A DNA stretch of 56,587 nt from a virus (taxonomy: Duplodnaviria; Caudoviricetes). Location: IMG/VR virus record IMGVR_UViG_3300047198_000034, positions 1 to 56,587 of that record; one strand, 5' to 3'. The notes under the pieces were generated by a model. It was not told the origin of the DNA and ran no database searches. It worked only from the letters and a program-made list of their open reading frames with translations. Shown one piece after another: positions 1 to 56,587 of this stretch; positions within the stretch are counted from its first letter, which is position 1; the number at the start of each line of letters is the position of its first letter. The position numbers were made by a program, and so were the translations under genes.

Positions 1-413
1 TTTTTCAATCTCATTCGGTTCTCTTCCCATTCAATAGCCCGTTCCCTTTTATCTTGTTCTTCACGTTCTTTTAAATGCTGCTTGAACTCTGTCAAAATCT
101 CTTTCGCTTCCTGTTTTGAGGGAGTCCATTCTATTTTCTTTAGATCAAATTCTCTTGTGGTTTTTTCTAAATATTTCTTATTTTCCCTTTCCTTAATAAA
201 TTCAATTATGTCATTTGGTCGTGGAAAATATTTTAATTCTCTTCTTGCCCATTTAAAGGCTTCCTCAACTTTTTCTATTGAGTAAGATTCAAGTTCTTCC
301 CAAAAAACCTGGGTTCTTAAAACCTCTTCGTCTTCTTCTAAATTAACGCTCGGAAGACAAACTTTTGTTTTTGCCATTTCCAATAAGAATTTGCTCTTGT
401 CTTCGGGTTTCAT
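1..413 (-). CDS. Replication-associated protein downstream of the initiator (helicase loader/inhibitor-like); runs off the window start
   Basis: Not in the ORF track; my translation MKPEDKSKFLLEMAK...FWEELESYSIEKVEEAFKWARRELKYFPRPNDIIEFI; if circular it ends ...MRLKNC* at 56581-56583. Confidence 0.6.
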   Translation of the reverse strand, partial: MKPEDKSKFLLEMAKTKVCLPSVNLEEDEEVLRTQVFWEELESYSIEKVEEAFKWARRELKYFPRPNDIIEFIKERENKKYLEKTTREFDLKKIEWTPSKQEAKEILTEFKQHLKEREEQDKRERAIEWEENRMRLK

Positions 414-1128
414 CTTTCTCCTCTTGCATTTTTAACCATTTTTTTTCTGCTCCAAATCCTTTTATTTGGGGATGAAGTGGTTCATCTTCCCATCTTTCCT
501 GATTCAACCAAGTTGCTGGATGAGGGATAAATTGACCTCCGTCCTTTTGCCATTGCTCTGTTTGTTTAAAGAGTTCTATTTTATCAACCATCTTTTTAAG
601 AAGAGTGTCATCAGGTTTAATTTTTCTCCACATCTTAAAGGCGTATCCTTTCCCTATTTTCTTTGGATATATTTTCCAAAAAACATTAAATGATGATAAG
701 AGGGAGTCAGGATATGGGGAGTCAGGAGTCAAGGAATGGGGATATGGGGAGTCAGGGGTTTTTACACCAAATGAACCACGTGTCTTTTTGGTGTTTTTAT
801 GGTGTTCATTAGGACTTGGTATGGTACTATCCGATTCTTTTATATGAGGACTTTGATGTTTTGTAAAATTTATAATTTCAATGTATTTACAACCATTTAC
901 TTCATATCTGTTTATAAATTCGGTTTGCATCAAATCTCCTAATAAGATATCTACATCGCAATCATCATAAGGTAATACTTCGGCTTTAATTCTTTTAGGT
1001 CTATCTTCAAGTCTTCCACTTCTATCTGCAAGACACCACAATCCAGCAAATAAAATACGTGTAGTTGGTTGTATAGAACATAAAATCTCATTTTTAAAGA
1101 ATCCTGGTTTAAGATTCCTTGCTCTCAC
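343..1128 (-). CDS. Phage replication initiator (replisome organizer)
   Basis: N-terminal RARNLKPGFF...LFAGLWCLADRSGRLEDRPKRIK and C-terminal FWKIYPKK...FIPHPATWLNQERWEDE motifs typical of phage initiators. Confidence 0.85.
   Translation of the reverse strand: MRARNLKPGFFKNEILCSIQPTTRILFAGLWCLADRSGRLEDRPKRIKAEVLPYDDCDVDILLGDLMQTEFINRYEVNGCKYIEIINFTKHQSPHIKESDSTIPSPNEHHKNTKKTRGSFGVKTPDSPYPHSLTPDSPYPDSLLSSFNVFWKIYPKKIGKGYAFKMWRKIKPDDTLLKKMVDKIELFKQTEQWQKDGGQFIPHPATWLNQERWEDEPLHPQIKGFGAEKKWLKMQEEKDETRRQEQILIGNGKNKSLSSER
702..756. repeat. Candidate origin iterons inside the initiator gene
   Basis: GGATATGGGGAGTCAGG at 710-726 and 740-756; GGGAGTCAGG three times; in the linker of the initiator, as for the lambda O origin. 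Confidence 0.55.
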
Positions 1129-1141
1129 ATTTTATCTTTCA

Positions 1142-1257
1142 CCAACAAAAAAGCCTGTCAGGAGAATCTCGACTCTTCTCAGAGTTTTTGGGTGAGACCC
1201 TGAACAGGCTCTTTGTTGGCTTTATTTTTTAGATTATCGAGATTCATATTCTCACCC
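1142..1257 (-). ncRNA. Structured leader / c4- or CI-like antisense element upstream of the initiator
   Basis: Stem 1142-1162/1199-1219; internal-loop segments 1164-1172 and 1190-1197 complementary to 1237-1245 and 1250-1257; U-tract after the stem on the minus strand. Confidence 0.55.
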
Positions 1258-1264
1258 TAATTTC

Positions 1265-1294
1265 ATCATATACCAACTTCGTATAAGAAGTCAA
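1265..1294 (-). promoter_or_regulatory. Sigma70-like promoter for the leader and initiator
   Basis: TTGACT (1294-1289), 18 nt, TATGAT (1270-1265). Confidence 0.5.
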
Positions 1295-1977
1295 GCGATT
1301 TTTTCAGTCATCTTCTGAGGTTCAGGAACATCCAATGAGTCAGATTCCATCTGAATATATTGACGGTAAGCATTGTCTTCCGATAAATTCTTATCATTTT
1401 GGTCTGCAACAAGAAATTCATCCAACGTACTTAAATGTGTTGCGATTTGCCAAAATTCCTTTACGAGCCTTTTAATCTCTGTCATGATTTCATCATGCCG
1501 TTTATTAAGATATTCTACATATCTTCCGGTAATATCGACGAAGGTTAAATTTTCCGGTATCTCAAAAACTTTATATTTAGGGACTTCGACTAATTCAGTT
1601 TGTATGGCTTTAATCGGCATATTCTTAATTGGTTTTGGTTTCATTTTTCCCAATTCCCTTTTACCCCTACTCTTTATAAGAGCTCGATTCTTCAGTTCTG
1701 CCTTTTCTTCCTCCGTGAGATTCTCATTCCTGATCCGTGCGATCGTTCCCTTAGCTACGCCCGTTTTTTTGACGATCTCCCTCACGGAATGAGTTCTCAA
1801 AAGGGCCTTGACTTTTTCTTCTTTTTCTGGCTTCAGGTAATTTGGCATAGTCTCCTCATCGATGGCTTCCGGCTTTACTTCCCTTCCGCACATGTGGCAT
1901 ACATTCCTTGCTGGGTAAATGGCGTATGCTGGATGGTGTATGATTAATCCTCCGCAGTGTCGGTATGGGCATTTCAA
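1291..1977 (-). CDS. HTH DNA-binding protein with N-terminal Cys-rich segment
   Basis: CPYRHC...CHMC; HSVREIVKKTGVAKGTIARIR helix-turn-helix. Confidence 0.55.
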   Translation of the reverse strand: MKCPYRHCGGLIIHHPAYAIYPARNVCHMCGREVKPEAIDEETMPNYLKPEKEEKVKALLRTHSVREIVKKTGVAKGTIARIRNENLTEEEKAELKNRALIKSRGKRELGKMKPKPIKNMPIKAIQTELVEVPKYKVFEIPENLTFVDITGRYVEYLNKRHDEIMTEIKRLVKEFWQIATHLSTLDEFLVADQNDKNLSEDNAYRQYIQMESDSLDVPEPQKMTEKIA

Positions 1978-3977
1978 TGGTCACTCCATTTTTCAAAGCA
2001 TAGAACCTCTTCATAATCTATTCTCGGAGCCCCCTTCGACTCAGCCAGTCTTCTAAAGAACGACTTTCTCTCAACGGATATTTCCTCATCCTCTCCGGTG
2101 ATGGTGATTTGTTTTCCAAATGATTTGACCAACATCGCTTTGTGACGACAGACAAGTTTAAATCCTACACTTTCACAAAGGGTTTTCCATCTTCCTGGAA
2201 AATCAACGATGGCCCCTTTTTTACAATATGATTTCGTTACCCAGATCGCATGGCCCCCAGGCTTTAAAAGTTTATAGCATTGTTCAAGGATGATCCGGGA
2301 GGCTGACCAGAAAGTGTCGGGTGGGACATTACCTAAATTGCCTTGATCTCTTTGGGTAGGCCAATAGTTGCGCGGTTCTCCTGAATAATTAGTTAATCCC
2401 TTATACCCATTTCGAGATGATCCACCATCTTGCCGAATATCTGAATATGGTGGGCTACTCACCACGGCATCGAAGGAGCCTTCGGGCATCTTGCCAAGTT
2501 GGCCAAGGGAATCAGGATATCCTGTCCATTTATGAGTCATTTTAATAAGTGCTTTATCACTTCTACCAGGATGAGATTTACGTTGACCTTCTATAAATTT
2601 CTGTCTTTCTTCATCAGTCATCGGCTTATCGGTAGATGTTTCCGCATACGGTGGTGACGAGCATATCAAATCGAAATCCCCTTCTTTTAATGAACCGAGT
2701 TGGCCTTCGGAGGATCCATAATCTTGACTATGAAGTTCTTGAGTTCGACAAAAAGCCTCGAATGAAGCACCACCACCTTGAGATCGGTAGGTTTTATATT
2801 GCTTCTTACGATCAATGGAAGGACTATTCTTTTGGATAGACTGTTCAGCGTAGGGAGGTGATCCCACCACCAGCTCAAACTTCCCCTCTTTGAGATTGGC
2901 AAGAGAAGATTTCCAGATTTTTTTATGAATGATTTGACCTATAACGTTGTGGCTTACCCCATATTCCTTCGCTAAGATTGAATAGCTTGTATTCCCTTTT
3001 GAATATTTTTCTCTAATCTCTGTAACCTGCACTTCCGTTAATTTAGCCCTACCATGATTCTCACCCTTTGCCTGATGAAGATGTTTATTGAAAATTGGAT
3101 TTCTGCCTTTATCAGAAGAGTCCTGCCAATTATCCTGCATTGTTCCGAGGAATAAATGGTCTGGTCTAACGCACCCTGGATTGTCACAATGATGACAAAC
3201 CATTAAGCCTTCAGGAATAGGACCAAAATGGATTTCCCATGAAATACGATGGGCAGAGATTTCTTTTCCATCTATTAAAATCCTTCCATATCCTTTATTC
3301 TGTTTTTTACCTTTCCATTCCCAACAGGCATCCGCCTTTATAACTTTTGCCCAAAATCTATTTTCAAGATCAGAAAGTAAAAAGTGTTCAAAATTACCCT
3401 CCTTCAAATTTGCTAAGTTGCCAGGGGTGTGACCATAGCCGTCCTGCATGGCATCAAGGTTTCTATCGTCCTTCCGGCCACCCTTCCTTGTTGGTGTACC
3501 TCCGTGACCCAATCCTTCATGATATGGTGGACTCGATACCACCAAATCCGCTTGGTTTAGAGTCCCACGCAGCCCCGACTTTGCAATATCAGAGGGTCCC
3601 AAGTTACGGGCATTCCACATCACCTCCCTTAAATTTCTCGAATCCCCCTGCACAATCCTTGCCGTTCCAAGGTTAGGCCAACCCTTGAGTTGACGGTTCC
3701 AGAGGTCGATGTTCTGCTGGCCAAGGGAGACAAACTTTTCCTCAAGTTCAACAGCCAAAAAGTTTAGGCCGTGGCACATGGCATGAAAACCAAAGCCACA
3801 GATTCCGCCAAAGGGATCAAGGACATAATCCCCCCGCTTTACCCATCCCATGTTAATCGCATGGTCGTAAATCTTGCCGGCAAGGGAGAAGGATACCTTG
3901 GCCGGATGACTGAAAGCCTCTGGTACAAGATTCTTACCCCATGGAATTGAATAACAATTTTCCCAAATATCGGTCAT
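1974..3977 (-). CDS. Amino (N4-C/N6-A) DNA methyltransferase with four SPPY modules and an in-frame HNH endonuclease domain
   Basis: SAM-binding VLDPFGGICGFG; SPPY x4; HNH CWEWKG...AHRISW...VCHHCDNPGCVRPDHLFLGT..DN. Confidence 0.85.
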   Translation of the reverse strand: MTDIWENCYSIPWGKNLVPEAFSHPAKVSFSLAGKIYDHAINMGWVKRGDYVLDPFGGICGFGFHAMCHGLNFLAVELEEKFVSLGQQNIDLWNRQLKGWPNLGTARIVQGDSRNLREVMWNARNLGPSDIAKSGLRGTLNQADLVVSSPPYHEGLGHGGTPTRKGGRKDDRNLDAMQDGYGHTPGNLANLKEGNFEHFLLSDLENRFWAKVIKADACWEWKGKKQNKGYGRILIDGKEISAHRISWEIHFGPIPEGLMVCHHCDNPGCVRPDHLFLGTMQDNWQDSSDKGRNPIFNKHLHQAKGENHGRAKLTEVQVTEIREKYSKGNTSYSILAKEYGVSHNVIGQIIHKKIWKSSLANLKEGKFELVVGSPPYAEQSIQKNSPSIDRKKQYKTYRSQGGGASFEAFCRTQELHSQDYGSSEGQLGSLKEGDFDLICSSPPYAETSTDKPMTDEERQKFIEGQRKSHPGRSDKALIKMTHKWTGYPDSLGQLGKMPEGSFDAVVSSPPYSDIRQDGGSSRNGYKGLTNYSGEPRNYWPTQRDQGNLGNVPPDTFWSASRIILEQCYKLLKPGGHAIWVTKSYCKKGAIVDFPGRWKTLCESVGFKLVCRHKAMLVKSFGKQITITGEDEEISVERKSFFRRLAESKGAPRIDYEEVLCFEKWSDH

Positions 3978-4246
3978 ACTTTCTTAACCTCAAAAATATA
4001 ATGTCCTCCCCTTCGGGATTGCACCCAACACAAATTCCAAAACATAAAGTTCTTTTCCATTGCTTGGATAATATCCTCATTTCCCGGCCTACCACCCGTA
4101 GAAAGCCAGTATTTCTTCCCTGTTTTTCTCCAATAACCACAATTGGCATATTCCCACCTGTAATGAATAAATTCCATCAGGATAGGATAATCATTTGGCC
4201 ATACCTCTATTTTTTTAAGTTCATCCTCGGTTGGATATCGATTCAT
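3974..4246 (-). CDS. Hypothetical phage protein
   Basis: ORF with RBS, coupled to the MTase start. Confidence 0.6.
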   Translation of the reverse strand: MNRYPTEDELKKIEVWPNDYPILMEFIHYRWEYANCGYWRKTGKKYWLSTGGRPGNEDIIQAMEKNFMFWNLCWVQSRRGGHYIFEVKKV

Positions 4247-4578
4247 ACCTCATCCGCCTTATTTTCATTAATCAAGGTGCAGGGGGAAGTCTTCGATAGA
4301 TTTAAAAACCTTTCGTCCTTTGAGGTAAATATGACTTTTGGCTTCCACTTTGCAGTTTTATGGAGATGATATCCTTTGGCAAAGTGACGGATTAAAAAGC
4401 GGATAACAGTTTTCATTGGGACTCCTTTAAATCTTGGGTTTTAGACCAGTATGTTTTATAATTTCTAAGTGCATACGTGGCTTTAATAGAACCAGAATGG
4501 AATAGAATGTTTTTTTATCGATTAATACCGTATTGCCAATTTCCTCAAATCTGATTATCCTCATTGGGGCTCCTTTAT

Positions 4579-4923
4579 TTATTGATATTCTGGTATCTTC
4601 AACTTCCGGTAAATATGTCTCATGATGGGATTCAGAGCTACTGATCCGCCAAAATCCTTGTCTTTAAATCTCTTTTTTAGTAATTTAAGAAGTTCCTGAC
4701 ATTCGCCTTTGCCCTCGTTTTCGGATTGGACAAGGTAAATAGTTGCCCAATCATCTCCTTCTGCGACATAGACCGTAACCCCTTTCCATTGAAATTCTAA
4801 AAGAGGCATATCTAAGGCAATTACCTTTCGCTCAATTAGCTTTTTCATTGGGGCTCTCCTAACCGGATCATAATTTCCTACCCATTCGATGAGTTCTTTT
4901 ATGGTTCCCTTAATTACTTTCAT
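4579..4923 (-). CDS. Hypothetical protein, possible minimal GNAT fold
   Basis: IYLVQSENEGKGECQELL resembles an acetyl-CoA binding motif A; weak. Confidence 0.35.
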   Translation of the reverse strand: MKVIKGTIKELIEWVGNYDPVRRAPMKKLIERKVIALDMPLLEFQWKGVTVYVAEGDDWATIYLVQSENEGKGECQELLKLLKKRFKDKDFGGSVALNPIMRHIYRKLKIPEYQ

Positions 4924-5014
4924 TGCACTACTTTTTTGTGGTGGCCAACGGGCAGGTCATCATCAACCTCTCACATGGTCATTCCATGGCGTTCTCCACC
5001 ATTGGCCGTCATCT

Positions 5015-5200
5015 TTACTTTTCATTTGCATCCCTTAGCTTATTAAGGATACAAATATCTAATAATGTCCTTGTAACTTCTGGATTAGTTTTTTCGGTAT
5101 TTACAATGATTTTACCCTTCTCTTTTAATTCCCGCTCAATTAATAATCTTAGATTTTCCTTTTCTTTTGGGTCTATCATCTTCTCTTCCTTGACAACCAA
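5015..5200 (-). CDS. Small hypothetical protein between repeat elements
   Basis: ORF track; likely start MIDPKEKE. Confidence 0.5.
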   Translation of the reverse strand: MVVKEEKMIDPKEKENLRLLIERELKEKGKIIVNTEKTNPEVTRTLLDICILNKLRDANEK

Positions 5201-5287
5201 TGGGCAGTTTGATCTTGAGTCCTGCTTAACAACACATTCCCTTCTGTGTTCCAGCCTGCATCACTTGTTAAGCCACCATTGGCCATC

Positions 5288-5434
5288 TTATTTTAATTTT
5301 CCATCTATAATTTCTAAGAGCACTTCTTGAACTGATTCTCGATATACCATCATTATTTCATTCTTACCCCAACCAGTTTTCTTACTTATTTTTTCCTCAA
5401 AAATTCTTTCTAATCGCTCAAGAATATCTCCCAT
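5288..5434 (-). CDS. Small hypothetical protein (48 aa) between repeat elements
   Basis: My translation MGDILERLERIFEEKISKKTGWGKNEIMM...; strong RBS AAGGAGG. Confidence 0.55.
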   Translation of the reverse strand: MGDILERLERIFEEKISKKTGWGKNEIMMVYRESVQEVLLEIIDGKLK

Positions 5435-5565
5435 CTCCCCCTCCTTATGACGGCCAATGGGCTGTTGCGGATCGGAGTTTTATATCACCACCGGCAGACA
5501 TTCTCAGTGGCCTACTGAGTTATGTGCTTTTCAGCCACCATTGGCCGTCATAATTTCTTATCATT

Positions 5566-5811
5566 TCAACATAGAATAACGAAATGTTTACGATCATTGT
5601 ATCTGTCGCATATTCCTGGTAAATTTTCTTTCGTCTGAAACATATGTCCCTCTTTTACTTCTCGGACAACAACACTCCATCCACCTTCCGTTCCGCTGGG
5701 ATTTTGAGTATTACAAACCTTTAATATTTCATCATCATCAGCATCCGGAATAGCACACACTTGCATTCCACATATTCCCACCATTGGCCTTGTAATAATT
5801 ACTCTTTCCAT
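5566..5811 (-). CDS. Hypothetical phage protein
   Basis: ORF in the early operon with RBS. Confidence 0.55.
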   Translation of the reverse strand: MERVIITRPMVGICGMQVCAIPDADDDEILKVCNTQNPSGTEGGWSVVVREVKEGHMFQTKENLPGICDRYNDRKHFVILC

Positions 5812-6072
5812 TTTTTCTTCCTCATAACTTCTCCCCAGACTTATTCACAAGACTATAAAGTTCTTCATCACCTGTCATTCTTGTCGTATGTCAACGAGAA
5901 TGGAATTTCTTAATTTCTTCCTCCAACTCCTTGATATGAAGAAGAAGATGCTTAACGGTTTTACGAAACCATTCTATAGATCCTGCGCTTCTATACAATC
6001 TTTCAATCTCTTCTACGGTCTGATTCACTTTCCTCTCTTGAGTTGACAACTAATGGATGGGATTCCCATGGG

Positions 6073-6786
6073 TTAAATCTGTGTTTTCTTCGAAATCGCA
6101 CGAACACCTGGAATATTCAATTTCTGTGTATATCTCTGGGCCTTCCCATTTAAATAGGTCACATATTGTCCTGCCCATTTTTTTAAATTAATTACCCCCG
6201 ATGCTGCTTCTAACGAAACCTTACCATTAGCCATACCTTGTATAAGAGCTGCAAAGTCAAATATTTCTGCGTTCCAAGTTTCCCTAATATAACTCCCTTT
6301 AGATTTGGGGATCTCTGACATTACCTTTATCGGTGGGACATAGACAGGAGTTCTTATAATTTCTTCTGCTCCCTGATTATCTCCTGCCGCTTCTGCCTCG
6401 ATAGCTTCTTTTAATGCCTCTTCCTCTGCTCTCTTATGGGCTTCCTCATGGAGTCGCCTTTCCTTTTCTTTACGCTTAGCCTCCTGTATTTCAGTCCAGT
6501 TCACCATGATCTTATCGAGATAGTTTTTGGCTTTCTCCAATTTCTCAAGGGGAGTAGCAAAGAAAGCCATTATCTTTGACTTGGATTCATCGAGGGGCCT
6601 TGTTTGTGCCATGCGGGTATCAGTCAATTCCTTGATCCGATTCTTGACCGTCTTCATGAATCCCTGGGCCATCACATAATCATCTATTGTGGAGATTACC
6701 AGGGTGTTGGCTTGATCAAGAACAGTTAGGGCTTTCTGAGTATTTTCCTGAACTTCTGGGGTTATGATTTCAGATTGAACTTCCAT
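6073..6786 (-). CDS. Coiled-coil phage protein of the recombination module
   Basis: Long EK-rich helix; C-terminal IPGV motif; near the exonuclease. Confidence 0.55.
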   Translation of the reverse strand: MEVQSEIITPEVQENTQKALTVLDQANTLVISTIDDYVMAQGFMKTVKNRIKELTDTRMAQTRPLDESKSKIMAFFATPLEKLEKAKNYLDKIMVNWTEIQEAKRKEKERRLHEEAHKRAEEEALKEAIEAEAAGDNQGAEEIIRTPVYVPPIKVMSEIPKSKGSYIRETWNAEIFDFAALIQGMANGKVSLEAASGVINLKKWAGQYVTYLNGKAQRYTQKLNIPGVRAISKKTQI

Positions 6787-7402
6787 TTATTTTAATTCTC
6801 CTTTCAAATTAATAGCTATAATACACTACTGTAGAGAATTTCGGAAAACATACAACGATTTGTTTTGTAGAAAGCGGAATTCTTATAATCCAATAATTTT
6901 CATCAAATGGTGGAGTCATCAAAAAGATGCCTCCATTAGATGATTTAAAAGTATCTTTTGTCTTAATAAAATCTTCATTGATTTCAATTTGAGCTTCCAT
7001 ATTTTTCCCAATGTTTTGAAGTTGACCATTTTGGGTTAATCTCTCTTATGATTGTAGAAGCCAATTTTAAAATATTCCGAGCCTCTTCTAACAAACCCTC
7101 TAACCAAGCAGATGGGTAAGGATTACCATTCTTGTCTATGCAATCACATAATCCAAACCGGTCCCCACGGGCACGAGCAACAGCATCAGCATTTAATAAT
7201 ATTTCTGCATATTCTTTTTCTTTACACATTTTTTACCTTTCCATCCAATTTTTTACTTATTCTAATATGTTCTTCGATTCCAATTTCTTTATATTTTTCT
7301 TCCATCCTTTTTACATAATAACCCCCAACTCCACCCATAAAAAAGGGATCTCCTGCTGGCATAAACCTCCATTTCCTTAAAAGTTCTTCATAACTTGCGT
7401 TA

Positions 7403-7993
7403 TCAATCCAGTCTTTCATTTCTTGAATTTCCATATTTCCCTCTTTTCCACCTTAAAAAATAAAGCATCGAAGCGTAAACCCCAAATGCTTCTCTAAGCT
7501 CAGATGGTGAATAAATCTCTAATTTTGGTAGACCTCCATCGGGATCTAAATAGATATCCATCGGGGTTTTTATCAGTTCCAATCCGTTATGAATTTTAAT
7601 GGTGACTACCTGAAAAGCAATCTGGAGAATGTGCCACGGTTCAGGACTTCCAGATTTCAAATCGAGAGGACCTGGAAGTCTGTCGATGGTTGTCCCCACT
7701 ATCAATTCGGGATGATAAATGGAATATTCAATTTTGATAGGTGTATAATTTTGGTCTTTCCTGAATCGCTTCCAACTTTCTAAATATCCTTGAATCTGAG
7801 GATCAACCGTAGACTCGTCAAGGGTTGCTTTATCCCAAAATTCGGTCGCCCGATGAATAGCCGTTCCCCTTTGGAGATACCATTCATTTGCGTTTCGGAT
7901 TAATCCGGCTTCTTCAATGGTATCGGTTAACCCGTCAATCCGCTTCCCATCCAAGAGGTAGCGATGGTCATTGGTTAAAATTAGTTCGCTCAT
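7403..7993 (-). CDS. PD-(D/E)XK exonuclease (RecB/Cas4-like)
   Basis: RGTAIH...IEY...GTTIDRL...DLKSG....HILQIAF motifs. Confidence 0.7.
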   Translation of the reverse strand: MSELILTNDHRYLLDGKRIDGLTDTIEEAGLIRNANEWYLQRGTAIHRATEFWDKATLDESTVDPQIQGYLESWKRFRKDQNYTPIKIEYSIYHPELIVGTTIDRLPGPLDLKSGSPEPWHILQIAFQVVTIKIHNGLELIKTPMDIYLDPDGGLPKLEIYSPSELREAFGVYASMLYFLRWKRGKYGNSRNERLD

Positions 7994-8922
7994 TGTGCAT
8001 TCTCATCTTCTGGGGGTCCCTGAGTCTTTAAGGAAACAATCTCAAGACCATATTGAGTTTGTTTAAATTCCATTGTGACCTGTAACCCACCCTGAATAGC
8101 CGCTTTCACTTCCTCAAAGATTTTCTTGTCGAAAGTCGAATAGGTTTTTTCTCCCGCGACAATCTGATAAAGGGTGTATAGTTTACCATCCTTCTTTTTC
8201 CCCTCTTTTTGTGTGATTTTATCGATTCCTGTTACAATCGTCTCAGTGTTCTTTGTCTTCCCATTTTCAGACGAAGTTTCTTTTTGCTTTGGCATCTTAA
8301 TTGGAGGTTTTCCATTAATACCCAATTCCATGCCTTCCGGCAAATCCTCAAGATCCTGATCGAAAATATCGGAAGCTGCGATTACCGTAAGAGTCATGTC
8401 AATAAGGGCTCTTTTCTTTGCCATTTTGAGGATAGTATTGGCAACATCAATCGGATTCATCCGAACTTGTTTTTGTTGATATGCTTTTATTTCTCCCTTT
8501 TTCCACACAACTCTTTTGCGATCTGTCGGCATTTCCTCAAACTCCTCATCGCAAACTGGTTTGCGCCATTTGTATTTTTCTTCATTAGATGAACATTCCC
8601 CGAGACCGACACCAAGAAGATTATCGGTTGCCTGGGAAAACCCTTTGATCAAAACCCGATATCGAATTTCGTCTTCATTAGATAAATCGGCGATTTCATT
8701 TCTTGGATCCACGCCGATATGAAAAGTCGATAATAATTTTTCGGCTCCAGGTTTATAAAGCGTTGGCTTGGGAGTTCCGGGGATCTTGCCGTAATGATGA
8801 CCTTCTTGCATAACGGCATTCATTACTTCTTGGATAAGTCGAACCTGGGCTAAAATTTCACTTGCAGTCAATGGTTTTTTTTCTTTTCTTACCATCAAAT
8901 CATACGTTTCTTCATTCTCCAT
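7990..8922 (-). CDS. Putative recombination / single-strand annealing protein
   Basis: KPTLYKPGAEKL...NTILKMAKKRALID phage family; coupled to the exonuclease. Confidence 0.5.
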   Translation of the reverse strand: MENEETYDLMVRKEKKPLTASEILAQVRLIQEVMNAVMQEGHHYGKIPGTPKPTLYKPGAEKLLSTFHIGVDPRNEIADLSNEDEIRYRVLIKGFSQATDNLLGVGLGECSSNEEKYKWRKPVCDEEFEEMPTDRKRVVWKKGEIKAYQQKQVRMNPIDVANTILKMAKKRALIDMTLTVIAASDIFDQDLEDLPEGMELGINGKPPIKMPKQKETSSENGKTKNTETIVTGIDKITQKEGKKKDGKLYTLYQIVAGEKTYSTFDKKIFEEVKAAIQGGLQVTMEFKQTQYGLEIVSLKTQGPPEDENAQ

Positions 8923-9951
8923 CTTTTCCTCCTTTCATAGATATCCATTTTTTATAATTTGGTCTATGTCATAATTTTTTGGAAGTTCAGCTAAATCTTT
9001 AATGACATCATTCATAGCCTCTCTTAATGTAGTCCCACAAGTCCCGACATATTGGATTCCATCTTTCCACCAAGCATATAAAAATAGACCTACTAAAACT
9101 CCTTTAATAAATTCAGGATTCCTTTTCCCATACATATCATACAGAAATCCCATTTTCCCCTCCTTTCATTTCATCATCCAATAAAAGAAAAGATAAATTA
9201 GTACCCAAAGTGGTATGCTGATAACGAGTGAGTTTCTTAAACCTCTGAAGAAGTCCATTCTTAAATTCCTTTAGCGGGCAGGCAACATTCAAAGGACTAA
9301 CCACTCGTGGATATCGTATCTGCTAACCCTCTTGTTATGCCCTTATGAGGCATTGCCCGCATTTAATCCACCCTTGACCAGTGGGTCTTTAGATGTTCTG
9401 GTAATTGCATCAAAACTAATCTTTCACTCTCATCATGAAGGAATTTAAAATGTATCCATGAATGTCCTTGGCAAATGATTTGTTTGGGTACATCATAGGG
9501 GCCCCAGACAGTTAAACCCCCCATAGGTGAATAGGAGGTAAAGGGTTTTTCGGCCACAATCTGAAAAACATCATTGACCATTTTCTGACATATTGGACAA
9601 ATTGTTGATTCTAAAACATCAAAATCCATTTCTTCATCCATTTTCAATCTCCATATCTTGAATGAGAACAAAAAGGGCAGTCGTAAGGTTCAAAAGGCCC
9701 GAGTTCTCTGAAATACTTTCCGCAATAACCACAACGTACCCACGGAAAGGGCTCAGCCTCTTTTTTTGGGATACAATCATCACAGTTAGAACAATCGCTT
9801 ATCGGCCTTAAACAAAGAGGCTTTCCCAAATTCTCCATTGACCGTAGAGAATCCATGACCGTCTTAGCAAACCTTTCTAAATTTTCTGGTGTTCTTTTAA
9901 ATGTCATTTCTTCCCCTCCCTTAACCTCAATTCCTGCAATCTTAAAAGTGA

Positions 9952-10815
9952 TTACTTCTCTATCTTTGGTATGCTATCGTTATAGACCTTTAAGGCTGTT
10001 GTAGTTCTCTTTCTAAAAGCATTCCAGGCCACCAAGCATTTACGGAATACTTCTCTTTCTGTTGCTTTTTTACTATATTGAGAACCTCTTCCATGATCGA
10101 TCGAATATCCAATTAGAAAATCTCTTAATGTTCTTGCTGGCTCAGCTTTTTTGACTTCGCCATCACGAACATCAATCCAGAATTTTCTTGCGGCTTCTCT
10201 GTTTTTTTCAGCAGTCATCATCATGGCAGCAACAACAGATCTGCGAGCCAAATGTGAACATTCTTTCCAATCAATTTTTCCGTTTAAACAAAAAATTGAA
10301 AAAACAAAATCACCTAATTTTAAGTATTCATGAATACTGGCTGCCTTTCTTTGGCGATCCCACCCAGTTCGACCATCTTTATATAATCCTCCGCCAAGAA
10401 TTTTCTGTGTTAATTGGATTGGCCATTTAATGTCGTGAGCATCGGCATATGGATTGACCAAATCGTATAGCCCCCTTCCCCCTTGATCATAGGTTGCATA
10501 AACCTCTGCTACATCTTCCCAAGTATCACATTCAATTTCTTCAAGATTTGCAATCATCATAGAATCAAGATCAATGATTGCTCGCAACTGGTGTTGCCCA
10601 TTTACTAAAAGTTTAATTTTTTTATTTTGTTCATTCTTGAGAATTACGATTGCTATACTGCCAGTTCTGAATGTATCATCTTTTAGGGCATGCTTAATCT
10701 GATCAAGGTGTCGTTGGTTTATTGCCCTTTGTGCTTTATAGACATTAAATTTCCAAAATTCCTCTGCTTCTTTTCTACTAACGATGAGCTCTTCCCTTGA
10801 TTTAACTTTCCACAT
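9952..10815 (-). CDS. ParB/Srx-fold protein (GQH motif variant)
   Basis: QRAINQRHLDQI...LLVNGQHQLRAII. Confidence 0.55.
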   Translation of the reverse strand: MWKVKSREELIVSRKEAEEFWKFNVYKAQRAINQRHLDQIKHALKDDTFRTGSIAIVILKNEQNKKIKLLVNGQHQLRAIIDLDSMMIANLEEIECDTWEDVAEVYATYDQGGRGLYDLVNPYADAHDIKWPIQLTQKILGGGLYKDGRTGWDRQRKAASIHEYLKLGDFVFSIFCLNGKIDWKECSHLARRSVVAAMMMTAEKNREAARKFWIDVRDGEVKKAEPARTLRDFLIGYSIDHGRGSQYSKKATEREVFRKCLVAWNAFRKRTTTALKVYNDSIPKIEK

Positions 10816-10825
10816 GTTATCCTCC

Positions 10826-11581
10826 TTAAATTAAAAGTCCCTCAAGATTTTCCAAGAGTTGTTTGATTGCCTGTTTCGGAGTATCCTTCCATTGATTTTT
10901 TCTTGCTCTTCTTACGGCTTCATAAAATGCTTCAAAGGTTTTTTTGATTTCATCATTTACCTTTTCGATTGCTAAGGGTTTCGTTTGAATAATTGGTTTT
11001 TTGGGTTTTGGATTTCTGGTTGCTTTAAAAGCCTTATTGACCGACATCTCTCCCTTTCTTACGGCCTGTTTAATCTCTTCCGTAGCCTCCTTCTCAATGA
11101 TCTCTGATTTACGAATTGTATCATGTGAGACACCAGCGATCCTTGCAATCTCTTCACGGGTCTCACCCTCCGCAGATTTCTGCGTAGGGTCGGCCTTACC
11201 TACTTTCATTCTTTTTTCTGCCTTTTCCTCAATAACTGGTTTTAAAAGAAGTGCGAGTCTGGCTCTCTCGTGTGGAGGTAAATTGCGGCGGGCAAGTTGG
11301 TTCTTAATAATCCAAATCTTAGCCTCTTCTTCGCTATCAAATTCCTTCTCCAATATTTTGAATCCAATATTATGCTTGTGGCAGATTTCGTATCGGTTAT
11401 ACCCGTCAATAATGGAACCATTCCATGTGATAATCGCCTCCCGACATCCCTCCTGCAATATGCTCTGTTCAAGCAATTGATATTCGTCAGAAGAAATCGA
11501 TGGAATGATATTATGAAATTCAGGATTGATTTGAAGTTCCATTAACATTTTATTAATCACCTCGTTAGATTTTTCAGTCAT
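10826..11581 (-). CDS. ParB-like N-terminal domain plus HTH protein
   Basis: INPEF..IIP...EYQLLEQSILQEG...IIDGYNRYEIC...NQLARRNL; TREEIARIAGVSHDTI. Confidence 0.75.
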   Translation of the reverse strand: MTEKSNEVINKMLMELQINPEFHNIIPSISSDEYQLLEQSILQEGCREAIITWNGSIIDGYNRYEICHKHNIGFKILEKEFDSEEEAKIWIIKNQLARRNLPPHERARLALLLKPVIEEKAEKRMKVGKADPTQKSAEGETREEIARIAGVSHDTIRKSEIIEKEATEEIKQAVRKGEMSVNKAFKATRNPKPKKPIIQTKPLAIEKVNDEIKKTFEAFYEAVRRARKNQWKDTPKQAIKQLLENLEGLLI

Positions 11582-11842
11582 TTCTTCCCCTCCATCTCAT
11601 CCCTGAGTTTCAGGCCCCACTCCTCACCGATTCTTTTGGCCGTATCCCAATCACCTATCCACTCCCGAATCGACTCAAAAGGATTAGGACGATAGATATT
11701 AGATTCGCTGGCTATTGCATAACCCTTAAATCTTCTAACCGTGATCTGCCAGCTTTTTGGGAGCCCAAGAAGATAGGTTGATCCCTCATATTCTGGTGTC
11801 CATTCCAATTTACTCATTTCTTCCCCTCCCCCCGTTTTTCTA

Positions 11843-12118
11843 TCAGCCTTTAGATTTGTTATTTTTATCATGTTTTGTTGTTGTTTCTATACAAGAATGA
11901 CCTTGACTTTCATTTTCATCCAGCCTAACATCCTTCATATGGAACTTAGAATCTATCAACTTTTGAACCTCAATCCCCATTTTCACAAGACGAGTGGCCA
12001 TGCTGACTTTAGAGATTCCCTCCTCCTCGGCCATCCGTTCAATTTCAGCCTCAAGACTGAGGGGCCACCTTACATATTGGGGTTTGCCCTTTTTATCCAC
12101 GAATGCTACCTCCATCAT
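11843..12118 (-). CDS. Ribbon-helix-helix-like DNA-binding protein
   Basis: YVRWPLSLEAEIERMAEEEGISKVSMATRLV. Confidence 0.5.
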   Translation of the reverse strand: MMEVAFVDKKGKPQYVRWPLSLEAEIERMAEEEGISKVSMATRLVKMGIEVQKLIDSKFHMKDVRLDENESQGHSCIETTTKHDKNNKSKG

Positions 12119-12413
12119 GTTTTTCCCCCTTTATCTGATCCGGTAACGGTAATATGGCCTTTGTTTTGGGATTTAATCTCTGTAATGGCTTCCTGGTGCC
12201 CTTTGGGACTCTAAAACTACCCTTCCCATAGGGTTGTAGAGGGTAAAGTGGACAATCTTCGATATCGCAATCAATCCGACCATCAAAATAGTTGCCCATG
12301 CAGTCATAGCATTTGGCTAAAATCATCTGCCTCTGGGTCAGTCTTTCACCAGCCAAATGCTTTTTTAACTCCCTGCCGCCTTTGGCTTTTGGGAAAGATT
12401 GGAATGATTCCAT
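12093..12413 (-). CDS. Cys-rich hypothetical phage protein
   Basis: KCYDCMG...DCDIEDCPLYP. Confidence 0.55.
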   Translation of the reverse strand: MESFQSFPKAKGGRELKKHLAGERLTQRQMILAKCYDCMGNYFDGRIDCDIEDCPLYPLQPYGKGSFRVPKGTRKPLQRLNPKTKAILPLPDQIKGEKHDGGSIRG

Positions 12414-12489
12414 TGGTTTCCTTTCCTCCGGCCAGGGAAGGGTTGCGCTGCTGGGGGTGAAGAGGTGTTAGACAGCGCACCCTGGCCTT

Positions 12490-12942
12490 TTATGAATATT
12501 GAAGCACTTTATCTATGGCCCTTCGTGATGATCTTGAATGATATGGCTGATCATTTTGATCTACGATCCTTAATTGTATATATGGAAAAAATTCATGAAA
12601 TAATTTTATTTTATTTTTTGATTGATGAAATGCCTGACGAGTTCCTATGACTTCATAAAAAATGTTTCGAACCTTATCATAAAAATCTGGCGAGTATTTG
12701 TATACACCAAAACGGAATGTTGCCGGTTGGTATATAAAGTTCGGGTGTTTAAGGGCAAATTCAATTTCTGCTTGAAATGGATTTTTTCGGTGATTAGGAT
12801 GAGAAATTTGTCTTTTTATCAATATTTCCTTATGTCTTCTTTTATATCCATAGCAAGTCTCACAAAGTACCAACTTTTTCAAAGATGCTGGTCGACGGTT
12901 GCATCGAGAACACAAAATAGTTTGATCAATATTCCATTCCAT
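12490..12942 (-). CDS. Putative PD-(D/E)XK endonuclease with N-terminal Zn finger
   Basis: CSRC...LCETC; YSPDFY....FYEV. Confidence 0.5.
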   Translation of the reverse strand: MEWNIDQTILCSRCNRRPASLKKLVLCETCYGYKRRHKEILIKRQISHPNHRKNPFQAEIEFALKHPNFIYQPATFRFGVYKYSPDFYDKVRNIFYEVIGTRQAFHQSKNKIKLFHEFFPYIQLRIVDQNDQPYHSRSSRRAIDKVLQYS

Positions 12943-12956
12943 AGCAATCCTTGTTG

Positions 12957-13166
12957 TTATGCGCAGTTGGCATGGTTATGAGGAAAAAATTTTCTTACCC
13001 AATAATTAATAGCTTCAGGCGTAACATTTACGAGAAAAGCAATCTCTGTCTGACTCAACTGTTTTCGGCAGTAGTAATCTTCAAGAAAACTTCTTTTCTC
13101 ATCTGTGGTCATTCCCTTAAATCGTGCCACTTTTGGTTTTCTTCCCATGAAAACAATATAAACCAA
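12957..13166 (-). CDS. Cro-like HTH protein (likely start 13148, leaderless)
   Basis: LSQTEIAFLVNVTPEAINYWVRK; divergent from the XRE repressor. Confidence 0.7.
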   Translation of the reverse strand: MVYIVFMGRKPKVARFKGMTTDEKRSFLEDYYCRKQLSQTEIAFLVNVTPEAINYWVRKFFPHNHANCA

Positions 13167-13184
13167 CTGCGTTTATTTTGTCAA
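13155..13184 (-). promoter_or_regulatory. Leftward early promoter
   Basis: TTGACA (13184-13179), 18 nt, TATATT (13160-13155); ATG 7 nt downstream. Confidence 0.6.
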
Positions 13185-13280
13185 GCTTTTTATTTGAATT
13201 ATTTGAAAATTCATGGTATAGGTATTGCATATAGAGATAAATCCTTTAAATTCACATACTTTTGACGCATTAAAAATGTA

Positions 13281-13309
13281 TTGACATTAGGCGTTTAATT
13301 TATTATCTT
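13281..13309 (+). promoter_or_regulatory. Rightward promoter of the repressor
   Basis: TTGACA, 17 nt, TATCTT; RBS AAGGAG before ATG 13329. Confidence 0.65.
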
Positions 13310-13328
13310 AAATAGAAAGGAGACTGTC

Positions 13329-13952
13329 ATGAGAAATAATTACAATCATTGTAGGATGTGGGGGTTCGATGAAAGGCTGAATGAGAGAATTGGAATTGAA
13401 CTAAAAAGGAAACGGAAATCCACTGGAATGAGTCAGCAAGAATTAGCCGAAAAAGTGAAAACAACACAGGCCACAATATCAAGAATTGAAAGAGCGGTGG
13501 ATAACATCACAATGACAAAACTTATTAAATACCTTAATGCTCTTAATATACAACTCTTCATTAAATTTCCTCTTAATGGAGATGATAAAATATTCGAAGA
13601 TCATATTCCTACAAGTCAAGATATATATTATCAGACCAGTTTTGAAAAGGGATTATTTATGATTGGCAATGATTATGCAGGTATTGCAATTGAAGGCAAA
13701 AAACAGTTCTTACCGGATTTGGTTAGGTCTCCTTCAGTCGATATGGGATCTCTTTTTGACGAGGCCAGGTCGTCTTTCAAGAATATTTCGAATGATAAGG
13801 CTGGGTCGGAAAATGACACAGGCGCATCTGGCCAGAGCTTTAAACGTGTCAGAGAATTACCTTTATATGGTGGAGAATGCTCAAAAGTTTCCATCATTGT
13901 CTTTTATCCTGAGATTCGGTATAATGTTTTCAATCAATCCAAGGCTGCTTAA
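13329..13952 (+). CDS. XRE-family HTH repressor
   Basis: LKRKRKSTGMSQQELAEKVKTTQATISRIER. Confidence 0.8.
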   Translation: MRNNYNHCRMWGFDERLNERIGIELKRKRKSTGMSQQELAEKVKTTQATISRIERAVDNITMTKLIKYLNALNIQLFIKFPLNGDDKIFEDHIPTSQDIYYQTSFEKGLFMIGNDYAGIAIEGKKQFLPDLVRSPSVDMGSLFDEARSSFKNISNDKAGSENDTGASGQSFKRVRELPLYGGECSKVSIIVFYPEIRYNVFNQSKAA

Positions 13953-14028
13953 AGTTTATTGGCTAAACGATTATATATCATGGGTTCGGGAAAGAGTCAA
14001 GAAAAAAATTGGTCTGGACGAGGACTGA
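13663..14028 (+). CDS. Second XRE-family HTH protein, overlapping the first (start uncertain)
   Basis: RMIRLGRKMTQAHLARALNVSENYLYMVENAQKFPSL. Confidence 0.7.
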   Translation: MAMIMQVLQLKAKNSSYRIWLGLLQSIWDLFLTRPGRLSRIFRMIRLGRKMTQAHLARALNVSENYLYMVENAQKFPSLSFILRFGIMFSINPRLLKVYWLNDYISWVRERVKKKIGLDED

Positions 14029-14217
14029 GATGGAACTTAAAACTTATTTCGATTTAGCAACATTGTGTGCCGCATTAGCAAATGTTTTTATCTCAATTGT
14101 AAAAAGAAATTGGTATTCATTTGCAGGTTGGGGGGCTGTCGCTTTTATGGCGGTTAGAAACTTACTTCCTATTATTGGGAAATAACAAGAATAAAATTCA
14201 TCTAAAGGAGAACTAAG

Positions 14218-14475
14218 ATGCGACAAAAATTGTCAATGATTGCCGTTTTTTTGCTCTTATTTTTGGCAGGATGTGTCCCTCAAGGGTATTGGACGAAATC
14301 AGATTTCAGTAATGACCAATGGAACAGGGATCATTATGAATGTGCTAACAATGCCCAAGCGACCTGTCATTATTGGGATCCGAGACAGAACGTTATTGCC
14401 GGTGCTATTTGCGTCCAGGATCAATATAATTTTTGTATTCGGTCAAAAGGATATCAGTGGGAAGTTCCGCGTTAG
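14218..14475 (+). CDS. Small lipoprotein (possible superinfection exclusion)
   Basis: Signal peptide with LAGC lipobox; same strand as the repressor. Confidence 0.6.
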   Translation: MRQKLSMIAVFLLLFLAGCVPQGYWTKSDFSNDQWNRDHYECANNAQATCHYWDPRQNVIAGAICVQDQYNFCIRSKGYQWEVPR

Positions 14476-14939
14476 AGTATACTTGCAATCGTAATAACAA
14501 TTATTGCGATAACGCCAAGAGGTCCCCAGGTCTCCCAAATAGACTTTGGCTTCCCAACCTCGGCCAGTTTAAGCGCCCTGTCTGTTACTTGAGTCATATC
14601 TTCTAAGGCTTTTCTCGTAGTTTGAACTTCCATCTGATCAATGTCGTGTACCTTATCTTTCAGGACGTTTTCTTGTTTAAGGAGATCCTTTTCTTTTTCC
14701 AGATTGGCAATCCTCTGATCTTTCAAGGCATCCTGTTCCCTTCTCAGCTCAAGTTCTCTCCTGTCAAGGTCGCATTCCTTCTCATTCTTTAAGATCATCT
14801 GAACCTCATCGAGAGGGAAGGATAATTCTTGGGCGATACCCACGCTTGCGAAACTCATCAGCAAGAAGATCGATATCAGTAGGCACAGTGATAATCTTAC
14901 GCTCTTCTGTAAGTTTGAGGATCTCCTTATTTTTTTCAT
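14472..14939 (-). CDS. Lysis accessory / spanin-like protein
   Basis: Signal, coiled coil and C-terminal TM; overlaps the upstream membrane-anchored coiled-coil gene. Confidence 0.45.
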   Translation of the reverse strand: MKKIRRSSNLQKSVRLSLCLLISIFLLMSFASVGIAQELSFPLDEVQMILKNEKECDLDRRELELRREQDALKDQRIANLEKEKDLLKQENVLKDKVHDIDQMEVQTTRKALEDMTQVTDRALKLAEVGKPKSIWETWGPLGVIAIIVITIASIL

Positions 14940-15225
14940 CGACCAACCCCGCTAACCGTTTAGACTCGGCTTCTGCCAGAATCCGTTGTTTTTGAACTGC
15001 GTCAACTCTCTTTTTAAGATCAAGAATCATCTGATCCCTGGTCTCATTCTCCTTCTTCAGGCTTTCGATAATGGCCGTCTTGTCTTGTCTCAACTGATCG
15101 AGGCCCATGTCATACAATTTTCGGGAGACTGCCCAACCCGAAACGTATTGCCAAATAAATAAGATCAGTACGGCAAAGGCGATCCATCCCCATAAAGGAA
15201 TTTTTGAAATAAAGGATTTTATCAT
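14806..15225 (-). CDS. Inner spanin (Rz)-like protein
   Basis: N-terminal TM then coiled coil; downstream of the lysin. Confidence 0.45.
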   Translation of the reverse strand: MIKSFISKIPLWGWIAFAVLILFIWQYVSGWAVSRKLYDMGLDQLRQDKTAIIESLKKENETRDQMILDLKKRVDAVQKQRILAEAESKRLAGLVDEKNKEILKLTEERKIITVPTDIDLLADEFRKRGYRPRIILPSR

Positions 15226-15460
15226 ATCTTTGCTTTTTTGTTTAGGAATTTAGAACTTTCCATCATTACTGACGGCTGACCACATTCTAAACTCCGATTA
15301 ACCCATGATTCGATCAGTGGTGGCTCACCTCACCTGGGTTCATCATGGGTTTTGTTGTTTTAGAATATATTTGCGCCAAGCCCATTTCAGGATTTCCCAA
15401 CCAATTGCTCCAACAATTAATCCTATCAAAAAATATACCATCCTAATTACCCCCTATCGA

Positions 15461-15844
15461 TTATTGATGTGATATGCCCAATCCACCCGGCTTTGCCGGC
15501 GGTATCGTATCAAGATTGTAATTATATGATGCTGGAAGACTATCAAAAGATTCATTACCGTTTGTATCCACCGCCGTCAACATAAAAATTAGAGTTCCTG
15601 CGGATTGATCTGGAACCGTTACAGTAAAGAGATATGGCAAGGTCGGAGGATGTGGAATCAGAATAGTATTGATTTTTATTCGTACTCCATCCGTCCGGTA
15701 GAGATTGTAACCAGTCATATCTGTCTCTGTATTTGGAGTCCAGGTAGCTTTGAGAGGTATCGAGCCTGCGAATACTATCCCAGAAAATGTAATAAAAATA
15801 ACCACGGATACCAACATTAAAATAATTTTTTGTCTTATCTTCAT
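15461..15844 (-). CDS. Secreted FN3-like protein
   Basis: Signal peptide; W..N.E.D..GYNLY...LTAVDTNGNES. Confidence 0.6.
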   Translation of the reverse strand: MKIRQKIILMLVSVVIFITFSGIVFAGSIPLKATWTPNTETDMTGYNLYRTDGVRIKINTILIPHPPTLPYLFTVTVPDQSAGTLIFMLTAVDTNGNESFDSLPASYNYNLDTIPPAKPGGLGISHQ

Positions 15845-16153
15845 CTCTTTATCTCCTTTGGATTTTTACTTTATTATTTGTCAGAAAAAATATATCATAA
15901 ACAGCATCGCAAAACTCAAAGGTCCATGGAACACTTGTTGACGTAGAGGATTTAAAATAATATCCATAACCCCCTACAACAACGGGATTTTCAGGACTTG
16001 AAAGAACCCATATCATTAAATATTGCTTGTCTGAACCCCTATAAATGAGCGAAACACCATATTCTTGACATATAAATTCGTCAAACTTCTCGAAGGGACT
16101 GAACTCCCCAAGGATGACGGCCAGAAGTAAAATCATTAAAGTTATGATCTTTT

Positions 16154-16480
16154 TCATGGAAATTTAGGCGATCTTCCAAAACCATTATTTTCTTCATATT
16201 TACGATAATTCAATTCAGTATAAGATTTGAGTCCTTTATAACCCATCCATATTCCCATTGAACCAAGATAGAGAGTTGCGTAATTCCCACCAAGACTTTT
16301 CCATGCTTCCATAATCGTCTTATTGAAAAACCCAGCCACAAGCAAAATCATGGTGATTATCGTAAAAACAAAACTCACCACCCATCCTTGAATAGCACCA
16401 TCTTTAACAAGTTGGATTTTTTTCATATACTTTCTCTCGCTACTTTCCATAAATCCATTGTTCTGTTTATCCATCCCCAA
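16154..16480 (-). CDS. Putative holin
   Basis: Two hydrophobic segments, directly downstream of the lysin. Confidence 0.5.
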   Translation of the reverse strand: MGMDKQNNGFMESSERKYMKKIQLVKDGAIQGWVVSFVFTIITMILLVAGFFNKTIMEAWKSLGGNYATLYLGSMGIWMGYKGLKSYTELNYRKYEENNGFGRSPKFP

Positions 16481-16857
16481 ATATACTGAGGATACTGTTT
16501 TCTCATGGAAATATATTTTTCAAGTCTCAAAAAAAGATAATCTTCCCAACCTTTTCTATTTTGTAAAAGTGTTTTCGCACGACCTGAACCCATATTTACA
16601 GCCGTATCAAAAAGCACCATATCAAAAGGTTCTGGGAACATATTACATACTGCTTCCTCCCAATATTCTGTCCGATAAATTTCTTGGGCCTCATCTAAGG
16701 TTAAATTCTTAATATCCAAATAGGGATACGCCCGCTTGGAGATACCATACTTCGTTTCTCCGCCCGGGTCATTAGGATCATTTGAGTAAGTTCCTTCCCA
16801 CTTCAACGTAAATTCGATGGCCTTTTCAAAGCTCATTATTTGAACCAAGAGTGCCAA
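16423..16857 (-). CDS. Endolysin, glycoside hydrolase family 108
   Basis: WEGTYSNDPNDPGGETKYGIS...IYRTEYW...FDTAVNMG. Confidence 0.9.
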   Translation of the reverse strand: MALLVQIMSFEKAIEFTLKWEGTYSNDPNDPGGETKYGISKRAYPYLDIKNLTLDEAQEIYRTEYWEEAVCNMFPEPFDMVLFDTAVNMGSGRAKTLLQNRKGWEDYLFLRLEKYISMRKQYPQYIWGWINRTMDLWKVARESI

Positions 16858-17080
16858 GTTTTAATAGACTTCTTAACCGAAATCCTCATCAATGTTTCGC
16901 CATGGTTTAGATTCACACAGAACCAAATTCGGAGTTTACCGTCTGAGGTAAGAACGGTTTCCATTTTCATAAATTCACCGCATATAGGACATTGAGCATC
17001 TTTGATCTTTCCTGTTTTATATTTCATCTTTTCCTTCCTTTCTAAAGAAAATAAGGGAGAGCCAGTTCAACTATCTCCAT

Positions 17081-17431
17081 TTACCATATGGCTATCTTTG
17101 CCGGCATCCATGCCGAAAAGCCAACCTGGGCCGTTCCAGTTTTGGAAACAGTATTTGCCAAAATATCAACAATCGTTATCTTTACATCATCTCCCGCTTT
17201 TATCACAGCCCCGGGGGATTTAGAAAATCCAAGAGAGGTCAAATTTCTCGCTGGGTCTAATATTTGGAGGTTATTTATCATTACTCCCTCGATAGGTTTA
17301 TCGTTTACAGCTATGGAAACCCCAATAATCGGCATTGGTCCCTCGGCCTTCACGGCCATTTGGAATCCAATTTCTGATTTACTCTGCATTCCTGTTCCAA
17401 TTAGAATTTGTAATTCTGCCATCTTTCTCAC
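17081..17431 (-). CDS. Hypothetical protein
   Basis: Strong RBS; beta-rich. Confidence 0.55.
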   Translation of the reverse strand: MRKMAELQILIGTGMQSKSEIGFQMAVKAEGPMPIIGVSIAVNDKPIEGVMINNLQILDPARNLTSLGFSKSPGAVIKAGDDVKITIVDILANTVSKTGTAQVGFSAWMPAKIAIW

Positions 17432-17661
17432 CTCCTTTCCTTTTTAAGCTTCAATTTTGGCTCTCCCTATAATTTTAAAAAAGTATCAATTAAACTTCTT
17501 CTGTCTCTCTAAAAATTCAATAAAAGAATCTAAATGCTTTTTAAAAGATTTTGTCTGTTCCCATAACAAATCAATTTGACCTTTTTCAAACAACTCATCA
17601 CAGATAATTAGATTTTCTTTCATTATGATCAATGATGCCCTAATCCATGTTTCAAGTGTGG

Positions 17662-17997
17662 TCATTCTTTTTGCTTCCTTATTTTGCTTGAAGGTTCTAC
17701 CCCACCGATTGATCTAATCAAAAGTTCAATTTGATGAAGTTTATCACTCATTTCCCTTGCCGTTGCTATCGCTGTCTCCTTAGCCTCCTTAGCTGCCACT
17801 TTTGTATCATCTAAAACATTACAAAGTGTTTTTGTCTGAAGATCGAATATGGCCTTATCCACTTTTGAATCAAGTTTGCCAGAAATAGAAGTTAAGATAA
17901 TGGTCGTGAAAGAGGCCATAATCACAATGATGGATAAAACTGTTCCAATCAACCATTTGAATGTCACAAACCGTTCCCCGTCTTTTTGTTCTTGCAT
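17662..17997 (-). CDS. Membrane protein (holin/antiholin-like)
   Basis: One TM then coiled coil, between tail and lysis genes. Confidence 0.45.
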   Translation of the reverse strand: MQEQKDGERFVTFKWLIGTVLSIIVIMASFTTIILTSISGKLDSKVDKAIFDLQTKTLCNVLDDTKVAAKEAKETAIATAREMSDKLHQIELLIRSIGGVEPSSKIRKQKE

Positions 17998-18015
17998 TCC
18001 ATATTTCTCCTTTTT

Positions 18016-19662
18016 TTAACTTGCCATTCCACTAACTTTTGATGGATCTCCAATTCCACAAACACTGACCCATCCCGTTATTCCATTCACCTTGAGAACT
18101 CCCGGAGGGGTGGCAAAGGTAATACTATCCATATTAATAAGCACTTCAAGATTGGAGATCCCAGGAATCGTTAACCCAGCATCCCCATATTGAGCAGTTG
18201 GAGGAGTGAAATCATACCAATATCGGGAAAGTCTATTAACCGAAAATTCATCTATTTGGGCAATGATACCATTTGATCCGTTTGACCATGCTGCCCCAAC
18301 CACAAAATCACCATTAATATTGATTGGATCGACGTCCTGAAAACTCGAACCCGAAGATGTTTTATCCACCCCATTAATTAAAAATTTACCAGTGCCATTA
18401 ACTGAAAGAGCGATATGATACCAAATATCTAATTGAAAATCATAACTCTGACTTCTTACATAACCAAAATCATAATCTATATTTTGGGTTTCAAATAGAA
18501 ACTTCTTACCTCCTAAGAGATCAACTATAAATTTTAATCTCCAGTAATTCTGCGGATAACCGTTATCCGTTTGACAACAAATAGTATGTGACAACATGAG
18601 ACCTGGCCATCCGTGAAACATAATCCGAAAATCAATTCCCAATCCATTTCCGTAATAAGGGTTGAAGATGAAATCTGTATGGAAAGGAGTGGTAATAGCA
18701 TCACTTCCATCAAAAAGTCCAGAGGCAGAACCAAACACTTTTTGGCTGGTGTCTAATTGGGCATCTTGATGGGCAGTCCAAGGTTTGCCCGATCTGTCAA
18801 GAAATATTGGTGAGCCATCTGTTCCATCAAAATGAAGCAGAACCACATTATATTGATCGTAATACCAATAGGTTAAAGGTGAAAGAGATTCTATCTCTGT
18901 AGCTACTTCTAAATCATTAATAAGAAAAAATGGAACATTATCTATCTCTGTGATTACTTCTAAATTCTCAATTACCCAGGGAGCACCAGGGGCATAAGGT
19001 TGAATTGATGGAGTAAAATTTCCTGTCCATCGAGCAATCCCATTTGAGAATCTAAATTCTTCAACCCAACCATTTAAATATTTAGAAGGAATGGCATCAA
19101 GATTAGCTCCAATTCGAACAACGCTATCTCCATTTAAAATATGGTCGGTCCCAATGCTTACTGGATTACCAACAGCGACACCGTTCAAATAGATTTGTAA
19201 ATTTCCTGCATATCGAATGATTGCAACATGATACCAAGTATCCATTACAAAATCACATTGACCGTGAGTAATAAACTGGTTTTCCTCTACGGTATTACAT
19301 TCAAAATACAAATGGGAATTAACAGCACCCATTGATATATATAAAGAAAATGCAGAAACCTCCCATATAAGTTGATATTGTTCAAAGAGTACCGTAGCAC
19401 CTAATGGAAGATTATGGGGCCTTAACCTAAAATCTACGGTAAAATCATTATTGCTAAGATTAAACTCAGCATGGTCAGGAGTATCGATATAATCACTATT
19501 CCCATCAAAAAGACCAGAAGCAACCCAAACATATTGAGCGGTGTCTATTTGGGCGGTTCCATGTGCAGTCCAGACTTTGCCTGACTCATCGGTAAAAGTG
19601 GTGGATTCGTCAGCACCATCAAAGTGAAGAAGGACTTTACTATAACTATCGTCAAGTGCCAT
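18016..19662 (-). CDS. Tail/receptor-binding protein with two LamG (ConA-like) domains
   Basis: Repeated VLLHFDG.D....F.D.SGK.WTAH; FTVDF..., WYHVA/WYHIA, G.VEEFR. Confidence 0.8.
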   Translation of the reverse strand: MALDDSYSKVLLHFDGADESTTFTDESGKVWTAHGTAQIDTAQYVWVASGLFDGNSDYIDTPDHAEFNLSNNDFTVDFRLRPHNLPLGATVLFEQYQLIWEVSAFSLYISMGAVNSHLYFECNTVEENQFITHGQCDFVMDTWYHVAIIRYAGNLQIYLNGVAVGNPVSIGTDHILNGDSVVRIGANLDAIPSKYLNGWVEEFRFSNGIARWTGNFTPSIQPYAPGAPWVIENLEVITEIDNVPFFLINDLEVATEIESLSPLTYWYYDQYNVVLLHFDGTDGSPIFLDRSGKPWTAHQDAQLDTSQKVFGSASGLFDGSDAITTPFHTDFIFNPYYGNGLGIDFRIMFHGWPGLMLSHTICCQTDNGYPQNYWRLKFIVDLLGGKKFLFETQNIDYDFGYVRSQSYDFQLDIWYHIALSVNGTGKFLINGVDKTSSGSSFQDVDPININGDFVVGAAWSNGSNGIIAQIDEFSVNRLSRYWYDFTPPTAQYGDAGLTIPGISNLEVLINMDSITFATPPGVLKVNGITGWVSVCGIGDPSKVSGMAS

Positions 19663-19673
19663 CTAAAATACCT

Positions 19674-20048
19674 TTAAGTTGGATCTCTCAAAGTAATCTT
19701 CCAAGAAGGAAAATCAACCGTTCCGCTTTCAGTAACGCCAATAGCATTACAGGTTGCTTTCCTTTTCAGGATGGAACTCCCTGTATCATTTATGCAGACG
19801 AAATGGCCTGTTCCTGTCACATCCACGGTGACTCCAGCCTTTGCAGTAATGGTGACTTTTCTTCCATCCGTGTCACCATTCGCCTTAGTGTAATCCCCAC
19901 TAACAAGTGCCACATCAGCGAGTTTATATGTGGTGTGGGCATGTGTATAAGTGGTCGGTTCAGTTTCACACAAGGTCATCTCATCCCCATTGGCTATGAG
20001 ATCATCAGCTAAAAGATCCAAATCTGCATCAGCTATATATTTGCCCAT
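19674..20048 (-). CDS. Virion structural protein
   Basis: Beta-rich; tail region. Confidence 0.55.
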   Translation of the reverse strand: MGKYIADADLDLLADDLIANGDEMTLCETEPTTYTHAHTTYKLADVALVSGDYTKANGDTDGRKVTITAKAGVTVDVTGTGHFVCINDTGSSILKRKATCNAIGVTESGTVDFPSWKITLRDPT

Positions 20049-20057
20049 CTTATCCTC

Positions 20058-21005
20058 CTATATTTCCACCCAGGCATAACCAAACTTTATTCTGATAGTA
20101 TTTGCCGCAACCAAGTAACCAGCCACAACAACCTCATCCCCTGCCGTTCCAGGAGGAGATAAAGATAAACCTCCAGGAGTGGCAGAACTATAAACCGTAA
20201 CGGCAGCATCAGAGGAAGGACTCAAAGCCCAAGTATCGTCCCTCATTATTCCATTTTCCAAGATCGTTCCAGAATAACCAGAAGTGATGTCAGCCGTTGC
20301 TATGCCACCCGGAAGAATTAATTTATCCGTCCCATTTGCATCATATTTGTAATATTTCCAGACCCCACTATTTAATTTTTTATAGACTGAATTCCCCAAT
20401 GATAGATTCTCTCCAGCCGCCCCCGTCATAGCCATCCCTTGCCATTGATGATCTGATAGAAGTGTGGGATCTTCAAGAATGATTTGAGTAATGCCAGCAA
20501 TATGACCAGAAGCGGGATCACTTGCAGTCTTATTGACAGATTCATTTCCACTGGTATCAACTTCTGTAAGCCAAAACCAATAAGTAACCCCTGATGTTAT
20601 AGTTATATATTCGCCTACAGATTTTTGGCCTAACTGAATAGTGATATAGTTTGTTGGATGGCATACGGTTGTGAATAAATATGAGGTACCTGGGTCATTG
20701 GATGTATTAATGTAAAGATTATAATATCCAGTATCCACCCTTGAAGATATAAAATTTTGTAAAATAAATGAATTAGATAATGTGAAAAGACTGGGAGAAC
20801 CAGAATCATATGGCGTCACATCAGAGAGAGTCAGATGCGTAACGATAGCGGTTGCCGGCCCCCAACCAGCGGCATTATGGGCGCGGATGTAGAATTCGTA
20901 CCATTGATTAGTTTTTAGATTTTCAACCGTTCTTGATATGGTAGCTTCAGGACTATCAGAAAGATTCAATTTGGAGATTAAAATACTTTTAAATGGCTCG
21001 GTCAT
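20058..21005 (-). CDS. Tail protein with FN3 segments (in frame with the upstream gene)
   Basis: NLKTNQWYEFYIRAHNAAG; YWFWLTEVDTSGNES. Confidence 0.7.
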   Translation of the reverse strand: MTEPFKSILISKLNLSDSPEATISRTVENLKTNQWYEFYIRAHNAAGWGPATAIVTHLTLSDVTPYDSGSPSLFTLSNSFILQNFISSRVDTGYYNLYINTSNDPGTSYLFTTVCHPTNYITIQLGQKSVGEYITITSGVTYWFWLTEVDTSGNESVNKTASDPASGHIAGITQIILEDPTLLSDHQWQGMAMTGAAGENLSLGNSVYKKLNSGVWKYYKYDANGTDKLILPGGIATADITSGYSGTILENGIMRDDTWALSPSSDAAVTVYSSATPGGLSLSPPGTAGDEVVVAGYLVAANTIRIKFGYAWVEI

Positions 21006-21008
21006 TGA

Positions 21009-24000
21009 TCAGTCCCCTACAAGTTCTCGGTATAAAATTTCATAGCTGTAAACATATTCATTTGCCGAATTCTGGTCAAAAGTCACTGTCACCGTGGCAT
21101 GGGTTTCCCCTGATTCTGGATCAACCCATAATGGTCCATCGGCGATCACCAAATTTTGGACCTGGGAAGGAAGAGAAGGAAGAGTCATTATTGGTGTATA
21201 TCCAGTCGTTTCCCTTATCCCTGAAGCCTCTACCAATTGATTTAATTGATCTATTTGCCATTCAATCCAGGCTAAATAATCGGTTATTTTCTTCTGCCTT
21301 GTGCCAAGTTCAAGTTCGATTGCGAGGCCATTATCTATTAAAGTGTATTGGATTCTGTTAATAAAATATTGGATTTTTGTCAAAGGAGAATCGCCAGTCT
21401 CTCTTATAAAAACCAAGGGAATTGGATTACCATTGATCTGTGGTTCATAATCAAAGAAAAGGGTTTTGGAAGTGAGCCTAACCGTAGCTGTCTTATTAGG
21501 ATATTCCTTTGCGGCCAAATAAGAGTTCGCCCACAATTGGGCATCTTCTATTTGGGAAAGTGATGCATTCTTGATTCGTTCGCTTTTAATTCCATGAATG
21601 GCTCCAGATTTGGAATAAGTTATTTTAAAATAAACGTCTTTGCTGGTATCGTGCCACGACCCATCGTAATACTCTAACGTGCCTGCAAGATATGTATCAT
21701 TGTTCGCTCCATTTATAAAATAATAATCTGAATCTGATAAATCTCCAGTTCTTGATATCCTAAAACCATATTGAGTAATAGGATGGAATTTATCAATGGT
21801 TAGATCAAGTTTGAAATCTTTCGATGACGTTGTAATATCCGACCCAGAAATTATGACGGACTTGATTAAAACATCAGGATTTGACCTATTAACAATCGAA
21901 ATCTCCAAATCGTCTTGTACAGCTTTCAAGGAAACATCGTCAAGGGAGAATCTTGCTCCTGTAAATCTAATATCAATATCTTCATCAGTTCCCACTGTGA
22001 AAGTAACTGTTTCTGCCATCCAGGTTTTGGAATCATATGCTGCATTAAGTAAAATCTGGGAATTTGATGTCAGACTAAAGATTTGCAGACTCATAGGATA
22101 AATTTTGATATTTACTTTATATCTGAATGAGAGAGTATATTCTCCTGTCAATCCATCAACTTCTTGATGTTTTCCGTTGACCTTGCCGGTGGGATTTACA
22201 TCAAGATAATGATTTGTCCCAGCATCATCATATGATACTTTTGATGCTATCACTCGTCCAGATTTAGGTATATAATCAAGCCAATATGCCGTTCCAGAAG
22301 TTTCCATGTTTCCATCGACAATAAGTTCAGCAAAGCCTACCTTTCCAATATTTAAAGTCAATGTTTTTAACCTTAGGATTCCAATAAATGTTTGAATCAG
22401 TTCTTGATAAATCGATCTTCCAAAATTAAATGCCGTATTTTTTACGGATTGCTGTATAGTAGCTACATCCGCCTCGTCTTCAAGAATGACATTCAATCCT
22501 TCCGCACCAGAAAGATGGAGGCGATTAGTAATATCGCCCGCATCGGTCGAATAGTCTATTGAATCAATCTCTGGCTGTCCAAGAAAAAAATCCCAACCGA
22601 CAATAGAAGATTTCTCAGTAAAGTAAAATTTTCCGTCTGCCCGGACACCCCACTCATAATTTCCTCCTAAAGTACCAAGGGTTTGAATAACTTGCAAAGC
22701 TGACGTATCGAAGGTTATGGATTCTGGAACAATTAGGCAAGGAGAAATAAGATCTACATCGTATATTATATCAGTGTACGGTTCGACATAATTATCTATA
22801 ATATTAGCAGCAATCTCTGAGACTGAACAATTGGCGAACACGGCCGGTTCTCCCGTCACGGGATTTGTATAAACCACGGCTTTCTGAGTTTGCTGGATAA
22901 GACCCACTGCGGTAAAACTAATTTTTTCTGGTTCCTCAAAAACAGGATTTTTTAAGAGAATTGTTCCAAGATATCTTTGAACGTACAACATGCTTCCTTC
23001 AATCCTAACCTTTATTTTTATTCTCCAAGTCGATCCGCATATAACATCAGAATAATCAGAAAATTGTGCTTTTAAAATAATATCACATTGGTCACATCCC
23101 CCAACTCTGGCAAATCCCCAGGTCAACGATTCGATCTTCGGATTCAATATTTCAACGAGCGTATTGCTATTCCAGAGTTCAACCCGACAATCAAATGTGG
23201 ATAATTCCTCTCCTACAGCTCCTAACAAAACAGCATCCATCGAAAATCCAAAAAAGGTAATGGCTGCGTCCATTCCGACTATTTTAAGAGTACTTTTCGT
23301 TAAGCAGGCGTCGATTATAGGCATTGTGCCGGATGTAGGTTGGATTATAGAATCCATTGAAATTGAAGATGTGGTTGGATAAGCCTGTAGGACTCCATCC
23401 ATCGAAACCGAGGAAGTGGCTGGAGTAAATCCAAGAATTAGGATAGCATCCATTGAAATCGATGCAAAATTGGATATTAAAATGGCATCCATCGAAACCG
23501 AGGAAGTGGCTGGAGTAAATCCAAGAATTAGGATAGCATCCATTGAAACTGTTGATGTAACCGGAGGAACCGTATATTCAATATGAATCCAAGGTGGTGC
23601 GTAAGCCTGAGACTTGCTACAAGCACTCCTATAATTATTCCCAGCAATAGTATTATTATTCCTCCAAAAAACTTGTATAGAACCACCTGCAGCACGTCCA
23701 GGTCTATCAACAAGTTCTTGAATAATTGATACAATCGAAGGACTATTAATCGACTGGTCGGGTGGCCATGTTTCGGCATTCCATGGAACATAACTATTAG
23801 TCATTACTCTGGAGTAGAAATCGCCACCACTTGTGACCTCCACTGCATCGTCGGTTGCCTCCCCATATATCCGAGCATCTATTGTTCCATATCCCCCTAC
23901 TGAGTATAAAATGATATAAGCGGAAGTAATCACACTACCAGGAGGAATGAAAAAGGAATATGGACCCGGCCAGTTTATAAATCTCATACACATGCTACAG

Positions 24001-24113
24001 TCATCATAGCCTGAGTAATCTACTCTGCCAACCAAGAGGTTGGCGTATTCATACCAATATGTACTCGAAAATCTACAACTCGTATCGTTGGCTTGTATAT
24101 CAATAATTGGCAT
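21009..24113 (-). CDS. Large tail hub/tip protein with carbohydrate-binding-like domains
   Basis: 1034 aa, downstream of Dit; YEWGVRADGKFYF hub-like segment; SMDAIL repeats. Confidence 0.7.
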   Translation of the reverse strand: MPIIDIQANDTSCRFSSTYWYEYANLLVGRVDYSGYDDCSMCMRFINWPGPYSFFIPPGSVITSAYIILYSVGGYGTIDARIYGEATDDAVEVTSGGDFYSRVMTNSYVPWNAETWPPDQSINSPSIVSIIQELVDRPGRAAGGSIQVFWRNNNTIAGNNYRSACSKSQAYAPPWIHIEYTVPPVTSTVSMDAILILGFTPATSSVSMDAILISNFASISMDAILILGFTPATSSVSMDGVLQAYPTTSSISMDSIIQPTSGTMPIIDACLTKSTLKIVGMDAAITFFGFSMDAVLLGAVGEELSTFDCRVELWNSNTLVEILNPKIESLTWGFARVGGCDQCDIILKAQFSDYSDVICGSTWRIKIKVRIEGSMLYVQRYLGTILLKNPVFEEPEKISFTAVGLIQQTQKAVVYTNPVTGEPAVFANCSVSEIAANIIDNYVEPYTDIIYDVDLISPCLIVPESITFDTSALQVIQTLGTLGGNYEWGVRADGKFYFTEKSSIVGWDFFLGQPEIDSIDYSTDAGDITNRLHLSGAEGLNVILEDEADVATIQQSVKNTAFNFGRSIYQELIQTFIGILRLKTLTLNIGKVGFAELIVDGNMETSGTAYWLDYIPKSGRVIASKVSYDDAGTNHYLDVNPTGKVNGKHQEVDGLTGEYTLSFRYKVNIKIYPMSLQIFSLTSNSQILLNAAYDSKTWMAETVTFTVGTDEDIDIRFTGARFSLDDVSLKAVQDDLEISIVNRSNPDVLIKSVIISGSDITTSSKDFKLDLTIDKFHPITQYGFRISRTGDLSDSDYYFINGANNDTYLAGTLEYYDGSWHDTSKDVYFKITYSKSGAIHGIKSERIKNASLSQIEDAQLWANSYLAAKEYPNKTATVRLTSKTLFFDYEPQINGNPIPLVFIRETGDSPLTKIQYFINRIQYTLIDNGLAIELELGTRQKKITDYLAWIEWQIDQLNQLVEASGIRETTGYTPIMTLPSLPSQVQNLVIADGPLWVDPESGETHATVTVTFDQNSANEYVYSYEILYRELVGD
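23396..23548. repeat. Exact 63-bp direct repeat (90-nt period) inside the tail gene
   Basis: 23396-23458 identical to 23486-23548. Confidence 0.9.
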
Positions 24114-24144
24114 TTAAACTCCTTTAAGCTCCTACGTAAAGACA

Positions 24145-24507
24145 TCAAATATAAACTTCAAATTCAGAGTTCGTCACGAGACTTTGACCAGTAGACGAAA
24201 ATACCCAGAATCGGTATCTATTCGTCTCAATACAATGGAGATATTCAGATAACATATATCCCCCATTATTTTTCATAATTCCCCTTCCAAATCTCCTAAC
24301 AAACTTCTCTCCTTTTTCTTGGTTAATTAAAACATCATGGCGGGGCAAACCTGCGACACGGGGAATAATAGAAATCCTTACAATTTCAGTAATTGCAATC
24401 ATTGACGAAGAATTTTCAGAACCATCATCATTATATTGACGAATTATGCCACTCGGTTCTTCGACTTCCCATTGGTAGGCTTCGGAGATTTTCATAAGTA
24501 TTCTCAA
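24145..24507 (-). CDS. Hypothetical protein
   Basis: ORF in the late operon. Confidence 0.55.
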   Translation of the reverse strand: MRILMKISEAYQWEVEEPSGIIRQYNDDGSENSSSMIAITEIVRISIIPRVAGLPRHDVLINQEKGEKFVRRFGRGIMKNNGGYMLSEYLHCIETNRYRFWVFSSTGQSLVTNSEFEVYI

Positions 24508-24995
24508 CTTTCATCATATGCAAAGACCAACCCCTCAGATGCTAAAGTGCCAGAACTTGCTGCCGACGATACAGTCATTTGCATTCTAAGGAAATCCCCT
24601 TTATAGCCTGTCCCGGTATGGGGTCCCGTATTGATGGCATCCAGATCAATTGGGGTTCCAGAAATCTTTGTGAAAATATTTGTTCCCGAGATATTGGTAT
24701 TAATATTAGCAGCAAAGGAACCTGAAAGGTCATATTGTACACTAATACCCGTTCCGAAACTATTAGTTCCATCTGTGTAGACTCTAAGATTTTGGATATC
24801 TACTGACGGAGCGCTCTGAAAATAAAATCTGGCTTGTTTAGTATAGCTGTACACTGACCCAGATGGAGGAATCTGAAGTCTATCATTTGTGTCAACTGTG
24901 GTATCATCGGCTGCTTTAAATCGAATAGTCCCAGCACTTTTGTCTACCCCAGCCGAACTTCCAGTCATTTCGTGAATTTGAATTGTTGCTGGCAT
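24504..24995 (-). CDS. Virion structural protein
   Basis: Beta-rich, ends FAYDES; tail region. Confidence 0.6.
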   Translation of the reverse strand: MPATIQIHEMTGSSAGVDKSAGTIRFKAADDTTVDTNDRLQIPPSGSVYSYTKQARFYFQSAPSVDIQNLRVYTDGTNSFGTGISVQYDLSGSFAANINTNISGTNIFTKISGTPIDLDAINTGPHTGTGYKGDFLRMQMTVSSAASSGTLASEGLVFAYDES

Positions 24996-25023
24996 ATCTT
25001 TTCTCCTTTATGATTGATTTTAT

Positions 25024-25785
25024 TTAATACCATCTATCCGTCCAATCCACCCTAATTGTGACCTCAATTGCAGCGTCTTGAGTGAACCTAATCGTATTAG
25101 CACCTGGCAAGAGATCCCAAAAATCTCCGCTCAGTAGCGATAATGAATTGCTACCTCCCATTGTGGCCGTAAATAAAGCATAGTCCACAACCCATATCTG
25201 TCCAGATCCCATATGACTAAATAAAGGGAGATTCGTAAGTGATCTATTTTGAACGGATGGATTTGTGAAATCAGAATCGGCCGTCACAGTTATGGTTGGC
25301 AAAGATGGAGCATTCCCAGCCGGTGCGGCTGTGGTGAAATCATAGGAAGTTGCCGAGGTTGTCTTCTCGGTATAACTTGCCGAGGTAGCATACCAAAAAG
25401 GATCGGCGGCAATGAAATCGAGCGAAAATTCACCCAGCAATCCGGTAATATAATCTCTTATTGGACAACTGGATTTTTGCACGTTGATATAACGGTCATC
25501 GAAAATATAGAATTTTAGCGAACTGGTCTCAAGATTTTTCTTAAATGTATCCTTATATGTTCTATAGGCCTCTTTTGTTGTTCCCCTAATGATCCCATTC
25601 AATGTAATTATTTTTGGTTCCAGATAAAGACTTGAATCCAATAGGGCCCCATCTTTCCTTGGCACAATGATCGGATTAATTCTTGAAATAAATGATTCAT
25701 CAGGGGTTTGGATGGTTATCCCATTCGTACTATTTAAAAGAAATGTTCCAAGAGAATTGACTAATTTGAGGCCGAATGTCGCCAT
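25024..25785 (-). CDS. Distal tail protein (Dit)
   Basis: Follows the tape measure; DFIAADPFWY...LLPGANTIRF...WTDRWY. Confidence 0.8.
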   Translation of the reverse strand: MATFGLKLVNSLGTFLLNSTNGITIQTPDESFISRINPIIVPRKDGALLDSSLYLEPKIITLNGIIRGTTKEAYRTYKDTFKKNLETSSLKFYIFDDRYINVQKSSCPIRDYITGLLGEFSLDFIAADPFWYATSASYTEKTTSATSYDFTTAAPAGNAPSLPTITVTADSDFTNPSVQNRSLTNLPLFSHMGSGQIWVVDYALFTATMGGSNSLSLLSGDFWDLLPGANTIRFTQDAAIEVTIRVDWTDRWY

Positions 25786-25788
25786 ATT

Positions 25789-28700
25789 TTATCCAAACAC
25801 CAGGGGCTTTTTAGTTGCCCACCAGATCATCTTTCCCAGTTTATGACCCACAAGACTAACATCCATTCCGTTCCCAAGCGTCACACCACCCATATATTGA
25901 TTGACTGTCAAGGGTTGAACATTTCCAGATTCAGACTTCTTTCCTGGTGGAATAACCTCCTCCCCCTTATGAAGTTTATAAATCCCTGTATATGGAACAT
26001 ATGGGATTCCAGTTTGACCCTCTGGAATATAAGGAACGGTAATATTTCCCCGCGTACTTCCTGTCATGGTTGATTCCAATCTCTTATTGAGTTCGAAAAT
26101 CGCAGACCACATCTGCTCAAAGATTGAAATGGCCGGTTGAACTGCAGCATATTTTTCCATTAATTCTTTTTCAAATGTTGCGGCAACAAATCCTTTTTCT
26201 AATGCCGTGGTTATCGATTGAGTTATATACTGATATAAAGGAATAAGTGCTTTTTGTAATACCGTGGACTGAACAAATGCTTCAACCATCCCATCGAGAA
26301 TAGAATTATAAATCGATTCCTTTAAGGTTCTTTCGAATACTTTAAACCCCGATTGCGCAGTTCCCATTTTAAGACCAGCAACCACTGCATCAGAAAGAGT
26401 ACTCGTGACATCGTTATAGATATCCTGGGCGATTTGCTGAATAGCTTCTCTTGCTTTTTTAGTAAACTCTTTAAATCCAAACAAACCTCCCATCTCCTTG
26501 ATCGCCTTAATATCCCAATCTATTCTTACATTTCCCAATTCAGTAATTCTGGGTTTTCCGAGTTTTGGGTACTCAAAACCCATTTCCCCAAGTGCCTTGA
26601 ACATTTGCTGCCTTACTAAAAAAACAGATTCTCTACCCATTTGGGCTTTGGTCGCCCCCCCGATTAGTTTATCAATAAAACCCCCAATTACTCCTCCTAA
26701 AATTCCAAAATAACTTCCAATTTCTGTAAAAATTCCTTTTCTCTCGCCAGCAATTAATCCCCCCAAATATGCTGAAATTGGTTTGACTATTGCCAAATAT
26801 AAAGTGCCTATTACACTTGCCGTTCCAATCGTTTTTAATATTCCTCCTAAACCCAATAAACCAAGAAAATTTCCTCCTCCAATTATTCCTCCTGCACCCC
26901 TTTCTGCTCCTCCAGTACGTTCGGCTAATTGCCAATTAAGAAGATTCCCAGTTCCAGTTGCTGTAGTAACTTGTCCTAAAGTTCCAGATATTCCTAATGC
27001 CTTCAGAATTTCAAGTTTAAGAATCGTAAAGCCGATATCCTCAATCATTTTCATGAATCCCTTTTTGACATTATCAAAAAAACTCTTGAAACTTCCATCG
27101 GACTCACGGATAGCATTAGTCATGACATCGATCGAATTTGGAAGAAAACTCGAATATTGATTGGCAAGTTCCCCTTGAGTTTTTTTTGTAGCATCAAGAA
27201 GACCTTGCTGCATCAATTGGGATACATTAAGATTAGCTATGGCTTCTTTACGTGCCAGTTCTGCCATTCGAAGTTTTTCTAATGCTGCGGTATAGCCGGG
27301 AAGCACATCACCTGCTTTTTCCATGACCTTCGCATGTCTTAATTCCTCTTCGATAAGTGCCTTATAGACTACCACCTCATTCTGGAGTGTTCCTGTTAAT
27401 TCTGCATATCTAAGATTTAGATCAAGAATTTCCCTTTGTTTTGCCGGATCAATAATTTTCTGCAACTTCCCAGCTATTTCCATATATCCGGCTACAAAAG
27501 AAACTCCAGCCTTCTCAGGATCAAACATTCTGGTCTTTCCCCACTCCGTTTCAATCTCATAGGATGCCTCAGACATCAATCTCCCAATATCCATCAAAAT
27601 CTGACGTTCATATTCAGGAAATTCGTTTTCCCATTTTTTCATCCATATATCTGGTGAAATCGATGGAACGCCAGCTTTTTCGGGATCAAATATTCTTGTC
27701 TTTCCCCATTCAGTATCTACTTCTTCTGCAGTTGAAGCCCAATCTTTTGCTATTTCTACATTGAGTTTATGTAAACGATCAGATTCTTCTTTTTCTGCAT
27801 TCTCAACTGCTTTCCAGTAATTCTCCCAGACTTTATAGGATAATTGACCCAATCCGACTTTTTTCAATTCTTGGATTGAAGACTCTCTGTCTATATCCAG
27901 AATCTTTATTTTTTGCTCAAAAGTTTGAAATTCCAATGCCATGCCTTGCTTCATCAATTCATTAAGTTTTTTCTGAAGTTCAATCTGATCGACAGCTTTG
28001 ATTTGACTTTCTCTTGATGGTCCTTCTGCCATTCCGCCAGGCATAGTCGGCATTGTTTTAATTCGTAATCCTGCTAATTCGGCAACCTCTTCTGGCTTCA
28101 ACCATCCCAATTGTTCCCTTGCTTTAAGAAATTCCTCCCTGTTGCCTAATGTTTTTGAAATCGCTTCCGGGATATTTTCCCCTTTGCCTATTCTTTCAAT
28201 AAGTTCCATCGATTTTAATAAGGTATTGAATAATTTAGTTGTTTCTGGAATTATTTTCTCGCCAATGGAGGCGGCAAATTTCGCCATCATATCCCCAAAC
28301 TCCTTCCACGTTGCCCCCCACTTCTGGAATTTTTCATACTCATTCAATTTATCGAGAGAATCACCGAGTTTCGCCGCATCTTCCTTTGTCTTTTCCATGA
28401 TGGCTCCCGCCCATGCCATTCTCCGACCATAATCGCTGAGTTGTTCTTTTCCTACCCCAAGGGTTGCGGCGTGTTGTTTTTCTGCCTTATCCATATCGAT
28501 TATGATACCAGCGGTTTTTAATCCTCTTTCCCTGAGATTTATCAATGAGTCAGAAATCTGCTCATAGGCTTCGCTTACAGTTTTTCCAGTCAATCTTGTA
28601 CTTACCCTGGCTGCTTCTCCGATACCGATAATCTGTTTTTCACTAAAACCCTCAGAAATCAACCTCAATGCTTTTGTCATGAGGTCCGTTGTGTCAATCG

Positions 28701-29199
28701 TACCTTTTGTTACCTTCTCCAATTCTTTTAAAAGTGCATCGCCAGCCACATTGAAGTTGCGAGTCATAGACGCAAAACTCTGTTCGAGAGCTCCAAGTTT
28801 TACTCCTCTTTCCGCAAGATCATATGCTTTTTTTATAGTGTAATATGTGCCAAGAATAGCTGCTGAGGCAGCCATCCAGTGGGTTTTGAGGGCGTTAATA
28901 ATTGAAACCTGATCTCCGAATTGTTGTTGATTTAATGTCTTAATCTTGGCGTGCATAGCCTCTTCTGCTCTAACTCTCTCGGCGGCGGAACTTGTGGCCC
29001 TGGACTTGATCCCCTCATAGGCATTGGTGGCTTGCTGGCGCATGGCATTATACATCACATCAGATTTTTGGCCAAGGACCTTCCAACTGTCCTCAACATT
29101 GACGGCCATCGTTTTGGCATCGTAGAGAATACGCTTTTGGGCCGCATCAAATCTTTTACTATCCAAATCGATTTCGGTATAGACGGTTCCCGCTGACAT
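25789..29199 (-). CDS. Tail tape measure protein
   Basis: 1136 aa, helical, Gly-rich hydrophobic segment, C-terminal LHKGEEVIP. Confidence 0.9.
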   Translation of the reverse strand: MSAGTVYTEIDLDSKRFDAAQKRILYDAKTMAVNVEDSWKVLGQKSDVMYNAMRQQATNAYEGIKSRATSSAAERVRAEEAMHAKIKTLNQQQFGDQVSIINALKTHWMAASAAILGTYYTIKKAYDLAERGVKLGALEQSFASMTRNFNVAGDALLKELEKVTKGTIDTTDLMTKALRLISEGFSEKQIIGIGEAARVSTRLTGKTVSEAYEQISDSLINLRERGLKTAGIIIDMDKAEKQHAATLGVGKEQLSDYGRRMAWAGAIMEKTKEDAAKLGDSLDKLNEYEKFQKWGATWKEFGDMMAKFAASIGEKIIPETTKLFNTLLKSMELIERIGKGENIPEAISKTLGNREEFLKAREQLGWLKPEEVAELAGLRIKTMPTMPGGMAEGPSRESQIKAVDQIELQKKLNELMKQGMALEFQTFEQKIKILDIDRESSIQELKKVGLGQLSYKVWENYWKAVENAEKEESDRLHKLNVEIAKDWASTAEEVDTEWGKTRIFDPEKAGVPSISPDIWMKKWENEFPEYERQILMDIGRLMSEASYEIETEWGKTRMFDPEKAGVSFVAGYMEIAGKLQKIIDPAKQREILDLNLRYAELTGTLQNEVVVYKALIEEELRHAKVMEKAGDVLPGYTAALEKLRMAELARKEAIANLNVSQLMQQGLLDATKKTQGELANQYSSFLPNSIDVMTNAIRESDGSFKSFFDNVKKGFMKMIEDIGFTILKLEILKALGISGTLGQVTTATGTGNLLNWQLAERTGGAERGAGGIIGGGNFLGLLGLGGILKTIGTASVIGTLYLAIVKPISAYLGGLIAGERKGIFTEIGSYFGILGGVIGGFIDKLIGGATKAQMGRESVFLVRQQMFKALGEMGFEYPKLGKPRITELGNVRIDWDIKAIKEMGGLFGFKEFTKKAREAIQQIAQDIYNDVTSTLSDAVVAGLKMGTAQSGFKVFERTLKESIYNSILDGMVEAFVQSTVLQKALIPLYQYITQSITTALEKGFVAATFEKELMEKYAAVQPAISIFEQMWSAIFELNKRLESTMTGSTRGNITVPYIPEGQTGIPYVPYTGIYKLHKGEEVIPPGKKSESGNVQPLTVNQYMGGVTLGNGMDVSLVGHKLGKMIWWATKKPLVFG

Positions 29200-29207
29200 T
29201 TAATCCC

Positions 29208-29711
29208 CTACCTTACAACATCTGGACATTTTCTAATTCCCTGCTCGATTTTATCCCTAAGACCCCTTGTTGCTGTTCTAAACCCCGGTCTCATAAACGA
29301 TTGTCTTTTCATTTTCACCGTTCCATATTCAAGAAAATGCGCATAATTTACTTTTTTATTACCGGCATATACTCTTACATTCCCAGGACGTTCTGGTTTA
29401 TTTACTCGCCTAATCGAATTTCTTAAAGAACCAGGTTCGCGGCCCGTCCATTGTTGAGCCTGAAATGAGACACGTTGACGAAGATGTTCGGGTATTTTTC
29501 TGCGGTTTCTGGTCGTAGGAATAAAAGAAACATTTTTCATAACAAATCCGCCTTTACGGCTTATTTCCCCTACTGGACATAAACCTTTCGATGCGGAAAC
29601 CACATCATCCATGATCTCATTCACCGCTTCGATGGCCCTGCCTTTTATTTCGTCACATATATTATTCAATCTCCATCCTACGATTCTCATAATTTGCCTT
29701 GACTTCTGCAA
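29208..29711 (-). CDS. HK97 gp10-like tail component
   Basis: GSLRNSI...YAHFLEYGTVKM...FMRP. Confidence 0.85.
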   Translation of the reverse strand: MQKSRQIMRIVGWRLNNICDEIKGRAIEAVNEIMDDVVSASKGLCPVGEISRKGGFVMKNVSFIPTTRNRRKIPEHLRQRVSFQAQQWTGREPGSLRNSIRRVNKPERPGNVRVYAGNKKVNYAHFLEYGTVKMKRQSFMRPGFRTATRGLRDKIEQGIRKCPDVVR

Positions 29712-29934
29712 TTCATTTCATCTATAATATTTTTAATTCCTTGAGAGAAAATATGATAATAAAACCGGAAAAGATCACATTTGCAGGAATTGAAATTCCA
29801 ATAGAGGGGAAAAAGATTTCTATTCAAGGAATTTATGATCCTGATCATATGTCCTGGAGAGTGCACAAACAATTTGTCCTTTTTAAATTCAAGCAATTTA
29901 TCCATTCTTTTTTAAATACCTTCCATCATTCATG

Positions 29935-30297
29935 TTAGATATCTTCATTATGTTCCTTCTTCGACTTGGAGAGAAAATGATGAAATGTCCGGCAGACTTT
30001 CTTGAAAGTGCCGATTCTATCCTTGATTTTATATTCATTTATTGCCGCCCAGATTGCTAAGTGATTGATATCAATCACCTCTCCCATCCCCACCGTTATT
30101 ACCTGATTCCGTACTTCCATATAAATACTTGCGATATCCTTGTTCTCTTCCTTTAATTCTACCCAACAAGATTCGCATGGTGGTATAGTGGGCGGTGTTC
30201 TTTCTCCATGGGTTTTTCGGCATTCATCACATCCTGTCCAAATGGTTCTGTCTTCCATAATAATCCTGGATGCAGCTTGGTCGTCTGCGAACTGCAC
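29935..30297 (-). CDS. Tail assembly chaperone, frameshifted (GT) part
   Basis: Reached by -1 frameshift from 30303-30761. Confidence 0.7.
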   Translation of the reverse strand: MQFADDQAASRIIMEDRTIWTGCDECRKTHGERTPPTIPPCESCWVELKEENKDIASIYMEVRNQVITVGMGEVIDINHLAIWAAINEYKIKDRIGTFKKVCRTFHHFLSKSKKEHNEDI

Positions 30298-30302
30298 CCA
30301 GT

Positions 30303-30761
30303 CTATAAGTTTTTTTCGGTTTCTTCCTTTATCTTTGCCCCCGAATTAGAGATAATCTGCAAACAACGGGCAATGAAGCGATCAAACATCGGATTTTTCA
30401 TCAATTTGATCTTATTCTCTCTCGTATTGGTAATCAGTTCTCCGGTTTTACTGTCCTTAAAATTCTCAATGCCAGTTATCGCATAATCCCAAGTATCTTC
30501 CTGTTCCACTCTCGCCTGCTCATAGGTCAAATCCTCAAAATAGGTCAATCTCTCCATTGCCTTCGATTTGGGATTAAATATATGTTCAACCGCCCTTTTG
30601 CGTTTTGATATCCGCTCTTCAAAAAATGGAACAATACTTCTTATCTGGACACGGGCATCCGATATGGGATCATCGTAGACAATCTCCCCCGTATTCAGAT
30701 CGATATGGGAAGTGAAGAAAGTAAACCATTCGCCTTGCGTTGAGTCAAGATCAAAGAGCAT
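30303..30761 (-). CDS. Tail assembly chaperone (G)
   Basis: Follows the tail tube; ends EKNL* on a slippery sequence. Confidence 0.75.
   Translation of the reverse strand: MLFDLDSTQGEWFTFFTSHIDLNTGEIVYDDPISDARVQIRSIVPFFEERISKRKRAVEHIFNPKSKAMERLTYFEDLTYEQARVEQEDTWDYAITGIENFKDSKTGELITNTRENKIKLMKNPMFDRFIARCLQIISNSGAKIKEETEKNL
30309..30315 (-). other. Programmed -1 frameshift site A AAA AAC
   Basis: The -1 frame reads KKLIDWVQFADDQA into ORF 29935-30297. Confidence 0.8.
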
Positions 30762-30797
30762 AAATCACCTTATCTTTCTGTCCCGAAGGACTGATAT

Positions 30798-31241
30798 TTA
30801 GCCATCAAGATACATGAATGCGCCAGAGATCTTGGCTGTGAAATCAGTCCGAGCCAGTCCGTTCCGATCTGCCTTCACCGCTCCGGCCGTAGTCATAAGG
30901 ATCGATCCGCTTGTCCCGATGGTCATCCAAGAATTGGAATTGAGCCAAAACCGAATTCCGGACGTGGTACTATTGTAGAGTTTCACCCCATTCTCAGCAC
31001 AGGTCCGTAGATAATTTTGCTCAGGATCCGTCGGATCAAATGCTACGTTGCTTAGGGTAATTGTTCCCCCATCTGCAGCACCAAATTCAAAAATATCGAT
31101 GTCAACACCAAATTCCGATGCATCGATATTTCTTCGGGTTAGACCTGAAATTTCATATGTCCCCGCTCCGAGAACCTTCGAAGTTGGTCCCATCGTCACC
31201 TTCTGAAACATTCCTGTTAAAGTTGCTGCCCTGTCTGCCAT
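30798..31241 (-). CDS. Major tail (tube) protein
   Basis: Position before the chaperones; IDASEFG...G..DGGTITL. Confidence 0.7.
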   Translation of the reverse strand: MADRAATLTGMFQKVTMGPTSKVLGAGTYEISGLTRRNIDASEFGVDIDIFEFGAADGGTITLSNVAFDPTDPEQNYLRTCAENGVKLYNSTTSGIRFWLNSNSWMTIGTSGSILMTTAGAVKADRNGLARTDFTAKISGAFMYLDG

Positions 31242-31258
31242 TTTTCATTACCTCCTTG

Positions 31259-31927
31259 TTAGATTGTTTTTGTCTTCAATGCCCTTTCAAGGGCCTTCTG
31301 TTGCTGTTGGGTCTTCATTGCCTTATAAAGGTTATATGTATTTCTATTGACAGCCATCGTCGCCAAATGATCAGCCGGAATAGATGTATCAACAAAGATT
31401 CTATACCCTGCCGCCTTCAAATCCTGGCAGAATCCGATGTCTTCTCCAACGCCTTGTTCATTATCATCCTTTCGGAATTTGAACCACGGAGAGGGCATTT
31501 TTCTGAAAACCTCCATATCGTACATGATGCACCCAGCCCCAGTTGCATCAACCTCTACCAACTCATTCTCTTCCCATTCGTCAATTGGTTCATAACCATT
31601 TCCATTTTTTCTCAACATAATTGAATCAAACGGAGGATAACGCCGAAAACAAAGTGCCCCGACAATGGGAAGTTGGTGAATCAAAAGATTCGTAATTGTT
31701 TTAGGATGATAAATCATATCAGTATCCATCATAATCAGTTTCGTCGCCCCTATAGAGATTGCTTTCTGAACAATATCATTTCGAAGCGTATCGATTGGCC
31801 CATTATCAGCATTGATAAGGGTGAAATCAGGGCGCTCCATATACAGGAAAGAGTAGAGAAAACTCACTGGCACGAAAGGGAAATTGCAAGGAACTCCGAT
31901 TGCGAGATTTAGGTTGCTGATCTTCAT
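31259..31927 (-). CDS. Glycosyltransferase (GT-A/GT2-like); start adjusted to MKISNL
   Basis: RNDIV...LIMMDTDM (DxD)...EVDATGAGC...GEDIGFC. Confidence 0.85.
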   Translation of the reverse strand: MKISNLNLAIGVPCNFPFVPVSFLYSFLYMERPDFTLINADNGPIDTLRNDIVQKAISIGATKLIMMDTDMIYHPKTITNLLIHQLPIVGALCFRRYPPFDSIMLRKNGNGYEPIDEWEENELVEVDATGAGCIMYDMEVFRKMPSPWFKFRKDDNEQGVGEDIGFCQDLKAAGYRIFVDTSIPADHLATMAVNRNTYNLYKAMKTQQQQKALERALKTKTI

Positions 31928-33192
31928 TTCACTCCTTTGAATGATATCTGATCCTCCATCGCCGATGTGCAATAGGGATGAGTTTGGGAAACTTTCTCGA
32001 TATCACCGAATCCTGCCTCCGCCATAGTCGCCTTCAGAAGTGATGAACCATAACAATACCGATGATGTGATTTCTGCGTATATGAATAAATGTAAAGATC
32101 ATTCATTTTTTTCATGTTATCTGCCGTCGGATTCGCAAGATAAGTCTTTACCAAATAATCAAAGTCTGGGACTGTAAGCATTATTTTTCCTCCTATCTTT
32201 AGGATAGAATGCCAATGCCTTAATGCCTTCTGTCCCTCCTCAAATGTCAAGTGTTCAAGCAAATGGCCACAATAAATTTCATCCACCGTTCCCGGCTCAT
32301 AGGGGAGATTACGGACATCAGCTATAAGATCGGGATGAATATCTTCAAATTGATCGATATTTATAAATCCAGCAAGAGTATAGGGTCCGCATCCGAGATT
32401 CAGTCGGATTGCACCATTGTGTCTTTTCTCTTCTACCGGACCATTCAGCGGCCCTGTTTGTCTTCCCCAGATATTTGGTCCCCATTTCTTTTCAAGATGC
32501 ATATCATTCCGTCTGCAAACGTGGCCGTATTCAACTTTCCCATCCGTCTCCATTATCTTAAAAGTCTGGCTTCCAATATGATGGACATAGACATCAACGG
32601 CTATCCCGATCTTATAACCGGCTGTTCGTGCACGAAAACAAAAGTCAATCTCTTCCCCGCAACAGGGCCAATGGGTTTCATCAAAAGACCCTATCTCATC
32701 GAATAGGGATTTTCTGAAAGCCATACAGAAGCCAATAACGAAATTAACCTCCCGGGATTCTCCATCATGTTCCTCTGACCATACCGTTGCCACATCAAAT
32801 AATTGTTTATCGGTATTGTAGGTCGGAAGAACGGCCTCCTGTTGAAGTCCGGCACAATAGTTTGCCACAGGCGCAACGATAGAAAAAGTATCAAGATGAT
32901 CCAAAAGGCGTTCGGCCCATTGAGGAGTACAAACAACATCATTATTCAAAAGAACAATTACATCGCCTTTCGCCGCCCGGATGCCTTGATTGACGGCTAC
33001 GGGAAAGCCGAGATTTGTCTCGTTACGGATCAAGGTAGTATCGATAAACCCCGTAAATGGTTTATGAATTGGCGGAAATGAACCGTTATCAATAAGAACC
33101 AACTCATAATCCTGAGTGTTTTCTCGAATTGCCATGATGCATTCCTCAGTCATATCGTGGCAATTAAAAACAGGGATGATAATCGAAATCAT
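31924..33192 (-). CDS. GT2 glycosyltransferase fused to a SAM-dependent methyltransferase
   Basis: ISIIIPVFN...IDNGS...NLGF..AVNQG...LLNND; C-terminal RLNLGCG...HLLEHL. Confidence 0.88.
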   Translation of the reverse strand: MISIIIPVFNCHDMTEECIMAIRENTQDYELVLIDNGSFPPIHKPFTGFIDTTLIRNETNLGFPVAVNQGIRAAKGDVIVLLNNDVVCTPQWAERLLDHLDTFSIVAPVANYCAGLQQEAVLPTYNTDKQLFDVATVWSEEHDGESREVNFVIGFCMAFRKSLFDEIGSFDETHWPCCGEEIDFCFRARTAGYKIGIAVDVYVHHIGSQTFKIMETDGKVEYGHVCRRNDMHLEKKWGPNIWGRQTGPLNGPVEEKRHNGAIRLNLGCGPYTLAGFINIDQFEDIHPDLIADVRNLPYEPGTVDEIYCGHLLEHLTFEEGQKALRHWHSILKIGGKIMLTVPDFDYLVKTYLANPTADNMKKMNDLYIYSYTQKSHHRYCYGSSLLKATMAEAGFGDIEKVSQTHPYCTSAMEDQISFKGVK

Positions 33193-33202
33193 ATTTTCCT
33201 TT

Positions 33203-33616
33203 TCACTTCAAAGAAGTCAAAACCTCAAAATCTACAGCCCAATGTTTCACGCCTACCGTTGCATCTGCTATTAAGATATCGTTAATCATCGTTATCAAAT
33301 TTTGTTCCCTCATCCAGACCAAGGTGTTATCCGTAATTGTCAAAGATTGCTCATCAAAGAGAGCTTTCAAATCTTTATACATAGTCGTTATTTCTTCTGG
33401 TCTCGATGATGCAGAAAAGAGGGAAAATTGAATCAATGTATCGGTATAATATTCAGTGAAAGTCCGATCCGGCACATTCGAAATGATCGAGTAAACGATA
33501 TAAGGATATTCAGTTTTATGAGGGGCTTGATCAGGATAAATCCGCCCGTCCACATCGGTTGAGAGGTTAGAATTTATTGTTTTCTGATAAATGGCTGTCA
33601 GCAAATTCTTCATCAA
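33203..33616 (-). CDS. Tail terminator (DUF3168-like)
   Basis: GRIYPDQAP....YPYIVY; position. Confidence 0.75.
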   Translation of the reverse strand: MMKNLLTAIYQKTINSNLSTDVDGRIYPDQAPHKTEYPYIVYSIISNVPDRTFTEYYTDTLIQFSLFSASSRPEEITTMYKDLKALFDEQSLTITDNTLVWMREQNLITMINDILIADATVGVKHWAVDFEVLTSLK

Positions 33617-33942
33617 CTCGCCGCCTCCGTGCAGAAAATGGTTAACTCCCGATTTCTTTCTTCAGGATTGAGGATTGCATCGATATTAAAATTTCTCTCT
33701 CCCCATTGGATTCTATGATATGGTTTAATTCCTGATTGGTAACGCATTATCATTTTATGCGATATAGAAGCTTGCGCCTGTTTCGCTGCAAAATATTCAC
33801 GGCCTGATAACGGTTCTATCTGTGCCCAACAATAAGTAAATGGTTCCCAAGTTACAATTTCTCCCCCCATTGAATCCCTCAAAGTTACTTTTTCCTGAAT
33901 ACAAATTTTGTGGCGAAGCAAACCCGTTCTGATCATACCCAT
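33613..33942 (-). CDS. Head closure / head-tail adaptor (SPP1 gp16-like)
   Basis: GLLRHKICIQ...WAQIEPLSGREYF. Confidence 0.88.
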   Translation of the reverse strand: MGMIRTGLLRHKICIQEKVTLRDSMGGEIVTWEPFTYCWAQIEPLSGREYFAAKQAQASISHKMIMRYQSGIKPYHRIQWGERNFNIDAILNPEERNRELTIFCTEAAS

Positions 33943-34526
33943 ACCTTATGGCGATAAAGCAATCTTTCAACCGTATCTAACTTTTGAATCGTCTGACCAA
34001 TAATGATTGTTTCTGGATTCAGATAGAGATCGGCAATCTGTATAAGCATCGCCTGGATAATTTTTGGGGGAATATTTTCAGCCAGATCCCCATATCCACA
34101 AACAAATTCAATTTGAATTGGATTCATAGGATATAACTCTTCAGTAGGCCAAGATTCGTCTTCGGCCAAAATCAATCTTCCCCGATTTGAAACGGTATCT
34201 GTCAGATAATAAATCGGGTCTAATGTCGCTGAAACTGCATCAGCCGTCAACACGGTGACGGAAGTGATGGACTGAAGGGGCGGTTTTGGGATCTGAATGT
34301 ATTTTGTAGAGGGCCATTCATCAAGATAATATTTCCAGGTCTGAGTAATCAATGCCCGATTGAGGAAATGTTCCGTATCCCAACGGACAGCAGCAATAAG
34401 TCTATCGATCTCGGCAATAGAAACCTCATCAATATCTTCATCATAGGGATTCATTTTTAGCTGTACAATCACTTGTTGATAGGTAACTGGCTCGATGCTC
34501 GGCGATATAATCAGTTCCAATGGCAT
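33933..34526 (-). CDS. Head-tail connector (gp6/gp15-like)
   Basis: EPVT...RALITQTW...IQIEFVCGYG...AMLIQIADLYLN. Confidence 0.85.
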   Translation of the reverse strand: MPLELIISPSIEPVTYQQVIVQLKMNPYDEDIDEVSIAEIDRLIAAVRWDTEHFLNRALITQTWKYYLDEWPSTKYIQIPKPPLQSITSVTVLTADAVSATLDPIYYLTDTVSNRGRLILAEDESWPTEELYPMNPIQIEFVCGYGDLAENIPPKIIQAMLIQIADLYLNPETIIIGQTIQKLDTVERLLYRHKVWV

Positions 34527-35149
34527 GATGTCTCCCTGAGTGATTCTGGTGAATATTTTTTGAGTATATCTATGGCAAACGAAATTACATCCTCAATTCT
34601 TTGTCCATTCCCATGATTCTTTGTCCATAACTCCAAATTCTCAATTCTATTGTCTGTCCTTATCCCATTTTTATGATGAACGGTTTCTTCTGGCATTAAT
34701 GGCCTTTTTAGAAATTCAGACATAATGAGAATATGTTCTTTGATGCATCCTGATTGATTTGCATTCGGATGATTTGGCTTATGTAACTGAATATAATTAT
34801 TAGATCCGATTTTTCTTCTATTTTTGCATATTTCTCTAGCCACATCTTTTTGCAGGCAACCACAACTTCTCGATGTACCATGTGTCAGACCAACGGTTGG
34901 CACTAAAACTGAATTTCCACAATCACAAATGCACTTCCAATAATTCCAGGTATTGTTAACCATGGCTGGTCTAATGGTTCTCGAAATAACTCTCAACCTA
35001 CCAATTCTTTCTCCAATCAAACTATATCCTATTCTATTTTCACTAAGGTTTTTTTTATGTTCCTCCGAAAGTTTTCTGCCTTTCAGGGCTTTGCTAATTT
35101 TTCTTTTATGATCTTCTGAGATATGCCTGGTAATTAATTCTAATGGCAT
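34511..35149 (-). CDS. HNH homing endonuclease with NUMOD3 motifs
   Basis: SEDHKRKISKALKGRKLSEEHKKNLS; WKCICDCG; VHHKNGIRTDNRIENLELW. Confidence 0.88.
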   Translation of the reverse strand: MPLELITRHISEDHKRKISKALKGRKLSEEHKKNLSENRIGYSLIGERIGRLRVISRTIRPAMVNNTWNYWKCICDCGNSVLVPTVGLTHGTSRSCGCLQKDVAREICKNRRKIGSNNYIQLHKPNHPNANQSGCIKEHILIMSEFLKRPLMPEETVHHKNGIRTDNRIENLELWTKNHGNGQRIEDVISFAIDILKKYSPESLRETSCHWN

Positions 35150-36889
35150 TTATCCCTCCTCAATTATCATTGCATTAAGAGAATGTGTTCCATGAACACG
35201 ATTAAAAGAACTTAAAGATGTTCCGCCTTCTACTATCGTCATTGAATTTGGAATAAGTGTTCCTTGTGCTACAATCATCGTCTGTAAACGTGTGAGGTTT
35301 GCGATGATATTGGGGGTATAACTTTCGGCTATGATATTGGCCGCCAAAGTCCTTGCGATTGTCGCTGAAATTTCTGGTGTCAGACTTGAGCCAACGATAT
35401 TTGCAATCAGATTAATAAGACCTTCAAACGTGGCTGTGATATCAGGAGTAAAACTTTCGGCTATGATCGATGCCATTAATGCTCTTGCGATGATGATTGA
35501 TACATCTGGTGTTAGACTTATCCCCTGAATATTTGCAAGGATAGATCTTGAAATAATTGTCAATACATTTGGAGTTAGACTTTCTGCTGTAATGGCAGCC
35601 AAAAGAGAATGGACAATCACCGCAGAAATATCAGATGTAGAACTTGATGCTTGCAGGTTGGCTATTAGAGACCTAATCAGAGCCGCCTGAATATCTGGGG
35701 TTAAACTTGTAGCCTCGATAGTGGCCAATAATGTTCGCAGATTAGTTGCTGTTATATCAGGAGTAGCACTTGTCCCTGCGATGGCTGCTATGAGATTGAT
35801 AACCCTCACCATTGTAGCCGTAATATCGGGGGTGATGCTTTCTCCGACAATAAAGGCAAGAAGTGATCTGTAAAGGATTGCCAAGACATCTGGAGTCAGA
35901 CTTGTTGCCGAAATAATGGACAAAAGCGACCGGACAATTGTTGCCGCAACATCAGGGGTGAGGGTTTGTCCGATTATTACAGTCAGAAGTGCCCTTACAG
36001 AAGTTGAAGAAATGTCAGACGTGGTACTTGTTCCTGCAATAGCCGCCAGAATCGCACGGGCCGAAGTAGAAGATATATCTGAAGTGATACTTGTTCCCAT
36101 GATAGAAGTAAGTAGGCTTCTGGCAATCGTTGCTGCCACATCTGGGGTAACGCTTCCCGTGACAATGGCTGCCAGCAATGCACGGGTTTCCGAAGCGATA
36201 ATATCGGGAGTTATACTTGCGGTCGTAATATTGGCCAACAATGCCCGTGAAATTACACCCGATATATTTGGAGTCGTGCTTATTCCTGAAATGTTTGCCA
36301 GAAGTGCCCTGGAAATAATCGATGAAACATCGGGTGTAGTGCTTGTTCCAATGATGGTCGCAAGAAGATTTCTGGTTTCCCCTGCCGCCACATCTCCACC
36401 TTCCCAATCGTCAGCAACCGTTGCTGAATCTTCTATTAATATTCCTGCACTTCCGCTCGCTATATCCGAATTTGTACGAGTAGCCTGGGCAACACCATTG
36501 ACATATGGTGTAATAGTTGTTCCTGAAACTTCTATTTTATATATATCATTTGGAGCAGGGACTACTGCATAATCGGAACCTAATTTAGTAAGAGATGTTG
36601 CAATACATTTATAAATAGAAAAAATGGTAGTGGCAGCAGACATCCAATAAAAAGTGGCAGCAGAAGAAGAAACTCTAACACTTGGTCCTAAAGAATATAT
36701 TGAAGTAAGTTTTATTTGAGAATATTGGTTATCATTAAACGAATTAGCATTCCAGTAAGCATGGGAAGGCCACGAATTTCCTCGGCATTGATTGTTTAAT
36801 GTTTTAAGGGCATTACTGGAAGTAACCGTAGTCCAATTTCCGCCTATTGGATTTGCATCTGCTCTATTAAAATCATCAGTATAGGCCAT
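35150..36889 (-). CDS. Virion-associated protein: lectin-like N-terminus plus ~20-aa tandem repeats
   Basis: YTDDFNRAD...; repeated RxLLAxIxGxSxTPDV/I. Confidence 0.65.
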   Translation of the reverse strand: MAYTDDFNRADANPIGGNWTTVTSSNALKTLNNQCRGNSWPSHAYWNANSFNDNQYSQIKLTSIYSLGPSVRVSSSAATFYWMSAATTIFSIYKCIATSLTKLGSDYAVVPAPNDIYKIEVSGTTITPYVNGVAQATRTNSDIASGSAGILIEDSATVADDWEGGDVAAGETRNLLATIIGTSTTPDVSSIISRALLANISGISTTPNISGVISRALLANITTASITPDIIASETRALLAAIVTGSVTPDVAATIARSLLTSIMGTSITSDISSTSARAILAAIAGTSTTSDISSTSVRALLTVIIGQTLTPDVAATIVRSLLSIISATSLTPDVLAILYRSLLAFIVGESITPDITATMVRVINLIAAIAGTSATPDITATNLRTLLATIEATSLTPDIQAALIRSLIANLQASSSTSDISAVIVHSLLAAITAESLTPNVLTIISRSILANIQGISLTPDVSIIIARALMASIIAESFTPDITATFEGLINLIANIVGSSLTPEISATIARTLAANIIAESYTPNIIANLTRLQTMIVAQGTLIPNSMTIVEGGTSLSSFNRVHGTHSLNAMIIEEG

Positions 36890-37513
36890 TTAAAAATCCT
36901 CTAAACTCATCTTAAATTTTCCAAATCCAAGATTTTCAACTATGAAATGAACTATTTCTCTCACAGTGGTAGAATTATTTATCCAACCTATTGCCAAACC
37001 CTTTCCCTGCATCCAATCCCTAACACCATTTCTAATCTGTACTGGAATTTGTTGAACAGTTATATCAAGATTTCTGGATATTAAATTCGTAATATTTATG
37101 TTTCCTTCTCCGTTGGCTATTTGAAAAGTTGAAAAAACACGGATTAAATAACGTATTCCATCCCTAATGGTATTGCTTCCCGATAACCATGAGGTTGAAA
37201 CTCCATAATTTCCTAAAGATACCTTCAGTACACTTAGATTAGGAATAGAATTTATTAGAGAATCTAAATAAGTTTTCATATTTGAATCATCGAATATTTC
37301 ACCAATAGGTAATGACCTTCCATCTACTATAATTGCATCATGGGAAACTTGAGAAGCATGAACACAACATATAGATATTAGTCTTGCAGGATTGTCAATT
37401 TCGTCAAACCAGTCCCCTTGAGTAATGTCAATCAAATCATTCAAAATAGACCGATATGGGTCTATCATTGTTCCTGTTCCCTGCTGTGGCGCAAGATAGA
37501 ATCTGACTTTCAT
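36890..37513 (-). CDS. Hypothetical protein
   Basis: ORF in the late operon. Confidence 0.55.
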   Translation of the reverse strand: MKVRFYLAPQQGTGTMIDPYRSILNDLIDITQGDWFDEIDNPARLISICCVHASQVSHDAIIVDGRSLPIGEIFDDSNMKTYLDSLINSIPNLSVLKVSLGNYGVSTSWLSGSNTIRDGIRYLIRVFSTFQIANGEGNINITNLISRNLDITVQQIPVQIRNGVRDWMQGKGLAIGWINNSTTVREIVHFIVENLGFGKFKMSLEDF

Positions 37514-37552
37514 TTTATTCCCATAATTATAATTTTTAAAATAATTATATTA

Positions 37553-38395
37553 TTAAGAAAGACTCACATCCAATGCACCTATGGCGAAAGTAACAGTATC
37601 ACCCGCTAACGGAGTCTGATCAACTATCTGGTCGTTATCATAAGCAAGGACATTCCCTGCGTTAAGAGTTCCACCATCTACGATAGCCATACCAACAACC
37701 GCAGACCAGTTACCAGCCCCTACAGTTGGAAATGTAATCGCATGTTGATTATCGCAGGCTCCGTTTGCAACATCCTCCCATTCTGGAGATCCTGCTGCTG
37801 CCTTATTCACCAAAACTCTTGCATAACCTGTCCCTGCTATCTCTTTTCCGGCAGTTGTCAGGGTGGTATCTGCATCCGCCCCTACCGTATCAAGAAGAGC
37901 AATATAAGTAGCTGGTTGTGCATAATCAATATTTCTGAACATGAGATCAAGAAACCAGTTGCAAAGTTGCGTCGTGAGTCCCTCTCCATCTGAGGCTGAA
38001 ATTTCTACATAAACTTGTGTGGTTGCCACACTTGGAGTATTTCCTGAGACTGGAACAATATTCGGTGTCATAGCGCCATAAGCGAGCATATTTCCTGCCC
38101 CGTGAGTCCCCGAATCTACAATTGCCCAATGGGAAACCGTACCCCAGGCCCCTGATGCCTGGTTGAAAGTAACCACTCCAGTTTGGGAAATCTTGCGACT
38201 CGCTGCTGCGGAGAAGGTAATCGCTTTACGGGTATAATTATTTGCATTTGTAACTTCATTCATAGATGCCCCTGTTCCCGTTTCTCCAGGATCGGCTGTG
38301 GCAAATGCCAAATAAACAATAGCGACATGACTATATTCCGTTCCAAAAATATGATTCATTAAAGCATTTTCAGCAAAATTTGATAATGATCCCAT
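37553..38395 (-). CDS. Structural protein with an internal domain duplication
   Basis: Two copies of Y.A...G.E...Y.R...W..V...AIVD...AGN.LAY. Confidence 0.65.
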   Translation of the reverse strand: MGSLSNFAENALMNHIFGTEYSHVAIVYLAFATADPGETGTGASMNEVTNANNYTRKAITFSAAASRKISQTGVVTFNQASGAWGTVSHWAIVDSGTHGAGNMLAYGAMTPNIVPVSGNTPSVATTQVYVEISASDGEGLTTQLCNWFLDLMFRNIDYAQPATYIALLDTVGADADTTLTTAGKEIAGTGYARVLVNKAAAGSPEWEDVANGACDNQHAITFPTVGAGNWSAVVGMAIVDGGTLNAGNVLAYDNDQIVDQTPLAGDTVTFAIGALDVSLS

Positions 38396-38496
38396 GATTT
38401 TTCTCCCTTATTTATTAAATTTTACATAGTCCTCTTTAAAAAAGGGGCGATCCATGAGGGAAAGGAGGTAAAGATCCACTTCACGCCCCGAATGAA

Positions 38497-39255
38497 TTAT
38501 CTCGTTGCTTGCCATACTCGGATATAATCAATCTTTAGATCACCAAGGCCAGTACCCCCAGCCTTTGTCACCATGATGTTGGGCATCAGGGTCATTGTAC
38601 CGTTTGACAAATCAAATGTTGTCCCCGTTGCCACACCAACCCCATCGATATAAAACTTAACATCGGCGGCATTGGTGCAATCAATTCTAAGAATATTATA
38701 TGTTCCTGGAACCGCTGTTATGCCAGTAGCAATTGCTGTATTATGACCCCCAGCAGCACCACTATCTGTGTAAATAACGATGGCTCCGCTTCCGTCCAAT
38801 ACGAAAAAGATATGGAGATCAATATCGTCAGCCGCAGCTACCTGATCATCGGCGACGTGGACTTCACCCTGAAAACCGATATGCATTTCTGCGGCATCCG
38901 TAGGAAGTACGGCTATATCACATCGGGCTTCAAAAATAGGTCCCTTGTCAATATTAAAGGCTAAAGTATCACAATAAATACCGCCATCCTCTGTCTCGTC
39001 ATCTGCTTCCAAATGTAATGTTACATTACTCAAAGCCTTAATAATTGTCGCAGGACCACCAACCCCAGTTGCCGCTACCGTCCAGAAATTATCACCAATA
39101 AATTGCCAATCAAGAAATGTGCCATCAGTGGGGGCAGCGGTGCCCAGAAACTCATCATAAATATAGATTGGCGCAAATGGTTCAGTTGTTTCATAGGTTG
39201 ATCCATCAAAGAAAGCTAACTGACTATTGCGCCATTTTGATTTTGTGTTTCCCAT
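38497..39255 (-). CDS. Structural/decoration protein, paralog of 39268-40008
   Basis: Shared TK.KWR..QLAF.DG.TYET and ADVKFYIDGVGVATGTTF; both end WQATR. Confidence 0.7.
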   Translation of the reverse strand: MGNTKSKWRNSQLAFFDGSTYETTEPFAPIYIYDEFLGTAAPTDGTFLDWQFIGDNFWTVAATGVGGPATIIKALSNVTLHLEADDETEDGGIYCDTLAFNIDKGPIFEARCDIAVLPTDAAEMHIGFQGEVHVADDQVAAADDIDLHIFFVLDGSGAIVIYTDSGAAGGHNTAIATGITAVPGTYNILRIDCTNAADVKFYIDGVGVATGTTFDLSNGTMTLMPNIMVTKAGGTGLGDLKIDYIRVWQATR

Positions 39256-39267
39256 TGTTAGCCTCCT

Positions 39268-40008
39268 TTATCTGGTCGCCTGCCAAATTTTGACATAATC
39301 AAGATTCACGGTTCCGGCATCAGTCCCGCCACCGGTTTTCTTATACAACATAATCCAAGGCTGAACCATTAGGGCAGCAACCGTGTTCATTTTGAAAGTT
39401 GTCCCCGTTGCCACACCAACCCCATCGATATAAAACTTAACATCGGCAGAATTAGTGAAATCAATTCTAAGAATTGTATAAGCCGTACCAGAGATTGTGA
39501 CACCAGTTGCAACATTTCGATTCACGGCAGTGTCATCGTCAGCATAGATTTTGGCCACCAAATCACCATCGAACACGAACAGACAGTATTTAGACATTTC
39601 ATCAGCGGCCGCTACAGCCATACTGTCCGCACCGTAGGAATCGGCAATAACTCCAACATGAACTTCAACAAGGCCCGCGGGGGCAACCGCAAAGTTCAAC
39701 CTGGCTTCAAAGATCAGTCCCTTGTCAATATTCCAGGTCTTGTCATCTTTGCCATAGCATCCCGCTGCTTGATTCTCATTTTGGACGCCACAGGTCAAAT
39801 TGAATACGCTTAATGCTGGGGCGGTAGTTGTGCCGTTGGCTACATCCAGGTCAGTCCAGATATCGGTATTTATAACCGTACCCAAAAAATCGTCATACAG
39901 AATGATAGGGGCAATCGGTTTGACTGTCTCGTAAGTCGTTCCGTCGTAAAAGGCAAGTTGATTTCCACGCCATTTGGTTTTTGTGCTTCCCATAATAAAA
40001 CCTCCCAT
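39268..40008 (-). CDS. Structural/decoration protein, paralog of 38497-39255
   Basis: Same shared motifs as its paralog. Confidence 0.7.
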   Translation of the reverse strand: MGGFIMGSTKTKWRGNQLAFYDGTTYETVKPIAPIILYDDFLGTVINTDIWTDLDVANGTTTAPALSVFNLTCGVQNENQAAGCYGKDDKTWNIDKGLIFEARLNFAVAPAGLVEVHVGVIADSYGADSMAVAAADEMSKYCLFVFDGDLVAKIYADDDTAVNRNVATGVTISGTAYTILRIDFTNSADVKFYIDGVGVATGTTFKMNTVAALMVQPWIMLYKKTGGGTDAGTVNLDYVKIWQATR

Positions 40009-40071
40009 GTTTCACTGACGTCTATACATGCAGTGCCGAACTAAATTCGGTAACTAAAAGGTTAAAAATCA

Positions 40072-40095
40072 AGGTGGGAGAATGAATCTCCCACC
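40072..40095 (-). terminator. Hairpin, possible intrinsic terminator
   Basis: GGTGGGAGA-loop-TCTCCCACC followed by TTGATTTTT on the minus strand. Confidence 0.5.
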
Positions 40096-40102
40096 CACCT
40101 AT

Positions 40103-40585
40103 TTAAATCGTCGCTGATGCAGATAAATTCTTCGTATATCTCGGTTCAAGAATCGCAAATCCCGTGACGGTTCCCGACACTCCTGTTGCAGTATCCGCAA
40201 ACTGTGCCGTAAGCCACTCTTCCTGATTGGCAACATCCATATCGGTCGCATCAACTTCAACGATTAACATCGTATCGTCATAGCCTACATGGGCAATGAT
40301 CAATGTGTCGGTTGAAGCCTCAGCCCCCAGCACGTCTGAATTTGCAACCAAGACAGCAGCAGACCCATAAGCATATTTAAAGGTCAATGCCGAGGTGACA
40401 GCATTGGCAGTTGCTCCACTAAAGACCTGGAGATAAAGAGCCGCACCCGCTAATGTTCCAATTTCAAAAAGAAATGTGCATTTATGAAAACCCTTCATGT
40501 TGATCGATTCGCAATCAGTGAGAGCCCCACTAATATCCATCTGACTGCATACCGGAACGATTTTAAATCTTTCTGCTAAATCCAT
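40103..40585 (-). CDS. Head decoration-like protein
   Basis: Follows the capsid; similar layout to 40628-41119 (INMKG/ISLKN; DMDVAN/DMDIAN; PRY/TRY). Confidence 0.55.
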   Translation of the reverse strand: MDLAERFKIVPVCSQMDISGALTDCESINMKGFHKCTFLFEIGTLAGAALYLQVFSGATANAVTSALTFKYAYGSAAVLVANSDVLGAEASTDTLIIAHVGYDDTMLIVEVDATDMDVANQEEWLTAQFADTATGVSGTVTGFAILEPRYTKNLSASATI

Positions 40586-40627
40586 AGTTATCTCCTTTCG
40601 AGGGTTACTATCCCATCGTTAAATTGT

Positions 40628-41119
40628 TTAATCCGCATAAACTGTTGCCATTGGTGCATAGCGAGTTGGGATAAGAATCGCAAATACCCCACCCGTGCAT
40701 GATGCCCCAAAATCCGATGTATTAAGACCGATGCAATCAAATCCATTGGCAATGTCCATATCTCTTTCAGGAACGATGTCAAAAACGACCATCTTCGTTC
40801 TGGTTGCCTCGGTATCTGTGGTATAAACGCCTAATGTGGCTGTGCCAAGAGTTAGGAGATTGCTAAGAGCACAGTTCTGGTTGTAATAGACGGGACTGTT
40901 CACCAATAATGCTTTCTCACTCGTTCCAGTTGTAGTGCCAGCACCGGCTGTTGCCTGTTTTACTGTAAGGGTATGTTGCGTAGCAACAGCACCCTGAGTA
41001 ATTATGACAACAAGAAATGCCCTATGAACATTCTTCAAGCTGATATAGGCACTATCTTTTGCCTCGTTCACTAAAAATCTTCCTAAGTTTGCTATTAGAT
41101 TCAATTCTGGATGAAACAT
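40628..41119 (-). CDS. Head decoration-like protein
   Basis: Immediately downstream of the capsid gene. Confidence 0.55.
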   Translation of the reverse strand: MFHPELNLIANLGRFLVNEAKDSAYISLKNVHRAFLVVIITQGAVATQHTLTVKQATAGAGTTTGTSEKALLVNSPVYYNQNCALSNLLTLGTATLGVYTTDTEATRTKMVVFDIVPERDMDIANGFDCIGLNTSDFGASCTGGVFAILIPTRYAPMATVYAD

Positions 41120-41199
41120 AGTTATTACCTCCTTGTGAGAGGGGTACTACCCCATGATTTTTATACTGGAGGAGAATTTCACTCCCCCAGGTTAATTGT

Positions 41200-42528
41200 T
41201 TATCTTGCTTCCAATGTGACAAAGGGAGATTGGGTTGCCGTGGTTGCCTGTTCTGGCGTAAAATAGGTACTCCAAGCAGGCTGACCATCTATTCTCATCA
41301 CAAACCGATAGTAAGTTTGATCGGTGATAAAACCATAATGCATGGAAATGGCTTCCTGAACTCCGCCCTTTTCGATCAAAATATATTCGGCAAAATCGGC
41401 AAGAATGATATCTCCGACATCGCCAAGCTTGCTGCAATAGTTGCAAGGGATAACTGGCCGACCAAAGAGCGTTCCATAAGGTTGGGCACTCGCTCCACCA
41501 GGAGGAAGATATACTGGTGATCCTCCTACGCCTACTGTGATTCCCATCCCATACAATTCCGGTTCGATGCTTTGATTGATTAACCAAATTGCATTGGTTC
41601 GACTATCGGCATACATTCTTGACCACATATTTTTGATGTTTTCATACTGGATAGTATCGGCAAGTTGGCCATTTTCTTTACCTACTGTCACCAGGCACCC
41701 TGAATTAATGATGCCCAGTGGTTGTCCAGCACCACTTCCCCTGATGATTTGTTTTTCGGCTTCCTTTACCAATGCTCTGTTAGCTCCCAGTCTGACGAAA
41801 GCTTCAAGCGCCGTTGCATCGCTTAATAATTCATCAGTTGTAGGTACAACGGCGATCAATTTTTTAAGTCTTAAAAGCATTGCTTTTAATTTAGGACTGG
41901 AGGGAGTCTTTGATCCTGCCTCTCCTAACCAATAGGCTATAATTCCCCCAAAAATCCCTGCTGATTCAGCGTCATCAGCCGCCACAGGGATAGTAATCGA
42001 ATTGCTATTGGCAGAAATCGGCATTCTTGTGACTCGTTGAAGGATCTGACCAGTTGAAAACATCTTTGTCTTGATTTCGCTTGCGTAATCCTGTTGCACG
42101 AGAAAACCACCATCTGAAGGAGAGGTTTCACTCATACCTGCCGCAGCACGTAAAAGTCTCCGATCCACACCACGGGAAGGATCTGTTGCTCTCGCAACGG
42201 CAATAAGTTGTTCCCCTAAGGAAGCGAAACGATTTTCTTTTGTAGGAAGACCGGGAAATTTCGCTTGGAGTGGATCCAAATGAGGAACAGGATCTGGTCT
42301 TATCCCATCCCTTATGGGTCTGTTTAATTTCTCTTCGATGGCGTTTTGCCTGATGCACGATTCAAGGTCAGCCTGAAAATGCTCAAGATCGGTGACGAAT
42401 TCGTTTATTTTTACTATTTCTTCACCGATTGGGACTCGATTTTCGACTTCTGCTTTTGATCGGATTGCATTGATTTCTGCCTTGCGAGAATCAATTAATT
42501 TCTGAAGTTCTTGCACTTTCTTAATCAT
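41200..42528 (-). CDS. Major capsid protein, HK97 family
   Basis: N-terminal delta coiled coil; DGGFLVQ; WLGEAG; TDELLSDA; GSGAGQPLGI; TLFGRPV; R.DGQP. Confidence 0.95.
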   Translation of the reverse strand: MIKKVQELQKLIDSRKAEINAIRSKAEVENRVPIGEEIVKINEFVTDLEHFQADLESCIRQNAIEEKLNRPIRDGIRPDPVPHLDPLQAKFPGLPTKENRFASLGEQLIAVARATDPSRGVDRRLLRAAAGMSETSPSDGGFLVQQDYASEIKTKMFSTGQILQRVTRMPISANSNSITIPVAADDAESAGIFGGIIAYWLGEAGSKTPSSPKLKAMLLRLKKLIAVVPTTDELLSDATALEAFVRLGANRALVKEAEKQIIRGSGAGQPLGIINSGCLVTVGKENGQLADTIQYENIKNMWSRMYADSRTNAIWLINQSIEPELYGMGITVGVGGSPVYLPPGGASAQPYGTLFGRPVIPCNYCSKLGDVGDIILADFAEYILIEKGGVQEAISMHYGFITDQTYYRFVMRIDGQPAWSTYFTPEQATTATQSPFVTLEAR

Positions 42529-42568
42529 TTCTTTTACCTCCTATTTCTTTATTTGGTTAATGGTTTGG

Positions 42569-42677
42569 TCAGGGCAAAGAAAAAGGCGGCACAGATAGAT
42601 GGGTTAGCATCTAACCATGCCGCCTTGAATCTTTCTTACGTTCCCGTCAGACTGGCCAATCCTCGGGGGAACCCTGA
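42569..42677 (-). ncRNA. Candidate multi-stem cis-regulatory RNA between the protease and capsid genes
   Basis: Nested stems TCAGGG/CCCTGA, GTTCCC/GGGAAC, AAGGCGGCA/TGCCGCCTT, TAGATG/CATCTA. Confidence 0.5.
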
Positions 42678-42681
42678 AGTT

Positions 42682-43578
42682 TTAGATTATGTTATCTTTC
42701 CTTTCATTTTTCGCCATCACTACATCATAACGTCTTAGGATATCATCAAGATTGATATCCTGTGAATAAGGGATTCCGGTATCTGGATCGATGATATCGA
42801 CAGGTTTGCTGTTCACCAATAATCCTCCCTCCGCACTCCTGGAATAGACGGAAGTCGTAAGATACACTGGTCTGGCCACTACACTTATTTCATCCAATCT
42901 TCCTTCGTCAATCACTTGCAAGTAAGTGCCGCCAGTAATTCTTTCATAATGAGCCGTTCCACTAAATTTAAAGCTCATGTTGGAGATGTCGCCCCTATTG
43001 ATCGATGCCCGCAATCCCTTCACCCAATCGTTTTCAGGAGGAACATTTTCAAAATAAATTCCACCATCATTTTCAATCAGTTTCAAAGTTCCTGCCCGAT
43101 TCCTGCCCAACACTTTTTGAATATCATGTTGATACAATAAAAAAATGTCATCTTCCTCAAGTGAACGTTTGAATGCCCTAATACTGATTTTTTCTTTCAT
43201 TGATGGACTTTCTGGAAGAGGATTATCAGAGATTTTATTATAAGGGACAGCTAATCCTGTGAATTTTGGAAATTTACCATCAAGATCCAGCTTTATTAAA
43301 CTTTCAAAACTTCGGATGTTTCCATCGATGATGGATCGATTCTTCTCTTTATGATCGGCCACCCATTTCTCGGCCTCAGACATTGACCATTTTTCCTTCA
43401 AAAATCTGTATGCCTGAATAACCATTGGCCCATCCGTTCCATCTGCTTTAAGTTTACCGGATATGGCAAAGATACCTTGCTCTTCCGAAAGTGTAATGAA
43501 ACGAAAGGTGCTATCTATAAAAAGATCTGGGTCTTTCACTCTAATTGATATATATTTATCACTCTCTTCGATTGGCAT
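42682..43578 (-). CDS. Prohead protease, HK97 family (start adjusted to MPIEES)
   Basis: FTGLAVPYN...AFKRSL...LLYQHD...LGR...GTLKL...RGDISNMSFKF...LDEISVV..PVY. Confidence 0.9.
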   Translation of the reverse strand: MPIEESDKYISIRVKDPDLFIDSTFRFITLSEEQGIFAISGKLKADGTDGPMVIQAYRFLKEKWSMSEAEKWVADHKEKNRSIIDGNIRSFESLIKLDLDGKFPKFTGLAVPYNKISDNPLPESPSMKEKISIRAFKRSLEEDDIFLLYQHDIQKVLGRNRAGTLKLIENDGGIYFENVPPENDWVKGLRASINRGDISNMSFKFSGTAHYERITGGTYLQVIDEGRLDEISVVARPVYLTTSVYSRSAEGGLLVNSKPVDIIDPDTGIPYSQDINLDDILRRYDVVMAKNERKDNII

Positions 43579-44209
43579 TTTTGTTCCTCCTAAATTGAAT
43601 CCAAAAAATATCTGCATAATCATGGGGTCGATCAATATATTTTGAAGGTTTTAAAATTCCGCCCTCGACTTCTACTGCAAATGCCCTATTATCTTTAATA
43701 GCGACAAAATCAGGTAGAGGTCGCCTATCTATACGAACACAAAGAAAACCCTCTTTTTTAAAAGTTTCAATTTGATTAGTAATTTGTTGGTTATGTTCTT
43801 CACTATTGGAGATTTTTCCCTCCTTGACATGACTTAAATGTTGTCTGTGATCTATTGAATATTTTCTCCCTTTAAGGGCCAAACTTATTTTTTCCTTATG
43901 TTCATCTGTAAATTTTCTTCCCATCATTTTCTGAGATTGAATAGTTTTAAATTCATCAGTCCACCCATAGTTTCCTCTTGCTTTTCGAGTAGCAACCATT
44001 TTTTTAATGGAATTAGGATTTTTCTTTTTCCCTTTAAAAATAAGGGATGTTAATTTTGCCCTACATTCTGATTTAATGCAGATATGTCGTTTTTCGCTTT
44101 TTCCTCTTGAATATTGCCAAAGAGTTCTCGTTATTTTATCTCCGCAAATTTCACAATTAAAAGTAATCTTCTTGGCAGTTCCAGAATTCCATGCCTTCAT
44201 TTCTGGCAT
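43559..44209 (-). CDS. Homing-type endonuclease with NUMOD3 motifs and a PD-(D/E)XK domain
   Basis: TDEHKEKISLALKGRK; LPDFVAIK...AVEVE. Confidence 0.7.
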   Translation of the reverse strand: MPEMKAWNSGTAKKITFNCEICGDKITRTLWQYSRGKSEKRHICIKSECRAKLTSLIFKGKKKNPNSIKKMVATRKARGNYGWTDEFKTIQSQKMMGRKFTDEHKEKISLALKGRKYSIDHRQHLSHVKEGKISNSEEHNQQITNQIETFKKEGFLCVRIDRRPLPDFVAIKDNRAFAVEVEGGILKPSKYIDRPHDYADIFWIQFRRNKNANRRE

Positions 44210-44219
44210 CTTTTTCTCC

Positions 44220-45560
44220 TTATGTCTGGACCTGAGATTCTTTCTTCTTTAGGACATCGGCAATAAGTTTCTGCATTTGCTTGTCTTTTCCGTTTGATCC
44301 TTCGGAGGATGCATCAGCACCTTGAATATTGGCAGGAGTAAGATATTCATCTCCGCCTGGGTCTTCCCTTAATGGCATATTCTCCAATTCCAGGATTGCA
44401 TTTGGGGAAAGCCAACCCCACTGACGACCAGCGGCATAATAAGCAGTTCTTGTAGCCGTATCGCCACGCAGAAGTCCTTCCAATCGATGTTCTACGGAGA
44501 TATTGGGTTCTATAATCAATTTCATCTGAATCGCCTGCTCAATTCTCACACACCATGGTCTCAATGTATAAATAACAACCTCCAATGATTGCTGTTCGAT
44601 ATTGTTATTAGTCGATCTCTCCAAATCATAAATCCAATGGGGAGGGACATTGATCCATCGACAAACTTCTTCGACTTGAAATCTTTTCGATTCTAAGAAT
44701 TGAGAATCTTTAGCGTTGGCAGAAAGAGGATTAAATTTCATCCCCTGTCCAATTATACCAATGAGTTGAGATTTACTTACTCCTCCATATTCTCTGTACC
44801 AATCCTTTCTGATAGCTTCTTTTTCCTCTTTATCTACAATGCCTGGTACTTCCAGAAATCCCGCAGGGGTGGCATTATTAGTAAAGAATCGAGAAGAATA
44901 TTCTTCATAAGCCATACCCGTGGCGATTCCCTCTCTCGCTAATGAGACAATGCCATATCCCATCAATCCATTAAATCCCAATCCTGCAATATGGAGAATT
45001 TCCCAGGGAGGAAAGTTTACAGTCTGTCCATTGTCGGTCATGGTATACTCATAGACAAGCAAACCATTAGGATTGGGACGTTTAACTTTCATGCGGGATG
45101 GATCGAGAGGCCAAAGAGCCAACGGATCACCTATTAAAGTTTGCTGAATGTGAGCGTAGCCATTTCCCCAGAGAATGGCATGGCTGATTAAAGTTTCTCT
45201 GAGTTGCATCGAGGTCATTTCTGGATTTGGTTGGGTATGCAAAAGTCGATAAAGCGGATGATCAATCGCTTTTTTCTTACCTTTTGGAGTCTCACGATAA
45301 ACGTGAAGTGGTAAACTTCCTATCGTTTCAGAAATTTTCCTTACTCCACAGAATAAAGGAGAAAATTTCAATGCCGAGTTTTCATCGACTGAAACACCAG
45401 CCGCCGTAGGATATTCAAGTTTTGAATACCAGAAGTCCTCAAAAGGCCCTCCAGGGGTTGGTTTGCTTCCTCGATACATTGCAACCAACTCAGCCCCCTC
45501 TTTTGGGGGAAGAGTCTTTAATGTCTGAATGAAATCATTAAAATTATCTTTTTCAAGCAT
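44220..45560 (-). CDS. Portal protein, HK97 family
   Basis: IGSLPLHVY...HPLYRLL...PNPEMT...LWGNGYA...EILHI...D.QFLE...INVPP. Confidence 0.95.
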   Translation of the reverse strand: MLEKDNFNDFIQTLKTLPPKEGAELVAMYRGSKPTPGGPFEDFWYSKLEYPTAAGVSVDENSALKFSPLFCGVRKISETIGSLPLHVYRETPKGKKKAIDHPLYRLLHTQPNPEMTSMQLRETLISHAILWGNGYAHIQQTLIGDPLALWPLDPSRMKVKRPNPNGLLVYEYTMTDNGQTVNFPPWEILHIAGLGFNGLMGYGIVSLAREGIATGMAYEEYSSRFFTNNATPAGFLEVPGIVDKEEKEAIRKDWYREYGGVSKSQLIGIIGQGMKFNPLSANAKDSQFLESKRFQVEEVCRWINVPPHWIYDLERSTNNNIEQQSLEVVIYTLRPWCVRIEQAIQMKLIIEPNISVEHRLEGLLRGDTATRTAYYAAGRQWGWLSPNAILELENMPLREDPGGDEYLTPANIQGADASSEGSNGKDKQMQKLIADVLKKKESQVQT

Positions 45561-47410
45561 TAATTGGCTCCAATATTCACTTTTAGTCCATCATAAGAAC
45601 AGAATTCATTCCCTTCGGTATCTTGTCCACACCGTTTACATAAGATTCCGCTTTTTTGTTTTATGATTTTAATTTCATTTTGAGCAATTTCAATCTCAGG
45701 TTCATTTGGATTAAGGGCCGAAATACTCCCCGGCTGATAGATAAACTTTTCAAGTTCAGGATGCCTCATAAGACGATCATAGGCCATAAATGAGGCTACC
45801 ATTCCATCTATTCTGCCATTTGATTTACTTTTATCAGGTCTTATATCCCCATTATCATTCATTATTACTCGCATAACGTCGAGGTGAGTACGGAGTACAG
45901 GATTCCCCCCATGACGAACTTTCCCCACTGTAATCTTGGTCAAAAATTCCTTCATCGGGGGACTGAAAAATTGAAAAGTAGGTTTGAATTGCACCATTGT
46001 AAGACCAGTTTTCTCTAAATCAAGAGCCATCTGAGTTGCGTTCCATGGGTCATAAGAAATTTCAGAGAAATTATATTGTTTGCGAAGTTCACCAATCTTT
46101 GCTCTCACAAAATCATAATCGACGATCTTCCCGGGAATCCCCTGGATCAATCCTTTTGCAATCCATGAATCATATGGTAAGTGATCGCAGTCAATTTTCT
46201 TCTTTAAATCCTCTTCCGGCATCCAAAAGAAAGGGAGAATATCAATCGTTCTGTCCCCGTTTTGAGGAGCGAAGATGAGAACGAAAGCTGTGATGTCGGT
46301 CGTAGCTGAGAGATCCAGACCCCCATAACATGGCCTTTTTTGAAGAGTTTCGGTAAGAAGAGGCATTCCGCATGTATCCCAGTCGCTAAGAGAAATCCAT
46401 TTCGTCTCCTGAGAAGTCCATTGGTTGAGCCGTTTTTGTTTAAAATAATTTTCTTTCGCTGGATTTTCTTTAGCTTCTTTGAAATCAGCCTGAAGATCCT
46501 CAATGGAAAAAGTATAACCAAGGCTGGGATTGGCTAATTTCCAATTATTTTCGTCTTCCCAATTTAAATCAATTGGAACATAATATAGAATTGGCAAAAA
46601 CCGAGGATCATATGTTGGATCTTGTTCAACTTTAAATGCTTTTTCATGGACTTCCCAACATATACTATTTCGATCCCATCCAGCATTAGTCAGAAAAAGA
46701 TAGATTGGCTGTCGCCGTGCAGCGCCACTACCCTGAGTCAACACATCATATAAATCTCTATTCTTCTGTTCTGATAGTTCATCAAAAATTAAGGCACTGA
46801 TATTTAAACCCTGTTTGCTTGCAGTTTCCGAACTTACAACCTCAAGAATTCCATCTCCGGCAGAATAAATTATCTTTTTTTGAGATTCAATAAGTTTCAA
46901 AACTGACGAAAGAATTTCATTTTGTTGAACCATAATTCGGGCAGCTTTAAAACAATAACCAGCCTGAAATCTATCAAAGGCTGCAAGAATGATATTAGGA
47001 GAATTTTCATCATCCCAAAGAAGATGATATAAACCAAGTGCAGCACAAAATTCAGTTTTCCCTGATTTTTTCCCAATTTCTAAATAACATTGTCTATACT
47101 GTCTTTTGCCATCTTCTCTAAAATTTCCATACAACTTTTCAATCATTTCTTTTTGCCACGGAAATAATTGAAGAGAATTTCCCTTCCACTCACCAACCGT
47201 TGCAGTAATAAACCGTTCAAAAAACTCAAAAATACGCTCAGGTCCAGGAGAATAATTTGATTCTGGAAATGATTCATAAGGCCCACGTTTCCATCTAAGA
47301 TCATTAGATTTTCTCGGAACTTGAGTTGAAACATAACCATCCAATTTCAAAGCATTTGAAATTTTTTCTCTTGTTCTTTTCGGTCGTTTTTTACCTTTTG
47401 GCCATCCCAT
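45560..47410 (-). CDS. terL: Terminase large subunit
   Basis: LFPWQ; Walker A IGKKSGKT; Walker B LIFDEL; GLDLS...D; YDPWN; RIDGMVA. Confidence 0.95.
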   Translation of the reverse strand: MGWPKGKKRPKRTREKISNALKLDGYVSTQVPRKSNDLRWKRGPYESFPESNYSPGPERIFEFFERFITATVGEWKGNSLQLFPWQKEMIEKLYGNFREDGKRQYRQCYLEIGKKSGKTEFCAALGLYHLLWDDENSPNIILAAFDRFQAGYCFKAARIMVQQNEILSSVLKLIESQKKIIYSAGDGILEVVSSETASKQGLNISALIFDELSEQKNRDLYDVLTQGSGAARRQPIYLFLTNAGWDRNSICWEVHEKAFKVEQDPTYDPRFLPILYYVPIDLNWEDENNWKLANPSLGYTFSIEDLQADFKEAKENPAKENYFKQKRLNQWTSQETKWISLSDWDTCGMPLLTETLQKRPCYGGLDLSATTDITAFVLIFAPQNGDRTIDILPFFWMPEEDLKKKIDCDHLPYDSWIAKGLIQGIPGKIVDYDFVRAKIGELRKQYNFSEISYDPWNATQMALDLEKTGLTMVQFKPTFQFFSPPMKEFLTKITVGKVRHGGNPVLRTHLDVMRVIMNDNGDIRPDKSKSNGRIDGMVASFMAYDRLMRHPELEKFIYQPGSISALNPNEPEIEIAQNEIKIIKQKSGILCKRCGQDTEGNEFCSYDGLKVNIGAN

Positions 47411-47479
47411 TAATTTTATTCACCAAAACCTAATTAAAATTCTTATCTCGTTAACCAACGGGTTATTTACCCAAGCATC

Positions 47480-47842
47480 TCAAGGATTTATCCCCCCCAC
47501 CCTTTGTTCTTTCCCAATCTCATCCTGATGATACTGGGGCATATGACACGAAGCGCATAGACCTTCACCATTATTGAGATCAATATTCCGCCAGTTATTA
47601 TCTTTGTGGTGAGCGACCGTTGATGGAGTTAGAATTCCTTTTCTTAAACAGGCTTGGCATAAGGGATCACGATGTAAAACTGTTTCTCTCCAATATTTAT
47701 GGGCATTAGAAGCATAATAACTATGCTGCTGTTTTTCTTCGGCTGTATTATAGATTTTAGTTTGTTTAGGTTGATGGAGAGGACACCATTTACCGTGGGT
47801 GAGTAGAACAGAGCATCTTGGAGAGGCACATTGATTATACAA
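47480..47842 (-). CDS. Terminase-associated HNH endonuclease (HK97 gp74-like)
   Basis: VLHRDPLCQAC....STVAHH.....N..GLCASCH directly upstream of terL. Confidence 0.8.
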   Translation of the reverse strand: MYNQCASPRCSVLLTHGKWCPLHQPKQTKIYNTAEEKQQHSYYASNAHKYWRETVLHRDPLCQACLRKGILTPSTVAHHKDNNWRNIDLNNGEGLCASCHMPQYHQDEIGKEQRVGGINP

Positions 47843-47992
47843 TCATATAACTCCTCTAATATTCATTGCTTCATTAGTTACGTTTACTTCAATTGAAGCG
47901 TTTGAATTGTTTGATATTCAATATGGACAGGAATGAAAAGATTTGTCTATGGTGTAATGGGTAGGAATGAGGAGGAATGGGGAGTGATATTT

Positions 47993-48301
47993 TTAAATTT
48001 GGGGATTTATGATGACTTTTATTCGCTTGATCTCGCTTTCCGGGATAAGATAGCCATCTCGAACCCTGATAATATTCATTAAGAATCCTTCATCAATCCA
48101 TCTATAGATTGTTTTCTCTGTTCGTTTTACTTCCTTTGCCGCCTCTTTTACAGTGAGAGTTTTCAATAAGAGTCTCCTTCGATTTTTATTTTTTATTAAT
48201 CTCGGATCAATCTTTCCATCATGTACAGCAATATAGATTGCCTGCAACTGTTCGCCGAATGTTTTAAATAAAAATGGCTGATTTTCCCCTTTTTTTTTCA
48301 T
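47993..48301 (-). CDS. MerR/excisionase-like HTH DNA-binding protein (possible late regulator)
   Basis: LTVKEAAKEVKRTEKTIYRWIDEG...YLIPESEI. Confidence 0.8.
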   Translation of the reverse strand: MKKKGENQPFLFKTFGEQLQAIYIAVHDGKIDPRLIKNKNRRRLLLKTLTVKEAAKEVKRTEKTIYRWIDEGFLMNIIRVRDGYLIPESEIKRIKVIINPQI

Positions 48302-48414
48302 TATTTTACTTTCTTCTTTAATATCTTCTTAGATTTAATCCCACAGGCTTTACAGATATCTTTCCATCCGCTCAAAATAATCTGCTCTTCAGACATTGAT
48401 CCTCCTAATTCTTA

Positions 48415-48630
48415 TCATTCTGGTATCTCGATTTTAACATTCACAGACTCAAGACCTTGCTCATTCCTAATCACTTTGATGGTAGTGACTTCTATTCCTG
48501 TCTTCTGCTCGAATGCCAGAATCTCATGAAATAATCTGATACTCAATCTTCTTTTCTCATCTGCCAGTTCTTTAAGGTCCATGGTTGATTCCTCCTTTCG
48601 AATTGTCTTTTTTATTTTTTCACCTTTCAT
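48415..48630 (-). CDS. Small hypothetical protein
   Basis: Likely start MDLKEL with RBS AAGGAGG. Confidence 0.5.
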   Translation of the reverse strand: MKGEKIKKTIRKEESTMDLKELADEKRRLSIRLFHEILAFEQKTGIEVTTIKVIRNEQGLESVNVKIEIPE

Positions 48631-48631
48631 T

Positions 48632-48655
48632 TGGCGGTCTAACCACCTACCGCCA
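48632..48655 (-). terminator. Hairpin at the 3' end of the last TIGR array
   Basis: TGGCGGT (48632-38) / ACCGCCA (48649-55); no U-tract, so possibly a stability or processing stem. Confidence 0.4.
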
Positions 48656-48657
48656 GG

Positions 48658-48920
48658 GATTTCGCATTGTACCCATGGATTTCAACATTTCAATTGCTCG
48701 CACGAACTCTTTAGATTTCAGATCAACTTTCGCTCGCATATAATTCCTGGGTTTCAGGTCATTCATCGCTCGCATTACCTGGCTGGGTTTCAAGATTTCC
48801 CTCGCTCGCATCCTCTTCCTTGGGTTTCAATAACTGGCTCGCTCGCACACTATCTTTGGATTTCAGCCTCTCCATCGCTCGCATCTTTTTTTTGGATTTC
48901 ACTGGGACCCTCGCTTCACA
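48658..48920 (-). ncRNA. TIGR-type dual-repeat guide array 3 (7 units)
   Basis: 36-nt period: TGCGAGCGA-N9-TGAAA(C/T)CCA-N9 on the minus strand; unique spacers; one 10-nt spacer. Confidence 0.9.
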
Positions 48921-48923
48921 TTT

Positions 48924-49568
48924 TTACAATAGAGCAGATCGTTGTATTGTGCTGTTTGGCTTATCGAACATCTTCCTTATGGTGATTGCCACCTGTGCCG
49001 TAATCTTGAGCTTTTCAATCTGCTCATTGAGTTCCTTAACCTTTTTTACGGCGACTTGAAGAGCTTCTTTTGTATGATCATGGGCCAGCTTTTCATTCTC
49101 ATACATACTCTTCCAATCCGTAATTTCCTTTTTAATTTTAGGTATTGGCCAATGCTTCTGGATGATGGCCTCCATCTTAGCTCTGGACAGGGGCATCTTG
49201 TGCGCAATCCCTTCTTGTTGAATCTCTGAAATAACCTTTTCTACTCTCATCCCTCCACATACTCGATCAATCTTTGATACCAAACCGATGCCATACTCAA
49301 GGGCGTATTTGGGGAATTTGGTAAACGCTCTCACATTTTCACGATAGGTTCCTTGGCGAATGGTGAAATTATCCTCAAGATATTCCCAAAAAGAACTCTT
49401 CTTGTATCTTGGATTTTCCTTGAACCGATAAGTTGTTCTTAGATATTCCAAACATTCATACATTTCCTTCTGATTTTCTCTTGATAAGGTGTAAAGTTTC
49501 TTAATCTTGGCTTCCAATTCTGAGATGTTAATTCCATCATATTTATCGTTCTTTTTGATTTCTTCCAT
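48924..49568 (-). CDS. TIGR-embedded uncharacterised protein (helical, C-terminal coiled coil); start adjusted to MEEIKK
   Basis: Flanked on both sides by arrays; RBS AAGGAGG right after the terminal repeat; YKKSSFWEYLEDNFTIRQGTYR HTH-like segment. Confidence 0.75.
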   Translation of the reverse strand: MEEIKKNDKYDGINISELEAKIKKLYTLSRENQKEMYECLEYLRTTYRFKENPRYKKSSFWEYLEDNFTIRQGTYRENVRAFTKFPKYALEYGIGLVSKIDRVCGGMRVEKVISEIQQEGIAHKMPLSRAKMEAIIQKHWPIPKIKKEITDWKSMYENEKLAHDHTKEALQVAVKKVKELNEQIEKLKITAQVAITIRKMFDKPNSTIQRSALL

Positions 49569-49590
49569 TTGAGATCTCCTCCTTTTTTTT

Positions 49591-50103
49591 AGATTCGCAT
49601 TGGTCACCTGGGTTTCATGTCTATAATCGCTCGCACCTTTTTCATGGGTTTCAGAATTGGATTCGCTCGCAATGATCCATTAGGTTTCAGCTTTTTGTTC
49701 GCTCGCATTCCTCATCTGAGTTTCGAATCCGTCATCGCTCGTATTTTTGTTTTGGGTTTCAAGCCGTCCCTCGCTCGCACTATTTTTATGGGGTTCAATA
49801 CTTGACTCGCTCGCAATAAACGATTGGGTTCCAAAGACTCCCTCGCTCGCATTACTTCCGTGGATTTCAGAAATGTTATCGCTCGCAGAGTTATTTTGGG
49901 TTTCAACTTCAACATCGCTCGCAGGGGCCTCCTGGGTTTCAAGACGGTAATCGCTCATCCTCTACACTCTGGCCTCAATACTGGGAGAAGGCGCACTCAG
50001 GACTTGGATTTCAACCTCTTCATCGCTCGCACTAATTTGCTGGATTTCAGGGAGGGGGTCGCTCGCATTTGTTAACTGGGTTTCAATCGTTAACTCGCTC
50101 GCA
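49591..50103 (-). ncRNA. TIGR-type dual-repeat guide array 2 (14 in-phase units, one degenerate)
   Basis: Same repeats; 36-nt phase kept through the degenerate unit at 49951-49995; first units overlap the tas 3' end. Confidence 0.92.
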
Positions 50104-50915
50104 TTCTCCCAATAAAAGGGTTGAATAATGTTCGTATGCCCCATCAAAGCTCCTGTATAAGGTTCTGATACTGTCTTACCCTCAAGAGTCCTTGCAACTG
50201 TCCACCAATGAGCCAGAAATATCTTGACCACTTCATTTTTGGCTGCATTATGAACATGTCCCTTTTCCCATTCAGGATGATTCTTTTGATGCTTCGCCTT
50301 ATGTTGTAAAAGCAGGGCCTTATATGGATGATCATCTTTTTGTCTATTGAATTCCTCACCAATATGAAAACCCACCGTCCGCCCCACCGTTGACCAGTTT
50401 GACAAAGTACCTTTTTTCCGCTTTGGCATAACACCCTCAACTACATGTCTTCCCATATAGGCCCACCATTTTGATATTGTTGGGAAGTCCTTGTACTCCA
50501 ATCGATGCTTCAAAAGACCTTCCTTCGCTGTCTTTCCACAATCAACACATTTTAATTTATGCTCATTCTTTTCCAACTTGCCGCCGCAGTCTTTACAGAC
50601 CGGAATGAATCGATAATAAAACAAAATTATCATTTGGGCTGCAATATAAGGCCCGATTCCTGGTATTTTCTTTGCCCATAATTCCCAAATATCCCATTGC
50701 TTCAACTCCTTTTCAATTTCTCTATTAATCCGACCTTTTACTGTTTCTAATCCTGCCTCTGCCTTTTGTCCCTTTAAAAGCGTATCAAATTTTTCTTCCC
50801 GTTTTTCTCCTGGTAAAGATTGAAGCCTCTGTTTTGTTGATGCAATTAATTGAGTAACCCCTTGATATGTCCTTACCAAAAAATTCAAATATTTTATTCC
50901 CTGTTCGTTTGTCAT
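49962..50915 (-). CDS. tasA: TIGR-associated Nop-domain protein without nuclease (TasA-like), with a Zn-ribbon insertion
   Basis: Coiled coil, then IPGIGPYIAAQMI, FPTISKWWAYMG, PKRKKG...NW, HPYK, GHVHNAA...KIFLAHWW; no N-terminal DEDD RuvC and no HNH motif; flanked by arrays. Confidence 0.82.
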   Translation of the reverse strand: MTNEQGIKYLNFLVRTYQGVTQLIASTKQRLQSLPGEKREEKFDTLLKGQKAEAGLETVKGRINREIEKELKQWDIWELWAKKIPGIGPYIAAQMIILFYYRFIPVCKDCGGKLEKNEHKLKCVDCGKTAKEGLLKHRLEYKDFPTISKWWAYMGRHVVEGVMPKRKKGTLSNWSTVGRTVGFHIGEEFNRQKDDHPYKALLLQHKAKHQKNHPEWEKGHVHNAAKNEVVKIFLAHWWTVARTLEGKTVSEPYTGALMGHTNIIQPFYWENASELTIETQLTNASDPLPEIQQISASDEEVEIQVLSAPSPSIEARV

Positions 50916-50934
50916 CTCGACACCTCCTTTTTTT

Positions 50935-51105
50935 AAATTCGCATCTCTTGCTTGGGTTTCAACCTGACGGTCGCTCGCATAATGTTCCTGGGTTTCAGCA
51001 CGCCCATCGCTCGCATTGTATTTGTGGGTTTCAAAAAGCCGATCGCTCGCATTAGGATATTGGGTTTCAAGCCGATTATCGCTCGCATATTGCTTCTGGA
51101 TTTTA
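50935..51105 (-). ncRNA. TIGR-type dual-repeat guide array 1 (4 full units plus a partial)
   Basis: Same repeats, directly upstream of the tas RBS. Confidence 0.9.
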
Positions 51106-51318
51106 TTGGCTTTTTAGATTTCTACATATTATCACACTAACCGTTTCATCACCTCCCCACCGCCCGGCATCAAGAATATTAGGATTTTCAGTTTCCAAAA
51201 GAATACGATAGGATTTATCCAAACTCACAAGTGACTTTGCCCGTATTTCCTTAATCACTCCGATAAATTCAATCTTTTCATTCATGATCGTTTTCTCCTT
51301 ACCAATATTTAATAACAA
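51103..51318 (-). CDS. Small hypothetical protein
   Basis: Likely start MNEKIEF; its stop lies in the first degenerate array repeat. Confidence 0.5.
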   Translation of the reverse strand: MLLNIGKEKTIMNEKIEFIGVIKEIRAKSLVSLDKSYRILLETENPNILDAGRWGGDETVSVIICRNLKSQ

Positions 51319-51422
51319 AATGACCCGTGATATAAATCATTGTTACCCAAAACAAAAAAGTGATTCCAATTAAAATTGCTAAAATAAGGCTATTTTTCAT
51401 CTTCTCATTTCTCTCTCTTGGA

Positions 51423-52040
51423 TTATTTTTTTAACAAATAACCTATTTCTTTAATCCCATAAAATAATAGGATCTCGGCAGCCTTCATTAAATCAAAAAT
51501 ATTGATCGCCATCTTTGGAGTTACTTCCAGCTCGAATTTGACAGTATCATCGCCATAGGCTTCGATTCGGGGTCCCAATCCTTTAATTAGATCGTAAACA
51601 TAAATCGAAGGTTCTTGATTATCTTCTTTAAATTCAACCCGAAAATAATCGGCTAACTTTTGAATATTAGCTCTTCTTTTTAGGTGATAATCATTCGATT
51701 GTTTAACCTGATTGATGGCCTTTTCGAGTTCAGGCAGATAAACAGGCAAGAACCGTCTTTCGATATCCCTCGCTATTTGCTCAGAACTTTTGGTAACAGA
51801 GACATAGATTGAGGATTTAGATTCATAACAGCCAGATTCCCCCCTTATGGATGTCGGGAAATCGCCAGTAATATGAACTTTCTGCTCAGTAGCGATGGAA
51901 ATCCTGATCTTCTGATATTCCTTGATTAGATGTGCCCATCTTTGCCATTTCATATCCTCATCTGATGGGAATTCTACGCTCATTTTTAGGATAATGGCAA
52001 CTTGACCTATTTTATTTTTAAATTCTTGAGTTTCCATCAT
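51423..52040 (-). CDS. Hypothetical phage protein
   Basis: 205-aa ORF with RBS. Confidence 0.6.
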   Translation of the reverse strand: MMETQEFKNKIGQVAIILKMSVEFPSDEDMKWQRWAHLIKEYQKIRISIATEQKVHITGDFPTSIRGESGCYESKSSIYVSVTKSSEQIARDIERRFLPVYLPELEKAINQVKQSNDYHLKRRANIQKLADYFRVEFKEDNQEPSIYVYDLIKGLGPRIEAYGDDTVKFELEVTPKMAINIFDLMKAAEILLFYGIKEIGYLLKK

Positions 52041-52497
52041 AATTTCCTTTTCTTTATAAAAACCCCTCTTTTTCGATTTTACTTACAGGAGGTCTTTCAA
52101 ATCTTTTTTTTCTTTTTTGGCGCTTAACCTCTATGTCGAGGTGTCTACCTGGGGATATTCTTAATCCTGTCTTTTCCAGGGCAAGGATAAGGTTAGGGGC
52201 CTCAATCTCACCTTGACAGATAGTCTTTCTCTTGCCTAAATATTCCAGGTTATTGGATCCTGTCCAAAGATTGAACTGGAAGAGCATCAGACCTCCTTTA
52301 ATATTTCCTCATAAAGTTCCTGACAATCTTGAAGTAACTTAATCGCTTTTATTATCATTTTGGGAAAAAGTTTAAATTGATCTCTTATAGCTTCCTCTCC
52401 AGCCTTTTTTGATTGCCAAACTCTGTTTTCGATTTCGTTCCGAAGTGATATATTAATACCTTGTTTCTTAATTTGTTCTATTTCTTCCCTTATCATT

Positions 52498-52833
52498 TTA
52501 GACCTCCTTCATTAATTCGGGATTGGAATAAATATCGCCGATGACCTCACCTGTGAAATAGGCATAGAAATTTATTTGATATAGAGATTGCTTTGGTTTA
52601 GCAATAAAACCAGAGGAATCATTGCTCATTTTATAAATAATCTCACAAATATCGCCATTAGGAATCTTAACAATATCCCCTTCATAAATCTCCTTGCCAT
52701 TCTTATCGAGGAGGCCGATGAACTGCATAAGTTCATAATATTCAGGACGACAACGGTAATCAATGTCTTCTAAATCAAAATACTCCATTTTATTTTCCAA
52801 TTTATTCCATGCCCTAAATTTTATCTCTCTCAT
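52498..52833 (-). CDS. YopX family protein
   Basis: MREIKFRAW...LMQFIGLLDKNGKEIYEGDIV...EVIGDIYSNPEL. Confidence 0.92.
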   Translation of the reverse strand: MREIKFRAWNKLENKMEYFDLEDIDYRCRPEYYELMQFIGLLDKNGKEIYEGDIVKIPNGDICEIIYKMSNDSSGFIAKPKQSLYQINFYAYFTGEVIGDIYSNPELMKEV

Positions 52834-53229
52834 TCAGATCTCCTGAATTATGATCTTTCCTTCTCTTCCCCAAAGTTTGGTTATGTGGATATCATAAATC
52901 CCTGAATCGTCTGAATAAATTGCGTCTGAAATTCCTTTCCCCAAATTATCCCAATCCGGTGTTTGCATATGGGGCTTACCATCATATTGTAGTTTTTTCT
53001 TCTCGCTCCACGAATCTGGCATCGGCAGAACAAAAGTAACATGGCTCCCATAACAAGGCAGCACGACTTTTTCTAATCTACATTGAAGACAAAAATCTCG
53101 ATATTTCTTTACCCGGGGGCGTGAAGGGTCAAGCCACTTATCTCTTCTCGTCATCCTGGGTTTTGCGATGGGAATGATGGAATATTCTTTTTTCATCTTC
53201 TTATCAGGGCAAAATTGCCTGTTAATCAA
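52834..53229 (-). CDS. rusA: RusA-like Holliday junction resolvase
   Basis: PIAKPRMT...FVLPMP.SWS...PDWDNLGK.I.DA...DD..I. Confidence 0.85.
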   Translation of the reverse strand: MINRQFCPDKKMKKEYSIIPIAKPRMTRRDKWLDPSRPRVKKYRDFCLQCRLEKVVLPCYGSHVTFVLPMPDSWSEKKKLQYDGKPHMQTPDWDNLGKGISDAIYSDDSGIYDIHITKLWGREGKIIIQEI

Positions 53230-53371
53230 TGGTTATCTTTTAAATATGAGACATCTCCAAATCTGTCGAAACAAACCTCTGCCTAAATGGATATGCAAAT
53301 TTTTTCCTGTTCGTCTTACTTCCCATTCATCGTTTATTTTCCTCATCTTAAACATATTGAACCTCTAAAAA

Positions 53372-53457
53372 AGATAACCAGCGGGTCGAGGCGAGCATCA
53401 ATGTCCCGCTACTAAAGGTAAGAGTGAATGCTCGCCGCCTCACCCTTGACGTTATAC
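53372..53457 (+). repeat. attC site 1
   Basis: AGATAAC...GGGT(C)GAGGCG...CGCCTCACCC...GTTATAC. Confidence 0.8.
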
Positions 53458-53694
53458 GTATTGATTAAAAAATCTTAATAAGAAAGTGATTCTCATGCGT
53501 TGATTGAATCTATTATCAACCAATGCAGATCTTAAACCTGTAACCCGAACGATCCGATATGGATATGGACAAAAGTAATCTCCACATGAGCAACAAAGTC
53601 GATGTCTCCAAATAAAAGAAAAAAGGCGTATAACAAATCGCTTGAGCCGATGCGAAATAGCTCTTATAGTTTTATTTTCAGTTCTGTGGCGCAC
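53452..53694 (-). CDS. Cassette ORF, hypothetical
   Basis: Stop TAA coincides with the TTA of the attC core. Confidence 0.45.
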   Translation of the reverse strand: MRHRTENKTIRAISHRLKRFVIRLFSFIWRHRLCCSCGDYFCPYPYRIVRVTGLRSALVDNRFNQRMRITFLLRFFNQYV

Positions 53695-53714
53695 GGCTCA
53701 CCTCATCGTTATGT
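53628..53714 (+). repeat. attC site 2
   Basis: GTATAAC...TGAGCCG(A)TGCG...CGCACGGCTCA...GTTATGT. Confidence 0.8.
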
Positions 53715-53909
53715 TGATCTATGATTCCATGCCTTAACTGCTAATTGTTTCGTAGATCGTATAAAATAAGATTCTGCACAAGATGAATATGGGCAAGATA
53801 TATCCCATAAATCTTCTGCCATCTGAGTCAAGGTGGGTTTACGGCCACAAAAGGGGCAACCCAACATAACAACCGGCTGCACTTGACCGTGATTAGCTTT
53901 CTTTTTCAT
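53709..53909 (-). CDS. Cassette ORF, Lar (restriction alleviation)-like Zn-ribbon protein
   Basis: CPFCG...ISC...C.....AVKAWN.R. Confidence 0.7.
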   Translation of the reverse strand: MKKKANHGQVQPVVMLGCPFCGRKPTLTQMAEDLWDISCPYSSCAESYFIRSTKQLAVKAWNHRST

Positions 53910-53948
53910 TATACCCCCGTATCCGGCAAGTGAGCCGGAATGTTAGCA
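53864..53948 (+). repeat. attC site 3
   Basis: ACATAAC-AA-CCGGCT(G)CACTTG(A)CCG...CGGCAAGTGAGCCGG-AAT-GTTAGCA. Confidence 0.88.
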
Positions 53949-53949
53949 C

Positions 53950-54282
53950 TCAAGCCTGTATCCTCTTCAATTCTTCTTCGGCTTTCTTGGTGCGTTTCTC
54001 GAAATCGGCCCAATATCCAGCAGCTTCATTCCGCAATGCCGCAATCTTTAGGTATGCCAAATGGAGCTTGTCGCCGTTCTCCAATGCCTTTTTGTCGCAT
54101 TCGTGGCAATACAGTCCATCACCGCTCCCGGAGAAGTGAACACCATGTTCGTACTCTATCGCGGCAATCTTCGTGCAATCGTAACAAAATTCTTTCCCAC
54201 AGATGATGCACTTTTGATATCCACTCGCCTCTTTTCCGCATATGTCACAAAATGTCCTTTCGACTATCACTTGCCTTTTCAT
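53950..54282 (-). CDS. Cassette ORF, Cys-rich Zn-finger protein
   Basis: CDIC...CIIC...FCYDC...YCHEC. Confidence 0.65.
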   Translation of the reverse strand: MKRQVIVERTFCDICGKEASGYQKCIICGKEFCYDCTKIAAIEYEHGVHFSGSGDGLYCHECDKKALENGDKLHLAYLKIAALRNEAAGYWADFEKRTKKAEEELKRIQA

Positions 54283-54319
54283 TGTCCATCTCCTTTCGGA
54301 ATTAAGAAATCTAAAAACG

Positions 54320-54404
54320 TGCTAACAATCGCTTCGAGAGGGACGCATGATAGTTGGGTGCTATGGCTTCTCTGTGCCTGCGCCCCTCAAGCGAAGTGTA
54401 ATAA
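54320..54404 (+). repeat. attC site 4 (R' degenerate)
   Basis: TGCTAAC-AA-TCGCTT(C)GAGAGGG(A)CGCA...TGCGCCCCTCAAGCGA-AGT-GTAATAA. Confidence 0.82.
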
Positions 54405-54871
54405 CTTTCTCAAATTCCTTAATTTCCATATCATCCTCCTTTCAAAAGAAATTAAAAGCGGCATAGATCAGACGCTGAATAGCCCTTGTCATTTTTAACC
54501 ATCCTCTCTCCGGCGCAGATCATGCCGGATGTTATTCGTTCCACATCCATTTCCAGATACTTCTAATAAATAACCATGTCACGCAGGCAGCGCCTCCGAA
54601 TGCCATAAGGAAAATGCCAAGAACCACCATCCCTAAGACTCCGATTGGATTCTCAAGTTCTATTTCCACTGGTTATCTCCTTATTGAAGCAATGATTTTA
54701 CTTTATCTAAAGAGGGGCCAGCGACTATCTTCTGGAGAACTCCCTTAATATCAACCTCTCCTTCGGGAAGTAGGATTTGAAAAACGACTTGCTCCCGGCT
54801 TCTATGGTTAAAAAATTTCTTATCATTGCCATCCCGTACTTCCTCCTCAGAAATCTCAATCTTGAATCGTT

Positions 54872-55123
54872 TCATTTTCGTTCTCCTTCTACTTTCTCAT
54901 AAGTTGCTTCAAAAATATCTGGCTTACAAGGATATCTTTCTCCCTTTATCCCCGTAATAATCCAATCTCCAGGAGTTACTTCGTGGCCCTCTTTTGATTC
55001 AACAGTACCAATGCTAAATCCGGTCGGAGACTTTAAATCTTCTTTTATCCCATCAGGCCATGGTTTAACTGTTGGAATAAATAACGATGCTTCGATCACC
55101 ACTGGTTTCTTTCTAAATTTCAT
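54872..55123 (-). CDS. Conserved small phage protein
   Basis: MKFRKKPVVIEA...PGDWIITGIKGERYPCKPDIFEATYE. Confidence 0.8.
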   Translation of the reverse strand: MKFRKKPVVIEASLFIPTVKPWPDGIKEDLKSPTGFSIGTVESKEGHEVTPGDWIITGIKGERYPCKPDIFEATYEKVEGERK

Positions 55124-55302
55124 TTTTCATCCCTTCTTATCGTTTTCATATTCTAAGTCCCAATCCAGTATATCAATCATCGGGATTATAAAATTTCTCA
55201 TTTTTCCATCTTCAGACATAAAAAGAATAAGATTTTGATCTTCTGCATCGGTTGTAATATGCCACGGATCTTGTTTTAGCCAGAGTTTTAAAACAGGAGT
55301 CA

Positions 55303-55566
55303 TTATTTTTTCTCTTTTACCTCTGCCCCGCACATCGGGCATTTTTCTATTTTTTTACCGCCGGTAATCAGGTAGTGACCGAGTAACCACAAATCATCAT
55401 TTTTAAATCCATAACTCATAAACTCCTTAAAATCTTTACACCATTTACATTTCACTAACGGTTTTTGTTCTAATTGGTCGTGGTGACAATGCTGGTATGG
55501 AGCCACATAATAATTACTCCCGTACTTCCCCCTTAACCATTCACGACATTCATAACAAAGGCTCAT
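55303..55566 (-). CDS. Cys-rich hypothetical protein
   Basis: CYEC, CKWC, CPMCG. Confidence 0.55.
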   Translation of the reverse strand: MSLCYECREWLRGKYGSNYYVAPYQHCHHDQLEQKPLVKCKWCKDFKEFMSYGFKNDDLWLLGHYLITGGKKIEKCPMCGAEVKEKK

Positions 55567-55610
55567 AATCTCTCCTTTCCGGCCTTATTCTTTTCTAATT
55601 TCCCTTTCTT

Positions 55611-56159
55611 TTAAGATGGCGGCTCAAATCTTTTTTTCAACCCCAAAAAGCATTCTAACTGCCCCTTTAAAATCCAATGCCATCCTTCCCAATTACAGAT
55701 TCGGATCTTTTCCTCATCTGTGGGCAGATTTTTTAGGGTTTCCCAACAAGTATTATTATCCAGGATTCTATTTTTGAATTTCTCAAGGGGTGGCATATCA
55801 GCCCAAAACTTCCTAGAAAATGGAAGAATAAGTGTTGAAATCCACTTAGCGGAAATATCAAATATAAAATTAAAAATATATCCGCCTGCCTCGATAGACT
55901 CGCCTGCCTTGATAGACCCGTCTGCCTTGATAGACCCGCCTGCCTTGATAGACCCGCCTGCCTCGATAGACCAGCCTGCCTCGATAGACCCGCCTGCCTC
56001 GATAGACCCGCCTGCCTCGATAGACCCGTCTGCCTCGATAGACCAGCCTGCGTCTAATAGAATCGATATTTCAAACTTCACCAATGTTTTAAAAAATAAT
56101 ATTTTTTTATCATAATCCTTATATTTCTCTAAATCCTTTATTGTTTTAACTACATCCAT
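55611..56159 (-). CDS. Phage protein with SIEAGG hexapeptide repeats
   Basis: About nine 18-nt units at 55882-56050 encoding SI(E/K)A(G/D)(G/W). Confidence 0.75.
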   Translation of the reverse strand: MDVVKTIKDLEKYKDYDKKILFFKTLVKFEISILLDAGWSIEADGSIEAGGSIEAGGSIEAGWSIEAGGSIKAGGSIKADGSIKAGESIEAGGYIFNFIFDISAKWISTLILPFSRKFWADMPPLEKFKNRILDNNTCWETLKNLPTDEEKIRICNWEGWHWILKGQLECFLGLKKRFEPPS

Positions 56160-56275
56160 AAAATTCCCTCCTTTCCGCCTTGTTTTACCCTACCCGGGAT
56201 CAGGTTTATGTCAAATATGGATCGTATACTGGGAACATTGGCATCACCTCCTTTCCGGCCCCACCGAAGCGGGGC

Positions 56276-56557
56276 CTATGTGGATTTTGGCGCATAATAA
56301 GTTTCATAAGGTTGTGATTGGAATCTTGATGGAATCCACCAGCAATCTCCATATTTTTTACATTTCCAAGGCGTTCTACATCCGGTTTCGCAAGGAGGAT
56401 TTTCCCACCATGAATCATAGCAATCATCACAGATATGACTTTGAGCAGTTTGATAATCGCTCCATCCCCCATATCCCTCTCCAATATGGGTTTCTTTATT
56501 GATTATCAATATTTCTGATTTACATTCATCGCAGAATAATTTCTCATTTAAAAGCAT
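56276..56557 (-). CDS. Cys-rich hypothetical protein
   Basis: RBS AGGGGG; CDEC, HICDDC. Confidence 0.5.
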   Translation of the reverse strand: MLLNEKLFCDECKSEILIINKETHIGEGYGGWSDYQTAQSHICDDCYDSWWENPPCETGCRTPWKCKKYGDCWWIPSRFQSQPYETYYAPKST

Positions 56558-56587
56558 AATTTCCCCCTGAATTTAGCTTTTTAACAG

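Follow-up and report, generated by a model that had tools for sequence, protein, structure and literature searches.

A nuclease-free TasA protein with a putative zinc-ribbon insert, and its linked partner gene, in a probable dual-repeat TIGR locus of a tailed phage

Introduction

What might a Tas protein do that has no nuclease domain of its own and carries four cysteines in an insert within its Nop-type domain? This question is raised by one locus of a tailed phage, which we analysed in the context of the whole genome record (IMG/VR IMGVR_UViG_3300047198_000034; hereafter the window, 56,587 nucleotides). TasA is the commonest and the least understood of the Tas effectors (Faure 2025, PMC12045711), and its activity as a transcriptional repressor was shown only recently (Xu 2026 preprint). 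A putative zinc module and a partner gene that are both fixed in one clade, as described below, point to TasA systems that go beyond the mere occupancy of DNA.

The phage encodes a replication initiator, exonucleases, a canonical ParB-like protein, a repressor, an endolysin and RusA, together with tail genes, a tape measure, a major head protein, a portal and a large terminase. The locus separates the RusA-side genes from the packaging module, and 69 of the 82 selected ORFs share its strand (Table 1).

Table 1. Features of the locus, in positions of the window and, for parts of the protein, in residues of TasA.
Feature	Position (nt)	Strand	Residues	Remarks
Upstream TIGR array	50938..51103	minus		Partial leading unit, four 36-nt units, 3'-truncated edge repeat UGCGAA
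tasA	49962..50915	minus		317 aa including the array-encoded tail
TasA coiled coil			~4-71	
TasA Nop-type C-terminal domain			~75-270	
Four-cysteine insert (putative zinc ribbon)	50487..50621	minus	~99-143	
Candidate tigRNA-processing dyad	50136..50159	minus	Y253...H260	Gapless alignment to SpTasH Y289/H296
TasA array-encoded tail			~271-317	Last ~47 codons; disordered in the AlphaFold2 model
Complete tigRNA units in the tasA 3' reading frame	49996..50103	minus		Three units
Array continuation past the tasA units	49594..49995	minus		36-nt register kept
Conserved partner gene	48924-49568	minus		214 aa, from the second ATG; AGGAGG upstream; between two arrays
Third TIGR array	48661..48902	minus		Partial leading unit, six units, truncated edge UGCGAA

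The tasA product is a nuclease-free Tas protein

The product of tasA, which starts at an ATG with an AGGAGG 8 nt before it, is a nuclease-free Tas protein composed of a coiled coil and a Nop-type domain. Its best sequence matches among solved structures are TaTasR (9mty_A, E 7.6e-25) and TasH (E 1.3e-5, phmmer), and a profile built from 112 homologues matched the same proteins with E-values of 2.8e-38 (TaTasR) and 5e-11 (SpTasH). The AlphaFold2 model made from the alignment of these homologues (mean pLDDT 85, pTM 0.81) gives a similar picture at the level of the fold: the 10 best rows of a Foldseek search of the PDB contain TasR and TasH chains only (8e-11 to 1e-5, with SpTasH at 3e-7), followed by the IS621 and ISCro4 recombinases at E 0.07-0.15. 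The NCBIfam model TIGR_Tas_endo scores 98.9 bits (E 4e-28), i.e., 1.1 below its cut-off of 100.

The structural model opens with a helix (residues 4-33) that no domain precedes, and the alignment with TaTasR starts at TasR residue 156, which leaves the RuvC part (TaTasR 1-155) unpaired. We conclude from these two observations that TasA has neither a RuvC nor an HNH domain. Pfam assigned the protein to no family and detected neither HNH nor RuvC, its homologues share the short N-terminus, and PADLOC matched neither TasA nor the partner protein. An initial annotation, made from the sequence alone, had described a nuclease-less protein of the TasA class that starts directly at the coiled coil and has no HNH motif. 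This description holds, and the class assignment now rests on TaTasR and SpTasH being the best matches by both sequence and fold, on the missing nuclease, and on the 36-nt dual-repeat arrays found on both sides of the gene.

The closest solved structure, TaTasR (9MTY), has in common with TasA the coiled coil, the HhH helix, the wedge loop (KRKKG) and the C-terminal helices, and differs in its N-terminal RuvC nuclease of ~108 residues. The wedge of TaTasR spans G210-K230 (Xu 2026 preprint); the stretch following WAYMG in our protein (GRHVVEGVMPKRKKG) aligns with this loop, with which WAYMGRHVVEGVMPKRKKG (aa 151-169) is paired. SpTasH (9W03, 9W04, 21KL) shares the Nop domain and, as discussed below, the candidate Tyr/His dyad, but carries an N-terminal HNH nuclease.

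The reading of this ORF as an N-terminally truncated, decaying transposase of the IS110 family is extremely improbable. It would account for the match to the PHROG family 4285, annotated 'transposase' (1.5e-21), and for the name that the PDB depositors gave to TaTasR (IS116/IS110/IS902 C-terminal-domain protein), but more than 100 homologues have the same start, length and architecture, tasA is preceded by a strong ribosome-binding site and lies between arrays, and a Pfam threshold as loose as E<=10 brings up no transposase family. The Tas structures also match far better than IS621 (8WT6/8WT9), which is distantly similar in its coiled coil and RNA-binding domain (Foldseek E 0.09-0.15, TM ~0.43). 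IS110-family proteins have a DEDD RuvC-like domain at the N-terminus and the Pfam Transposase_20 domain at the C-terminus; TasA has no DEDD domain, and it is surrounded by arrays instead of transposon ends.

Dual-repeat arrays surround and enter tasA

The initial annotation is silent on the TIGR arrays, on the array-encoded tail of the ORF and on the 214-aa gene between arrays. There are about 22 TIGR units, in three blocks, on the same strand as tasA. [quoted passage not shown] The plus-strand motif TCGCTCGCA, with at most one mismatch, occurs 26 times for 5.07 expected, and 22 of these matches sit in exact 36-nt register within the three blocks.

In the order of transcription, four units are followed by tasA (with three units inside), a degenerate unit, ten units, the 214-aa gene and six units. 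The degenerate unit opens the array continuation and supplies the C-terminal ...APSPSIEARV and the stop codon of tasA. It is followed by one unit with the edge GAUGAGCGA and by nine regular units, after which come the truncated edge UGCGAA and the ribosome-binding site of the partner gene. The UGCGAA that ends the upstream array abuts the ribosome-binding site of tasA, and the two genes are preceded by a common junction, UGCGAAUYUAAAAAAAGGAGG. Two of the six units of the third array have one-base repeat variants, and this array is followed by a GGCGGU...ACCGCC hairpin without a U run. Between 48200 and 51600, a terminator scan found no terminator and promoter-like sites were at the level of shuffled sequences. 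Given the array-to-AGGAGG junctions and the lack of terminator-like sites, we infer that the locus is a single transcript. Arrays within tas coding regions have been reported, less often for dual-repeat arrays (Xu 2026).

In TIGR repeats, UG (box D) forms the start and CCA (box C) the end, and the two repeats covary (Faure 2025, PMC12045711). Here, both repeats open with UG and the loop repeat closes with CCA, as in TaTasR, whereas the edge repeat closes with CGA where TasR arrays have CCA. Apart from this CGA end, the repeats conform to the UG...CCA pattern. Related loci have the same repeats on the tas strand, with ends that vary between CGA, CCA and CUA: the edge repeat ends with CCA in many relatives, and both repeats end with CUA in three loci (L019, L020 and L034). 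The 36-nt period was found in 39 of 39 related loci. Rfam has no family matching 48300-51400 at E<=1, and contigs from four other runs, compared with this same interval, have identical array-covering pieces in which no spacer turnover was seen. Among 12 runs listed as containing this DNA, none is of RNA.

A four-cysteine insert marks a separate clade of TasA

The CxxC...CxxC insertion singled out in the initial annotation is confirmed here. It comes after the GIGP helix and before FPTISKWWAYMG, and its core (VCKDCGGKLEKNEHKLKCVDCGK, aa 105-127, nt 50535-50603) contains the knuckles C107-x2-C110 and C123-x2-C126, borne on a two-stranded beta stalk. Profile positions 98-143 face TaTasR 192-197, and positions 96-145 face SpTasH 158-166, which gives the insert a length of ~40 residues at a site where TaTasR has 6 and SpTasH 9. 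In the AlphaFold2 model, the region folds into beta strands at 101-106, 113-117, 120-123 and 136-141, with pLDDT of 90-96. Across the 112 aligned sequences, neither the four cysteines nor G133 ever changes, several flanking residues are fixed or almost fixed down to ~40% identity, and variation in length is confined to the loop between the two knuckles. As modelled, the insert has the pattern of a zinc ribbon, with two CxxC knuckles on beta hairpins, and forms a rigid arm on its beta stalk; the binding of one zinc ion by such a fold is putative here. The insert alone matches zinc-ribbon proteins weakly (Csl4 at E 0.0026, others at E 0.5-2.3).

The ribbon is distinct from the wedge, because it is the segment after WAYMG that aligns with the wedge loop. 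The segment scheme of Xu 2026 comprises the tip, the wedge, insertions 1 and 2, and CTD5, and names no segment at the ribbon site. In that preprint, Tas proteins of the dual-repeat type are said to have a compact core that varies little; the clade that bears the ribbon is of this type. The beta hairpin of SpTasH (T240/Q241) is at another place than the ribbon. A text search of a set of TIGR-Tas papers gave no occurrence of 'zinc' (the supplementary PDF of Faure 2025, outside the scope of this search, may mention the ribbon), and titles and abstract openings retrieved for tigRNA and zinc were of reviews and unrelated work only.

The four-cysteine pattern is not a general feature of Tas proteins: the alignments with TaTasR and SpTasH, of the kind that the initial annotation had proposed, show that neither has it, and FpTasA and PlTasA (sequences from Table S1 of Faure 2025) lack it too. 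Among the homologues that a word-indexed search listed, 118 of 120 have it at the same site. When 1.84 billion cluster representatives were searched exhaustively, 1163 relatives were obtained at E<=1e-3, including 64 at E<=1e-30. The strict pattern is present in 54 of these 64; the ten others are four fragments (99-178 aa) and six proteins with four cysteines at the same site (P0211 among them). Of the next 86 representatives only four match it, three being fragments of the same clade, and 82 do not. Neighbouring TasA clades have inserts of ~25-45 residues at the site, with other ligand sets or none. Overall, the ribbon clade amounts to ~60 clusters at 50% identity. In the set of 39 viral loci described below, all 38 that cover the region have the four cysteines (35 in the strict form and 3 as a CxC...CxxC variant). 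A tblastn search of cultured phages gave two weak partial matches only.

Data S1 of Faure 2025 includes close relatives from which the insert has been trimmed (e.g., AF-A0A091G1W5), and the ribbon clade is therefore already in the published catalogue. What is new here is a structural variant with a linked partner, within the known TIGR-Tas systems.

Possible roles of the ribbon

The alignment with SpTasH gives some indication of where the ribbon may lie. [quoted passage not shown] The base of the ribbon would thus adjoin the tigRNA ends, and this placement, made by alignment and not in a modelled complex, suggests that the ribbon projects from beside them. Such nearness is no proof of function, since K167A is the sole SpTasH mutant without a processing defect (PMC13421893). 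We tentatively favour a role of the ribbon as an additional grip on nucleic acids on the side of the tigRNA ends, where it may contact the flanks of the pre-tigRNA or the flanking DNA.

A purely structural role, or one in dimer-dimer contact, seems unlikely. A stabilising insert without any contact role, at a site that tolerates insertions, would be in line with the neighbouring clades and their variable ligands, with the CxxC pairs seen elsewhere (coiled-coil tip, wedge, after CTD2) in other Tas proteins of Table S1 (Faure 2025), and with the many clade-specific insertions reported by Xu 2026. Yet it would leave aside the strong conservation of the four cysteines, of G133 and of several flanking residues.

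A partner gene linked to the ribbon

The 214-aa gene begins at its second Met, as does its database twin. Its predicted structure (pLDDT 87) is all-helical and without beta strands, with a globular part (aa ~25-143) and a C-terminal helix of 50 residues (aa 152-201). A ParB/Srx CTPase domain would show beta strands. The best fold matches of the globular part are to the ParB DNA-binding domain (6s6h_B, Z 5.9, rmsd 3.3 over 96 aa; 6sdk_A, Z 6.5, rmsd 3.1 over 97 aa), with Z-scores that fall in the tool's inconclusive range for helical models, and the globular part may weakly resemble this domain. Searches with the sequence in Pfam, NCBIfam, PHROG and the PDB returned coiled-coil noise only, and hhalign gave a probability of 0.14% against the canonical ParB-like protein of the same phage. 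In the Atlas, the lead for this protein is to clusters of DUF3102 and Plasmid_parti_N (0.92, 163-164 shared features). A predicted complex of TasA (residues 1-275) with the partner, run without controls, scored 0.00 and bears neither way on their interaction.

We found 39 homologues of the partner and studied their distribution in two sets of loci from viral contigs, 39 fetched with the TasA profile and 80 more with a profile built from TasA relatives that lack the ribbon. In the first set, the HMM of the partner family matched on the tas strand in 34 loci, 33 times downstream and once upstream. Among the five others, one has no downstream room (L028), one contains only a fragment of tas (L039), and three have no match within 3.5 kb (L019, L035 and L036). 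The second set includes three loci with a ribbon, one of which shares a contig with L036; the partner is present in two of these three and in none of the 77 ribbon-less loci. Combining the sets, the partner accompanies 36 of the 42 ribbon-clade TasA and 0 of the 77 without a ribbon, counts in which many loci are near-identical (e.g., L011-L016). Furthermore, in ten pairs of partner and TasA homologues the longest contig of each was equally long. These results support the view that the ribbon marks a separate TasA clade co-distributed with one partner gene, in agreement with the distinct subtype that the initial annotation had considered possible. Because of the near-duplicate loci, and because both traits follow one clade, co-distribution reveals linkage and not dependence, and it could reflect shared descent alone.

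This linkage makes it possible, if tentatively so, that the ribbon is a docking site for the partner. TasA would then find the site by its guide, and the effector proper would be the partner, a dimeric, ParB-HTH-like DNA binder that silences, bridges or tethers. Tight co-distribution and equally long contigs are as expected under this reading, and so is the shared strand of the two genes, which arrays separate and which both follow the common junction; the tasA-tasParB operons, with arrays on either side of the genes and in between (Faure 2025, PMC12045711), also speak for it. Against it, ribbon and partner may both simply mark one clade, the three loci mentioned above have a ribbon and no partner within 3.5 kb, and the resemblance of the partner to ParB is weak and has no counterpart in sequence searches.

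If TasA does not cut, a nuclease recruited in trans, from the host or the phage, might do so, which we regard as very unlikely. Nothing direct speaks for it: there is an HNH gene ~2 kb downstream (47480-47842, Pfam HNH E 0.0034), but it adjoins the large terminase, the usual spot of packaging-associated HNH genes, and the neighbour conserved across loci is the helical partner, which matches no nuclease family.

Comparison with known TasA systems

FpTasA of Flavonifractor plautii is, like our protein, a solo Nop-domain Tas whose dual-repeat array has units of 36 nt and spacers of 9 nt, and it carries 36-nt tigRNAs (Faure 2025, PMC12045711). It differs in having a short Cys-free link between the GxGP helix and the next helix (Table S1), and the accessible text of that work names no partner gene for it. 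The same work describes tasA-tasParB operons, in which a ParB-like gene with a partner product predicted to dimerise by its C-terminus is found with dual-repeat arrays upstream, downstream and in between. Our locus has this layout and a partner with a long C-terminal helix, and in these respects it fits the description, although the likeness is to the text and not to fig. S14. Two differences stand out: that work speaks of 10-nt repeats and of HHpred matches to ParB CTPases, whereas the repeats here read as 9 nt and the partner model lacks beta strands. The term 'ParB' is absent from the text-searchable supplementary files of Faure 2025, which do not include fig. S14.

Guide targets and proposed mechanism

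We searched for targets of the guides with at most two mismatches. The 23 tigRNAs of the window, in two spacer geometries, have no target in the 56.6-kb phage genome. The 222 tigRNAs of related loci gave a single match in the window, and the tigRNAs of the window gave two matches in related loci, all with two mismatches; our estimate of the chance expectation is ~1, so that these matches are about as many as chance predicts.

How the guides would be made is suggested by SpTasH, which processes its own pre-tigRNA by means of the catalytic residues Y289 and H296 (PMC13421893). Residues 217-267 of our protein align without gaps to TasH 253-303, and the two counterparts, Y253 and H260, are invariant in the 112 homologues. 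TasA therefore appears to carry the Tyr/His self-processing dyad of the dual-repeat type. This alignment, together with the reported repression of transcription by TasA proteins under guide control (Xu 2026 preprint), leads us to propose that the locus is probably a dual-repeat TIGR-TasA system of a tailed phage, whose effector is a self-processing, non-cleaving RNA-guided DNA binder or repressor. By analogy with characterised relatives, TasA would dimerise through its coiled coil, and Y253 and H260 would cut the long transcript into 36-nt tigRNAs. Each dimer would hold one tigRNA, whose two 9-nt spacers would each pair with a different strand of an 18-bp DNA site. We propose that TasA, having no nuclease, would then stay bound and keep a competing element, or host DNA, from being transcribed or replicated.

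A more elaborate version of this mechanism, which we consider rather doubtful, gives the partner an active part. Ribbon and partner would define a two-protein TIGR subtype, with the ribbon as the link, in which the guide-programmed TasA dimer recruits the ParB-HTH-like dimer to the chosen DNA site or loads it there. Foreign or host DNA would then be silenced, bridged or tethered under RNA guidance, not simply blocked sterically. Since one transcript would hold both genes, with units between and inside them, cutting out the guides would also break up the mRNA and thereby set the ratio of TasA to its partner.

Predicted expression and conservation of the TIGR locus

The same junction precedes tasA and the partner gene: a truncated edge repeat, UGCGAA, followed by U(U/C)UAAAAAAA(A)GGAGG. 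Because this junction is common to both genes, tigRNA processing would be expected to cut the mRNA immediately upstream of each of the two ribosome-binding sites. The hairpin that follows the last array may be the 3' end of the locus transcript or a processing site within it. Four further freshwater-sediment runs yielded contigs that cover most of the locus (48300-51400), and their array-spanning pieces showed no differences from the window; spacer content seems stable among these samples.

A number of the ORFs listed, 50-134 aa long, lie over the arrays and are purely array sequence read in frame, with 12-residue repeats such as xxASDxxxETQx. These ORFs should not be annotated as genes.

Features of the TIGR locus and of other genes of the phage
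Feature	Position	Strand	Remarks
Replication initiator	343-1128	minus	
667-aa protein	1974-3977	minus	HNH endonuclease and DNA methyltransferase matches
Canonical ParB-like partition gene	10826-11581	minus	
Repressor	13329-13952	plus	
Array-only ORFs	48581-48985, and others across the arrays	plus	In-frame array
Hairpin GGCGGU(N10)ACCGCC	48635-48660	minus	3' of last array; lacks a U run
Junction 5' of partner gene	49569-49599	minus	Truncated edge repeat and ribosome-binding site
Array-only ORF	49680-49958	minus	In-frame array
tasA C-terminal tail	49962-50103	minus	Array-encoded; disordered in model; also in related viral-contig loci L001, L003, L010, and L011
Junction 5' of tasA	50916-50943	minus	Truncated edge repeat and ribosome-binding site

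Variable parts of TasA

Despite being array-encoded and modelled as disordered, the TasA tail has a conserved terminus, E-[A/M]-R-[V/A/P/L/I], directly before the stop codon. Among the matches listed, this ending occurs in about 18 of 120 homologues; other homologues stop within the first, degenerate edge repeat, with termini ...AA or ...VA. The codons of the tail end differ between loci at third positions (GAG/GAA, AGA/AGG, GTG/GTA), which hints that it is the peptide, not the RNA, that is under selection.

In alignment A3, three TasA relatives from outside the ribbon clade (P0241, P0262, and P0267) carry an insert at the ribbon site whose potential metal ligands are different, such as a single CxxC together with several histidines. 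Metal-binding modules may have been gained there more than once.

Other genes of the phage

The phage may be a plasmid-like prophage. Besides a replication initiator and a repressor, it has a canonical ParB-like partition gene (PHROG 4715 match, 2.4e-11). A scan of 42 phage proteins gave no match to an integrase family. We found no similarity between this canonical ParB and the TIGR partner protein. In the 667-aa protein, the HNH endonuclease matches span residues ~203-364, and DNA methyltransferase matches lie at both ends.

Follow-up and report, generated by a model that had tools for sequence, protein, structure and literature searches.

Sequence evidence for an attI-anchored integron cassette array with mirror-coded genes in a tailed phage

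The window analyzed here is the whole stretch of 56,587 nucleotides, which belongs to a tailed phage from freshwater sediment. In its early, nin-like region, minus-strand genes of phage type (RusA and YopX on the left, a relative of phrog_419 at 54872-55123 on the right) continue on both sides of a series of small ORFs alternating with attC sites (Table 1). Integron attC sites range from about 57 to 141 nt in length. Four imperfect palindromes of 85 to 87 nt lie within 53372-54404, at the positions where a first-pass annotation had placed the attCs of a presumed cassette array. Of the R''/R' ends attributed to them, AAC is present in 4/4 sites, but GTT in three of the four, the right box of E4 being GTAAT. 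A DNA search of the array region against 50,697 phage records gave no match.

TABLE 1 Features of the array region in the window
Feature	Coordinates	Strand	Details
RusA-like Holliday-junction resolvase gene	52834..53229	-	Pfam PF05866, 46.8 bits; phrog_140
attI-like site	53201..53232	+	Ends at G of the first G↓TT crossover; conserved 35 nt reach 53235
Cassette A, 219 nt	53233..53451	+	40-aa ORF 53233-53355 on the minus strand, plus attC E1
attC E1	53372..53457	+	R2 14.3 bits, E 0.36; fold z -2.64
Cassette B, 257 nt	53452..53708	+	Putative 80-aa ORF 53452-53694 on the minus strand, plus attC E2
attC E2	53628..53714	+	R1 29.7 bits, E 2.8e-6; R2 28.3 bits, E 1.5e-4; fold z -1.93
Cassette C, 234 nt	53709..53942	+	Lar-like ORF 53709-53909 on the minus strand, plus attC E3
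attC E3	53864..53948	+	R2 20.5 bits, E 0.012; fold z -5.12
Cassette D, 456 nt	53943..54398	+	110-aa ORF 53950-54282 on the minus strand, plus attC E4
attC E4, defective right box GTAAT (G at 54398)	54320..54404	+	R2 13.6 bits, E 0.52
E5, fifth attC remnant	about 54459..54537	+	Left box eroded; right box G↓TTATTCG, G at 54531

The identity of the attC sites was assessed with two home-made covariance models, R1 and R2, used in place of that of IntegronFinder. R1 was derived from four class-1 attCs and gave a single match in the whole window, E2 on the plus strand. R2 was derived from 23 attCs of Vibrio, Shewanella, class-1 and phage TJE1 arrays, whose limits were set by eye and motif because minimum-energy picking over-extended many sites. 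It recovered 5/5 held-out class-1 sites, and its control matches at E ≤ 1 were all on the array strand (42/42). In the window E2, E3, E1 and E4 ranked 1, 2, 3 and 5, all on the plus strand and none on the minus strand, so that the array elements were matched by an attC model as the first-pass annotation had anticipated. The E-values of R2 are rough, and E1 and E4 score weakly; these two sites and E5 are backed by the chain of boxes described below, by a homologue in phage L001 and by recurrence in other contigs. An earlier strict geometric scan made by hand found E2 and E3 only, plus false positives, and was replaced by the covariance models; a MAFFT alignment of the four sites was unusable as a basis for a model.

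Fold energies were computed for the plus strands as single-stranded DNA relative to 200 shuffles each. E4 gave a z of -3.69, and E5, which was unscored by R2, a nonsignificant -1.32. Other weak R2 matches (14198, 5224, 39214 and 44570) showed no folding beyond that of shuffles (z -0.3 to -1.4), and we discarded them. In the imperfect hairpin of an attC, the R''-L'' arm carries extrahelical bases, the central spacer is unpaired and the terminal loop varies (Nivina et al. 2016, PMC5027507, in the part consulted). In E2, E3 and E4, the 5' arm of the plus strand follows the pattern AAC-N8-extra base-N6-extra A, and in E1 only the first of the two extra bases is present. All class-1 controls read on the coding strand (6/6) share the full 5'-arm pattern.

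The boxes of successive sites form a chain. As had been claimed, the left box of each site repeats the right box before it in exact reverse complement, over 10 nt (G↓TT core 53232 with the left box ending at 53378), 8 nt (53451 with 53634), 9 nt (53708 with 53870) and 8 nt (the E3 core, 53942, with E4 at 54326), while off-diagonal pairs match over 4 to 5 nt only. The whole window holds 247 GTTA...TAAC pairs spaced 100 to 600 nt apart, five of which match over at least 8 nt; four of these are the consecutive array junctions, and the fifth lies at 47594/47721. Because each left box is complementary to the core at the start of its own cassette, the crossover position in the array is G↓TT. The pairing spans the ORF rather than joining boxes beside one attC, which does not fit bare attC-only elements inserted between phage genes. 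The chain is symmetric under strand reversal; therefore, it carries no polarity information by itself and other evidence is needed for that purpose.

Shine-Dalgarno motifs precede 4/4 ORFs of the window. The cassette A ORF has AGAGG upstream of its ATG, and the putative cassette B ORF has its start and Shine-Dalgarno sequence inside E2, with GAGGTGAGCC before a GTG; Pfam and PHROG searches returned no homologue or family match for either. The cassette C ORF starts in the E3 loop. The Lar-like character ascribed to it was borne out by profile matches, although that to PF14354 is barely above the cut-off (29.2 versus 28.6 bits; phrog_599, 5.6e-6), and its predicted product is 33% identical (E 4e-10) to that of an 83-aa ORF in the attI-proximal cassette of L001. 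The 110-aa protein of cassette D combines a double zinc finger with a long helix and has 21 homologues with 44 to 83% identity, in which Cys is invariant or nearly so at eight positions and an SGSGDG motif is near-invariant. Its AlphaFold model (mean pLDDT 84.7) had no match in the PDB at E ≤ 0.001, the weak top rows being PHD and ZZ fingers. Three of the minus-strand ORFs end at 53233, 53452 and 53709, the first base after the G of each G↓TT, and thus do use the core TTA as their TAA stop, as first proposed.

The first-pass annotation had reported the array to be devoid of both attI and intI. The former statement has to be corrected: a conserved stretch of 35 nt at the left of the first G↓TT (53201-53235) contains an attI-like site, recognized by homology. 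Its 32 nt are 32/32 identical to positions 79851-79882 of G003:C22, a contig of a Gammaproteobacteria metagenome-assembled genome (MAG), and an IntI match of 434.8 bits lies 109 nt away. An alignment of three phage and three MAG copies shows 32 invariant columns between flanks that are unrelated on both sides. Of the 19 attI-like copies in the three MAGs, seven have an IntI match that starts 109 to 127 nt away and is in every case divergent from the site; the curated cut-off is exceeded by four of these seven matches. The suggested search for similar sites in bacterial genomes was thus fruitful, as integron-integrase genes in MAGs adjoin the same sequence as that found left of the first core in the phage. 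The MAGs are labelled as three different phyla, so the attI names no host. The RusA protein provides no host call either, since its relatives, at most 57% identical, belong to very different taxa.

The statement on intI stands for the record, which is about 70% complete by CheckV: no TIGR02249 match was found in it at E ≤ 0.001. The RusA gene occupies the place that intI has in bacterial integrons with the same attI. CALINs are defined as at least two attCs on one strand, less than 4 kb apart and with no intI nearby (Cury et al. 2016, PMC4889954, in the part consulted). The window has four plus-strand attCs within 1.03 kb and no intI match in the record. Owing to the attI site, this array is anchored rather than a bare attC cluster, and, as in normal arrays, the core at attI is an orphan and a complete attC closes the far end. 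Judged from its sequence, the phage stretch thus carries a genuine integron cassette array of four or five cassettes, anchored at attI and without intI.

Cassette genes are coded on the attC top strand, a rule tied to their expression from Pc. The reversal of ORFs noted in the first-pass annotation proved real against controls: in the window, 4/4 ORFs lie on the minus strand, opposite to the plus-strand attCs. In 12/12 cassettes of the window and of the phage contigs L001 and L146, the ORF runs in the direction of the phage genes and occupies the bottom strand of attC, versus 2/45 reversed and 43/45 canonical CDS in control arrays. The Fisher p is 1.3e-10 for the full set of 12 and 1.6e-6 for the six ORFs that have a family match or homologues, namely the 110-aa family, the Lar-like ORFs of the window and L001, HNH, and the PAPS_reduct and N6_N4_Mtase ORFs of L146. 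A further phage contig, L172, enters the polarity analysis by its two attC polarities only. Its minus strand has a 127-aa ORF that runs across attI and one attC, and the 83-aa ORF on its plus strand is unrelated to that of L001. Loci L114, L117 and L120 were found through the 110-aa protein and are biased toward reversed polarity because the query is itself the product of a reverse-coded cassette gene. ORF counts on the cassette side of the MAG attI copies were too noisy for polarity and were dropped.

Relative to attI, the attCs have normal polarity, their top strands reading away from it. Inversion of normal cassettes by top-strand recombination would flip attC relative to attI, and such a flip was found in 0/14 sites, so this origin was rejected; top-strand recombination is the opposite-orientation route of Nivina et al. 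2016 (PMC5027507, in the part consulted). As for a Pc promoter, a sigma-70-like scan of 52700-54900 returned five sites versus 4.6 expected, none of them at attI.

The window, L001, L146 and L172 share the attI site and have different cassettes. L001 shares a backbone junction with the window, and in the comparison of relatives called for by the first-pass annotation, homology breaks exactly at the core TAAC/G↓TT, next to which L001 has a different cassette. In metagenome contigs, many continuations occur at this core, at least seven different ones behind 53234-53238, and the contig depth at the 35-nt attI is 64 to 111, versus 5 to 31 on neighboring RusA-side bins (runs X2 and X3). Starting at the attI core, the chain of boxes runs over 10, 8, 9, 8 and 8 nt in L146 and 10, 10 and 10 nt in L001. 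On the intI side, the breakpoint differs in each phage and the 35 nt are invariant; in L146, a portal gene lies on the attI side.

Single sites recur as well. E1 has a homologue at 955-1037 of L001, 83.5% identical over 85 nt, with homology limited to the stretch from TAAC to GTTA. A search of IMG/VR for the E1 arm pattern found L001's contig only, and variants of E1 and E3 are present in other contigs (run X5 records 28 and 29, and run X2 records 5 and 6, respectively). The E5 stretch, 54459-54533/4, recurs with seven to nine differences in X2, X3 and X5 contigs, preceded by letters that end in ..GCTAACAA or ..GATAACAA, and the homology ends at the core. These E5 copies sit behind a proper ..TAACAA box. 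A joint of 54555 to 54641 was seen in one contig, with a shorter side of 24 letters, and was disregarded. Array parts without contig cover in X3, X4 and X5 were not counted as absent.

These comparisons bear on whether the array is a passive relic, i.e., a piece of a bacterial integron with attI and cassettes that was caught by illegitimate recombination and is now inert and decaying. The lack of an intI match in the record is in keeping with such a relic, and the defective right box of E4 together with the erosion of E5 fits decay at the array end far from attI. Illegitimate or off-target recombination has also been discussed as a route into phages (Qi et al. 2023, PMC9892861, in the part consulted). 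Against this, four phage contigs have the same attI followed by different cassettes, with the chain intact from the attI core in each, and the limit of the phage sequence on the intI side varies around the invariant 35 nt. Moreover, cassette polarity is normal in the bacterial integron that has this attI, whereas each of the 12 phage cassettes whose ORF could be read is reversed, and their genes are of phage type. Neither the cassette differences nor the uniform reversal would be expected from one capture with subsequent decay, and we regard a relic as unlikely.

We find it highly improbable that the polarity is ordinary, with the opposite strand being the one that the integrase of this class of integron folds and cuts; the minus strand would then show the normal layout of ORF, stop codon in the inverse core and attC. 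The symmetry of the box chain would allow it, and the phage-sense strand does mimic a cassette, with a Shine-Dalgarno sequence and start after GTTATG and a stop in CATAAC (L045; L120). Nevertheless, attI is at the left end, and the attCs lead away from it as in the bacterial integron, with only the ORFs differing; in G003:C22, the ORFs share the strand of the attCs and also point away from attI. In L114, the GTTA on the right-box side of R2 is conserved and the other boxes are degenerate (GAATGAC, GCATGGC), which fits crossover at the right box of R2. The arm that bears the extra bases, the same as in all controls, and the location of the orphan core and of the full attC similarly argue against it.

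Slightly less probable still is an assembly chimera that joined a phage to a bacterial integron at an abundant 35-nt repeat. In X2 and X3, this segment is indeed covered 4 to 10 times as deeply as the sequence on either side, with contig breaks at 53201 and 53235; because of this repeat the assemblies are broken, and no single contig of the runs examined spans RusA, attI and cassette A. However, record 9 of X3 bridges RusA and attI, record 3 of X2 bridges attI and cassettes A to D, and the same layout is seen in L001, L146 and L172, from two other IMG/VR samples. In addition, minus-strand genes of phage type carry on to the left and to the right of the array, and the cassette ORFs are co-oriented with them. 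Ordinary intergenic hairpins of the phage, such as terminators or regulatory stem-loops with a chance likeness to attC, would suit the location of the sites between small genes but are hardly credible, given four consecutive exact chains of 8 to 10 nt versus one other such pair in the window, matches with two independent attC models, only four R2 matches in the RusA neighborhoods of other phages and bacteria (967 kb), one terminator-like site in the region versus 1.9 expected, and an attI common to the window and integrons.

Phage CALINs have already been published (Qi, Rajabal, Ghaly, Tetu, Gillings 2023, Front Microbiol, PMC9892861; here and below, for the part of that article consulted). 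Like the window, they are attC clusters without intI inside phages, some have their own attI, as in Shewanella prophage M16-3, and their cassettes include DNA-methyltransferase cargo, as in L146. Qi et al. suggested that phages thereby access cassettes that help overcome host defense, and 5/6 phage attCs recombined with attI1 under IntI1 in their work. TJE1, described there as a typical cassette-array structure, has attCs and ORFs on the same strand according to our own check, made on a subset of the 17 phage CALINs of that article; in the window, in contrast, every readable cassette is mirror-coded. Unlike in those CALINs, the window attI is common to four phage contigs and to bacterial integrons, and relatives differ by whole cassettes. 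Neither the attI anchoring nor the uniform mirror polarity was found in the articles retrieved, for the parts consulted.

The closest bacterial counterpart is the integron of G003:C22, with its relatives in G002 and G004. It has the identical 32-nt attI core, a chain from that core of 9, 9 and 6 nt and the same attC polarity relative to attI, but differs from the window by the presence of intI (434.8 bits versus a cut-off of 265), by its ORFs on the attC top strand and by an Mrr_cat restriction-endonuclease-like cargo. Reverse-oriented chromosomal cassettes usually have their own promoter or toxin-antitoxin genes. One phage example is the methyltransferase at 29527-30195 in the array of Vibrio phage p16, whose ORF lies on the attC bottom strand as in the window; in the controls, such cassettes are rare exceptions (2/45 CDS). 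SALINs, in which cassettes are inserted at attG sites outside integrons, resemble the window in that their cassettes lie away from the integrase and are expressed by neighboring promoters, but their junctions are short 5'-GWT-3' secondary sites, as opposed to a conserved 35-nt attI (Loot et al., 10.1101/2022.09.11.507474, in the part consulted).

Site identity, polarity, the common attI and the different cassettes at one conserved junction in related phages are shown by the sequences. The reading that we consider likely is that a host IntI, acting in trans, shuffles accessory genes of the phage in an attI-anchored, mirror-coded array made by IntI-type recombination. An infected or lysogenized host would supply the integron integrase, which would insert and excise cassettes at attI and attC, and the phage lineage would gain a swappable set of small accessory genes. 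As the genes are on the attC bottom strand, they would be read by the phage's own leftward transcription, whose direction is deduced from gene orientation, through the array toward attI and RusA. Only cassettes in the mirror orientation would then be expressed and kept, and such selection might account for the uniform polarity.

More tentatively, the phage lineage might keep a stripped-down “mirror integron,” with the attI core as the only surviving part, a resolvase in the place of intI, a phage-specific pool of bottom-strand cassettes and the integrase of the host. The polarity would let phage transcription express the cargo, and the sense strand, which is rich in G, would be the recombinogenic bottom strand. 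Provided that replication proceeds in the same direction as transcription, this strand would be the lagging-strand template, where attC folding and excision would be most frequent. The locus may then be a fast-shuffling counter-defense locus that mirrors the defense cassettes of bacterial integrons with the same attI.

Integrons are seen as bacterial devices. Here, phages hold the integron's own docking site along with cassettes that uniformly break the top-strand rule. The cargo, with its Lar-like, DNA methylase, PAPS-reductase-like, HNH and zinc-finger products, resembles accessory or counter-defense genes, and some of it may have anti-restriction or counter-defense roles. The array provides a handle on the origin of cassettes, since mirror cassettes cannot be inverted copies of normal ones, and on a second question, whether the pace at which cassettes turn over depends on strand and replication context. 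Should a host integrase act on the phage and the bacterial arrays alike, phage and host would share one recombination system on opposite sides of their arms race.

The four imperfect palindromes reported by the first-pass annotation (E1 to E4) were recovered at the same positions, and as single-stranded DNA their folds were better than those of shuffled sequences (z -1.9 to -5.1). The box chain is also exact: each G|TT core is the reverse complement of the left box of the next site, over 10, 8, 9 and 8 nt. Non-partner boxes in the window array have 4-5 nt in common, no more. Of 247 GTTA...TAAC pairs spaced 100 to 600 nt apart in the whole window, five match over at least 8 nt, and four of these are consecutive array junctions. 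Three ORFs do end in the cores, at 53233, 53452 and 53709, each the first base past the crossover G; E4 has GTAAT rather than GTTA as its right box. In the Lar-like ORFs and in an 80-aa ORF, both the start codon and the Shine-Dalgarno motif lie within an attC loop or arm (53864-53948 and 53628-53714; 1258-1378 in L001, another phage contig), so their translation starts could be masked by the attC hairpin in the mRNA.

Bona fide control arrays came from four records that Qi et al. 2023 name: E. coli P1 phage class-1 arrays, phage TJE1, a Shewanella M16-3 integron and CALIN, and a Vibrio phage p16 chromosomal-integron fragment. All six class-1 attCs show, on the coding strand, AAC, 8 nt, one extra base, 6 paired nt and an extra A. 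This geometry is present on the window + strand in E2, E3 and E4, and E1 has only the first extra base. A covariance model from four near-identical class-1 sites (R1) hit the window just once, at E2 on the + strand (29.7 bits, E 2.8e-6). A second model from 23 sites of four origins (R2) recovered all five class-1 sites that had been held out, along with additional sites from Vibrio and Shewanella, and its control hits at E <= 1 were all on the array strand (42/42). With filters off, R2 found all four window sites on the + strand and none of them on the minus strand; a spurious + strand site at 14198 (13.7 bits) scored between E1 and E4, which are weak if judged alone, and the E-values of both home-made models are rough. 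In 967 kb of RusA neighbourhoods, scanned as background, R2 made just four hits, two pairs at two loci.

Coordinates of features in the window and at related loci (R2 scores in bits)
Feature	Location	Strand	Observation
667-aa protein	1974-3977	-	HNH-endonuclease matches, residues ~200-360; DNA-methyltransferase matches, residues ~47-153 and 490-580
CI-like repressor	13329-13952	+	On sole + strand island; GC skew sign also switches there
Box pair	47594-47721		Sole other window GTTA...TAAC pair with 8-nt exact reverse-complement match; boxes 127 nt apart; directly upstream of large terminase gene; no R2 hit
317-aa protein	49962-50915	-	phrog_4285 match ("transposase", integration and excision; 1.5e-21); no Pfam family match; 2.3 kb off array
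RusA and YopX genes	52498-53229	-	Left flank of array; RusA at 52834-53229
Putative attI	53201-53235		Left end of array
E1	53372-53457	+	R2 14.3
E2	53628-53714	+	R2 28.3
E3	53864-53948	+	R2 20.5
E4	54320-54404	+	R2 13.6
E5	54459-54537		Probable fifth attC, left box eroded (approximate ends)
Run of small ORFs		-	Right flank of array
182-aa protein	55611-56159	-	GGSIEA/GWSIEA-type six-residue repeat run; sole family match a weak FapA beta-solenoid (20.5 bits, under cut-off)
L146, two attI-like copies	G001:C1:15836-15870, 16082-16117		246 nt apart on one phage contig; 80-aa Cys-rich ORF between them
L114 (phage)	1341-1922 (RuvC-like)		DnaC-like and RuvC-like genes; R2 hits opposite to 110-aa homologue
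L117 (phage)			Terminase genes downstream; R2 hits opposite to 110-aa homologue
L120			R2 hits opposite to 110-aa homologue

The first-pass annotation had seen no attI. BLAST of the region against L001, which carries the closest RusA relative (60% identity), returned RusA, E1 and a 35-nt match (91%) over 53201-53235; the core TAAC is the exact point where homology begins, and the adjoining cassettes are unrelated. A pattern search for this site retrieved two contigs from viruses and three large ones from bacterial metagenome-assembled genomes (MAGs). In a Gammaproteobacteria MAG (G003), the 32-nt core is identical to that of the window, and 109 nt away is a divergently oriented integron-integrase match (434.8 bits; cut-off 265). 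Among the 19 copies in the three MAGs, seven sit close to where an IntI match begins, at 109-127 nt, all divergent; four of these matches exceed the curated cut-off, two of them with a stop codon, and the remaining three are N-terminal fragments. When three phage copies were aligned with three from MAGs, 32 columns proved invariant. The cassette-side flank is unrelated among all six, and the intI-side flank is common to the MAG copies, with a different break point in each phage; in the window, the integron platform stops at 53201, where the RusA start region begins. By its sequence, 53201-53235 is attI-like, with a core shared with a site near IntI. The MAG labels span three phyla, so they identify no host. 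One of these genomes (G002, labelled Nitrospinota, 8.3 Mb) has 12 integron-integrase matches over the curated cut-off, three with internal stop codons, many fragments and seven attI-like copies; either it is unusually integron-rich or the bin is mixed.

The array region occurs in freshwater-sediment metagenomes. In four runs (X2-X5), which show presence only because all are contigs, depth over the 35-nt attI reached 64-111, against 5-31 in neighbouring RusA-side bins (X2, X3). There the left flank of attI is similar to the MAG spacer between intI and attI, and behind 53234-53238 the contigs run on into at least seven different sequences. Contig ends fall at 53235, 53703, 53850 and 54404. Segments like E1, E3 and E5 recur in other contexts with 7-9 differences, homology stopping at the boxes. 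Other E5 copies are preceded by ..TAACAA, which points to E5 being a fifth attC with an eroded left box in the window phage. One X2 loose end at 52875 and the first 50 nt of L120 resemble sequencing-adapter sequence.

The box chain alone cannot orient the cassettes, being symmetric under strand reversal. Four further lines of evidence are mutually consistent: R1 and R2 both call the + strand; the extra bases occupy the 5' arm of the + strand, the arm that carries them when the controls are read on their coding strand; an orphan core stands at the left end of the array and a full attC at the right; and, most decisively, attI is at the left end. R2 is unswayed by ORF direction, since it called the array strand on both sides of a reversed methyltransferase cassette in the Vibrio array. 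This makes the + strand the attC top strand and places all four window ORFs on the bottom strand.

The bacterial integron in G003 (contig C22) provides the normal arrangement at the same attI: its array, whose box chains measure 9, 9 and 6 nt, leads away from attI, and its three ORFs, one Mrr_cat-like, are all on the attC top strand. The phage attCs likewise point away from attI (four sites in the window, three in L001, five in L146 and two in L172, counted for attC polarity only), and their chains are intact (10, 8, 9, 8 and 8 nt in L146; 10, 10 and 10 nt in L001). In contrast, the phage cassette ORFs lie on the opposite strand, co-directional with the flanking phage genes. The reversal proposed for the window held in 4/4 cassettes, and likewise in L001 (3/3) and L146 (5/5). 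Six of the twelve have family or homologue backing (110-aa zinc-finger family, Lar-like in the window and L001, HNH, PAPS_reduct and N6_N4_Mtase); the other six, two of them in the window, are called from an open frame, with a Shine-Dalgarno motif in the window. Control arrays have 43 of 45 CDSs on the top strand (Fisher, p = 1.3e-10 for all twelve; 1.6e-6 for the six supported).

We found 21 full-length homologues of the 110-aa protein. When 38 metagenome loci were turned so that the homologue read on the + strand, R2 made five hits (E <= 1), every one on the minus strand; because the search started from a reverse-coded cassette gene, the resulting set (L114, L117, L120) is biased towards reversal. 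A further locus, L045, found via RusA, has two attCs in the orientation opposite to RusA. In L114 and the window, which are unrelated phages, a Holliday-junction resolvase gene (RuvC-like in L114, RusA in the window) lies within ~1 kb of reverse cassettes; this closeness may be no more than the usual accessory-gene position in a nin-like region.

The window is an IMG/VR record classed as linear (56,587 nt, ~70% complete) encoding a large terminase, portal, major head protein, tape-measure protein and CI-like repressor, with nearly all genes on the minus strand. The phage is probably temperate. Neither an integrase nor a tyrosine recombinase was found in the ~70% of the genome that the record represents.

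Integron arrays in phages are already known: Qi et al. 2023 (PMC9892861) report three complete integrons, one In0 and 17 CALINs among 10,705 phage genomes, and recombination of five phage attCs by IntI1. The literature covered on integrons, attC, orientation and phage anti-defence, Qi et al. 2023 apart from its supplements and the polarity of its other CALINs, contained neither an attI-anchored phage array lacking intI nor uniformly bottom-strand-coded cassettes.

Replication offers one reading of this polarity. Of 56 one-kb windows, 54 have G in excess on the sense strand; if the G-skew reflects replication, attC bottom strands would be on the lagging-strand template, where Loot et al. 2017 found excision to be higher, and the opposite arrangement is found in 25 of 30 chromosomal integrons. 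Because phage skew is confounded by transcription, we offer this as a hypothesis, weaker than one based on expression. Normal cassettes can be inserted inverted via top-strand recombination, as described in Nivina et al. 2016 (PMC5027507); that route would flip attC along with the ORF, and no flip was observed, which indicates that mirror coding is intrinsic to the phage cassettes. As for expression, the phage would read through the array in the direction of attI, and translation would be limited to bottom-strand genes. We take the uniform polarity to reflect expression.
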